A stretch of 63,938 nt of DNA, counting the filler, from Nemertoderma westbladi (lineage: Eukaryota; Animalia; Xenacoelomorpha), in the NCBI GenBank assembly GCA_032718475.1. It is 5 parts of 5 records of this genome, joined end to end, with 100 filler letters (N's around TTAATTAATTAA, not from the genome) between each part and the next. Parts side by side here need not be neighbours in the genome. Positions count along the whole stretch, not along the records: positions 37,726 to 47,834 come from JAUCBJ010004167.1; 4 more parts are not named here. The stretch is one strand, 5' to 3'. The position numbers and the translations under genes were made by a program. This document shows positions 1 through 63,938 of this stretch, one piece after another. The notes under the pieces were generated by a model that was not told the DNA's origin, did not search any database, and worked only from the letters and a program-made list of their open reading frames with translations. Position 1 is the first letter of the stretch. Each line of letters starts with the position of its first letter.

Positions 1-2110
1 AGGCTGTCGCACACGCGACTAGGTCAATGACCACCGCCACTAATGATGACTACACGGTGCTGTTGAAGGTAGACTTTAGCAACGCATTTAATACTCTCCG
101 GTGCGACTCATTCCTTGAACATATTTATGATCACACACCAGTAATATACAACTATGCACTTTCAGCATATGGAACCAGCAGCCACCTCATCTACGCAGAC
201 ACCGTACTATCTTCTGAAGAGGGCCTTCACCAAGGCGACCCAGAGGGGCCATATATCTTTGGCGACACTGTCAACCCACTGGCCCAGTCAATGGAGTCAA
301 ACTTCAACACATGGTATCTGGATGATGGAAACCAAGCTTACCAGTACCCCGTTGTGCTCGCGGATCTGCAAAAGATAATGTCGGAAGGTGCTGCACTAGG
401 TCTCAAAGTAAACCCCTCCAAGTGCGAGCTATATTTCCTGGGTAATGTTCCACCAATTGATCGCCAACGGATAGAGAAATAATTTGACGCCATATGCCCA
501 AGTATCAAGTTCCAACCAACAGAGGATCTAATCATGCTAGGCGCGCCCATTGGTACTAATGCAATCAAATCATGCCTGAATAAGAAAGCAACCTCACAAC
601 ACTAAGTAGTCGTCTCCACCTACTTGACAACCACCATGGCTTCTTCCTCCTGAAGAACTCCATCTCTATACCCCGGCTTATGTATTTCCTTCGGTCTGCC
701 CCATGTTTTTCATTTCCGGAGCTACTTGATGACTATGATAAGACGCTGCGCAGCGCACTGGAATCCGTTTCCAACACCCGGATTAACAACTCAGCTTGGA
801 AGCAAGCATGCCTGCCGGCCTGGATGGGAGGCCTCGGTATTAGTTCAGCCACATTGCTCGCACCACCTGCCTTCTTGGCATCCGCAGCTATGTGTGAGGA
901 ACTCTCTAGCCGACTCTTCACCGCTTCTCAGCGCAGCCCAGATCAAACATTGTAAATCGCAATGGATCTATGGAAATCCTCAGTCACACCGGAATCAGTG
1001 CCACCAACTAGCACCAACCAGAAATCTTGGACAACACCAATCCACGAAGTCAACCTTGCTTCGCTTCACACCTCCGCCTCACCCCACGATATTGCCCGGC
1101 TCAACTCGGTGGAAGACCCAACCGCAGGTTGTTGGCTCGATGCTATTCCAAGTTCTGCTTTGGGCCTCAAGTTAACGGACGCTCAGTTCAGGATCTCCAT
1201 TGCGACCCGCCTCGGATGCCGGGTTACCGAGCCCCATGAGTGTACCAGGTGTGGCACTGCTGTTGAAGCTGACGGCCTACACGGACTCTTGTGCCAACGA
1301 AGCGCTGGCCGGTTGCCTCGCCACACAATGATCAATGAGATCGTAAAGCGGGTACTGGCTAGCTGTGACGTACCATCCATCCTAGAACCACCGGGTTTAT
1401 GCCTAGGGGATGGCAAATGAGTAGACAGGATGTCCCTGGTCCAGGGGCAAATTGCGACCCGCCTCGGATGCCGGGTTACCGAGCCCCATGAGTGTACCAG
1501 GTGTGGCACTGCTGTTGAAGCTGACGGCCTACACGGAATCTTGTGCCAACGAAGCGCTGGCCGGTTGCCTCGCCACACAATGATCAATGAGATCGTAAAG
1601 CGGGTACTGGCTAGCTGTGACGTACCATCCATCCTAGAACCACCGGGTTTATGCCGAGGGGATGGCAAATGAGTAGACAGGATGTCCCTCGTCCCCTGGT
1701 CCAGGGGCAAAACGCTGACATGGGACACCACGGTTGTACACCCACTCGCCCAAAGCCACCTGGCAACAAGCATACATACCGGCGGACGTGCTGCTGAAAA
1801 CCAGGAAACCCTCAAGATCAGGAAATATCAGGAGCTTATTGACCAGGGTTTCCTGTTCACGCCAGTCGCCTTTGAAACGTTTGGTCGCCCCGGTCCGGCA
1901 ACGGAAGTTTTCCTGAAGGAGGTCGGTAGGAGGATACATTTATCGACACAGGATCCTCGCTCCCATTGTTTCCTGCTTCAGCGCATTGCGGTCGCAATAC
2001 TCGTTGGGAACTCGGCCGCAGTCCTCGGTACCGTTGAATCTCCGTCAGAGGGCCTATTCGATATCCTAGGCAGCTAGATAGCACCTCTTCCGGCACCTGG
2101 ACTATATATA
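1..2110 (+). mobile_element. CRE-clade-like (RLE-type) non-LTR retrotransposon, degenerate; RT, zinc knuckle and restriction-like endonuclease
   Basis: RT motifs VDFSNAFN, QGDPEGP and WYLDDG; CxxC..H..C zinc motif (CTRCG..HGLLC) followed by RH; RLE motifs WDTTV and FTPVAFETFG; several stops and frameshifts; runs off the window start. Confidence 0.85.
1199..1710 (+). repeat. ~252-bp internal tandem duplication inside the CRE-like element
   Basis: ATTGCGACCCGCCTCGGATG starts at 1199 and again at 1451; copies are nearly identical through ...CCAGGGGCAA. Confidence 0.95.
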
Positions 2111-3360
2111 TTTAATATACATTTTATTGTGATTTATGAACACTGAAAGTATTACTTTTATAATATTTACCCACCGATTAAATTATAATAACTGGATAAT
2201 AATAATAAAATAATAATAAAAAATAAAATAATAAAAAGATAATAAAATATTTTATTTAAAACAGTTTGTAACCGGATGCACCAATATAAATAAAAGTGAC
2301 TATATATAATCACCATGTTACACAAGTAGAATACTATCTTTGAAAGATCTCGACCCGTGTATAATGATACCAATTTGTCATCTTATCCCAATTCACTTAT
2401 TTATTAGTCCATCACATGTGGTAATTTGATGCTCAAATTTAAGAGTCGTGTTATTGATTAATTGGTAAATCTAAATGTCTAAGTTAGTGCAGTAAATGTA
2501 ATTCATGTGACACCATGGCACCCCCAAACGAAATCGGAAGTGATAGTGGTGACTTAATCCAAATGCATGCCTTTGTTTTGTGATGTACAACTTGTGCAAT
2601 GAGATAGTGCTATATAACAAGGGAGGAGACTGTAAAATTCTTGTGTGCTTTCTCGAAAATGTTTAACAAGTTGTTCATCCATTTGCGACTGATGCGATGG
2701 TGCTAATACATCTATATTCTAATCTAATACGTCTATATTATAGATTGTGGAGAGGTCTTTTTCGTATATATATAATCTTTGGTATATGTCTCCTAGCCAT
2801 GCGTCATTACAGTATACAGTAGTTACATCAAGGCCTGCATCTTCAATGGTGCATAAGAAGTTTCCTGTATAGAAGTTGAAGAGTTGGTGAAAGCAAGGAA
2901 CCTTGTTTCACTCGTTTTAATAGATGGATTCCGCAAGGGTCGATGATGGTTCAAATTTGAGGTACAACACTGTGTATGTATACTGTATAGTATGACAATA
3001 GAGCTAAGCATATATATGGATTTACATATATGGATGGAGATACCGATGGTTCAGTGTATTATTATCTAAAAGTTATGTAATTCTTTCCAGTTTGAGAACT
3101 TTCCTACACTGAATCAAACTGCTTATTATTGTTCATTTTTACAGAAATGTGTGAGCACATTTGAAACCAACAACATTGATATCAAGCTTGGAATGAAGTT
3201 ATTAGCGAATGATGTACTCTAGTTTTACTCCAATCAGTATGCCAAAAAAATATGATCTCCTTCTCTTATGAAAATAATTGATGAATTTGAAATTTAAATT
3301 TGGAACAAACATTATATTTCATCATTATAATTTTTTACTGATAACTTGGTTTTCGCTTAG

Positions 3361-3511
3361 GAAACTCATTCATATCATGTAACGGTCCAGTATACAAAGT
3401 AGACGCTGACGCAGACCGAAGGTGCAACGTTCCTGACTTAGGAGTCAATGGGTTTGACAACATCGCCAGTTCCATTATAATTACAGGAATCTTTCCTTGG
3501 CAAATATACAG
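3361..3511 (+). CDS. Host gene exon: first half of a beta/gamma-crystallin-like domain
   Basis: Acceptor ttttcgcttAG, donor GTgatt; translates GNSFISCNGPVYKVDADADRRCNVPDLGVNGFDNIASSIIITGIFPWQIY, matching the Greek-key pattern L..GF(D/N)N..SS....G..W.IY. Confidence 0.7.
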
Positions 3512-4077
3512 GTGATTTTAGATTTCTATGAAAAATAACCGATTGCATTCGCAAATTATATAATTAAAGAATTACGATATAATTATTAATCTGATAATTG
3601 GACTATATCCCAAGCTATGTACTTAGAAGCTATGATATTCAATTTAGTCATAAGCTCCCTCTATAATAATCATCTTCTCTCTTCACTTACGTTTTGGAAC
3701 ATGAATGTTGAAGCTGATTTACCTGTAGCTGTAAATTGTGTATATTCTTACAAATGGCTTATTTCTTCATCTTTGATGACATATTTGATTCAGAACTTCT
3801 TTAATTCCTGCTCTAACTTTAAACATTCGACTTGTTGCATAATAGACTGACTATATGACCATTTATTTATTTTGCCAGACATATTAATAATAAATTTAGT
3901 CTCTCCTGTGTTTACATAAATTGTTACTTATGCTTCTAAGATTATAATTTGTATTGTAACTCATCCTGGATATTTGATTGTAAAGAACTTATAATCATCA
4001 CCTATCACATTAAGTATATTTCTTAGCATTACTCTTAATAATAACGACAAACTATACCGGTATAATATTAAATGCAG

Positions 4078-4199
4078 TGGTGCCGATTACACTGGAGACA
4101 ACATGAAACTTGAACCAGGTTTCTATGGATCAGAGTTACCAGTTGAAGATATCAGTGCACTCATGATATATTGCACAGAAGCAAAGAAACAGCCAAAAC
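4078..4199 (+). CDS. Host gene exon: second half of the beta/gamma-crystallin-like domain
   Basis: Acceptor aatgcAG, donor GTAAGT; phase-2 join to the previous exon gives ...WQIYSGADYTGDNMKLEPGFYGSELPVEDISAL (Y...Y.G....L.PG.Y crystallin pattern); ends in phase 1. Confidence 0.7.
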
Positions 4200-4320
4200 G
4201 TAAGTTCTTGAAGACTTTGACTGACTTTCAAAAACAATAACCTAAAAAAAATAATTTTACCAATATTTTTATGGGCTGCTATATTAAGCGTGGAATAACT
4301 AATGATTACTGTGGAGTAAC

Positions 4321-5121
4321 TGGCTAGAGCCTATTTACCAAACCCAATTTGAGGAGCTCATTCACAGTTCTGATAATTTAGCTGTTGCCCGTCTGAAAGG
4401 CTGCCGAGCACCAGGATCAGGGGACTGGCTTAATGCACTGCCGTCATCAACTCTTGGGCTTCGTCTCTCAGACAAGCAGTTTGGAATTGCAGTTTCTCTC
4501 CGTCTAGGTGCACCTGTATGCTCCCAGCACATATGCATGTGCGGCACCTTAGTTGATGAGACTGCAAACCATGCTCTTGTCTGCAAACACACCAAGAGCC
4601 GAAATGGTCGCCACCACCTTTGCAACAACGCAATCTACCATGGGCTAATTGCTGCAGAGATGCCTTCAACCCTGGAGCCAATAGGATTATGTAGCTCATC
4701 CTGCAAACGCCCAGATGGTTCTACATTGCTGCCTTGGAATAGAGGGAAGCCGCTCGTGTGGGACTTCACATGTACACACAGATTGGCTGCCTCTTATTCA
4801 GCTTCTGCTGGACTAGATGGAGCTTCAGTTGCAGACCTGGTAGAGGCTAGAAAGCTCGATAAGTACAAGGAGCTATCTAACAGTTATATTGTGCAACCAG
4901 TTGCATTTGAAACCCTGGGTGGTATTGGCCCATGCTCCTTGGCATTTCTCCGAGAGGTTGGTAGACGCATTGAGAGTAGCACAGGAAATAAACATGCCAC
5001 TGAATTTCTCCGTCAACGAATTGGGATCTGTGTTCAGATCGGCAATGCCTCCTGCGTGACAGAATCTTTCGGTTTGGGTGAAATGGAGGGGTACAGGGAG
5101 AGACAGGGGAGACACCTCTAG
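4321..5121 (+). mobile_element. 5'-truncated CRE-like retrotransposon fragment (zinc knuckle and RLE), second family
   Basis: WLNALPSSTLGLRL, CMCG..HALVC, RH, KRPDG, WDFTC and PVAFETLG. Confidence 0.85.
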
Positions 5122-5989
5122 ACCAGACTGCTGATTTACCCTAAACGCCCTTGCTCTACTTGTTTTTCTTCAGTTTCTCCTAAATTGTATTAGTCCTATT
5201 CTGTTGTTGTTTTCTCTTTAATGATATGATAGTGAACATACTGTATGCTTTAGTCTGTCAAAATATGTTGTTTTATCAGTTTTTCAGTTCTATAGTTTGT
5301 CAAAATTTATTGTTGCTTTATTGGTTCTATAGTTTCTCCTAATTTGTTGTAGTCCTAGTCTGTTATTATTTTCTTTTTAATGATACAATAGTGTTTTACT
5401 GTGATAATTATTTTACTATATTTAATTAAAAATTGTTAAACTGTTTCTATAATTATTGATTAATATATATATATAAATTTTTTAATAAAACTAATGATAT
5501 ATATAATTATTATAATAATATAATTTAAATTAAAAAACCAAAATATAATGGTTAAAATAAAAATCAGCTGACGTTCAATCACTTGGTGTTTTACAATTGG
5601 TGTCCAACAATTGGTGTTTTAAAAGTAATATATTTTAGGCGTGGGGGTGACCCAATTTGTAAGAAATATTATAACTTACCTTATGACGTTTTAGTATTGA
5701 TACTGAAATATTAATTTACCAAGTCGATGTCACATCAAAATTATTTAGCTATATTTATTCTAAAGAATCACCATTAAATACTCAGCCAATCATTTTGCGA
5801 GATAAACAATAAGCAAGCTTGTCTTATTACTCTGGGGCCTAACACTATTGCACGTCCTATAGAATTACACCTTGCTGGAATGGTGGTGAGGTGGAACTGG
5901 TCGGACTGATTCCTAGCCCAGCAAACACAGTAAACACACCGGACGTGTTCTAGCACATATCTGACGTTTCAGCAAAGTCAGCGATTGCA

Positions 5990-6400
5990 CTTTGATATAT
6001 TTTGCCCTCTAACGGCAGACTAGAGAACTACAGACAGATGAGCCTCCTTTGAATGACACAGTTAATGGTCTAGTACAAATATGCCAAGTTTCAGCTAGAA
6101 CGGGTTTAAAGCAAAGAAAATGTGATGTTTAATATCTAGACATGTAGCCCTCTAGCAAGAGACTGAGGATTTGATGGTGTCTGGAAGTCCCTAAAAAAAC
6201 AAAACTTATGGTCTTATTGATGCCTACTAATTTTAGACTCGGAAGCTTTAAATCCGACAAAGTTATAAGTAAGTTAAAATCGTAACGACGATGATGACAT
6301 ACAGTACCATTATTGAATGAACTATTTGTCATAATTGACTTACCCCCCTAAGAGATAACGTCAGTTCGCAAAGGCTCCACCAACTACGTGGCTCGGACCA
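5990..6400 (+). mobile_element. Non-coding interspersed repeat of the same family as 51000-52183 (Helentron/DINE-1-like)
   Basis: Colinear similarity to 51750-52183, including GCCCTCTA(A/G)C, ACGACGA repeats and a terminal GGCTCC.CCAACT.CGTGGCTCG motif; a related end occurs at 6875-6903 after (GACA)n. Confidence 0.55.
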
Positions 6401-6905
6401 TACATATACCCTATGCTATAAAATGTATACGATCGATATACAATTATATATTAATCCGCTAGGTGGTGTTAAATTATTATTCTGCAATTTCTTACTTGTA
6501 CAGTACAGCAGTACTGTACCGGTAGGCCTATGTCATTACTTCGGAGTCTCTAGCCGATCCACTATTAAATGTCTTAACTTTTCAATTTCGTAGAAGATAG
6601 ACTTTATGATTCTCTACCATTAACCAAAATTTCAGCTCTGGAAAATGAGGCGTTAAACATTTTCTAAAAACCACATAATATGCCGTAGCTGACGTCAGAC
6701 TGCATGATTTTTCACCAAACTTTACAAATTTTTTAAACTTTCCATCTACTACTTACCTACTAAGTTTGGTTCAATTTCGAATCAGCGATGCAGAGAAATT
6801 CGCGTTCAAAGATTTACCAGACAGACAGACTGACAGACGGACATGCCCCATTTGCCCTATATGAACCGTATGCCAAGGGTCGCCGACTACGTGTCTCGCC
6901 CCACA

Positions 6906-9900
6906 GGTAACTGGGTGCTCCATGTCGAGTCATTTGCTGCAATGCTACCATAGAAATTATCCAAGATGGGGACCTTTATGTATATCTGACAGACATGCAA
7001 TCCTTAGAAGTAACTGCAGCAGAAGAGTTTAAGAAAGGAAACTTTGTTATTAAAAGAAGTAATAACAACTTAAATCAAGTTCCTGTAGATCAAGCTACTG
7101 AATGGGTAAACAAGATATGCAAGTCCTCTGGTAGTATTATTGGCATAACAAAGAGTGACAATGCCAAAGCCAGTTTTGTGTAACATAGGCTACACAATCG
7201 AACATATCACATGACATCAAATTACTCTATAATCAAAGTAAATAATGAAGAAGGTAGAGGTTATAAGCGCAATGATGCCATGCCCTCATGAATAAAGTTT
7301 GATGAGGAAAAACATGAGTCACTAATGCAACAATTTATCTCTCATCATGTGTTTGGCATGAAATCAACAATATTGACAGATGTTTGTTGTGTTAACAATC
7401 ACAAATCAACAGAGTTAGTGGCTCTTACTACAAAAGATATTGCTTTTCAAGATGTTCACTATAGTTTGCTGTCTGCAAATCAAAAAGGTGCTGATGTTGT
7501 TACTGAATTTTTCAACAAAAAAAATCAGTAGGATTTTACGACCCTTAAAAAAGCTAAAGATTGAGACGTTTGCATCGATGTATCACATATTTATTCCAAA
7601 TATTGTGAATGAAAAGTTAGCTATTAAAGCATATCAAAATTTGCTACAACGTCTTCTGAATGCTGCAAATTATGGAAGAAATGTGAATTTAACTGAAATT
7701 TTGAAACACGAGTTATCTCAATTCCCCCTTTCCATATGTAAGTTAAAATTAAATGGAGACATGAGATCAATACCAAAATCACAACTTCTCCTCTCTCTAA
7801 TATCTGAGATTGGAATTAGAACAGATATTGCACCTCCAAATGATGAAAAACATGATGTACTCTAATTGATGGCCATGGAATGATTCATTCATTGGGGATA
7901 CCAGCAAATTGTCATTCATTTGAGGATTATGGCCATGTTTTCTCAAGAGCCATCTTTAAACATTTTAGTGGTTAGAATAATACTACTCGTGTAGATCTTG
8001 TATTTGATCGGTACATTGAGGAATCAATGAAGTTATCTACAAGAATTAAACGTTATATAAAACGAAGGCCTATACAAAAACGTATCAGTAATGCCAAGGT
8101 GCCCTTGCCACAAGTTTGGGACAAGTATATTGCACTAGAAGAACAAAGCTGACTTAGCTCATTTCATTTCTGAACAAGTTTTGACTGAAGCTGCTAATCT
8201 ACCTGCAAAATATGAAGTAGTTGCATGTGGTGGATTCCCAGCACCTGTGTATGCAAAATCAAGCACGCACAGTGTTAAAACCTTAGGTATAGATGATGAA
8301 GAGGCAGATAACCGCCTCATTGCTCACATTAGTGACGCTGTTAAACAGGGAATATATAAACGAATTATTGTATATTGTCGTGACACCGATGTGTTAGTTC
8401 TGCTACTGCACCATTTTTCCAGCATTAGCTTAGAGTTATGGATGATTTCAACTATGTCAAAACAGTGGAAGTATATTCCAATACATAGGATAGCAAGAAA
8501 ATTGGATAGCAATTTTTTTTCAATATCCTAGGGTTCCACGCTTTCATAGGCTGTGATACAATCTTGTTATTTAACCGCATCAGCAAGAAGTCATGGTTTA
8601 ATTTTTTTTTTGCAAATATATCCAACTATGGTCACTGGAATTGGTCGAGATGGTCCGTTTATTGAGGTAGAGAAGTTTGCATGGCTTATGTATGGTGGAG
8701 ATGGAGTTACTATGTGAACCTAGAACCGATATCGATTCTATAAGACTGTGAAGGGTAAAGGTTTAAGAAATGTTACCACCCACTAAAGACGCACTCAAAC
8801 TGCATTATATAAGGGCCAATCATCAAACAATGATTTGGCTGAACACCAATGACATCTGGAGTAATAAAGATTATATGGACTCGACTGCAGCCAGTCCCGA
8901 AAGCTTGTGTGGAGCTCGTTTATTGTAGTTGTAAACTGAAGTGTAGCACTGCTCGATGCAGTTGTTATAAACTTGGCCAAGTCTGCCTTCCCGTCTGCAA
9001 TTGTGAAAGGACAGGATGCTGCAATCCCATTGGCCAAATTAATATAACAGAGACCTAATAAAGATTCATAGTTTAAACACCTATGATCAAATTTCTTAAA
9101 TAGATAAATTGGAGGTAACAGTACTGATTTTTAACTGTAGTTATCGATCGATAAACGCCAGAGATACTTCAAAATTCATATTAGTATTAAACAATTATTT
9201 ACCCAAGACACGACAGGATGTTGACTAACAGTAGAAGGTTTTAGCTATATGACGTGTTTCACATTTAATCTCCCAAAACTCTGGAAAGGTATAAACTAAG
9301 GAAAACTAGATTATAGTTACCTGTAAATTAAATTTTTTTTTAATTGTCTTATTTGGTCTGTTGCTATGGTAGCGTGGACTGTAAATGTCACCTGAATGGG
9401 TACAATATGATGGGAAGGATCACCATGCTACTTAGCTGTAGTGATATTTTTAAATAATTACAAATATGCGAGCAAATATTTGAGTAAAGGTACGCGAATT
9501 CTCCACTTAAACTTAATATTTTGATACTTCTGAAAATTACTCTGGTCCAAATAATGGGCCTGTGTCTACAACATTGGACGCTATTTGATATTTGATGCCC
9601 TTGATGTGATCCCAAGATGTTATTTAAGTTGTGTGATAGGTTTTTTAATTTTAAAAACAGTCTGTTGATTTTATCAGGAAAAGGAAAGTTGGGAGAAAGC
9701 AATTATTCAATTAAATTTCATAATCTGTAGCTAAGGCTAAGGTGGTAACTAGGGCCGATTTGGCAGACTGGAAAGGAATTTCGGAAATTTTTTATTTTCT
9801 TTTCTTTTTATTTTTTACTCTACCAAATTGTTTATAACTGTTTCAGAACATCATTGATGCATTATGATTAACTTTCAATATACACACTGGTTAAGAGGCG

Positions 9901-9910
9901 AGATTTACTA
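6906..9910 (+). mobile_element. Academ-like DNA transposon remnant (transposase, XPG/PIN-like nuclease, C-terminal Cys-rich finger), pseudogenised
   Basis: Fragments GNWVLH..AMLP, DQATEWVN, ILKHELSQFPLSI, LIDG, DLVFDRY, EEADNRLIAH, RDTDVLVLLLH, FHAFIGCDT and an eight-Cys tail CSCKLKCSTARCSCYKLGQVCLPVCNC; putative right end ...GCGAGATTTACTA at 9910. Confidence 0.7.
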
Positions 9911-11400
9911 ACATGCACCATGAACTTGTATCCCAAAATCAAAAAAACCTATTTTTGAGCAAAAAACTCTGAAGCCCAAAAAAAAGCTTTTAATCAAAAA
10001 TGCAGAGGTGGCATCCGGCTTATCACAGCAGAGTTTGTGGTGAAAGCCATGAACAGTTGTTCTCGTGAAGATGTGACGGTTGCGTTGGTTCAAGGACTTC
10101 CTGAGTGTTGATCAGAACGCCAGGGCAGTTTGATAGTTTTCACTATGAAACTTGTTTTCTCTGACTAACCTGTATTTCCAGTATTTCTTTAACACGTCTT
10201 CATCAAATATCCCAGGTGATTTTTCTAGAATATCTCCAATAAATGTTTTTGATAAATTTTGTTTTTAGTTTTTGATAAATTTTTTTGAATAAATTTTTCT
10301 TTGTAGCATATGAATAACTAAGGTTGAGGACGCGGATTTATGAACTCCTAGTAATAGTTTTTCTTTAAATTCTTTAATTTTGTCAAGATCTTTGCGATTA
10401 TACACTGTTAAATATGGGCCAATCGCAGATATTGCATACAAATCTGTTGGTGCAATTTTAATTTCAAATATTTTTAAACCAGTTGGAACAGATACGAGTT
10501 GGAGTTTTGTTAAAGTTCCAATAATACCGAAAGCAGTGTTCTTCTTTTCTTTTATATGATCGTTAAAGCTAAGTGATGATTGAAAAATTACACCCAAGTA
10601 TTCATAATTGTTGCTAATATTAAAATTGTTCCCAGCGTAACTAAATGAGTCTGTTGATGCAAGTCTACTCTACACCCCTTGCTGAATTTTAATTTTTTAG
10701 TTTTTTAAGATTAACTTCTATTCCATTTATTCTACACCAATTTTCCGAATTTTTCTTGAATATCCTGTTTGTTAGATGAAAAGAACACCAGATCCCCAGC
10801 GTAGAAGAGGAAACAAAATGCGACAGCAGCATTACGTAGATGAATGGATAGGTCTGAAATAAATATGAGAAAACATGTACATGAAAGGCAGTCCCCCTGT
10901 TAAATCCCCGAAGTTGAGATATTGCTTCCTTGAGTTGAAGTCTATCAAAAACCCAAATGTTGTTATGAAGCAGATCATTAATTATATTGTAAAATCTTCC
11001 ATTTATTCCAAACTTGTATAATTTTGATAGGAGTAGAACCCTGGATACGATGTCAAAGACTTTCCGGAAGTCGACCAATGGTGCATAGACCTTGTGCTGT
11101 CCTGAGGTTGGTGATTTGAATGCGGTTTGAATTTCCCTAATTAATAAATTACTAATAGCTTCAGTTGTCGATTTATTGGGTAGAAAGCTGTATATTGTTC
11201 TCTAGGTAACTTGTGTGAGGTGAAGAAGCGAATCCGTGAGTTGATAATTGACATTTTTTTGTTTTAAGGAATACAGAAATAAGCGCAATGCCACGATAGT
11301 TGTTTGGATCAGATCTCAGGCCCTTTCCTTTGTATAGAATGGATATCAAACACTCCTTTCAGATGTTTGTGAGTTTACCGATGTTGAGACAAGCATTGAA
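9911..11400 (-). mobile_element. Degenerate non-LTR retrotransposon (RT and C-terminus), related to the element at 61089-62862
   Basis: NYRGIAL, VDFRKVFD, GVIFQSSLSF and C-terminal HGFHHKLC; many frameshifts. Confidence 0.8.
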
Positions 11401-12483
11401 TAGCAGGCGACATCCACATAAACCAGTCAACCCTCAATACCTCGATCCCTGAAGTCTCACTGATCCACCCGGGTTTTACGACCTCTTTCAAGACTGGGTG
11501 TTACCTGAACAGCTAATCGGCGGAGGTCGAGCCAGGCTGAATATCGAAGAAGTTTGCCCATGAATCACTTCAGTGGAGCACCTGGATGTGTGTTATCTTA
11601 TCATATCCAAGAAGGGCAATCTGGCAGAATTGGAGAATCACAGTTCCTTCACCCATTGAGATCGCCGAAAGTTAAAAATGTAATATTAGAAAGTGTAACA
11701 TTTGTGTAACTATTAAACTCAAATCCCACTTCCTGGGAAGGATTTTGTGACTAAAAACTCGCATTTTATTAGCCAAAACCATTACTCCAAAACCATAGAA
11801 CAGATGGGTAAGATTTATAAATCTATAAAAGCCAAATGCCCCGCCGTGTTCATTTTTGGTATCCACTTTTAATATTTCCTTCTTAGTGGTGGGAATGCAG
11901 CCAATAAGAGACATTTCCATTTCCTTCTCACCATTGAACATTGAGGTGAGTTTTGTGCTGCATTGCAACATCTATTTGTTCAGTGTGTATTCTGCTTTGC
12001 TGATAGCAGGATGTTTTGCCTATAACACCAGGCTTAAAGTTTATGAATTATAGTTAATCACCGCAACATTGCGTCAGTTTATGTATTAGTAACGATATGG
12101 AGATTCTGCTATATTAACACTGCATAACTTCGAACTTGTTCATATTTATACTTCATATCATCTTATCGTCCATATGTAACCCGGTATGGGGTTGGTCCCT
12201 TATCATAAACCAACAAAGGTAAATCATACTTCAGTCTATAAGTTTGAAGAAGAAGCAACAACAGCAATTATAATAACATTAATACACATCTCAAATACTA
12301 CTTACAAACTGTACTAACAAATATTTTGACAATTTCAATCATGAATTTGGATGCCCGCCCACACAACATTAAAGCAATAATGGAACCAAATATACGAAGT
12401 TTTCAATATCATACCAACCAATGCCCATGCTTATCACTTGACCACAGAATAAATATATTCTATCATGCTTTATGTTATTGCAG

Positions 12484-12681
12484 TTCGGGATTGCTCAACA
12501 GTCGCAGGGCCACGACCTTTTCGGAATTGTGTGTTCCCATTCAAATATAACGGCAACGAGTACATCAATAAGTGTCCTGTCGACCCCAATGATGAGCCAT
12601 GGTGCCCAACCGAAGTTGACAGCGGTGGAAATTATGTTCTTGGTTCAGGAAATTGGGGAATATGTAATTTGCAATGTGTTG
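12484..12681 (+). CDS. Host gene exon: fibronectin type II domain
   Basis: Acceptor tattgcAG, donor GTATGT, phase 1-1; C-VFPFKYNG..Y..C......PWCPT......G.WG.C. Confidence 0.85.
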
Positions 12682-13013
12682 GTATGTATGTACTTCATGT
12701 TCAATGTACAAGACTTGCAGAAATTACATAAGATGGATGAATAGAAACAGATACATAGATAGATGTTTATTACATTTCTTTTTTATATAATTTTACTGTT
12801 TTGAATATTAGATATTTTAAATATTAGGGCGATTTTCCAATAAATCATGATCTATTTATTCATCAAAAAGGATTGAATATGATTTGATGCAAGTATGTGG
12901 TGATTGGATATGTTGGTAGTGAGTGAAGTGTTAGTGATACTTTCAAGAGCAGTTAATTTATAGATAGCCACTTATTTACATGATAATAATTTACTTTTAT
13001 AAATATTATGCAG

Positions 13014-13130
13014 ATGAATGTGAAACAAATATTCACAGTTGTCACCACAATGCGATTTGCACAGATACCCATGACAGTTACACTTGTTCATGTAATCCTC
13101 ACTATATAGGAGATGGATATTCATGTGAAG
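13014..13130 (+). CDS. Host gene exon: calcium-binding EGF-like domain
   Basis: Acceptor tatgcAG, donor GTAAGA, phase 1-1; DECETNIHSCHHNAICTDTHDSYTCSCNPHYIGDGYSCE. Confidence 0.9.
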
Positions 13131-13157
13131 GTAAGACAATAGTTAATAACTATTTAC

Positions 13158-13295
13158 ATCATTGTGTGCAAAGTAGCACTTTGCATCGTTATGACCCGAG
13201 TTTATTTATGTAACGAGCGAGCGCAGCGAGGGAGGTCTACATAAATAAACAAGGGTCTTTAACGCTGAAAAGTGACCTTTGGCAAGCAATGATGT
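13158..13295. repeat. Imperfect palindromic (foldback) element
   Basis: Arms CATCATTG..CACTTT..CGTTATGACCC..GTTTATTTATGTA and TACATAAATAAAC..GGGTCTTTAACG..AAAGTG..CAATGATG around a CGAGCGAGCGCAGCGAG core. Confidence 0.7.
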
Positions 13296-15202
13296 TTGTA
13301 ATTTTGTTACATTATTGTTCGCGCTTTTAGACCTTTAGCAGTTTAACCTGCCAATTTAAATGTCTTTTTAATTATGAATCGACTTTAGCCCTTACCAATT
13401 ACCTGGTGTACTGAAGTTACATCTGCCGAAGCCAGTCCGTGCGCGGTGTATGACCCACGGTGTAGGTGACTGGATTCGGGTTCCCTAGGAAGTTATTGCG
13501 GTGTAGGCTACTTTTTTATTATTCGATTGATCGCTACTATATAATCTCTGACAACTATATTTACTTTCGGGGAAATATTAACAGTTCCTTTAGGACGTGG
13601 CGCTTTAAGTATAAAACAGAATTATGACTTACACTAATCACAACTAGATGGCCACATAGTTTCGTAAATAGCGCATTCTTTAGGAGATGCTTTATTAACC
13701 TTCACATGACTTCACACTACTTCACACTAATTTGCCGACTGTCACTGATTTTGATCATATATAAGGAGGATTGCAACTGACACACGTAGGGATTATGAAA
13801 TAGCATTTAATTCACACAAAAACCACTATAATTTGAGTCACAGTTGCTACCGGTAGACTCTTCCTCCGCTTACCTCAGTAATCAAGAAGATTGAGGGGTT
13901 TACGATTATTTATCGGTATTCTCCAAATATAACATCCATTAATATAAACAGCAATTGACACAATATAAAACAGCATTAAAACAGTGCGGTGAACAGTCAG
14001 TATGTGTTCAGTCATATGAGTTGCGATATGAAATGAGGTGTGTCCACGTCCAGTGTCCAGTTAATAGATTTATGTTCTTATAACTAAGGCCATCAGATGT
14101 TCTTGGGCCAAAGTCTGAAACGACCGTACTTAGTACATAATTCTGAGAGGAATATAATTCTCAGAAAAACGATAATTGAATGCACATGCGCTAGTTTCCT
14201 CAGGTAGGTCTCTACTGGCATAACTGGGAACATTGCTCTGATTGGCTGAATAAGCTCGAACAAAGGGATCTCCACGTACACAAAGAATCAGCTGACAGAT
14301 TTCGTCATATTGGTTCTAATTTCTGTCCAACGCGTAGTTGAACAATTTTAGGGCTATTTTAGAGTATTCTGCGCATTGCCTAAAAATGACTTGTTATATC
14401 TGCTTTACAATTATGTCAACTTATCAGCATTCAGTATGTGAAGAAAGAATTTTATGGATACTCACTCATACATTTTAATCATGTACTAACTATATCGAAT
14501 ATAAGTGAAATTTATTAACAGGTACACAGTATTAATTATACATTTAAATCTAATTAAAGTTTATTGGAAGTTATCTCCTGCATGGATGTGATAAATCATT
14601 AATCCATCTTGACTATAGTCGACTGAAGCAAACCTAGTCACAGTCTGTCTCCATTCAGTTTTACTGAACACTGTCGTCACTTTCTTTGGTCATTTCAGTG
14701 TCTTCCATAATGTAATACAGTACACATTAAACAATTATTTACATACAGTAGCTAGTCCCATCACTGCAAACTGAATAATAAACCAGCACTCATTAACATA
14801 AATGGAAATAATACATTCTGGAATACGGTAATTGAAGTTGTTTCCATGTTATTGATTACTTTGCAGCTTTCCTTCCTATAGGCCGCAATGCTGCAACGTA
14901 GTTCTTTGAAGCGTTACGAGTAATGCACCAGAACGCTGTTAAGCGTCTGTAGTACTGTATCTGTAATCCTATTGGTCAATTAGAAGATTGATTGAGATTG
15001 AATTGATATAATTCGTTAATCGACTTGAAAACAGTTACCAACTCTAATATTTGTAAACATTTTACAGTTCACATCCTAGTCAGAACATGAATACTGGGTC
15101 ATTAATCCAGAAACCTGCCACCTCCCAGCAGTGGCTGCATAGACCCTCTTAAAAACGGCATCATAAATGGCATCATGAATCTTGATTCATCACAAAAATG
15201 GG

Positions 15203-15382
15203 CCTGTTTTGCAAACAGAAACTGGAAAGCCAGGGTAATTTCATTAGTAAGCCAATTCCAACGACAAATTTAGCCAGTAATTCTCCATTGAACCTGTTTT
15301 GCAAACAGAAACTGGAAAGCCAGGGTAATTTCATTAGTAAGCCAATTCCAACGACAAATTTAGCCAGTAATTCTCCATTGAA
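15203..15382 (+). repeat. Two exact 90-bp tandem copies (intronic)
   Basis: CCTGTTTTGCAAACAGAAACTGG... at 15203 and 15293. Confidence 0.95.
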
Positions 15383-15406
15383 CAAATTATCCATTTTATG
15401 TTTCAG

Positions 15407-15532
15407 ATGTTAATGAATGTCTTAGCAATGAATATCATAATTGCCACAATGATGCTACCTGCACAAATGATGACGGTGGATTCACATGTACTTGCAATTC
15501 AGGCTATTCTGGCAACGGTATATCATGCAATG
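15407..15532 (+). CDS. Host gene exon: second calcium-binding EGF-like domain (not in the ORF track)
   Basis: Acceptor tgtttcAG, donor GTGAGC, phase 1-1; DVNECLSNEYHNCHNDATCTNDDGGFTCTCNSGYSGNGISCN. Confidence 0.9.
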
Positions 15533-15964
15533 GTGAGCTAAACGAATATAAATTAAATAATCGTTATACAATTAAAGACGGCGTCAAGACGCCGTGAAGG
15601 AACCGAAGTTAAACCAAACCGAAACAAATATTTTTACAGGCCATACATAAGCCACCGACTATTTTTACAAGATATTAACTCTAAACCAATTTCGATCATA
15701 GTGCCTGTTTACGAATTTGGGTTTCCAGTTACGAATTTGACTACCTGGTTACGAATGTGTTTTTCCGCGTTGCGAATCAAGGTGTTTGCTTTCAAATATG
15801 AGCACCTTGTCAAGAATTGATGTCCCTGGTTACAATTTGTTACAATATGGTTGCAAATCTGAGCACGAGCACCCAGTTTCAAATCTGAGTTCCAGGTTAT
15901 AAATTCAACAACCCAGTTACAAATCTAAGTAGTCAGTAACAAATCCAAGAATATATATTATTAT

Positions 15965-16718
15965 ATATATATTATGAAAACACGTTTTTGTTGTTGATTA
16001 TTAGACCTAGGCCTACATATTGGAGGGGGGGGGTTCGGGCATGGAGGGGAATTCAAATATGTACTGCTACTCTTTCGCCAATGATGTAATTCCTGCATAC
16101 TTAGTTACGGACCGGTAATGTAGTCGATTCAATAGAGGCCTACTGCAGTACTGTTGTGCCTAGCATTGTATTGTCAGATTGTAGTAGGCCTACCGGCTAC
16201 ATATAGCTATGATAACCTAGGCCTATTGGCCTAGACAGGTTTTGTTAGATACAGCTAGGCCTACTACAGTACTATGAATGGCTCTGCCTCACGCCCCGCT
16301 GTCCTACTGCAGTAGCCTACTAACTGGCCTGCACACTTCCGCACTTGCAGGAATTACATCGTTGGCGAATGAGTAGCGGTACATATTTGAATTCCCCCCA
16401 TGCCCCACCCCCCCCCCCCCCCCCCCCCTCCAATATGCAAAATAAGCAACAACAAAAACGTGTTTTCATAATATAATTAATTTTGCAAGTTCATCCAAAA
16501 ACGTGTTTTCATAATATAATTAATTTTGCCAGTTCAACCAAAAACGTGTTTTCATAATATAATTAATTTTGCCAGTTCAACCAAAAACGTGTTTTCATAA
16601 TATAATTAATTTTGCAAGTTCATCCAAAAACGTGTTTTCATAATATAATTAATTTTACAACATCACCAAAAACGTGTTTCCATAATATAATTAATTTTGG
16701 CCGAATTCAGCCACCGTA
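15965..16718. mobile_element. MITE-like element with ~130-bp inverted arms followed by six ~43-bp tandem units
   Basis: 15965-16097 is the reverse complement of 16347-16480; unit AAAAACGTGTTTTCATAATATAATTAATTTTGC repeats to ~16700; ends ...GGCCGAATTCAGCCACCGTA. Confidence 0.65.
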
Positions 16719-16814
16719 CATATTGAATCAATATGTTGGTAACATATTGTTTTAATATGTTTCCAGCATGTTAACATATTGATTCAATATGTTGCCAGCA
16801 TGTTAACATATTGA

Positions 16815-19248
16815 AACAAATTGGCCCAGAAGACATCAAGGGTTACACCTATAACACCAGTTCTAACAGAAATGGGTACTTACTTTTAGACCTAATGGAA
16901 GAATGTGAATTGATACCAACAAACAACACATTCGAAAAGAGTAAGGGGAAGCTATGGACCTTTCAATACCCTAATGGAACCAAAGCACAACTGGATTACA
17001 TCCTCATAAACAAAAAGTGGAGAAACAGCATGATCAACTGCGAGGCATACAGCTCGTTCAACCTAACTGGTTCGGACCACAGAATTGTGACTGCAGAGAT
17101 CAGACTCAGTTTGAGAGCCAGCAAACCCAGGACAAGCAAGCAAATCAAATATGACTGGGAAAAACTCAGAACTGACAATGCTGTAAAGGATGCTTATACA
17201 GTAGAAGTTCAAAACCGCTTTGAAGCACTTCAGTCAATGGATGAAGACCAATCCACCAATTCAATATACCAGAATATAATAACAGCCCACAAGGAATCAG
17301 CTAAGAGGCATATCCCCCAGAAACCCAAACGAAAACAATATGTGCCATGGCAAAACTCTGAGGTTACTTGTAAGAGAGAAGATCTTAAGATAGCCTACAA
17401 AGTTAAAACCGAACAACCAACAACCGAAAACATTAACAAGGTTGAGAAAGCTAAGGACGATCTTAAATTGGCCTACAACATCAGCCAGGAAAAGTACATA
17501 CAGGATAAAACTGAAGCAATTACAACTGCTCACATACAGCAACAATCAAGACTTACCTGGCAAACTGTAAATGAGGTATCTAGTTGGAAAAGTTGTGCAA
17601 AGGGGCGCCTCAAAGCCGATAGTCCTGAAGAACGTGTTGGGAAATGGAAAAATCACATCAGCAACTTGCTTGGGCAGCCACCAAACATTGAGGTCAGCCC
17701 TACAAGGAAAATATATGACAAGACACTACCTATAGAAACAGGGGACTTCACACCTGCCGAACTCCAAAGAAGCATTAAAAGCATGTCCAATAATAAAGCG
17801 AGTGGATTAGATGAAATCCCAGCGGAGGTATGGAAATCCGGAGTGCTAAACAGACCATTATTGAATGTTTGCAACCGGATGTTAAAAGGGGAAAAAGCCA
17901 CCACCAATTTGGACTAAAGGTCAACTAAAGCCTCTCCCCAAGAAAGGAGACCTCGGCATACCAACAAACTATTGTGGGATCTGTCTGCTTGTGGTAGCTG
18001 CCAAAATATACAATAAAATGATTCTATATAGGATTAGGCCTCACATAGAGAAACTACTGCGTAAGAGCCAAAACAGATTTCGACCAAGTAGATCAACAAT
18101 AGCTCAGATACTTGCACTACGGAGACTGATTGAAGGAATTAAGTCAAAGAATCTCCCCGCTGACATGACTTTTGTGGACTTCAAGAAGGCATTCGACTCC
18201 ATCCATAGAGGTAAAATGCTTGAAATCCTAAGAGCTTATGGAATACCAGAAGTAATTATTGCTGGCATTGGATTGTTATATTGTGACACAGAAGCACAGG
18301 TGCTCTCACCAGATGGTGAAACTGAGTTTTTCTCAATCCTGGCTGGCGTACTGCAAGGTGACACATTAGCACCATTACTATTTGTAATTGTGCTGGATTA
18401 CGCAATGAGGATGGCCACAAAGGGTGGAAGACCTGGGATTCACACTTCAAGAACGCAGAAGTAGTAGATATCCGGCAACTACAGTCACAGACACCGACTT
18501 TGCGGATGACATCGCCCTGCTCTCTAATACCCTAGCAGATGCACAGCTTCTACTAAATAAAGTGGAGAGGGCTGCTAAGGAGGTTGGATTGCCTATAAAT
18601 GCTACAAAGACCGAATTCATGACCTTTAATGTTGATGGAAACTTGACAACCATTGATAATAATCAACTAAGGAAGGTAGATGACTTCCAGTACCTTGGAT
18701 CATGGATAGAGAGTAGCAAAAAGGACATAGAAGTTAGGAAAGCAAAGGCTTGGGTAGCTCTATCAAAAATGGATACCATCTGGAAATCAGATCTCTCCAG
18801 GCACCTGAAGACTAAGTTCTTTCGAGCCACAGTGGAAAGTGTATTTTTATATGGGGGTGAGACCTGGACACTGACTAAATCACTTGAACAACGAATTGAT
18901 GGTTGCTACACAAGACTACTAAGGGCAGCCCTAAACATCAGCTGGAGACAACACATGACAAACGCCGAGCTTTATGGTACAATACCACCTGTATCAACCA
19001 CCCTCTGTGAACGCAGATTAAGATTCAGTGGGCACTGCTGGCGAAGTAAAGACGAGGTAATATCAGATCTACTTTTCTGGCAACCAACTCATGGAAAGCG
19101 TAGTCGTGGACGACCGGCCATAACATATATAGATCAACTTGAAAGGGATACTGAACTTAGGAGAAACGAAATTGCTACAACTATGGAGAATCGGGAAGCC
19201 TGGAAGGATCTCATTTCCACTGTCCGAGTTCGCTCGACCTAGTAGTAG
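16815..19248 (+). mobile_element. RTE-clade LINE, 5'-truncated within the APE endonuclease, two frameshifts
   Basis: APE motifs QLDYIL and SDHR; RT motifs FVDFKKAFDS, GVLQGDTLAP and FADD; C-terminal RRLRFSGHCWR..RGRP; (TAG)n tail; flanked by TAACATATTGA at 16804-16814 and 19249-19259. Confidence 0.92.
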
Positions 19249-19560
19249 TAACATATTGATTCAATATGTTGCCAGCATGTCAACATATTGATGCAATATG
19301 TGCAAATATTGATTCAATATGTTGCCAACATGTCAACATATTGATTCAATATGTGTGAATATTGATTCAATATTTGAGAATATTAATTCAATATGTTTGT
19401 ATATTGAATCAATATTTGCACAATATTGATTGAATTTCTGTTAATTATTGAATATTCAATATATATTGAATTAAGGTGTAATAATATTGCACGATGATGT
19501 AATATTATTGATATTACTCGCAATATTGATATTGAAGAATACCATACTGATATTGAAGAG
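19249..19560. repeat. AT-rich repeat of palindromic ATATTGA(T/A)TCAATAT units, continuing 16719-16814
   Basis: The same AACATATTGATTCAATATGTTGCCAGCATG unit occurs on both sides of the RTE. Confidence 0.8.
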
Positions 19561-20087
19561 TGAAATATTGGATTTTGAGCCTAATCAGATGCCATAGGCG
19601 GCATGTAGCATGTTTCAGCCAGAGGCCAATGAAATGTGTTAGCCTATTATAGGCAGTATATTTTCCCCATATAATACCTATAGGGGCTGTTGCGCTGTCA
19701 GTCAGAGAGGTAACAGCCCATGGGGTAAGGATTTACCCATGGGGTTCTAACTATCAGATAGTCTGATACCAACTGTCAGACAGTCTTTTTCAACTATCAG
19801 ATAGATGATCGCCCAGTTACAAGTTGCCCGATAGTTGTATTTTTTAAACCCCGAGTGTTGTTGACGGAGTCTGTTACTTCCGAAATCGTTGATCGTGGTG
19901 CCGGTGCCGGAATTCTGGCTTTGATTAAAAACACTGAACTGCTGAACGATGGCGGAATCTACGAAACCCGGCCGGATTCCTAATCCGAGGAGGCGACGGA
20001 GTCAATTAAACGTAACAATGAAACGATCGCGATGGACAATGGACTGATGGAGTCTATTCAATGTATCCAGAACGATACGATGGCGGC

Positions 20088-20392
20088 GGAGTCTATTACA
20101 GTATTAAACACGCATCCAAAGCGATCAGATGATGGCGAAGTAATCTACAAAACAGAGAACGACAGGAAGGCGATGGAGTTTCTGAGTTAATTAAACCCAG
20201 TAAGATGTGCATAGCGAAGCGATCGAGACGGATAACGGAGTCTATTACAGTATTAAACACGCAACCAAAGCGATCAGACGATGGCGAAGTAATCTACAAA
20301 ACAGAGAACGACAGGAAGGCGATGGAGTTTATTAAACCCAGTAAGATGGTGCATAGCGAAGCGATCGAGACGGATAACGGAGTCTATTACAG
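20088..20392 (+). repeat. ~150-bp tandem duplication
   Basis: GGAGTCTATTACAGTATTAAACACGCA..AAAGCGATCAGA.GATGGCGAAG occurs at ~20088 and ~20238. Confidence 0.85.
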
Positions 20393-21330
20393 AATTAAAC
20401 CTGGAACGAAGACGGTGGAATCTATAGGCCTAAACCTGGAACAATGCGAACAAGGCTACTCTAAAGTTAGACTAGACTGGTTTGTGAGATTAACTTGCCA
20501 ATACTAACTCAATACAATTTGCTTTCTTCGAATTCCTAATAATATATTTTAATCTTAATAATAAATTATTCAACATCAATTATTTTATAAGTCTTGTCAA
20601 TGTATAAGATTGCTAAAGACTAAAGAGCTAACTTTAGGAAGATCTGCCTTATATTTTTAGAATTATTATAATTAATTTTGTTATGTTTATAATGAATTGT
20701 ATCTTTTGACAGACTACTTGATGTGCGACCGTGATAATAAAATTAAATGGTGCCGAAATATTTTCACTTACTTAACTGCAGGGGGGGGGGGGGGGGGGGG
20801 GGCAATCAATATTCTTCCCTCTCCAGGTGAAAATCGACGCAAATAACAGCTTGTTTACTACTAAAATAAAACTGCATCCTGTTCTATAGGAAAAAACATT
20901 ATAGGGGAAACTTTAGCAAGTTGTGTTTATTTTAGCCGATAGACAAGATTACATGTTTACCAAGTTTGGTATAATTTAGTCAAAGATTGAATAAGTTACG
21001 ATTTAAATTATCAGTGGAGGGTGAAGGCGCCGGGCCAGGATTCAGTTATACTTGAATAAAGAATAGTGATTAAACCAAGCAGCCAAGGGATACGCGATAT
21101 ATGACACTGCTGTATAAGTTCATTGAATGACTGTTGATTTCGAAACATTTAATTCAAAACTATATAAATGTTAATATAATGTTGGATTTTTTTTTTGTAA
21201 TAATTAACAGATGAATTATATTTCATTAATTTATTTTTTTTATCTAATCACATTATTAAATAACGAAGCACAGAAATAATACTAAGATTGAATATTTAAT
21301 TGAAGGTACAGTACCGAATTGAATATTTGA

Positions 21331-21532
21331 ATGGGAGAATCTTTTAGGCTCGTTAAGCCAAGGAATGCCTGTTCACCACCATGGGTGATCTTTCACAGTA
21401 AACCCTTCCACTCTGTTTCCCAAGTTGCCTTGGTTCCCAATCGACCACTGAAGGATAAAAGCCGGGGTTGGGCTAGGCTGCAGCATTTAAAGCACTGTGC
21501 CCAAACAGTACTGCTCCATCTAGGGATCGAAC
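21331..21532 (-). mobile_element. 5'-truncated tRNA-derived SINE with 13-bp TSD
   Basis: Minus strand begins GTTCGATCC (Pol III B-box-like); flanked by ATTGAATATTTGA at 21318-21330 and 21533-21545; second copy at 53858-54058. Confidence 0.75.
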
Positions 21533-21564
21533 ATTGAATATTTGAGATTGCATAAGATAGAGTA

Positions 21565-21977
21565 TTGAATATTGAATATCTTCGGCCGTCATCCCGTTGG
21601 TGACTGCATTGGCAACCATTTCGACAGTTTCGATTGGTTTCGGCTCTTCAGTCCCCGAATAGACCGATGGTCGGCGTGGTTGCTGTCCCCATGACTGAGG
21701 CTGCATTACCAACCAAAATTGCCATCTCCAGGCGTTGGAGCAGAAACTGGTGTGACCGCGGTTCGTGGGTGGCACTGTGGAGACGAGCCCCGATCTCCCG
21801 GAGGAAGGTGGATGTCTCTGGACCAGGGCGGCCAAAGGTCTCAAAGGCCACGGGGTGAAATAAATGGCCCCGGTCCATTAGGTCGCGATACTTAGAGTTT
21901 TTAATGCGCTCCGCCCCCTTAGCTGAGTGCCCCTCGGCAATGATGGTTTGTTGAAGGTGGCTGGGGGCCAGTGGATC
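21565..21977 (-). mobile_element. 3' fragment of a third CRE-like retrotransposon (RLE C-terminus)
   Basis: PLAPSHL, KYRDL, FHPVAFETFGRPGP and LLQRLEMAILVGNAASV; tail (ATATTCA)n. Confidence 0.8.
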
Positions 21978-22548
21978 TAGTAATAATTAACGCAAAGATA
22001 TGATTAGGTAGGCCTACGTGATATTACTGTATTAATTTCTCAAACCAAACCTCCATTGACGTCAAATATATCCAATTTCTCAATCCATACTAATCCGTAT
22101 GTAATAATGCAGTAATGTACACTGTAATGCAATACCGGTAATGTCAATGTCCAACCAAACAATGCGTTGAGTGTTATCGGACCAGCCTCCGAGAAATGTT
22201 AGGCTAACGGCACCTCGCTCTGTCGCATCAGTTTTTGTAGTGGTCAGGTGGTCTAGTTCCAGGCTACCAGAATCCGTTAGGCCTAGTGCATGATATAGAA
22301 TCAGCACATCCTGACATCTGTGCAACTCCTGAACTCACGCGAGCATTTTACAGATGGTGGTCTAATTTATATGGTCTTGTACCGCGAAACCGTGTATTAT
22401 TTACAGATGTAGGCTAAATTTCGGGTCTTGTACCGTGCACAGTACTGGTGGGCCTACACAGCTACTGCTATTTTGCCTAATACAGGTCCCAGAGGTAAAT
22501 CCTTACCCCACAGGCTGTTACCTCTCTGACTGACAGCGCAACAGCCCT

Positions 22549-22648
22549 NNNNNNNNNNNNNNNNNNNNNNNNNNNNNNNNNNNNNNNNNNNNTTAATTAA
22601 TTAANNNNNNNNNNNNNNNNNNNNNNNNNNNNNNNNNNNNNNNNNNNN
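22549..22648. other. Artificial contig-join spacer
   Basis: N44-TTAATTAATTAA-N44 (stop codons in all six frames). Confidence 0.97.
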
Positions 22649-23870
22649 GAGTTCTGGGCTTGAGCTATTACACATTGCGGAAGCGACGCCAATGAGTTAT
22701 TTGTACGCAGAGAGTAAGTAGACCGCTGAAAGTTTATTAGGTCCGACATATATTCGGGGGCAAGGTTGTTGGCAATCTTGTACATATGGGTAGCTATAAC
22801 AGCATGTACTCTCTCTTGCAATGGTAGCCAGTTTATTTGTTCGAAGTGTTCAAGCCCGATGTGTGTGCGCGGTCCGAAGCCAAGGCAATATCTGATACAT
22901 TTTCTTTGGATAGCCTCTAGTTGTTTCCTGAGTTTCACAGGGATACTGAATATCCAGGTTGATGCCGCATAGTCAATACTTGGTTGGATTAGCGTGTTGC
23001 ATAGTAGACGACGCGTAAATTGATCCAAGACACTTCCATATCGATGCAAAAACTTTAGGCGTTTGTTGCATTTACTGATTACTTTGGAGGCCATTTCGAT
23101 ACCAGTCAAACATTGGTTTATATCAGAACCGAGGTATGTAATTGATGTCGCATTCTCAATCTTCCGACCATCACAATATACTTCTAACTTCGGGGAGGCT
23201 GCAATTCGCTGGTGGGATCCAATAAGAATAGCGAATGTTTTGTCAAAGTTAATGGTTAACTTGTTTTGAATGCACCAGTCAAGAACACGGTCCATTGTAG
23301 CGCTTAATGACTTGGATATAGTTTCTGCGTCTCTATCCGATTTCATTAGATTTGTATCATCTGCAAATACCGGGTCAAGAGTATCATCTTCAATCACAAT
23401 GTGGAAGTCATTGCCATTCCCCTGGAACAATAGAACTTCCAAGACTGACCCTTGTGGTACTCCATGGATTACTGGACGTGTGGTAGATTTAGCATTTCCG
23501 ATTGACACATACTGTTTTCTTCCAGTTAAGTACGATCTAAACCATTCTTTTGTTTTAGGTGACGCACCCATCGCTGTGAGTTTTTCTAACAGGATATCGT
23601 GGGTTTACAGTATCAAATGCCTTTTTAAGGTCGATTGTAACAATGCCTGTTAGTTTTCCCGCATCGATTCCCTTTCGGATAACCCGTATCAGCGAATATC
23701 AGAGCAGTTTCTGTGGAGTACCCTTCACGAAATCCTGATTGTAGAGTATGTATTAACTTCCTCTCAATGTAATGTGCCTGTAGCTGGTTAAACACTACCC
23801 TTTCGTGAATTTTGGATAGGATAGCCAGTAATGACAGCGGGCGGTAGTTACCCCGCAACAAGTTGTTGTC
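22649..23870 (-). mobile_element. CR1/L2-group LINE RT fragment
   Basis: NYRPLSLL, QSGFR, GVPQGSVL, FADDT and YLG; frameshifted. Confidence 0.85.
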
Positions 23871-24112
23871 CTTTGTGTTTGTAAGCCGCCTTCACAGATG
23901 CAATCTTGTAACAAGTTAGTGTTATATTCTTTCAATATTCGGTATTCGGTAGGCCTACCGAATTTTTTCAAATTAGGTTCGGTTCCGGTTCGGCAAAATA
24001 TTAAATTCGGTCGATCCATACCTGCATACCGGTAGTTGTTGGCAGTAACCTGAGGACAGCAGTAGGCTGCTGAGCTGAACTCTGAACTTCCCTCCCCAAT
24101 CGCACCGGTCTG

Positions 24113-24784
24113 GGTACATACTAAAAGGTAGAACGATCTATAACGGGCTATAACGATCTATAACGGGCTATAACTTCCTATAACAAGCTATAACCACCTA
24201 TAACGAGCTATAATCTGAAAATTTACAATAAAAAAACATATTTTAGAATGGATTTATTTTCCTAGTCAGTAATTTAATTACGCAATTTGGTTTTTTAGTC
24301 CATAATGCTTTTCATCTTTGTGGTATCACGAAATCAGTCATTACTGCATTAGTCAGCATGCCACTACTGCATTATCTGACTATCAGACAGTGCAGCAGTG
24401 GAGAGGTCTCCCATCTCTCTGTCTATCCTCCATCCTGCTATCCGCTGTCAGCTTCTGGTCGATATAGAATACAGGATATATTAGTGAGCAATATAGGCCA
24501 ATAAAAAAAACTTACCAGTAGGCAATTAGGCAGATAGGCCTACCCTAATTTTTAACCTGCGGTATTTTTCAGACCACCGTGTTAATCCAAAAGTTAAACA
24601 CACCCAAGGGGCGTTTTTTTAATGTAAATTTTCATATTATAGCTCGTTATAGGTGGTTATAGCTTGTTTATAGAAAGTTATAGCCCGTTATAGATCGTTA
24701 TAGCCCGTTATAGCCCGTTATAGTTATAGATCGTTATAGATCGTTATAGCCCGTTATAGATCGTTCTACCTTTTAGTACGTACC
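24113..24784. mobile_element. MITE with GGTAC-initiated TIRs, 10-bp subterminal repeats and 9-bp TSD (Merlin-like; MULE not excluded)
   Basis: GGTAC(A/G)TACTAAAAGGTAGAACGATCTATAACGGG at both ends; TSD ACCGGTCTG at 24104-24112 and 24785-24793. Confidence 0.85.
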
Positions 24785-25058
24785 ACCGGTCTGCTAGTTC
24801 AGTACTGCAGTAGTTTATAGTCTGACAGTTCTGCAGTTAGCAGGTTAGCAGTACTGCAGTATAGCAGTTCCCAGTTAGTGCAGTTCAGGTATTACTGTAT
24901 TACAGCTGTACAGTACCGTATTACTGTATTACAGTATTCAGGTATTAGACAGTTACCAGGTTACAGAGTTACCGGTACCGATGTAACGGCTGAACGGTAG
25001 GCCTGTACAGCTGCAGCAGTGTACTGGTGTTGGTGTAGGCTAGGCCTACACTTACAAT

Positions 25059-26315
25059 ATGACTTCCGATGTCGACAACAACGACCCTTCGTTGCAATTC
25101 GCCAATTTCAAACAATTGGATCACACGATATCCTGTCCGATTTACACATCTATCCTGAAAAGGAAGTCGGGTTGTTCTTCTATTTGTATCAGCGCGGATG
25201 AAGATCTATCCTATTTGGAGGAGGAATTGGGCGATTTGTTGGAAAACGTTAGCCATAGGATGCGGGGATTAGAGCAGGAACGACAGCTGCTGGTCGACTG
25301 GATGGAACACAACGCGCTTTCGGGCAACGACAAACACCTACTATCCGATAAATCATTTACAAATAAACTGATCCCCATTAAAAAGAAAATCAAAACGGAC
25401 GTTCAGAGTAAATTAAAAGTAAATAAACATCTTTATGATTCTGAAATCTCTAGTCTTGAGTTACCAATCTCACGATTTTGGAGCGAAGTTAATGAATTTT
25501 GTCGGGATATAACTAGCGAGGATTGCGGAGTTCTTGAGAATTTATTAAAATCGTCTCGTAGCCGCGAATCGGACGAACGCAGCGATAAGGACAGTTCGCT
25601 TTGTTTAACGGCGTTCGCTAAATCCTGGATCGGAGACCCGAACGCGTCGCAAACTAAACCCGGGAAACATTTCCCGTCCAAATCCAACGGGTTTAATTCG
25701 TTGCACGAGGATTCGACGAGACTCGGGCGACTCACCGTCGAGCTGCTGCAGTCGCTCGTGAGCGACAAGTCGAAACTATTGGTAGCCTCGACAACCGGCG
25801 ACAATCAACACCCTTCGAAACAACGACTAGCACACGGGATTTCCGCGAGGCATTCGTCTACGTTGGAACACAGAATCCGGGACGAACTGATTACCCAGGG
25901 TTTTCTGGATAGCGACAGCGAGAGCGAAGAGAAGACGGCCGAGCACAAAGAGAACCCATTCGTGGGCGAGCTTAATCGGTTGAAACGCGAGTGGGAGGCG
26001 TTGCAAGGGAACAAACGAGAGCTGGTTGGCCGCGCGTTGGACCTGGCGCAGACTGAGTGTCGGAGGAGTCAGCTAAGAGATACTGGATCCCTATTGGACG
26101 ACGAGGTTCTGGAACATTACTCCAAGACGATAATCGCCAAACAGCGTAAGAAACCGTTGAGTAAGAAGGAGGTGGACATGGCGTGGAAGTCGTTACGAGA
26201 AAGGGAAGCGGTTTACCGGTTGGTCGATTGTCTCACGAGTAAATCGTTGAAGTCGTCGACGCAGAGTATTTCCGACACTAAAACCATAAACCGTGCAATC
26301 AATAGCAATAGCTAG
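25059..26315 (+). CDS. TADA3: Transcriptional adapter 3 (Ada3/NGG1; SAGA/ATAC HAT module), single exon, 418 aa
   Basis: Colinear match to recalled human TADA3 blocks: LQF.NFKQLDH..CP.YT.IL, FWSEV..FC.DITSE, LEHRIRDELI.QGFL and RKK...KKE.D.AWKSLRERE. Confidence 0.9.
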   Translation: MTSDVDNNDPSLQFANFKQLDHTISCPIYTSILKRKSGCSSICISADEDLSYLEEELGDLLENVSHRMRGLEQERQLLVDWMEHNALSGNDKHLLSDKSFTNKLIPIKKKIKTDVQSKLKVNKHLYDSEISSLELPISRFWSEVNEFCRDITSEDCGVLENLLKSSRSRESDERSDKDSSLCLTAFAKSWIGDPNASQTKPGKHFPSKSNGFNSLHEDSTRLGRLTVELLQSLVSDKSKLLVASTTGDNQHPSKQRLAHGISARHSSTLEHRIRDELITQGFLDSDSESEEKTAEHKENPFVGELNRLKREWEALQGNKRELVGRALDLAQTECRRSQLRDTGSLLDDEVLEHYSKTIIAKQRKKPLSKKEVDMAWKSLREREAVYRLVDCLTSKSLKSSTQSISDTKTINRAINSNS

Positions 26316-27089
26316 TGTTTTTTTTACTTAGGCCTAACATCTCCCTAAATTGTCATTCTCTTCTGACACCGGATTAAACCTCCCTCTCCCCCGCCCATAT
26401 TTTTATACCAATGTTTATCGTATTGCAGACGGGTTACAGTATAAATTCCAACTAAAACTGTATATTAACCCTCCATCGCGGCCATTTTTATAGGTATTAT
26501 AAAGCTTCCGTTACGGGAGTGGTTAACTAATTAACTAAAAATGTTCATTCCCTTATAGAAGACTTCGTTTTACCCAATTTCATTGACATTTAGTACACGT
26601 GTATAGAATAGTTAGATAAAAAAAATTCAAAAAAGTTTTTTTTTTGAACTTTTTAATTTTTTACCTAATTAACATAATTTATGCAATTATTTTATAAAAT
26701 GCAAAGGCTTTTATAGGGATGGTCATTAAGTGCCCAAATTGTCATCATTATTTGTGGACAATTACATACATCGTAAATCGATTGTATTATCACCATGATA
26801 AATGCTTCTGTTCAAAAATTATTTTAAAAATATCGGTACCGGTTTTTTTTGCCAGATTTTGCCCTTTTTGACCAAAAATTGACACATTATGTTAAATATT
26901 TCAGCTATAGCAATGAAAATCAAAAAAAGGTGTAATAGAGGGTGTTAAGCATCATCCATTCATCATTCGTGCCCAGTTCCACAAGAATTCATTTATTTTT
27001 AGAAAATCCTTTGCATTTTGAAATTTAAAATTTGCATTCTTAGGGTTAGGGTCATTTAATCAATTCAAATGTTAGAATGCACTGCACAC

Positions 27090-27780
27090 AACCCAGCTGA
27101 AAATTTTATTGCAAGGGTTTTCCGGGTCGTTGATTTCATTTCTTAAGTAAGTTTACTCATTTGATAGAATCATGTCTGCTGTCATTGCTGTCTGTCTGTC
27201 CGTCAAAATAAAACCGACATCTGAACAGACAAACATCAATGTGGATGACATCAAACACGCAAACTGACATTGGAAATGAAATCAGCAACCATGAAAATCC
27301 CCGAAACAAATTTTTTGCTAGTTGGTATGCTATCCTATCACTTTGACAGACAGATCGCTAGACAGACAGAAAAACCGTCAGACAGACACACAGGCGTAGT
27401 AGGTTTTTCCCAATAACAAGACTTTTATCTGTTCGAATGCTTTCCATATATTATGACAGACAGACAGGCGACATACAGACAGACCGACAATCAGACATAA
27501 TAGACTTCACTAAAAATGAAAACTTACTTCAGAAATGAAATCTGCGACCAAAAAACCACAACAAAGAAGTTTTAGCTAGGTGATATGATGTCCTTATATT
27601 TTGACAAACAGATCGTTGGATAGACTGACAGACAAACATAATAGTTTTCGTTTGAAATGAAATCAGCGACCAGGGAAACCCTCATAACATAACTTTTAGC
27701 TATAAAGAATGCTTTTGTTATATTTTGACAGACAAACCGTCAGAACCACAATCATAGACCAGACAGCATTCACAGACATT
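27090..27780. repeat. Degenerate tandem units with GACA microsatellites (GAAATGAAATCAGCGACC..TTTGACAGACAG); related copy at ~48850-49140
   Basis: Motif GAAATGAAATC(A/T)GC recurs at ~27273, ~27532 and ~27654, and a similar motif occurs at ~49015. Confidence 0.6.
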
Positions 27781-29014
27781 TATGAAGAGTAAGGTTAACA
27801 CCATCACTCATAACTTTTGAACTGCATTATTTAGCTATTAACAAACGATTAGTGGTAGTGCCAAAGTACATTAGGGTTGACCCAGTAGCTGGTTGGCTGC
27901 GGATTTTTCGTACTGACGTATTGGGGGGCCGTAAGGATATAAATTGTGGACATACAAGGTATCAAGTAGTGTTTCCTTCCAGGTTTACCTTTTATCTGCG
28001 CCACTATCAGAATGGTTAGAGTCCCCCACGCAGTTATTTGTCCTGGACGTGTTATCTAACCTATAAAGGGCTCACCCACCCGGCGGGACGTTAGCTTAAT
28101 TAGAATAATAATTACTTTTTATTTATTGTTTACATTTATTTAGCTGGTTTAATTTTAATTAAAACTGAATTAGTAACAAGTACTGTATTATGTTTTATAT
28201 ATAATGTTTTATGTTTTATTTATTATTATTATGTTTTCTAAAGTAGATGATGGGGACTCTCAATGCAATCAAAAGTCATCCCTATCCAGGGAAAACTCAA
28301 CAAATCCTATAACAGTTATGATGAAATTAAGTTTAGTTGAAATCGATTGAAAATGAAACTAACCTATGCTATTGCTTCTCCTATATTATTTGGGTAAGAA
28401 TAACATGTCACTGTAACCTGTTCCTTTTCGATAATTAGTATTTTATTGATATTAATATTGTTGATTCACAGAGACAGGATATTTGTTGTTTATTCGCCGA
28501 GAAGGGATTTGTTCTAATAGACCAACCCCCACCACCCCAGGAGCCCTTAAAATTACTAGAATCACTATTTCCTGATTGGTTTTAAACCTAGCCTAAACAT
28601 ACCTAGCAACGCCATCAGCTGTTTTCAATATGCTATATTGCATGTTTAGAAGTGGCCCTTAAAACTACTAGAGTAACTATTTCAGGAGCCCTTAAAACAA
28701 CTATAAACACAATTATTCAGATTAAATTTGAAGGAGTTACATATCAGGATGCAGTAAACCCTACAGTACTCAAACACCGTCCAGCCCGTAAATTCCATTT
28801 TTTATAACGCCCAGATTGGAATTCGCTTTCATTTCATAAATACAGAACCTACCTAACCTACAGCCCTACAGCAACCATTTCCTCTTGGTTCGCTTTCATT
28901 GTACAGTATTAAAACGATGCACAGTATACTGTACAGTTGAATATTATATTGTCAATTGAAAATTAAACGACTTTTATCTGCAACTCTCCACTACTCCACT
29001 ACAACTTCTTCATT

Positions 29015-32000
29015 ATAGATAGATAGATAGATTTATTTATACATTATGTAAAAACAATAACAAATACACCAAACAATGTACCGGTATAAAGGTATTGTCC
29101 AACATAACATATAGGATTACCCCTAAAGCTTTGCAGCTTATTTCCAAGGGGGTCCTTTATGTTACTTGGTTACAAATACAATATTACACTACGCTAACCT
29201 AAAACCAATATAAAACGTAATTACACTATGTACGTGTACAACTTTACCGAGAGCGTGACAATGCCCGACTCAACGATAAAGATGTAATGTACAGAACAAT
29301 TTATTATAAAACGTAATTACAGTATAAATAGTAAATAATTAATAAACTAATAACTTACTGTAGGACTATTGTACCTATTTTTACATTGCACACGGAGGTG
29401 AGATTTAACTGCAGATTTAAAAGAATGTTGATTATTTAGGTTTTTAATTTCATTAGGCAGAGCGTTCCAATTTTTTATGCCGTTAAAAAAGAAAGTATCA
29501 GATTCAAAGGATTTACAATTCGGGAGGTAGAAGTTTGAAGCACTAGCTCTGGTACTGTAAGAGTGTGTATCGCGTACTCTGTTGAATTTTTGTTTTAGGT
29601 AATTGGGACATTTACCATTATACACTTTATGCACATGGTTAAGGCGTAGCTGCTTAACTCTACTATCTAAGTTAAGTAGTCCAGATTCAGAAAAGTCATC
29701 TGGAGTTAGGTGGTGCCTAGGTTTGTAGTCTTTAATAAATCGTACTACTTTATTCTGAGCTACTTGTAATTTACATTTAAGCTGTTTGGTTACGCCTTCA
29801 TACCAAGAAGCGCATGCCTAGTCCATGTGACACTGTATTAAAGAAGAGCAAAGTAACTTGCGGGAGTCGGTGTTCAAACTATTTTTATTTCTGTATAGAA
29901 ACCTAAGCCTACTGTTAACTTTCGAGAAAATATTTTTCACTGTACTTTCTCCTGATAAGCAGTTATCCAATGTGGCGCCTAAATATTTAACTTCCTTTTT
30001 ATTTTCAATCTTATGTCCATTACTAGTGACTTCAAACTTAGTTACCTTCTTTAACTTTCTTTTGGAACCAAACAAAATACTTTCAGTTTTACCGTAGTGA
30101 ATGGATAGCTTATTATCAACCAACCACTCATTACAGGATTCTAGAACTGCACTTAACTTTTGGGAAATATGGATAGGATCTTTATGAGAGAAAATAAGAG
30201 CATTGTCGTCGGCATATAAAATGAGTTTAAAATCGGGATCTATACTACTTATCATATCATTTACATAGCATACAAAAAGCAGAGGACCTAATATACTACC
30301 TTGCGGTACACCACAGGTAATCTCTTGTACAGTAGACTGCGATTTGCTAATGACTACGACTACAGTTTGACCTCTGTCTGACAGGTAGGACTTGAACCAG
30401 TCTATAGAACCTACACCCATCAGGCCTAACTTACCAAGCAGAATTTCGTGATCTACAGTATCGAAAGCCTTTTGTAGGTCCAACATTACCATACCAGTAT
30501 ATAAACCCTTTGCGTTATTACATCTAATTGTATCAGTTAAGTTAATAAGGCAGGTGTCTGTAGAATATGATTTACGAAAACCGGACTGAAGTTCATAGAT
30601 CAGATTTAGCCTACTAAGATGTGCCTCCAGCTGTAGAAAAACAGAACGTTCTAGAATTTTAGATACAATACTTAAGATACTAACAGGTCTGTAATTACAG
30701 GGTTCTACTTTACTATTCTTTTTATACAGAGGAACAACCTTAGCTAATTTCAGTTCGTCTGGTACTACATTATCTACGATAGAGTAATTAATAATAAAAG
30801 TAATAGGCACTTTAAGTACTTCAGCACCATCCTTAAGAAAACGGGCAGGTATTAGGTCTAGACCGGTACTTTTTGAGGCTGATAGGCTAAGTAGATTTTT
30901 AAAAACGAAATCCTCAGAAACGGGTTTTAAAAATAACTTTTCTGAATTTTGTAACTTTTCTAAATAAAAATTATTTAGAGTTTCGGACCCTATACTATAT
31001 TTATTACTTGATAACGGTAACTTCTTAACTAAATTAGAGGCAACATTAGTAAAATAATTATTAAATAAATTACTAACTAGAGTATGATCATGAATCAGCT
31101 CACCGTTATCTTGCAGAACAATATTCAATTTAGATTTAAGGTTTTTATAACCTAAAGATTTTAGGGTAGACCATAGACTTTTTGGATTATCTTTATTCTC
31201 ACTTATTTTGTTGTACAAATATTCAGATTTAGCTTTTTTTATTTCCCGTTGGACAAGGTTTCTATATTTGCAGTAATTATTATAATCAGCTAAAACACGG
31301 TATTTCCTAAATTTATACAAATAGTTATCTCTTTCTCTGATATTACTAAGAATACCCGAGGTCATCCAGGGCTCAGTGCGTTGTTTAAGACTAATTTCTT
31401 TAATTGGTGCTACAGTATTAAGTGCCTTTAAAAATATATCTTTAAAAACAGTGTACGCAAGGTTAATGTCAGCGGCCTTAAAACAGGGTTCCCAGTCAGA
31501 ATTAACTAACAAACTTAAAAAGCGTTCCTTGCTGTAATTTTTCATAGACCTAACTGTTACTGTTTTATGATCCCCGAAAAAAGATTTTTGTGTCTTTCCC
31601 TACGATTAAAAGCTAAATCACATCGAATGTACGTACAGACACCACCACCGTGTCTGTCCCTATCCTTACGTAAAACTACGTAATTATCAATATAAATTTC
31701 TCCATCAGAAACACTATCATCGAGCCAAGTTTCAGAGATTGTTAAAACTGCTGGGTTGGATTTATTGATTAAAATACGAATTTCGGAAAGTTTTGGAAGC
31801 AGAGATCGTGCGTTTAAGTGCAAAAAATGCAGACCTTTTTTCTTAAAAAAATTAAAAGTTTCACTCTCAGCATCACTTGGAGTTTGCAGAGGCGATGTGA
31901 GAAATGAATCGTCGGTTTCTGATTCTAAAATTGTATCATGAAAGGGAAGTTCGGTAAAAATACAGCTATTGCAGAGAAAACTTGGTTCAAGATTGTTTCT

Positions 32001-32480
32001 GGTGGAGAATAAATTACTGCGTTTCCTACGGTAACATTTTAAATGTACAAATGTGTCACAACTCTCGCATTGGACGATCTTACTCCGAGAGTTTGTTCCT
32101 CGTTGACAGACGGGACAGTTGATCTCCGGGGCCCGCGTCCTGCTGGGTCCTGGGTTGGTCTCAATATCCCCAGCCAGAGACAGTAGACAGAGTTTAGCGA
32201 TTAGGCCTCTAGATCGTGGAGAGGAGACCCAAGATCTTCTTCCCCGACGAGAGCAGTAGAGGCTAAATCCACTCGTCGACCACATCTCCGTCGATTCGGC
32301 GCGGCAGTTCGAAACGGTAGCGACAGGGTGTTCCGCAAACCAGTCCAATACGGGTATTGGGTGGGTTGCAGGGTTACCCCGCGGATCGGATGGTTCTGCC
32401 ACAACGAAACGACCCAGAACGATGAAAACTGTGGAGATTAAGAGCGGGGACATTGTGCTGTCTGGCTGTAGTCTGACTCA
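29015..32480 (-). mobile_element. Near full-length CR1/L2-group LINE: 2A-like peptide, PHD finger, APE (internally deleted), RT; (TCTA)n tail
   Basis: GDIETNPGP; CPVC..CESC..H.KC..CNSC PHD; HLNARSL, SETWL and GGGV APE motifs with the C-terminal half missing near 31595; [20 protein letters not shown] and YADD; premature stop at 29818. Confidence 0.92.
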
Positions 32481-33619
32481 GGGATAAAAACTGTATAGGC
32501 CTAGTACCGGTATCTTTCTTGGTCTTATTGTCGGCAGGCCTAGGTAGCTAGTCTGATGGAAGCGAAGAAGGGTATGGACAACCATTGTTGTTTGTATACA
32601 AACGTATAGCGAACTGCTTTGGACATTTTTTGGACCCGGGCCGTTTCCCAGTATTGAATTGAATCCACAATTAAAATTAAATAATATCTGTGTAGTAGAA
32701 CTTTATTAAATTTGTGCATCGTGTGTTAAGGATGGTAGGGAAATCCTGGCCTTTATACAGTAGTTTTTCCGGTTTTTCCTAATTACGATGTAATTACTCT
32801 CTTCATCACCTCATTTCGGTGCGAATTTTGAGAGTTTTTACCCTGTGCAATGTGTGCCAAGTGTGGTCTGTTCTAAATTGATAAACATGTATGATGTAGG
32901 CCTGTACTATATGTACAGTACTAACAGTAGTAAGGTCTATTTAACTAGTCCATTTTGTACTGCACAAGAGTACTGCAGGAGTTACTGCAGTTAATACAGA
33001 CATACTTTGTCAGTTCTGTCACTGGCCCTGTGTTACCGGATATTGACTCTAGTTGTTTTATAAGGGATTCCGAAATAGTGACTTTAGTATTTTTAAGGCC
33101 TCTGCTACATGGAATTCTGCCGTCTTAAGGCAGAATGCCCTATCTCAAAATTTCAAAATTTTTATTGTACAGACCGGCCTAATTTAAGGCGCTCTTTCAA
33201 ATGAAACCAAGAAATACGATGGTTTATATGCAAGAAAGTCATATTTTCCGAGTTTAAAACACCCTATGCTTGATCCTCAGCCCTGTCATTTAAAGGCAAT
33301 CTAAAATATGGTACATAGGGTATTTTGACTTAGTAACACTTTTATTCAGTTTACCTTACATTTTAAATGTAGGGTGTTTTTCCTTATAATAGTGTTATTT
33401 CCTATTACTTATGCTTAGATATTGGAGGGAATTTCAGTTTGTTCGCATTTACATGTGGGCAAAATACCCTAGGAAAGGGTATTTCCCTACTTACTGACTC
33501 TATAGAATCTCAATTCAGTTGATTAGGAATATACAAAGGCAATGGAATTGGAAGACACATTTTACGGCTTCAACTTGGATGAGGATATTGGAGGTGGTGT
33601 TTTAGCTTAGGTGGCGGTG

Positions 33620-34355
33620 GACTGTGGGGAGGATATGTGGCTGTGTGTGGAGGATAATGTGGCTGTGGGGAGGCGGGAGGATATGTGGCTGTGTGAAGAG
33701 GATATGTGGCTGTGTGGGAAGGATGTGTGGCTGTGGGAAGACGGGAGGATATGAGGCTGTGTTGGGAGGATATGTGGCTGTGTAGGGATGATATGTGGCT
33801 GTGTGTGGGGGATATGTGGCTGTGTGGGGAGGATATGTGGCTGTGTGGGGATGATGTGTGGTCGCAGGGAGGAAATATGACTGTGGGGAGGCGGGAGGAT
33901 ATGTGGCTGTGTAGGGAGGATATGTGGCTGTGTGGGGAGGATATTGGGCTGTGTGGTAAGGATATGTGGCTGTGTGGGGAGGATATGTGGCTGATTGGGG
34001 AGGATATGTGGCTGTGTAGGGAGGATATGTGGCTGTGTGGGGAGGATATGTGGTCGCAGGGAGGAAATATGGCTATGGGGAGGCGGGAGGATATGTGGCT
34101 GTGTGGGGAGGATATGTGGCTGTGTGGGGAGGATATGTGTGTGTGGGGAGGATATATGTGGCTGTGGGGAGGATATGTGGCTGTGTGGTGAGGATATGTG
34201 GCTGTGTGGGGAGGATATGTGGCTGTGTGGGGAGGATATGTGGTTGTGTGGGGAGGATATGTGGCTGTGTGGAGAGGATATGTGGCTGTGTGGGGAGGAT
34301 ATGTGGCTGTGGGGAGGATATGTGGCTGTGTGGGGAGGATATGTGGCTGTGGGGA
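33620..34355 (+). repeat. G-rich ~21-bp minisatellite (GGGGAGGATATGTGGCTGTGT)n
   Basis: Direct tandem array; explains the low-complexity ORFs at 33706-34484. Confidence 0.95.
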
Positions 34356-34778
34356 GTCAGCTTATTGAAGTGCAATGCCACTATGTGCATCCCACGTCCA
34401 GTGGCTCAACCCAAAGGAGTTCCCATAGACAGAGTCAATGAATTGATTCAACGACTTTGGCAAATAATTCCAAGAAATATTTGAAATTCGTTAGTTAAAG
34501 TGTGATGGTGAACTGAACATGTAAATAATGAAGGACTGCACTTCAAGGCAAAGTAGACTGAGTTTGATTTTGGCGGACTAGGTTTTGGAAAACTGGTCAC
34601 ATAGTTATACAGTAGCTAGCTAGAATATTTCTAAAAAAATTTGCGGGCAAATATGTAACTATCTATAATCGATTCCAATGAGTTTAGTTTGAGTACATTA
34701 CATTCATGGAATGGTAGGCCTAACCATGATGACGTTACCAGGCAACCAATTATACAGCAATTATCTGCTGTTTATCTC

Positions 34779-35510
34779 ATAGATAGATAGATAGATTTAT
34801 TTATACATTATGTAAAAACAATAACAAATACACCAAACAATGTACCGGTATAAAGGTATTGTCCAACATAACATATAGGATTACCCCTAAAGCTTTGCAG
34901 CTTATTTCCAAGGGGGTCCTTTATGTTACTTGGTTACAAATACAATATTACACTACGCTAACCTAAAACCAATATAAAACGTAATTACACTATGTACATG
35001 TACAACTTTACCGAGAGCGTGACAATGCCCGACTCAACGATAAAGATGTAATGTACAGAACAATTTATTATAAAACGTAATTACAGTATAAATAGTAAAT
35101 AATTAATAAACTAATAACTTACTGTAGGACTATTGTACCTATTTTTACATTGCACACGGAGATGAGATTTAACTGCAGATTTAAAAGAATGTTGATTATT
35201 TAGGTTTTTAATTTCATTAGGCAGAGCGTTCCAATTTTTTATGCCGTTAAAAAAGAAAGTATCAGATTCAAAGGATTTACAATTCGGGAGGTAGAAGTTT
35301 GAAGCACTAGCACTGGTACTGTAAGAGTGTGTATCGCGTACTCTGTTGAATTTTTGTTTTAGGTAATTGGGACATTTACCATTATACACTTTATGCACAT
35401 GGTTAAGGCGTAGCTGCTTAACTCTACTATCTAAGTTAAGTAGTCCAGATTCAGAAAAGTCATCTGGAGTTAGGTGGTGCTTAGGTATCTGGAGTTAGGT
35501 GGTGCCTAGG
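34779..35510 (-). mobile_element. 5'-truncated second copy of the LINE at 29015-32480
   Basis: Nearly identical to 29015-29720, including the (TCTA)n tail; short tandem duplication of ATCTGGAGTTAGGTGGTGC at the truncation point. Confidence 0.95.
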
Positions 35511-36139
35511 TGCTCATGTTTTTGAATTATAATTTGCACTACTGTATTTACCAAAACCCAATCCTTAACTACACAATTCCAAGTATAAATTCCACCCTGC
35601 AGTATATCATTTGAAGATATTAAACTATTTGACCAACTCTTGATAGACAAAACACCCTATATCAGCGTTCAGTTTAATTTTGCGCCAATATTTTCGAGGC
35701 AAAACACCCTATAAAATCTTTTCAGCATTATTTAAGCTCCCAAATCACAAAAGTTGTGCATCTTGCATTTGAAATTCTAAGTTAGTATATTTGGGTGACT
35801 TGCAATTCCAATTCTGGTATCCAGGTAGCTGTATAACATACTTGTAGAAGAGAACGCGTTTCGTTAAATTACTCAAAACACAATTTTTGGAGATAGGGTA
35901 TTTTGCCTTCAAGACGGCAGAATTACACCATGTCCTGGAATATAGTCTTCGTAATTCAGTGGCAAGGATCCCCCCCCCCCCCCCAAATTTTTCTACAAAT
36001 CTTGATGATGATGTGAAACATGGATAATTTTACCTACCTTTCTCCTTATTTTTTTATTTTCGTTTTCAATTTAGCGCACACCGCAGTTATTCTTCACACC
36101 TTTAGTGGAAAGCTGACCGTGCAAGGATTCCAAATATGT

Positions 36140-37068
36140 AAAAATATTTGAATTTGGTTGGGAAATACCTGAGTTATGGAGATTCGAATGTTGCATGTAG
36201 TTGCTAACGCTACAGGCCATTAATTCTATTTAATAAATACACCATGTTCTAGAACATTTTGTTTATCTAATATGTAGCTTGGCAACAATGCAATGCGCAT
36301 GTAATAGTTTTATAGACTTAGTTAATAGACTGCAGTTTTCAAGCCTGGTTCTAGGCTGGTGTAAAGTGATCAAGGGCATCTAATTAGATTTTGCTTATTT
36401 TTCTTTCAAGATTACACTTACATAAGTTTATATCACGTGCTGCGCGAAGGACCCACTTCAGGTATAATATGGTTAAGGTTAAGTTACAACAAATTATAGC
36501 TATGGATACCAGCGCAACCCTCAGCGCCAAGCCTTTTAGCTGCGAGCTGGCTCCCAAACTACAAGCAAATAAGCAATGGGTCAACAACAAACAACCCCTC
36601 CACCCTGGTAGCCAATGAGAGAACCTAGAGCTTTCGAGTATTTTTAGTAATTACAGGTACATTAGGTAGGTATAATGTCATGTAGTTATAGAATTGGACC
36701 AAATTGAATGGTGGGGAGTCAGGTCAGGTCAGTGGGCAGGTGTATGTGAATCCAATAATATTGATTACCAACAATATTATTATTAATTAATTGCGAACAA
36801 GGCGAGTAAACAATATATGGCTGGGGGGGCAGTGGGACTTCTCTGGGGGGGCAGTGCCCCCAAAGCCCCCCCGCACGATACGGGCCTGAATAGTAATAAT
36901 AGTACGTAAGCCGTGCAGTACATGGATATTCGTTTCGTACATAAACAAAATGTTCTAGAACATTGTGTATTTATTTAATGGAATAAATGGCCTGCAGCGG
37001 TAGCAAATACATGCAACTTTCGAATGTCCATATCTCAGGTATTTCCAAACCAAATTCAAATATTTTTA
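36140..37068. mobile_element. MITE-like element with ~125-bp inverted arms
   Basis: 36141-36266 is the imperfect reverse complement of 36941-37067; related pieces occur inverted at ~50490-50580 and ~50913-50940. Confidence 0.6.
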
Positions 37069-37192
37069 TTCCAAAATTGTAACCTTATTCAGCGCCGTCA
37101 GTATTAACAGCGAGTTGTTATTTAGCACTTTACAACTTTAGAGGACATTACAGTATTGTATTGGCCTGTACATTTAGTATTGTATTTTGTGT

Positions 37193-37283
37193 TATTGTTT
37201 ACGTGGTAACCCATGACGGCGTTAAGTAATGTCCACTAAGGGGACATTACTTAACGCCGTCATTGGATACCACGTAAACAATA
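37193..37283. repeat. Near-perfect hairpin with ~42-bp arms
   Basis: TATTGTTTACGTGGTA.CC.ATGACGGCGTTAAGTAATGTCC, short loop, GGACATTACTTAACGCCGTCAT.GG.TACCACGTAAACAATA. Confidence 0.9.
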
Positions 37284-37625
37284 GGTGGAAATTTGCCTGG
37301 CAGCCAGATAGGCCTACTGCATTACCTACCGGTAGGCGAGGTATAGCTATTAATAACCAGTAGGGCCTAGCTATATTATTATAACATGGCTCCAAACGCC
37401 GCGATAAATATAAGCTAACTTATTTATAACATAATTTATGTCATTTTTACATTTATTTATACAGCAACTAATATAATTTGTCTATCACTAACTATCACTT
37501 ATAATGTATATGTACAATCATTTCGTAATGTTAAAATTTTGGAATAAAACTACATACATACTTGTTGCAAAGTACTTTACAGTGTTCTGATCCTCGTGGC
37601 TTTATTTTCACTCACTCACTAACGT

Positions 37626-37725
37626 NNNNNNNNNNNNNNNNNNNNNNNNNNNNNNNNNNNNNNNNNNNNTTAATTAATTAANNNNNNNNNNNNNNNNNNN
37701 NNNNNNNNNNNNNNNNNNNNNNNNN
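37626..37725. other. Artificial contig-join spacer
   Basis: N44-TTAATTAATTAA-N44. Confidence 0.97.
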
Positions 37726-38389
37726 CCACCCCACATCCAATACTAGAATGGATTCCACCGGAATTGGAGCGCACTTTAGGTTGATGCTATCTTCTCACCG
37801 GGAAGATAGCATGGGGGGGAGTGTTAGCGTATCCAATTCGCTGCACTACCCAGTGGAAAATGGGTAAAGTGGCTTTTTACCAATTATTGTTGATTATGCG
37901 ACTTTACCAATATAATGTCACCTAACAATTGGCACCTAGCAATATACAGTGTCAGCCACAGGGAGAGATGCCAGCACACAGAGATAGAAGCTAGCATAGG
38001 AACAGGGGATAGATCGACCAATGGAGGGACAGCATGTGTCCAATTACAGCGCGTCCACTGGTTGGCCACACTAGGTAGCTAATGTGTCCCATGTAATATA
38101 TAACCGTTACTCTGTCAATTGTAGTTTAGTTGGCATATTGGGTGAGCAGAAGTCGGACAGTTTTCAGCAGTCGCCGTCGTTGTCTGCTATCATTGTGATT
38201 ACTGTTGTACTGATTACTGCCGGTACTTGTATACTTATGAGAGATTAACAACATTAACACCAAATTCCTTTATTATAACCGGCCTTTGGCCTTCAGTCAT
38301 TCAGCCACAGTGAGCGGACGCGGCGACGCGTATTGAACCAAGACAAAACCGGGTCAGGATTCCCTCGCCAACTCAGGGATCCTGTCATA
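37726..38389 (+). mobile_element. 3' end of an LTR retrotransposon (internal tail, PPT, LTR 37822-38389), related to 55573-60745
   Basis: 37726-37821 matches 60033-60127; PPT GGGGGGGAG precedes TGTTAGCG; the LTR end GGATTCCCTCGCCAACTC..GTCA is shared. Confidence 0.8.
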
Positions 38390-39415
38390 ACCAGGAAAAC
38401 CCCCATGGCAAAGTCTTTGCATGGTTTTGTGCTTTCTTGTTGCTAGACTATTGTTGATTGACAGACATTCTTACATATTAACAGACAGTTTTTGCGCGGG
38501 AAGGTTCAAACTTTAAAGGCAATTATCTCGGCATCGCATTTTTTCCTTTTTAAATAACTACTCCTCCGCAATTGTTCAACCAAATCTCATGACTTTAGTC
38601 GCATTCGAACAGGTTTCGGGAGTTCTTTAACATTCATCTTATCGAATTTAGAAAAAAACTTCATATTTCATGAATAGCTGATTTTAATCAAAAAAATTAA
38701 AATTAATTTATTTAATTAATTAATTTTTTATAATTAGCTAATTAAAAATTATATAAGATAAAATTTGTAGACTCTATCCTGCTGAATCCAAAAAAGTTGA
38801 TTTCAAGAAATTTGGACCAAGATTGAGGAACTAGTAGTGTTTTTAGTTAAATTCTAAATTCCGCCGCCAGGCGCTAGGGGGAGGCCAAAAATTTTCTAAT
38901 TTACGTTTGGAGACTATATGCTGCGACGATAAAATTGTTAAATTAAACTATAACCCAAAGTAATTGCTATTTCAAAAAAAAAGGCCAGTGGGGGGGATAC
39001 CCCCCCCCCCCCCCCCCCCCTTAAGAGAAATATGTTATATGTATTGTATTGACAATAGTAATAATAATACTTAAAGGGGGGGGGGGGGGGGGGCTATAGG
39101 CGCAATCTATGTTGATTTCACACACACAAGCACACCCCCCACAGTGGATAAATACACCCAATGGGCAACCTGATTTTGACAACAGCCCGAATTATGTACC
39201 TTGTCGTTGCCGGGTTACCCTAATAATTATCCCTACCATATTTTATAATTGGCTATAGGTATAATATATTATTCGAGCCAACAGTTTATTAAATAACAAC
39301 ATAGTTACAAAACATACTATAACATATATAATTAATTTAAATTTATGAGGAATACTGAACTTGAGTAAAACTTTAATTGCCTAGAATAAAAGGCAGAGTA
39401 ATATTGAATTATTCA

Positions 39416-42400
39416 ATGGCGCGAACAAAACAAAGCAAAAAGGGCAAGTCAAAATCAAAAAAGTCATTCGAAATGGTTTCTGAGAATCCTCCAGATGACA
39501 ACCTAACTCAATCAGCTCCAGATAATTCATCTTTAACCAAAGACCATGACGCCCAGAAAACTGAATCCGCCCCTGTTAGTTTACTCCAAAAGATATCAAC
39601 CCTAGTTGGCTCACAGCAAACTGAATCGGCCCATATTGGTTCACTGCAAACTGAATCGGCCCCAATTGGTTCACAGCAAACTGAATCGGTCCATATTGGT
39701 TCACTCCAAACTGAAACTGAATCGGCCCCAATTGGTTCACTCCAAACTGAATTGGCCCCAATTGGTTCAGAGCAAACTGAATCGGCCCCAATTGGTTCAC
39801 AGCAAACTGAATTGGCCCATATTGGTTCACTCCAAATTGAATCGTCCCCAATTGGTTCACAGCAAACTGAATCGGCCCATATTGGTTCACTCCAAACTGA
39901 ATCGGCCCCAATTGGTTCACAGCAAACTGAATCGGCCCTTATTGGTTCATTCCAAACTGAATCGGCCCATATTGGTTCACTCCAAACTGAATCGGCCCCA
40001 ATTGGTTCACAGCAAACTGAATCGGCCCATATTGGTTCACTCCAAACTGAATCGGCCCCAATTGGTTCACAGCAAACTGAATCGGCCCCAATTGGTTCAC
40101 TCCAAACTGAATCTTCTGCTGCAGACTCAGCATCACAACCAACACCCCAACAGTCTAAAAAGTCCTATTCATTTTCATCAGGACCAATAGAATGGGAAAT
40201 GGAGAATGGCGAGTGGGTCGGACATTCAAAGATAGAGGAGAAACCTGACCCACAGCCACAGCCACTAAATCCAATCAAACAAGCTAGTGAAAAAGGAACT
40301 AGAGGAAAAGGAATTGACGATATGAAATCGGGAGATGCCTACAGGAAGAAGGAATCAGATGAGCAGCCAGTAACCAAGGCCAAGGGATACTACAGACGGA
40401 GAAGCATTGATGATAATGTCAGTAATGTCAGCATTGACAGTATAGACAGAAACATTGATGATGATTCCATTACAGGAATCCGGGACATTGGTGTTGGACT
40501 TCAAACTAGACACAATCATTTCAAAGAAGATGTCAGAAAACTGAACAATGAAACAAATACCGGTATTAATAATAAAAATAAGTTTGGAGAGCAAATCGAA
40601 AAAATGCCGAGGTATTATAGAGGTGGAAGTTTCGATGATAATGTTAGTGACATTAGTGAAATAAATGGCAGTTTAAATAAAGAATTAAATGAGTTAGAAT
40701 TAGGATTAGATGAGTCCGTTGAGTCAGATTTAACTACAACAGAGCCAAAAGAAGATTCAATTACATCATTATTACAAAAAACAAAAGATAGTAAAGAAAT
40801 AATTGAATACCTAAGAAAGATAGACCCAACAGATGATAAGGGAAGATTTGTAAACAAAATGAAAAAGAATGCCATTATTATCTGCAGCAGAAAAGATATT
40901 GCCATTGTAAATAAACTTGAAGAAAGTTTAGGAAAGTATGAAATCATCTTGAGAACACTGTCATCTGGTGTAGATATTGATGAAAAAGGTCATGATTATA
41001 AATATATGAAGGACTGGATGATCAAATGGATGGGTTACAAAGTAGAGAAGATATGCCAACCTGTAGTAGTTTTGATCACTCCAAATAACAATAAAGCATA
41101 TGGAAAAATAGATAACAGTTCAAATTGGTGCGAAAGGTTTACACAATTTGCTTTAAATACAGGAAATTACGTTATTGTTTTGCGTGCAAATATCCATAAT
41201 ATTCATCACATACACGAACAATCTACAACCGCTGCAGCATGTGAATGCTGGATAGAGGAACTCCTCCTAGGTCGGCAGTCAGCCACACTGTCATTAACTG
41301 ATAGAAGTAAAGACAGCTGGGAAAAGGGTGTGAAAGAGATAGCAAATAAAATATCTATCATTCAAGATGCGGCAGAGCAAACGATTCCTTATGCGATTAA
41401 AGTCGAGACAGGGAATGTCAAAAATGGAGGAACAGATTCGACTATTTGGTTTGAAATAATTGGAAGCAAAGCAATGTCTGGACAATTTCAACTACAAAAG
41501 ACATTCAGTGGAGGAAGCAAACAGACTTTTAACATACAATCAATAGATCTAGGAGAGAATATACTAAATATGATTGTAAGAAGTGAATATGATGGTAAAA
41601 AGGCTAAATCATGGTACTTACAAGGTGTAAACATTCGAGACATTTATAGGAAAACTAATGTTACTTTCGAGGTTAATAGGTGGTTATCAAAAGATCGTGA
41701 TGATGGGAAGTGTATCAAAGTATTCTATCCTGTCGATGTGATTAATGCGCTATTCAAAGTAGTACTTGCTGGTAATGCAGGGGGAGGGAAGAGCAGTATA
41801 TTGCAGAGATATACTAATAATGTGTTTGGTGAAGAATATGTATCAACAGTCGGTGTAGACTTTGCAACTAAGGTTTTACATGTTAAAGGAAGCAATGCTA
41901 AACTGCAGATATGGGACACTGGTGGGACAGAGAGGTATCGAGCCATGTCCGCATCATACTATAGAGGAGTTCATGGTGTATTTATAGTATATGACGTCAC
42001 TCAGAGAGGCACTTTTACCAGTGTACTTAAGTGGTATAATGAGTTACAACCTTTTATACATTCGGATGTAAAAATAGTATTGATAGCAAATAAATGCGAT
42101 CTAAAAAATGTTAGAGAAGTGTCAACTAAAGAAGGTACAGAATTGGCAAGAACCTTTAACATGAGTTATTTGGAAACAAGTGCAAAGAACAATACCAATG
42201 TAGAAGAAATGTTTAAGATGATAACAGAATCCATGCTAGTTGAACAAGGCAGAACTATTATAACGGAACAGCTGCCAGCAGAAATTCTATCAAGGGGGCC
42301 AGATGCCATAAATGCTTTTAAACTGGCATTGAACAATGGAACAAAACCAATATTTAGAACACGTCTAATGCTCGTTGGACAGGATAGGGCCGGCAAGACA

Positions 42401-45232
42401 AGTTTGAAGAATTCCTTAATGGGTGAAAAGTTTAATCCAAAGGAGATTTCAACAGATGGAATTACTGTTAATGATGACTGCGAAATAGATGTCAGTCATT
42501 GGCAACCATGGCAACCAAACACCAATGAGGAATATAATAAAACTAAAAATATAGAGAATGAGTATTATACAAGATTGGCATATTTAGTTGCAAAGGAAAT
42601 TATTAGAAAGAAACAAGAATTTTTAAGTAAAGTAAGTAGAGTTTCGAATAATGCCTCAGAAAGTATAAAAGAAGAAATAAAAAGTAGCTTAAAAAATGAT
42701 GAAAATCAAGAAATCCAATATGGAGAAAATCATGAAAAAGAAAACAGCCAATCAAGTGAAAGTGAATCGTCAATTACAGTAGATGGTGGACTAGTATCTA
42801 CTCAACAACTTAGTAGATTATTGGTAGAAAGTCGGGTAAAGGAGGAAGATATATATGACAGTAGTGTAGATATACCTGACAGAGTTAAGGAGTTACTGAT
42901 TGAGATGTTAGACCAGGAACAACAAAGCGAGATTTATACAGAAATAGCTGAAGAAAGTGATAAAATTACACTAAGTATTTGGGACTTTGCTGGGCAATCA
43001 GTGTATTATGCAACACACCAGGTTTTCCTAACATACAGGGCAGTATATGTGATAGTGTTCAATCTAACAGATGACCTAGAAGCCCCAGCGCAAACACTTC
43101 AACGAAGAGGACCTTGTGCTACTGATGATGATCCAGACAGTCAATTTGTGCATCATGAGATGCGAAATATAGATTTTATTGACTTTTGGATGAATTCAAT
43201 TTATGCTTTTACATCAAAACAGACTGGAAAACAACGGAAATATATTGGTAAGGATGGATATGTAGAAACACCCCCAATATTTATTGTAGGAACTCACAGA
43301 GCTAGTTTGCATTCTATACCAGAGGAGCAATATAAAATGGCAAGACAGAAGTTCAAATTAATTAAAGAACTGATTGCTAGGAAATCTTATGCAATGCATC
43401 TTGTACGTGAGTGTTATGCAGTGGAGAATCATATAGAAAATGGATCAGATAAAGAAGTTATCAAACTTAGACAACATATTCAGGATATAGCCAAACAACA
43501 GCAGTATATGGGAGAGTTAATGCCATTACATTGGTTAAAATTCGAAAATGCCATGCAAAAAATACATCATCAAAATTTTTCAAATATTGATAAAGTCCGT
43601 GATATTGCAAAGAATGTTGGAATTACATCAGACACTACTTTCGTGACAATGCTAAATTTTTACCATGATTTGGGCAATATCATTTATTATGGAGGTTTGG
43701 GCGCAACTGACGACAGTTTGAGAAACACTGTTATACTCAATCCACAGTGGCTGATAGATGTGTTCAAAAAGATCATAACCATAGCTGATATTGACAATGA
43801 GTGGGTAGCACTGAGACCATATTGGGAGAATCTAGACGATAATGGGATACTAGACGAACCATTACTGGACCATATGTGGAACTCCATAATCTCACAAAAA
43901 ACAACTTTAATTGCATTAATGGAAAAGTTTGATCTAATGTGTGAGAAATTTCCACCGAAACAAAGAAATATTTTACCATACAGATCGTTTTATATTCCAG
44001 CCAGGATGAAAATTCCAAACAAAAAGATTTTTATTCCTCATTCCCAAAACGATATTATTTTCCACATAATATTTGATGGATTCCTCCCGGAAGGTTTATT
44101 TAATAGATTGTCAGTGAGGGCTGTCAAATGGTCCCAAGAACAAGGCAGCTCTGAACCAAAACTGTATCACAGAGTAGTTCGGTTTTATGTAGATGATGAA
44201 CACGATTGTGTTCTTGAAATGGCACCTATTGGACTGGCTAGAATCAAGGTTAGTGTAGTTCGAGTTAGTGTCGTAAGCGATGATGGAGAAATATCTCTAA
44301 ATAAGGGAAAGACTCCAAAACCTGAAGCTTTTGCTGCTGTGAGACACTTTATAGAGTCCACCCTAAATGATTTCAAGCATTTATGGGTTAAGAATATATC
44401 ATACAAGACAGCCGTTGAATGCCCTTGTGAAAGAGAATGTGAATTTCACAAAGTAGAACACTGTCCTGAAATGGAATGTATTCATTTCTTAGACATGGAA
44501 GATTCATTGGAAAAGAAGGTTATGTTATGTGAACATAACCGTGTGAGTACACATAAATTTAGGCAGTGGGTACCGCAGGAAAGTCCAATACCATCTGAAC
44601 CACAGGAGAAGATAGGCAAAACTAGAGATAGTAATAAAGAAATATTCTTAAGTTATAATTGGAAGATTCAAGAAAAGGTAAAACAGATGAAAGAACATTT
44701 GGAGAAACAAGGTATTACTTGTTGGATGGACATTGGGCAGATGGGTGGTGGAGACAAGCTATTTGGTCGAATCGATGAAGGTATCTCAAATTGTAAAGTG
44801 TTCATACCTTGTATTAGTAAAGGATATCTAATATCGAGATATTGTGTTACTGAGGGCCAATTGGCTTTTGAAAGAAAAAAGAAAATAATGCCATTATTAT
44901 TCGAGAGTCAAAAGACCTGCTGCAGTAATGCAGGTTGGCCCCCCAAAGGGGAATTGGCTATACCATTCTCTGGTACAGTATTTACGGAGTTTTGTGACCC
45001 ATTTAGAACTCATGGTAACTATAATAAACATAATAAATTAGACAACGATGTGAGATTTGCTCAGCTCGTTCAAAACATTAAAATGCATCTAGAAACTGAT
45101 GAACTTGGTTGTTTTGACAAAAAGAGTTTTCTGCAAATATCCGATAAACAGGGCCTTGGCAATGAAGCAAAAAATGGATTCGATGAAGGAATCGCAATTC
45201 GGAAAGCAAGTCGATTTTGTGCCATATTATAA
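39416..45232 (+). CDS. Single-exon Roco-family protein: repeats, TIR-like, PLAT, Rab-like GTPase, Roc, COR, TIR, CaaX (~1938 aa from the first ATG)
   Basis: Uninterrupted 5.8-kb ORF. PLAT (Y.IKVETG..GGTD..WYL..F.VNRWL) ~41390-41731. Rab (GNAGGGKS, TVGVDF, WDTGGTERY, YYRG, NKCDL, ETSAK) ~41750-42240. Roc (GQDRAGKTSL, STDGI, WDFAGQ..YYATHQVFL, VGTH) ~42350-43480. COR (P..WL.FE, FYHDLGNII, VILNPQWLIDVF) ~43500-44420. TIR (IFLSYNW, CWMD..QM.GG, S.YC..E..LA) ~44638-45090. Ends CAIL*. Confidence 0.9.
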   Translation: MARTKQSKKGKSKSKKSFEMVSENPPDDNLTQSAPDNSSLTKDHDAQKTESAPVSLLQKISTLVGSQQTESAHIGSLQTESAPIGSQQTESVHIGSLQTETESAPIGSLQTELAPIGSEQTESAPIGSQQTELAHIGSLQIESSPIGSQQTESAHIGSLQTESAPIGSQQTESALIGSFQTESAHIGSLQTESAPIGSQQTESAHIGSLQTESAPIGSQQTESAPIGSLQTESSAADSASQPTPQQSKKSYSFSSGPIEWEMENGEWVGHSKIEEKPDPQPQPLNPIKQASEKGTRGKGIDDMKSGDAYRKKESDEQPVTKAKGYYRRRSIDDNVSNVSIDSIDRNIDDDSITGIRDIGVGLQTRHNHFKEDVRKLNNETNTGINNKNKFGEQIEKMPRYYRGGSFDDNVSDISEINGSLNKELNELELGLDESVESDLTTTEPKEDSITSLLQKTKDSKEIIEYLRKIDPTDDKGRFVNKMKKNAIIICSRKDIAIVNKLEESLGKYEIILRTLSSGVDIDEKGHDYKYMKDWMIKWMGYKVEKICQPVVVLITPNNNKAYGKIDNSSNWCERFTQFALNTGNYVIVLRANIHNIHHIHEQSTTAAACECWIEELLLGRQSATLSLTDRSKDSWEKGVKEIANKISIIQDAAEQTIPYAIKVETGNVKNGGTDSTIWFEIIGSKAMSGQFQLQKTFSGGSKQTFNIQSIDLGENILNMIVRSEYDGKKAKSWYLQGVNIRDIYRKTNVTFEVNRWLSKDRDDGKCIKVFYPVDVINALFKVVLAGNAGGGKSSILQRYTNNVFGEEYVSTVGVDFATKVLHVKGSNAKLQIWDTGGTERYRAMSASYYRGVHGVFIVYDVTQRGTFTSVLKWYNELQPFIHSDVKIVLIANKCDLKNVREVSTKEGTELARTFNMSYLETSAKNNTNVEEMFKMITESMLVEQGRTIITEQLPAEILSRGPDAINAFKLALNNGTKPIFRTRLMLVGQDRAGKTSLKNSLMGEKFNPKEISTDGITVNDDCEIDVSHWQPWQPNTNEEYNKTKNIENEYYTRLAYLVAKEIIRKKQEFLSKVSRVSNNASESIKEEIKSSLKNDENQEIQYGENHEKENSQSSESESSITVDGGLVSTQQLSRLLVESRVKEEDIYDSSVDIPDRVKELLIEMLDQEQQSEIYTEIAEESDKITLSIWDFAGQSVYYATHQVFLTYRAVYVIVFNLTDDLEAPAQTLQRRGPCATDDDPDSQFVHHEMRNIDFIDFWMNSIYAFTSKQTGKQRKYIGKDGYVETPPIFIVGTHRASLHSIPEEQYKMARQKFKLIKELIARKSYAMHLVRECYAVENHIENGSDKEVIKLRQHIQDIAKQQQYMGELMPLHWLKFENAMQKIHHQNFSNIDKVRDIAKNVGITSDTTFVTMLNFYHDLGNIIYYGGLGATDDSLRNTVILNPQWLIDVFKKIITIADIDNEWVALRPYWENLDDNGILDEPLLDHMWNSIISQKTTLIALMEKFDLMCEKFPPKQRNILPYRSFYIPARMKIPNKKIFIPHSQNDIIFHIIFDGFLPEGLFNRLSVRAVKWSQEQGSSEPKLYHRVVRFYVDDEHDCVLEMAPIGLARIKVSVVRVSVVSDDGEISLNKGKTPKPEAFAAVRHFIESTLNDFKHLWVKNISYKTAVECPCERECEFHKVEHCPEMECIHFLDMEDSLEKKVMLCEHNRVSTHKFRQWVPQESPIPSEPQEKIGKTRDSNKEIFLSYNWKIQEKVKQMKEHLEKQGITCWMDIGQMGGGDKLFGRIDEGISNCKVFIPCISKGYLISRYCVTEGQLAFERKKKIMPLLFESQKTCCSNAGWPPKGELAIPFSGTVFTEFCDPFRTHGNYNKHNKLDNDVRFAQLVQNIKMHLETDELGCFDKKSFLQISDKQGLGNEAKNGFDEGIAIRKASRFCAIL
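39617..40113 (+). repeat. Coding 30-bp tandem repeat, 16 units of QTESA(P/H)IGS(L/Q)
   Basis: Counted from the translation; one unit has an in-frame 6-nt insertion (QTETES). Confidence 0.97.
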
Positions 45233-46115
45233 ACAGTTAAAGACAATGGTGTTCTATACTGTTAGTTATAAATTATATATATACACCGCTTCAGTTTATA
45301 ATTACAGTTTGTACCTTATTACTCCATCAAATTCTGCATTCTTTATTTACATCAGTTTATTTTTTAATTATTAATTTTACAATGAGTTTCTGACTTTACA
45401 TTTTGTACTTATCGCCACATTATTTAAATGATATTTATTTACATCTGTTCATTTAAGTATTTATTAACGTAACAATATAATTATTTGCAATTGATTTTAT
45501 ATTTTATACCGATATAATGCTAATTCTCACTTAATCATCCTAATTCGTTTCTATACCATGGACGAGAGAAGGTATATATTATTAGGATTAATTTGTTTCA
45601 TTTTCAGAAATTATATATTATCTTGGTTTTAGTAATTTACTTATGAGTTATGTTAATAATAGCTATCTATCGTTGTGGTGAGCATTTCATGTTGTTTAGT
45701 TCCACCGTCAATAAATATATATATACAACTATGAATAATATAAATATGGAACTACATTTTGGAATAGAGTAAAATAATTATGGAAATTGTACTTATTATT
45801 CAATATAAATAACTCTTAATAGTATAATACTTATATTTTCAAGTCAGTGTGAAATATGCCGTGAAATAAAGTAAACTCAATGATGGGGTGCTATATGCGT
45901 ATATATCACAGCGTGAAATAAAGTAACATTATTATTTGATTAGGATTGTGCCGCATTCTATTCCGCAGTCTAACAGTAAGTCATTCATCACAGATGTAGA
46001 CAGTAAATAAAATAATATGCAAAAGGGTAGACGTGAGTGTTAAGTGTTAAAAGTGTTAAGATTGATTATAAAAGGGTAGTGTTAAACTAAAAATTACTAA
46101 ATATATAAAATATGG

Positions 46116-47834
46116 AGGCTGTACTAGGTTAAAATATAATATAAAATACGGGACTAATACTGACTAATACTATAAAGGCTGTACTAGGTTAAAATATAAT
46201 ATAAAATACGGGACTAATACTGACTAATACTATAAAGGCTGTACTAGGTTAAAATATAATATAAAATACGGGACTAATACTGACTAATACTATAAAGGCT
46301 GTACTAGGTTAAAATATAATATAAAAGATGGGACTAATACTGACTAATACTATAAAGGCTGTACTAGGTTAAAATATAATATAAAAGATGGGACTAATAC
46401 TGACTAATACTATAAAGGCTGTACTAGGTTAAAATATAATATAAAATACGGGACTAATACTGACTAATACTATAAAGGCTGTACTAGGTTAAAATATAAT
46501 ATAAAATACGGGACTAATACTGACTAATACTATAAAGGCTGTACTAGGTTAAAATATAATATAAAAGATGGGACTAATACTGACTAATACTATAAAGGCT
46601 GTACTAGGTTAAAATATAATATAAAAGATGGGACTAATACTGACTAATACTATAAAGGCTGTACTAGGTTAAAATATAATATAAAATACGGGACTAATAC
46701 TGACTAATACTAAAGGCTGTACTAGGTTAAAATATAATATAAAATACGGGACTAATACTGACTAATACTATAAAGGCTTTACTAGGTTAAAATATAATAT
46801 AAAATACGGGACTAATACTGACTAATACTATAAAGGCTGTAATAGGTTAAAATATAATATAAAATACGGGACTAATACTGACTAATACTAAAGGCTTTAC
46901 TAGGTTAAAATATAATATAAAATACGGGACTAATACTGACTAATACTGACTAATACTGACTAATACTGACTAATACTGACTAATACTGACTAATACTGAC
47001 TAATACTGACTAATACTGACTAATACTGACTAATACTGACTAATACTGACTAATACTGACTAATACTGACTAATACTGACTAATACTGACTAATACTGAC
47101 TAATACTGACTAATACTGACTAATACTGACTAATACTGACTAATACTAAAGGCTGTACTAGGTTAAAATATAATATAAAATACGGGACTAATACTGACTA
47201 ATACTATAAAGGCTGTACTAGGTTAAAATATAATATAAAATACGGGACTAATACTGACTAATACTATAAAGGCTGTACTAGGTTAAAATATAATATAAAA
47301 TACGGGACTAATACTGACTAATACTATAAAGGCTGTACTAGGTTAAAATATAATATAAAATACGGGACTAATACTGACTAATACTATAAAGGCTGTACTA
47401 GGTTAAAATATAATATAAAATACGGGACTAATACTGACTAATACTATAAAGGCTGTACTAGGTTAAAATATAATATAAAATACGGGACTAATACTGACTA
47501 ATACTATAAAGGCTGTACTAGGTTAAAATATAATATAAAATACGGGACTAATACTGACTAATACTATAAAGGCTGTACTAGGTTAAAATATAATATAAAA
47601 TACGGGACTAATACTGACTAATACTATAAAGGCTGTACTAGGTTAAAATATAATATAAAATACGGGACTAATACTGACTAATACTATAAAGGCTGTACTA
47701 GGTTAAAATATAATATAAAATACGGGACTAATACTGACTAATACTATAAAGGCTGTACTAGGTTAAAATATAATATAAAATACGGGACTAATACTGACTA
47801 ATACTATAAAGGCTGTACTAGGTTAAAATATAAT
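46116..47834 (+). repeat. 60-bp satellite with an internal (GACTAATACT)n expansion at ~46928-47147; runs into the contig end
   Basis: Unit AGGCTGTACTAGGTTAAAATATAATATAAAATACGGGACTAATACTGACTAATACTATAA. Confidence 0.97.
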
Positions 47835-47934
47835 NNNNNNNNNNNNNNNNNNNNNNNNNNNNNNNNNNNNNNNNNNNNTTAATTAATTAANNNNNNNNNN
47901 NNNNNNNNNNNNNNNNNNNNNNNNNNNNNNNNNN
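47835..47934. other. Artificial contig-join spacer
   Basis: N44-TTAATTAATTAA-N44. Confidence 0.97.
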
Positions 47935-49811
47935 TTTAACAAAAAAAATCCACAATAATTAACGTAATTAGCTTAATTATGCATAAATTAACATAATTAA
48001 TGAGGACAAATTACGAAACAGTAGAAACACGATTTCTCATTTAGTTCTCAATGGATTTTTAAAATTATTTTTTTGTTTTAATGAGAATTATACCCGCATC
48101 AAAGTGAACGAGCAAAATTTTTCTAGACCTCACAGTTTTGGAATTATATCAAATTTTGTGACGCTTCGTTGAAAAATTCCGAAATTTTGGGAAAAAGTCA
48201 CCATAACTTTTTTTCTTATTTTTTTTCAAAATTCTGTTTGTTCATTTAATGGCACAGTTTCTGAGCATTCCAAAACAAAAAACAGATTGAAAATCGGTTC
48301 ACAAATGGCGGAGAAAACGTGTTTCCCATTTTTTCATATGTTCAAAAAATAGTTTTGAGTGAAATCGCTTTAAAGTTCGGTTATAATAATTCAAACCTTC
48401 CCGCCATTTTTAGTAATATGGATTTTTTTCCCTTTTCCTTTGTATAGTATTTTTCGAATCAATCTTTGGTGCCAATTTTGTACCTAATAAAAGTAACAAC
48501 CAAAAACAAATTGGCAACATAACAAAATTGATTTTAACAATATTTAGCAGGATGAAAGAAAGCCTTCGCGCAGCACGAGAAATTAAGTGAAGCCTTATTT
48601 ATAGAACAAATATTACTTTTTTATTAGAATATTAGAGTATTACACATATGACTAACATGAAACTTGAATTAAGACTAATACAAAACAAAATAAGTAGTTC
48701 TGAAATCATTTACTAGAGGATAGATGTTAACTTTTTATTACTATTAAGAAAAGTTAACTTTTCCCCACTATGGAATAAAACGCTATTTTCATATTTTAGT
48801 TTTCACAATATTCACAAGTTTTCACTTAGACAACAATTTTTCTGTTAGGGGTTTTCTGGATGGTGATTTCATTTCCAATGACAGTTTTTTCGTTTGACGG
48901 CAGCCAAACTGTATGTTTGGTTATCCGACTGTCAGTAATATTTTGACAGACTGACTGACAGACCGACATCCACAAAGACAGACACGGCGTCGTCTAATGT
49001 AAAAACTGACTTCAGAAATGAAATCTCTGACCAAGAAAACCCTTAGAACGGAAATTTTAGCTGGGTTGCGTGCTTGAATACATTTAGACAGACTGACCGA
49101 CAGACAGACAAATGTACAGACAGACATATAGCAGTCTAGATTCTGCAAAATATTAGAACTGACTCGGGAAATTAAGTTACCGAATTAAAACACGGTAACA
49201 AAAGTTATAGTTATAGTAGCTATAGTTATATTAGTATATGGAGTGCTTTCTTAGACTACGTCAGGCAAACCGACAGGTGCTTTATAATAATTTTGATCAG
49301 GCAGACCGACATACGGTTAGAAAATCCGCCACAACTCAAGAAGTTAAATAGATCTCACCAAGCCGTTTTCAGATTTAAAATCCTCATAAAATTCTGCTCT
49401 TGAAGAAATTATAAAAAAAAAATCAAATTTTTTGACCAAAATTACTATAACCCCCCCTTAAGTCGAACTCATTCACACTGTTGTTCGTAGAAGGAGAGTA
49501 CTTGAACGTTAGTAATTAGTTTATGAATATATTTAAACAGCATTGGTATTTTAGCATTGATATGTAATTTCAAATGCAGCCCTTAAATATATTCCCAAAT
49601 TCACAGTATTTTAAATTGTTGGCGGAAAACGCCAACACCCAGGTTGGATAGGGTTAAGATTGGTATAATAAGGTAAGCCAGGAATGCTTTGCTTAGTTAG
49701 TATGGCGTTATATTGCAAAGTGAAATCTAACTGCAGACAGTGAGTTAATTGGCCAAGTAAGGTAAGCCAGGCAGGCTCAAAGCAAACAGTCCCGAAGGCT
49801 CCTCTTTCGAT

Positions 49812-50465
49812 AGCTGCTACTACTACTAGGATCGGCATGCTGCATTGCAGCTGCATTTTTAAGAATGCTGTGCGGCTTATCGACAAAATTGCACCGCCAC
49901 AACTCCCTATCACCCATAACATTTGCTAGATCATCCGCATCTTCAAGGTCAGTGTCCTTTAAGATGCGTCTCAAGAAAGTCATGGGCTGTCCACCATGCT
50001 TATTCACTCCATGGGGCTGCCAAAGTACAAGATTATGCACTGGCTGGTCCTCATGGCGAAAGCAATGTCCTGCAAAGCGGAGGCGATTTTGTTCTAGTGT
50101 CAAGCTTGGGGGAACCAATGAGACACCTCCAATGTTATATAGTGTCTGGTTGGAGATGTGTCCATTGTACTTGACACAATGAACCCGGCGTAGCATTCTT
50201 GTGAATGTGCCATCCAGAGATTTGGTGTCCTCAGCAGTTAGAGCCCAGCATGGACTCCCGTAGAGGAGTACTGGAACGACTGCTGCTCTAATTAATCGGA
50301 CCTTAAGTTTCCAATTAATTCTCGGTGACTTCCAAATCCTGGAAAGCCTATTCACGGCTGCCCATGCCTTTCCCTTACGTATTCGAAGGTCCTCACCTGA
50401 CTTCCGGATCCATGATCCCAGGTAACAGAAGTCGTCCACATGCTCAAGCATACCATCCTTTGAGC
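49812..50465 (-). mobile_element. 5'-truncated RTE-clade LINE (RT C-terminus)
   Basis: VDDFCYLGSWI, RKGKAW, LLYGS..W and RLRFAGHC; (TAG)n tail near 49815-49829. Confidence 0.85.
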
Positions 50466-50999
50466 CTCATCAATAACACAAGATACAATACTAAAGTTGT
50501 AAAGTGCTAAATAACAACTCGCTGTTACAGTAGTACCAACGTCGTTGGGTAATGTTACAATTTTGGAATAAAATATTTTAATCGTAATTCGTTTAGTTAC
50601 TGGTCGCTATTTCCCTTGCCTACACATCAGCAAGGCGACGTATCGCCTGTCACCTACCAGTTGCAGTATTCACGAAAGTCAAACATGTGGCAAATGCCAT
50701 AGATTTAGATCTTTGCTAGAGATGTTCAAAGCCTGGCTTACCTAGGTGGAGGTAAACTGCAATGTGAAATATAACAGAAGAAAGATCGAAACGCCACAAA
50801 AAATATACAGTCTTGTGCGCAACCAAAATTTATGGAGAGTTTGTTATTAAAATTTTTGCGTACCTGCTTGAGTTTTTGAGATATTGGATGGTTATACATA
50901 CATATATATACACGAAGTGGGGCCTTCGCGCAGCACGTGAAATGAGTTAATGCTAAGTATCAACTCGAAAGGATTATAAAAACATAGGAGCAGATTTTC

Positions 51000-52044
51000 C
51001 CGGAAAACGTTAACCCTCTAGCGGGAGACTGGGTAACTGAAGAAGGAAGGATTAGTTTCCCTACAAAGCCACAGCCTATGGTCTATTACATATCTACCAA
51101 GTTTCCGATTGACGGATCATAAATAACGAAATGTTGGAAGGTTTTCACTTTCATACATTTAGCCCTCTAGCGGCATATTAAAGAACTACGGATCGATCAC
51201 CTTCCTCACAAAGACGAGGCATGTGGTCTAGTACATACCGGTACTGTATATTCCAAAATTCAGCTTAAATAGATTAAGATCAAGGAATTCGCGAAGGTTA
51301 TCACTTTCCTACATTTCGCCCTCTAGCGGCAGACTCGAAAACTCCGGACCGATTACTGTCCACACAAAGACTTAGGATGTCTTCTAGTACATATATGACA
51401 AGTTTCAGCGTAATCAGATCATAAACAACTAAATGGAAGAATAATTTCACATTCGGGACATTTCGCCCTCTAGCGGCAGACTGGAGAACTGCAGACAGAT
51501 TAGCCTCCTTTGAAATTTACAGCTAATGGTCTAGTACATACTTCCCAAGTTTCAGCTTAAACGGATTAAAAGCAAAGAAATGGGTGGCCATTTAATGTTT
51601 AGACATGTGGCCCTCTAGCGGCAGACTGGAAAACTTCGGACCGATTACAATCCACACAAAGACTCAGGATGTCATCTAGTACATATATGACAAGTTTCAG
51701 CGTAATCAGATCATAAACAACTAAATGGAAGAATAATTTCACATTCGGGACATTTCGCCCTCTAGCGGCAGACTGGAGAACTGCAGACAGATTAGCCTCC
51801 TTTGAAATTTACAGCTAATGGTCTAGTACATACTTCCCAAGTTTCAGCTTAAACGGATTAAAAGCAAAGAAATGGGTGGCCATTTAATGTTTAGACATGT
51901 GGCCCTCTAGCGGGAGACCATTGCACTGATGGTGTCTGAAAGTCTCTCAAAAATCTCAACTTTTGCTCATATTGATACCTACAAATTTTCAACTTGGCAG
52001 CTTTAAATCCGACAAAGTTATTAGCATGTCAAAATCGTAACGAC

Positions 52045-52106
<62 letters not shown>

Positions 52107-52183
52107 CAACTATTTGCATAAATTGACCCACCCCCTAACAGTGTCAATTCGCTAAGGCTCCGCCAACTTCGTGGCTCGCCCCA
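51000..52183 (+). mobile_element. Helentron/DINE-1-like non-autonomous element with seven ~145-156-bp internal units, (CGA)n microsatellite and 3' hairpin
   Basis: CCCTCTAGCGG recurs near 51013, 51162, 51318, 51465, 51610, 51757 and 51902; a ~292-bp dimer is duplicated; (ACG)n at 52040-52110; GCCAacttcgTGGC stem near the end. Confidence 0.6.
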
Positions 52184-52584
52184 CACACACACAACCACCC
52201 CGTGTTTTTTAACGTTTCAACTCTTCACAAGAACTACCCTGGTTCGTTATAACTTTTTTTATTACTCATGTGATTCGTTTGATTTTTTGGGCAAGTGACT
52301 CATTGGGTGAGTGACTGCAATGCACCCCGCCGATGAGACTGACATTATTTAAATGACTGCTTACTGCGTGGGATAATATTATTATTGAATCTATAACTGA
52401 AACTGTAACTGAAATTTTATCGCGATCAAAACTGCAACTGTAATTGAAATGCTAAATTTTTTAATACTGAAACTGTAACTGAAATGTTACACTTTGTAAT
52501 ACTGAAACTGTGACTGTAACTGAATTGCAAAACTTTGAATACTGTAACTGAAATTTAGTAAAAATTGATTCAGTTCTCAACACT

Positions 52585-53190
52585 AGTCACAACCACTCAA
52601 CGCTATGCCACAGCCACCCAACGCTATACCACAGCCACAGCCAATCAACGCTATGTCACAGACATCCAATGCGATGTCACAGCCACACAATGCTATGTAA
52701 CAGCCACTCAACACTATGTCACAGCCACAGCCACTCAATGCTATCTCACAGCCACAGCTACCCAACGCTGTCACAGCCACTCAATGTTATGTCACAGCCA
52801 CAGCCACTCACTCAACGCTATGTCACAGCCACTCGATGCTATATCACCGCCACTCAACGCTACGTCACAGCCACTCAACGCTACGTCAAAGCCACTCAAC
52901 GCTGTCACAGCCACTCAATGCTATGTCACAGCCACTCAACGCTGTCACAGCCACTCAGTGCTATGTCACAGCCACTCAACGCTGTCACAGCCACTCAATG
53001 CTATGTCACAGCCACTCAATGCTATCTCACAACCACAGCTACCCAACGCTGTCACAGCCACTCAATGCTATGTAACAGCCACAGCCACTCAACGCTATGT
53101 CACAGCCACTCGATGCTATGTCACCGCCACTCAACGCTACGTCACAGCCACTCAACGCTACGTCACAGCCACTCAATGCTAAGTCACAGG
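52585..53190 (+). repeat. ~19-27-bp minisatellite (GTCACAGCCACTCAA(C/T)GCTAT)n
   Basis: Direct tandem array; preceded by (AACTGAAACTGT)-type repeats at 52395-52555. Confidence 0.95.
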
Positions 53191-53857
53191 AACATAATCA
53201 GGAACAAAATCGCTTGGCAGTTTGCTTGGGAAAAATAAGAAAATGCGTAAATTGAATACAAATCAGGTAGAAACAATTAAAACATATTTTATTTCAGAAT
53301 ATTAGATTCTCGATTACCTTCGGCATTGTGTGGAAATTGTCGAACAATAATTGACCAATATGGGAGAGGTAACGTTTCACGAAACATTGAAATGTTTGAC
53401 TATAACAAGTTATCTTCCCAAAACCAGCAACAAGAAGAGCAGCGTACGAACAGTGTCGATGTGGTTTATGCAATTATGCGTGATGTAGTCAATTTGCAAG
53501 TAGTGGTAGTAATATTTATATTCAGAAGAGAAAACTGCCAGGTCCTGTTTCTAAGAAGAAGCCCACCCCATCATCAAGTACTACTGAACAATCTTCTAAA
53601 CATTATTATATTATATTATTTATCTACAGTATATTATCATAATATTGCATTATTAGTCACTACTATATTACTATACAGTAGGCATATTACCATATTACTT
53701 TTTTTTACATGCAGAACCAGTTTCTCATTGTTATTTAATACAGAATAACATTTTTAATGTGAATTTGAATTTCCCGCTGTCCCTCTGCCGTGATTTTATT
53801 ATTATCAATACCATTGTATGATGCATTTGTTCTTATTATTGATGTTGATTATATTGA

Positions 53858-54058
53858 ATGGGAGAATCTTTTAGGCTCGTTAAGCCAAGGAATGCCTGTT
53901 CACCACCATGGGTGATCTTACATAGTAAATCCTTCTACGCTGTTTCCCAAGTTGCCTTGGTTCCCATTTATTGACCACTGAAGGATGAAAGCCGGGGTTG
54001 GGCTAGGCTGCAGCATTTAAAGCACTGCGCCCAAACAGTGCTGCCCCATCTAGGGATC
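53858..54058 (-). mobile_element. Second copy of the SINE at 21331-21532
   Basis: Near-colinear identity from ATGGGAGAATCTTTTAGGCTCG to CATCTAGGGATC. Confidence 0.85.
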
Positions 54059-54687
54059 TAGGGATACACTTAGTCTAGTATTTACTGTATTGTTACTATT
54101 TTACTTGTAGATTCGCCTAACCTCAGTTTGTACTGGGGTGGTGTGTCAGGGCACGTATGGATATCCCCACAGACAATCCCCATTGGTGCAAGGCATCCTT
54201 GAACTTCGACACCACTGGTTTCATGACGCCCCCCACTCGCCCATCCACTGGAAGGAAAACCGGTACTCTATCACTCGCTTCCCTCCGGGTAACCCTCCCC
54301 CTACCACCGCTACTCCCCCGTAACCCCTCTAGAACCTCTAGGTACCCAACCGCCCAACAGTCCGTTAAATCGGTCCCTGGCGGACACAAACGCTGCCCCC
54401 CCTCCCGTCAAACGCCAAAATCGTTTGATCTGGCCCTTCACAATGCCCTGTAGGACTGCATTGTCATGGTGACTACTGTAGGGGATAGGTAATTTTTTTT
54501 ATAACGGTTTAAAGTGAACAGCAGTACCTATACGGTTGTCCCCTCCCCTAATAAACAAATCTAAATCCAAAAAGGTGGATTTATCATGCGAAAACTCAAC
54601 GGTAAACTGAATAGAGTCACGCCCAAACAGAGTAGACTGATACGATAGCAATAGTGTTGGAAATCTGGGGTTTACTAGTAGTGATAC

Positions 54688-54787
54688 NNNNNNNNNNNNN
54701 NNNNNNNNNNNNNNNNNNNNNNNNNNNNNNNTTAATTAATTAANNNNNNNNNNNNNNNNNNNNNNNNNNNNNNNNNNNNNNNNNNNN
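54688..54787. other. Artificial contig-join spacer
   Basis: N44-TTAATTAATTAA-N44. Confidence 0.97.
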
Positions 54788-55572
54788 ATAAATAATTAAT
54801 TAATGCGCTGTGCGTTCAAATAGAATGTAATCTATCGCAAGTACCTCTGTGATACGTTACTGTTTGACCATCATGACAATAGTTCTTAAGAAAGTACCTG
54901 ACAATTCAGATAGTGGGGGACTTTCGACGCAATTAAAATGCATTCCTCTCCAGGGGAAATTCGACGTAAATAACAGCTGATTACTCCCAATAACTAAAAC
55001 TGTAACCTGTTTTATTGCATGACTTTAGTTTATTGTTTTGGTTAAAATAACGTGCCACTGTACACTGCTCCTTTCCCTAAATTGATAATTTAACATTGAA
55101 GCGAGATATTACAGTAATTCGTCGAGATGGAATTAGCGTCCAGTTTCCCTCCTGTCTCGGACAATTATATATAATTTTGAAGATAATTTTTGGTCCTTCT
55201 TATGACACCAACTTCAACAAACCCTCAACGTGCAATCCGGGTGCATCCGGGTGAAAAACATTGCCATTTGCCATTTAAAGTACTGTAGCAGGTTAGTAAA
55301 GGAGCAGGTTACAGAGGCGTGTTGAATTTGAGTGTAATGACATACACAAGACATTATTAAATAAGCATTAAACGAAACATAACAAAACAAGATTACCCAT
55401 ACTATTTTTATAGATACCGGTAGGATAGTTAGTACAGTTGTAGTAACAGTGTACGTACAGTGTAACAGACTGAAAGCTCTATTAGAATACTGCGATAAAT
55501 CCGGTATGAGTGTGAATACAAAAAAGACACAACGTTTTTTTGTTGTGAACGGCAACATACATGACAGGGAAC

Positions 55573-58500
55573 TGTAAGCGGATCAAATTCGCTGCACCAC
55601 CCAGCGGAAAATGGGGAAAGTGGCCCTTTACCAATTATAATTGGCTAGGTGACATTACCAATATAATGTCACCTAACAACCAACGAAGGCAATATACATT
55701 GCCAGCCACAAGTAGAGATGAGAGGCTATAGGCCATCTCAGGGGGACGAAGGAAGCTAGCACGTGGGTATCAGAGAACAGGGAGTGCCAAGGGAGGGAAG
55801 AATAGATTAGCCAATGGTGGGGCAGAACACCATCTGATTGGGATGCATCCATTGGCCAGGCCAAGTACCAAATAGCAACATTCCATATGTGTTAGTAATA
55901 TAACCGTTGCCTTTATTACCTGTTGTTCAGTTGGTTTGTGTAGTGTTGTGGAAGCAAGACAGTTTAGACCGTCATCGTCGTCATTAACCGTGCTATTATT
56001 GTATTCTGAATGTGCTTCTTGAAAACCCGACTACGAGATCCAAGACGAACAGTGACAGCGCAAACGCCAACAGAAACAACCATGAGCGAAACAAGAATGC
56101 CCCAGGGTTCGGAGAGGGGGGGAAGTCTGCCGCGAACCAAAAGCGACAGAGACCAAATGATTTGGGAGGCGGCGATGAGGCAGTACCGGCCCGCCACACA
56201 GGGTTCACTGAGGAACAACCATTCGGTGGTAGAGGAGGAAGGCGGGCGGGTACATGGGGAGGAGAGAAGCGAGTTGGCACGGGACGGGAGCGGTGAAAGA
56301 AGTACCGGAGTCACCAGCCAACCAATGGCTGCCAGTGGCGGGCGGCCCACTGAAACGGTAATGGTGGGGCCGATGGTACCATGCCAGACGAGGAGAGGAG
56401 GTCAAGAAGTCGAGGAGGAGGACGTCGGGACGAGTGATCGCCTATGATGGGCGTATAACACCACAAGGAAAACTCTAAAGGATGCTAAGACAGGAGGAAA
56501 GGTAGACGAGCCCAAGTTGAATCGGAGACTCGGTGAGTGTAACAAACATTTTCACTACCTAGCCTGATTTGGGCAGGGGGAACTGGCGAGTGAAAGGACA
56601 AGAGGGGTCGCCACAGAACTGTTTGAATTGTGGCGATCTAAGATAATACCGTATGGTGTAGTGTACATAGGGCCTTATCTGGTGGATGCGCGGGGGATTA
56701 AGTTAGTGAGATGGGCGGGTCCGAACGACGCCTAAGCCGAAGTTAACCCAGAGGATTCGGTGACATCCATTGGTGAAACCACTAGCAAGCACGGCAAAAT
56801 TAGTAGAATGAACAGGCGATGGGAGTCCGTCGCAACCGAAAAGTCCGCTACATCCTCCGCGAAAGCAAGAAGGGTTTTAGAGATAGATCTGGCGTGTCAG
56901 CTAGACATGGTCGCATTAGACCAAAAGGAATTAGAGAGAAAGCTGGATGAGGGGACTGCATTACTAGAAAGGGAAAAGCAGCTAGTGAGAGAGTGTGACG
57001 AGAGGGCCGAAAAGGTGGCAAGAGATTATAGAGAGCGGGATGCAAGGGAGGCGGAGTGGGGTGAGAGAGAGGTGAACGAGCACAAAGAGCGGGACGCGAG
57101 GGAGGCAGAGAGGGCTGAGAGGGAGGTGAACAAGCTCAAAGAGCAGGATGCGAAGAAAGCTGAGAGCATTGCGAGGGAGGCACAGTTAGCAGATCAGAGT
57201 GTTAGAGAGGACAGGGAGAGGGAAATAGCTGGTAAGAGAATGCGGGATGATATGCATAGCCGGTTGAGGGGGACAGCATGGAACAACAGCATGGGCATAC
57301 AACAGCATTGAGAGCTCTGGATAGGGAATTTGGCCATCCGGCGAAGATTATCCAACAAACCTTAAGGGGAATAACATCAGGCGGACTCGCGGATAACCCT
57401 GTTAGTATCAAAGCCTTTGCCAACAAAGTAGAAAAGGCATTGATAGTTTTAAAGATGCTAGAAGCACCATACGAACTTAATGCTTCAATAACATCACAAG
57501 CATAGCGCAGGCACTTCCGATTTGGTTAAGGAACAAATGGAGAAAGATTGCTTTCTCCACCCGAGAGAAGAAGGGTGCAGAGCCGGGGTTGGAAGAGATG
57601 TTGAACTTCCTAAACTACGAAGCCGAATTGATAACGGATCCAGTGTACAGCTTGGAGAGTCTGGGCAAGGTACCGAAAGTGGAATATAGCCGACCTAAAC
57701 CGGAACACAGTGCTGCAGATGCACATCCGAGAGTGAGGCAATCATTGCCATATGCAACCATTGTGGGGACTTCTAGTCCACAGAACAACCGTGGTGGCTA
57801 TGGAGGAAACAACACCCCTGATACGGGTATATGCAGACAAAACAACAAACCATCCGAGTCGGACCTGGACGAAATACGCGAGACGCTATATATAGAGCAT
57901 TATAATCCAAACTACAGGTGTCAGCTACATAGAAATAGGATGCATAAGACCATCGATTGCAGCCAGTGGCAGGCACTGCTGAAAGAAGACTGATTAGCCT
58001 ATACTTGGAGATTTGGGTTATGCCACAGATGCGCGGTGGGAGGACATAAGAAGGATAGGTGTCGAGAGAACCCACCAAAGTACACTGAGACCAATGGGAC
58101 TGGAGGCCAAACTATGGCCACGAGTACTGGGAAATTTAAGAAGCAAGGGAGAATGTTACTGGGAGTGGTACCAGTAATGATAATAGGAGAGGATGGGCGA
58201 TCGGTAACTACACTGATGTTGATCGACAGTGGGGCAGCATTCACGTTGACAGAAAGCTGGATAGCAGATAGGCTACAGTTAAAGAGGAGGTTGAGCAAGA
58301 TGGCGGTCACCACCATATCCGCCAAGGATGAAATTCTACCAATGAGAACAGGAAGGTGTCGGATAGGGGCTGTAACTCCCAATTCCAACTATGGAGCGAC
58401 TATAGACCCTATACATATCACTCAATCCATAAAGATCAATGCCAGGTGGCCGACAAAGATCAAAGTCGAACAGTATCAGCACCCGGATTCGATTGACCTG

Positions 58501-60745
58501 TCGACACCGGACCTTGACATGCCAGAGGTGTCTCTGATTGTCAGGATGGATTGCCCGACAGCCCATGAGAGGCTAGATATGATATTTGGAAGCGATAAGG
58601 AGTGAGACCCAGTGGCGATCCTAATGCCATTTGGATAGATGCTTACTGGGCCTATAAAGTCCAGGGGTGACATCCTGCCGCCAAGTGATGACAAGACAAA
58701 GAGTGGCATTTTGCCACCAGGGGATGATGATGAGTTCTGTGGGGTGACGGAAAGATCCGATCTTAGGGTGGAGGAGAAGGGAAGGACAGATCGAAGAGAG
58801 TTGGAATTGACAAGGAGAGTGGGGCGAGGAGTGGGAGGACCTACAGGGGGGCAGTGGGAGAGTTGCCTGCTGGAAGAATCGCCCTTAGGTTGATGAGTCG
58901 TCCAATAAATTGGACTGAGGGAGGTGGGAATGAGGGTGATACACCCTTCCCACAAAAAAAAATAATAAAAAAAATAATAATAATATTTAGGAGTAGCTAG
59001 TTATAATTACGTACGTCCGATGGGTACAAATGTACAATACATATATAGTACACATGTACTAACATATGGTACAAACGTACCAACGTACATAATAGGAGTA
59101 GCTATTTACAATTACGTACGTCCGATGGGTACAAAATGTACAATACATACGTGGTACATATGTACTAACGTATGGTACGAATGTACCAATGTACACAATT
59201 TACAATACTTACGCCGGGTCAATGGGACCAATACTAACGCCAGGTCAATGGGACCGTACATACACGCTAATGCCAGGTCAACAGGACCATACATACATAA
59301 TAATACCGGGTCAACGGGACCATATAGAGCTTAGCTGGAGTCATGATTAAGGGTTAACGGATGTATTAGGGAAACACATGGGAGGAAGAGTAGAGGGGTA
59401 GGCCAACCCAGATTGTGTGGTCATTGAACAACAGGGCAGAGTTTAGGATTTATTGTGAGAGCTCATATCCTGCGGGATAAGAATCATCCAGATGGGCACT
59501 ACCGGGGGTATGAGTAGGAGGGACACTTGATGGGACCACCAGAGAAACGTTACCGAGAGATGGTAAACGTACAATGTACTATAGTCAGATGGACCTTTTC
59601 CAATTAGCTACTACTTGGCTGGAACGGGAGGACGAGGCAAAGGACCCACTTACCGCATATGTGCGCATGTGTGTGAGGTTGTGTGGGCTAACAGGCATGT
59701 AGAGTGAGAATAAAAGGGGTTGAGTATAAGAGGAGCATGGGGAGGAGGTGCTGGAGTTTGGGGGAAAAGGCAGGAAGTGCGTGATCCAAGAGTGGGGGGG
59801 GGGGGGGCGAGCAGGGAGGAGGATGAGTCCTCTGGGACTAGTGAGGTGAGGAGGAGGTGAGGAGGTTAGATGATAGTGTCCGGGGAGAAATATTGAGTGA
59901 GGAGAAATGGCGATCGTCTAAACAGAGACGCCAGATGACTTGGTACAGCTTAGCTCGCAGATGTACCAAGGATGGGTAGTGAGAACAAACCCATGGGGAC
60001 TAGTCTGGAAAACTGGTCCCAAGAAAAATATACCACCCCACATCCAATACTAGATTGGATTCCAGCGGAATTGGAGCACACTTTAGGTTGATGCTATCTT
60101 CTCACCGGGAAGATAGCATGGAGGGAGTGTAAGCAGATCCAATTCGCTGCACCACCCAGTGTAAAATGGGGAAAGCGGCCTTTTACCAATTATAGTTGGC
60201 TAGGTGACATTACCAATATAATGTCACCTAACAACCAACAAAGGCAATATACATTGCCAGCCACAAGGAGAGATGAGAGGCTATAGGCCATCTCAGGGGG
60301 ACAAAGGAAGCTAGCACATGGGTATCAGAGAACAGGGAGTGCCAAGGGAGGGAAGAATAGATTAGCCAATGGTGGGCAGAACACCATCTGATTGGGGTGC
60401 ATCCATTGGCCAGGCCAAGTACTAAATAGCAACATTCCATATGTGTTAGTAATATAACCGTTGCCTTTATTACCTGTTGTTCAGTTGGTTTGTGTAGAGT
60501 TGTGGAAGCAAGACGGTTCAGACCGTCGTCGTCGTCATTAACCATGCTATTATTGTATTCTGATTGTGCTATTATTGTATTCTGACATTACGAACAACTG
60601 CCACTAAAAACTCAGTGATTCTTTCGGCCTCCGGCCTTTCAGATACCACAAGCCTTTCAGCAGCCAGCGGACGTGGCAACGCGTACTATCCAAAAACAAA
60701 CACACCGGTCGGGATTCCCTCGCCAACTCGGCCAATCCCGTCACA
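55573..60745 (+). mobile_element. Non-autonomous BEL/Pao-like LTR retrotransposon (degenerate gag and protease; no RT or integrase)
   Basis: TG...CA ends; 5-bp TSD GGAAC at 55568-55572 and 60746-60750; LTRs 55573-~56009 (3' part missing) and 60128-60745; PPT GGAGGGAG; gag-like LDREFGHP, LP..LRNKW and two CCHC-like knuckles; protease LIDSGA. Confidence 0.85.
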
Positions 60746-61088
60746 GGAACCAATCAGATTTCAGGGTACATCTGTATCACACTGTACTGAGTATAGGTGC
60801 ACCTTTTATGGAAGATGGTAAGATGTCTTCAGTCCTAAATATCCAGGTAAAACGCTGTGAGGATGTGGCCAATAAATTCGCGATTTTCTGTGCGGAAAAT
60901 GCAAACATGCCCTTTGCCTTGAAACGTATGGAACGCTGGAAGGTGCCTTACTTGCGACGGTATTTTACAGGTGCGAAACCTGGTTGAGCTCTAATGTTAA
61001 AACAATTGAGCGTTGATATATGAAGATGATTAAATGCCTGTTGGTGGTAAGAATACAAACTTCAAACGATATGTGTCTAGTCGAATTA

Positions 61089-62862
61089 TATATATATTTC
61101 AATACACCCCGGTCGGGGTAAATAGGCGGTAAAATGAATAATAAAACACACAGTAAAAGGTCGTTCACTTGTAAAATAAATATTAAGTATAAAATATTAT
61201 TATTATTATTTAACGGGAAGATGACTATGAAGTAGCCAGTTGTGACAGCGGTGGGCACATAGCACAGACGAGCACGTGGTAACGGTCATCGCAGGGCTCG
61301 CCGCAGTATTTACAGCAGCAGGTGGATGTGAGTTCGTGGAACTGTGTAGCGGTTGAGCAGACACGGAAGTGAAACCCGTGGGCGGTCTGCCCTCGTAACA
61401 ACGTGTCGATTACATTGTCCGGCGCGTTTCCAGATTTCGGATTGGAAACCCGGACCACGCTGGTAACCTTCATCGTGGAAGTTTAGCTCGCGTTCACGGC
61501 GGTAACTGCGGTAATTCGAAACGATATTGGTGTCGAATATATTGGGGCCTGAGGTGATTTTTCTTTAGTTAAATGCAGCACTAGAGTGGAAGAGGTTGAT
61601 GAGTGTAAAGAGAGCATTCGCTTTAAATATGTGTTTTTAATTTTATCGATTTCTTTAAGATTAGCGAGAGTGAAAAATCGTCCGATTTCTTTAAATGAGT
61701 AAGTAACCAATGGGGCAATTTTCATATTGAATATTGATATACCTGTAGATATTGATAGTAGATGGAGATGGTTTAGTGAACCAGTTACTATGGAGGCGCT
61801 TTCTTTTTTCTGCTGGATGTGTCGTGTGAAGGAGAGCGAAGACTGTAGAACGACCCCGATGTATTCGTAGCTGCTCGCGATAACAACTGGGTTGGCCCCG
61901 TAAGTTAAGTTGTCGTTGACAGCAAGGCGGCCTCCTTTACGGAATTTAATTACTTTGGTCTTAACCAAGTTAACTTCCATTCCGTTGGAGAGGCACCATC
62001 CATGGAGCGCAGTTAAAAATGCCTGTATATCCTCCTTATTGTTCGAGTAGATAACGAGATCGTCGGCATAGAACAGGAAATTAATAATGGCAATGCCTGC
62101 TGAACGGATAACGGCTGCGAGGTCAGCAATAAATATAATGAACAATGTTGGAGAAAGGCAGTCTCCTTGAAGAATGCCACGCAACTGTTGGATAATATTC
62201 GAGAAGCGAATTCCATCGAAAACTCTAAAACTGTTGTCGAGTAGCTCCTTTATTAGATCGTAAACCTTCCATTTGATACCTGCGGTGTAGATTTTGTAAA
62301 GTAGTTTAGTGCGGGGGACCATGTCGAACGCCTTACGGAAATCTATGAAAGCCGCGTATATTATACGTTGCTGCCGTGAAGGGGAATGGAAACCAGCGGA
62401 TATGTCATCGATGAGTTGGGAAATGGCTTGTTTGGTTGACTTACCCGGAAGGAAACCGTACTGTTCTGGGGGAAGATAATGATAGATGAATTGCCTAACC
62501 CGATTATTTATTAGCGAGGTTAGGATCTTGAGGGTCACACAGATCAGGGCGATACCACGATAGTTATCCGGATTTGTGACGTCACCTTTGCCTTTATATA
62601 TAATATTGATTACGCTGGTTTTCCAGATCGAAGGGAGTTTCGCTGTATTGAGGCACACATTATAGAGTAGAGTTATTAATATAACCAAGAAAGGGGCTGC
62701 CTGTTTAAGGTGCTCATAAAATATTTTATCCGGGCCATTTGCTTTGTTGTTTGCCGAAGCATTAATGGTTGTGAGAACTTCGGTGTTGGAGAATGTCTCG
62801 TTGTACCATTCGGGGGTGCTACGCTCGTGTTCCGTGGTGACTGGAATGAGTTCACAGTTACA
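61089..62862 (-). mobile_element. 5'-truncated LINE (RT and Cys/His C-terminus) with (TA)n tail and ~37-bp TSD
   Basis: NYRGIAL, QYGF, FIDFRKAFD, GILQGDCLSP, YADD and KTKVIKFRKGG; C-terminal HGFH..CKYC..H..C; flanks 61052-61088 and 62863-62899. Confidence 0.88.
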
Positions 62863-63644
62863 AATACAAACTCCGAACGATATGTGTCTAGTCGAATTAG
62901 GAATGCCATATTCTCTGGATAGGATTCGGGAAGCTCAAAAACGTTTCGGACAAAAGATGTTAAAGTTAGCTAACAGTGATATACCGTATGTACAAGTGAT
63001 GGAGATCTGTAAAAATGCTAACACACTAAGGGTTTTAAACACCTAGAGGCTGTTGGACAACAGTCTGAAAAGGGGACAAGATGCAAAGCAATTGACAATA
63101 TAAAATTGAAGCCCAGTTCAGCTACCAAGTTTCAGACATACTTAAAGACATTGAATGTAGATAGCACTGTGCACCCAGTGTACACAACATCAAACCTACG
63201 CGTTGAAACGGGACGATGGAGTAGAACAGTCCGGGAGGAACGTGTGTGTGAGTGTGATGGCGTTTCTGTTCAGGATGAATCACATGTGCTACTATCGTGT
63301 CCTATTATTACTGAGACAGTGAGGGGGGAAACCGTCGTTCTGTGTTTTGCGAGTGTTGGGAATCTTTTTGGGTCTAAGAACTGTGTAAACCTGTGTAATT
63401 ATGTTGATAGGGTTTTTGATAAAATTGCATCCGTAGGTAAAAGGTAAGTAGGGTAGGTCCAATTTACGTCTTTTTATGGACGTCTTTTTAGAGATGTTGT
63501 AAGGATTACTTTTTGGATAATTTTCAGTATATGATTATATTTTCTGTGCTGTTTTTGTAAAATGTAGTTGTGATAATTATCAATAAATATATATATATAG
63601 GAAGTAAGGGCTGGTTTAGTTCTTTGTAGCTGGTCTCTCGGTAG

Positions 63645-63930
63645 ATATATAAAATTGAAAAAGTTAGGTTGAGTTCCAAATCATAGTTTGTCCATTAAAA
63701 TATATTATGTAAATAAATAAAAAATAAATAAATAACTCGAATAAATAGCATCTATAAAAAAAATGGAAATGAAATGGAGAGAAAAGAAGAGAGATGGAAA
63801 TGGAAAGAAATGGAAACCATTTTTATAGATGCTATTTATTCGAGTTATTTATTATTTATTTACATAATATATTTTAATGTACAAACTATGATTTGGAACT
63901 CAACCTAACTTTTTCAATTTTATATATATA
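63645..63930. mobile_element. Foldback/MITE with ~115-bp inverted arms ending in TA repeats
   Basis: ATATAAAATTGAAAAAGTTAGGTTGAGTTCCAAATCATAGTTTGT..CTCGAATAAATAGCATCTATAAAAA and its reverse complement at 63820-63930, around a purine-rich loop. Confidence 0.85.
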
Positions 63931-63938
63931 TATATATA

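Follow-up and report, generated by a model that had tools for sequence, protein, structure and literature searches.

Three Roco proteins of Trichoplax that carry a Ras-like domain in front of ROC (TRIADDRAFT_62404, 62498 and 57945) were described in 2014, and the passages of that paper drawn on here propose that ROC-COR is a dimerisation device and Ras the output (PMC4104024). TIR proteins with ROCO domains, one of them MyD88-like, occur in Aplysia, and the accessible portion of that report, in which NHR appears in a figure legend, suggests a GTPase-linked TLR cascade in this animal (PMC9334734). Bacterial AP-GTPase-COR proteins have variable C-terminal effectors that include TIR, according to the portion cited of PMC8195603, while the ROCOs of brown algae are treated as candidate immune receptors, and a TPR-ROCO-TIR protein is listed for Chondrus, in an excerpt of PMC11378527. 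The part of PMC5714945 used here describes a bacterial Roco as a dimer with GDP or without nucleotide and as a monomer with GTP. In searches of an open-access library, outside which most subscription papers lie, neither a PLAT-Rab-Roc-COR-TIR protein nor Rab decoys in Rocos were found.

An earlier note on DNA of Nemertoderma westbladi described a Roco protein as a candidate new signalling system. Its account of a Roco without kinase or LRR that has its own Rab, a TIR and a C-terminal CaaX is supported, and the TIR retains the catalytic Glu. The protein does not represent an entirely new system, and the repeated capture of different Rabs by Rocos is the larger finding.

The gene and its domains

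The Nemertoderma Roco gene is one uninterrupted ORF at 39416-45232 (+) of the window, which is the whole stretch of DNA analysed (63,938 nucleotides). The ORF encodes 1938 aa plus a stop and is preceded by an in-frame stop at 39374; it is real, and the intact frame of about 1938 aa given in the earlier note is confirmed. A single 2394-bp contig bridges PLAT, Rab and Roc: it runs from within the linker to within Roc (40207-42600) and shows 0, 1 and 1 differences from the ORF in DNA runs X1, X2 and X3, respectively (two samples from two studies, one possibly the assembly's own source). Because this contig covers 40207-42600 in three runs, an assembly chimera is ruled out at the PLAT-Rab-Roc junctions. 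A chimeric ORF, which the earlier note named as a refuting case, is thus rejected for this stretch; none of the pieces listed from the DNA runs spans the whole ORF. Of the six sequencing runs listed for the sequence none is of RNA, which has no bearing on whether the gene is expressed. An exact-sequence lookup in a protein collection gave no match for the Roco protein or for the Ada3 ORF of the same window.

The Ada3/TADA3 gene, at 25059-26315 (+), is a single uninterrupted ORF of 418 aa, near full length. Since that gene is likewise one uninterrupted ORF, the single-exon state, which refers to the coding sequence only, is not peculiar to the Roco gene and was dropped as a special feature; many coding regions of the N. 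westbladi genome may lack introns. The window is rich in repeats, and its other long ORFs include reverse-transcriptase and protease fragments. A LINE-like element at 29818-32453 (-) carries an ORF with a PHD finger and, after it, one for reverse transcriptase, and a 60-bp tandem array (46116-47834) lies just downstream of the Roco gene. The joins at 22549-22648, 37626-37725, 47835-47934 and 54688-54787 each consist of 44 N, 12 bases and 44 N.

The features of the Roco gene are as follows.

39416..39475 (+), basic N-terminus, aa 1-20, with 8 K/R and 1 acidic residue
39620..40105 (+), 16 tandem repeats of ten residues (30 bp), aa 69-230, by sequence count
40112..40855 (+), charged low-complexity linker, aa 233-480, by composition; no Pfam match
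40856..41380 (+), alpha/beta block, aa 481-655, possibly a degenerate TIR; ESM Atlas lead 0.88
41390..41719 (+), PLAT/LH2 domain, aa 659-768; Pfam E 1.4e-10
41756..42235 (+), Rab-type G domain, aa 781-940; Pfam Ras E 2.8e-61
42251..43465 (+), Roc G domain, aa 946-1350; Pfam Roc E 1.8e-45
43523..44467 (+), COR-A (aa 1370-1519) and COR-B (aa 1546-1684); Pfam
44420..44536 (+), Cys/His cluster, aa 1669-1707, conserved in the family
44642..45115 (+), C-terminal TIR (TIR_2) with Glu1813 at the catalytic position; Pfam
45218..45229 (+), CaaX motif CAIL at the protein end

The basic N-terminus and the 16 repeats were found as the earlier note had them. A degenerate extra copy of the repeat is present at aa 49, and in the DNA the tandem array extends over 39558-40113. 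The first six residues (39416-39433), which we take to match the N-terminus of histone H3, could represent a histone mimic, a captured 5' end or chance. The same six-residue start is present in 0 of 270 other retrieved proteins, and a search of solved structures with the first 21 residues gave no match. The linker that follows the repeats is likely disordered, judging from its composition. It holds two similar short segments (aa ~325-343 and ~400-418, window 40380-40670), both reading YYR..S.DDNVS, a pairing which suggests an old internal duplication.

The block at aa 481-655 may be a degenerate TIR, but the divergent TIR-like block of the earlier note is not confirmed. Pfam gave no match, a 55-sequence TIR profile (HMMER) ranked the block 142 of 901 against shuffles, and the score of its hhalign comparison with the TIR profile was equalled by 23 of 100 shuffles. 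A single-sequence AlphaFold model of aa 479-658 was of low confidence (pLDDT 38), as was that of aa 468-945 (pLDDT 33). A fold search with the former gave no match at Z >= 8; all scores were below 6, and TIR at Z 5.4 was tied with unrelated alpha/beta folds. The ESM Atlas returned TIR clusters only, at 0.87-0.88, under its 0.9 mark. If the block is a TIR, Phe occupies the position of the catalytic Glu. Two word-seeded, length-limited searches found nothing that resembles aa 481-655: that with aa 477-945 (proteins of 822-2345 aa) returned seven matches, all carrying a Ras-family domain and with 28-37% coverage, and that with aa 440-775 (proteins of 1065-3392 aa) returned seven LOXHD1-like proteins.

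The PLAT/LH2 domain agrees with the earlier description, and its nearest retrieved relatives are LOXHD1-like repeats, the best at 31-38%. The Rab domain that follows matches Rab11B and Rab1A equally well (E ~1e-46); by similarity it is Rab11/Rab1-like and not assignable to a single subfamily. As a complete Ras-family domain N-terminal of Roc, it has the arrangement that defines Rocos with a Ras-like domain before Roc. G1, G2, G4 and G5 are retained and the domain may therefore still cycle, but its G3 reads WDTGGT, with Thr838 aligned with the catalytic Gln of Rab11B and Rab1A. The complete Rab-like domain of the earlier note is thus of full length, as claimed, and yet departs from a canonical Rab GTPase in the catalytic Gln of G3.

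The Roc domain has the motifs G1 GQDRAGKT (988), G2 (1012), G3 WDFAGQ (1189) and G4 THR (1293), and COR lies directly after it, as expected of a Roco. COR-A is clear (E 1.8e-18, 47-57% identical to five relatives) and COR-B is weak (E 0.001, below its Pfam cut-off, 43-52% identical to the same relatives), which bears out the COR that had been claimed. With a profile of the family, bacterial Rocos are recovered at E 1e-29 to 1e-18 and LRRK2 at ~1e-13. The C-terminal TIR is also confirmed, with the Pfam match to TIR_2 at aa 1743-1834 (E 4.9e-19). Its best match among solved structures is Cat1 (E 8e-8), whose Glu is aligned with Glu1813, and in this residue the domain conforms to the TIR NADases of the SARM1 and bacterial type. 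The Glu is kept in 25 of the 28 relatives, those in which the motif was found. Neither LRR nor kinase is among the 15 Pfam matches of the protein, in agreement with the earlier note, nor are ankyrin or WD40; the LRR and/or kinase domain that characterizes LRRK, DAPK and MFHAS1 is therefore missing.

A conserved parent family and recurrent Rab-Roc fusion

A search with aa 950-1900 retrieved 109 proteins, of which the top 28 are ~1070-1310 aa long, are 33-44% identical to the Nemertoderma Roco and come from echinoderms, hemichordates, molluscs, an annelid, a nemertean and four unnamed records. All 28 have Death and TIR domains, 23 have Neuralized and 25 have a Cys at position -4; the Saccoglossus protein among them is 'neuralized PATS1' (NP_001161599.1). 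The back half of the protein therefore matches a conserved invertebrate family, and the claim of a new signalling system was overstated. In the alignment the Nemertoderma Roco and the family have in common the Roc motifs, a long G2-G3 insert, the Cys/His cluster, TIR and CaaX. The insert spans 177 aa in the Nemertoderma Roco and 159-205 aa in the 13 relatives measured. The ~170-aa insert, the Cys/His cluster and the CAIL end pointed out in the earlier note are all present, but each is family-wide and was rejected as a novelty. The Cys/His cluster presumably binds zinc.

No match to Neuralized was found in the Nemertoderma Roco, and in the alignment the Rab fills its position. A Death domain is likewise without a match, and a clean alignment gap lies between COR and TIR, where the spacing is 28 aa in comparison with ~124 aa, Death domain included, in the relatives. 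Two Roc-COR trees, both from quick searches and with long branches, place the protein in a starred clade with this family (34 rows, support 97, in the first; 18 rows, support 99, in the second). Both starred clades also take in echinoderm Rocos of other architecture, and the place within the clade differs by tree, being beside ambulacrarian rows (89) or outside all others (95). Sequence comparison thus identifies the protein as a rearranged relative of an invertebrate Neuralized-Roc-COR-Death-TIR-CaaX family, in which PLAT-Rab has taken the place of Neuralized and Death has been lost. Since it falls in a clade with the family and is without Neuralized and Death, it is a derived relative and not a member by architecture. 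The MyD88-like ROCO protein of Aplysia probably belongs to this family, going by the portion cited of PMC9334734. Conserved invertebrate TIR families (ecTIR-DC) are referred to in PMC6321704, and judging from the excerpt used here their list may already include the parent family.

More distant members of the Roc-COR group add glycosyltransferase, NACHT, TPR, Macro, RIG-I-like or kinase domains, accessory domains which by sequence follow an immune-type pattern. Related Roc-COR proteins were also observed with a RIG-I-like helicase (P0034), with Macro, Death and TIR (P0031) and with CARD, fibronectin-III and TIR (P0143).

For the fusion itself, aa 655-1854 were searched against 1.84 billion representatives and the best 150 matches were taken, 147 of which had not been retrieved before. 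The full architecture is absent from all 263 retrieved relatives, and PLAT occurs with neither COR nor Rab in any of the 263. The new architecture claimed in the earlier note thus holds for the exact combination, but not for its parts or the tandem G domains, which have precedents. Rab and COR occur together in 4 of the 263, to which Pfam added a fifth, so that five retrieved proteins have a Rab before Roc (P0063, P0064, P0208, P0247 and P0136). Together with the Nemertoderma Roco they require four changes on a 27-row Roc-COR tree, a count that uses all rows (a grouped table which gives one change leaves out nine ungrouped rows), and a single clade of the six is rejected (p-AU 2e-40, with long branches present). 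Based on these comparisons, Rab-Roc fusion recurs in separate Roco lineages and with different Rabs. Since the five other fusions come from gene models in databases, some may be annotation fusions.

In the coral Montipora foliosa, P0063 and P0064 are 91% identical over the 1006 residues of Roc-COR-Death and 33% identical in the Rab part. The best Rab match is Rab11 for P0063 and Rab8 for P0064, and the latter holds almost the whole of Rab8, with its hypervariable tail as far as the point of fusion. All six Roco-fused Rabs, two of which were entered by hand, depart from the G3 consensus, compared with 43 of the 88 other retrieved Rab domains (p 0.027). This departure is weak evidence, because so many background Rab domains are also without the consensus. 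The other fused Rabs are more damaged than that of the Nemertoderma Roco, including in G1 or G4.

A second Rab-Roc copy in Nemertoderma lies on a 2787-bp contig in runs X1-X3. It differs at 72 of 287 bases (25%) from the Rab (41900-42186) and at 32 of 328 (10%) from the start of Roc (42273-42600), a difference in divergence with p 5e-7. Two length changes are listed, both multiples of three. Among the base differences listed, Roc has 11 of its 13 at third codon positions and Rab 15 of its 30 (p 0.045). Relaxed constraint, or homogenisation of Roc by gene conversion, could also account for the faster change of the Rab. Variation of the captured domain among close paralogs, which marks integrated-decoy receptors, is thus found both in the coral pair (Rab8 and Rab11) and in the second Nemertoderma copy. 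Loose ends at 42365, 42366, 42402 and 42411 in runs X1-X4 point to at least two more diverged Roc-like sequences, one of which sits on a 5351-bp contig in X4; one may be a parent of the Neuralized type. Contig depths disagree several-fold between X2 and X3, which come from one sample, and were therefore not read as copy numbers.

Proposed working and rival explanations

Bacteria modify host Rabs, and plant NLRs use integrated decoy domains. The Nemertoderma Roco may be a prenylated, membrane-anchored Roco-TIR immune sensor, in which the captured Rab, with PLAT, is the input, Roc-COR the switch and TIR the output, a reading which is given about an even chance. CAIL would be geranylgeranylated and, with PLAT, would tether the protein to a membrane. 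The Rab would be slow at hydrolysis and could be either a bait for microbial or host factors that bind or modify Rabs, or an address for a membrane. Its engagement would change the nucleotide and oligomer state of Roc-COR, in either direction, and the change of oligomer would cluster or release the TIR for NAD+ cleavage or TIR-TIR signalling. The TIR is now joined to COR with no Death domain between them, and since Death is lost, TIR is the only recognised output of the protein. A wider and distinctly tentative version is that invertebrate Rocos are unrecognised NLR-like receptors which have repeatedly captured different Rabs as decoys against microbes whose target is Rab-controlled trafficking, wired in this case through Roc-COR to a membrane TIR NADase.

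The Rab might instead be a working GTPase, either an in-cis activator of Roc-COR, along the lines of the earlier note and by analogy with LRRK2, which Rabs recruit, or a signalling output switched by Roc-COR. Its full length, its intact G1, G2, G4 and G5, its matches to Rab11B and Rab1A at E ~1e-46 and its retention in the second copy of the same organism all agree with this, but the catalytic Gln is replaced, the remaining Roco-fused Rabs show more damage, the near-identical coral bodies carry different Rabs, and between the two Nemertoderma copies the Rab changes faster than Roc. LRRK2 binds Rabs through its armadillo region; Pfam gives no such match in the Nemertoderma Roco, which further counts against a working Rab. 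For the Rab as output, a model is in print for Trichoplax in the passages cited above (PMC4104024). On balance a working Rab is rather unlikely.

A non-immune scaffold for trafficking or development, in which PLAT, Rab and CaaX localise the protein and TIR is a plain interaction domain, is improbable, even though three of the modules are membrane-related and the parent family, with members in echinoderms, hemichordates, molluscs, annelids and nemerteans, is conserved. A housekeeping role could underlie this conservation between phyla. Retention of the catalytic Glu in TIR, the extra diverged Roc copies in the same runs and the immune-type accessory domains of related Rocos all argue against a scaffold. 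If the gene were a silent or decaying chimera, formed recently by retroposition or shuffling, this would explain the absence of coding introns and would suit the reverse-transcriptase ORFs elsewhere in the window, but such a reading has to contend with an open frame of 5.8 kb, with a Rab-Roc order common to a copy that is 10-25% diverged and whose listed length changes are multiples of three, and with the 11 of 13 listed Roc differences at third codon positions. Ada3 in the same window is also a single uninterrupted ORF, and a silent chimera is highly improbable.

If the Rab of the sensor proposed above is a decoy, the integrated-domain sensing of plant NLRs extends to animal Roco GTPases. The protein also provides a natural single-chain test of communication between Rab and Roc-COR, which is studied in trans for LRRK2, with TIR rather than a kinase as a simple enzymatic read-out. 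The conserved and little-studied Roco-Death-TIR-CaaX family of invertebrates is a likely immune signalling node.

Comparison with known systems

The Neuralized (NHR) Rocos are like the Nemertoderma protein in Roc-COR, the insert, the Cys/His cluster, a TIR with MDIGQMGGGD and the Glu, and CaaX; the Nemertoderma Roco is ~700 aa longer, its front being made up of repeats, the alpha/beta block, PLAT and Rab. The Montipora proteins P0063 and P0064, together with P0208, P0247 and P0136, resemble it in having a Rab with altered G3 before Roc-COR, but they belong to separate Roc-COR lineages and are without a PLAT or TIR match. P0063 and P0064 are Rab-Roc-COR-Death models whose Rabs derive from Rab11 and Rab8, respectively. 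With the Trichoplax Rocos it has tandem G domains in common, as well as the absence of a listed kinase; in the passages of PMC4104024 drawn on here PLAT and CaaX are not mentioned, and TIR is listed for some Trichoplax Roco. The three Trichoplax proteins were not recognised among the matches retrieved here.

Farther afield, plant NLRs with integrated decoys are a proposed functional analogy, in that they pair an NTPase switch with TIR as the output and with a host domain that is captured and can be exchanged, whereas the Nemertoderma Roco has a Roc-COR GTPase in place of NB-ARC, is without LRR and has a putative decoy. The Roc-COR core is common to LRRK1/LRRK2, DAPK1, MFHAS1 and the bacterial Roco of C. 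tepidum; unlike them, the Nemertoderma Roco has a TIR output and a Rab in cis.
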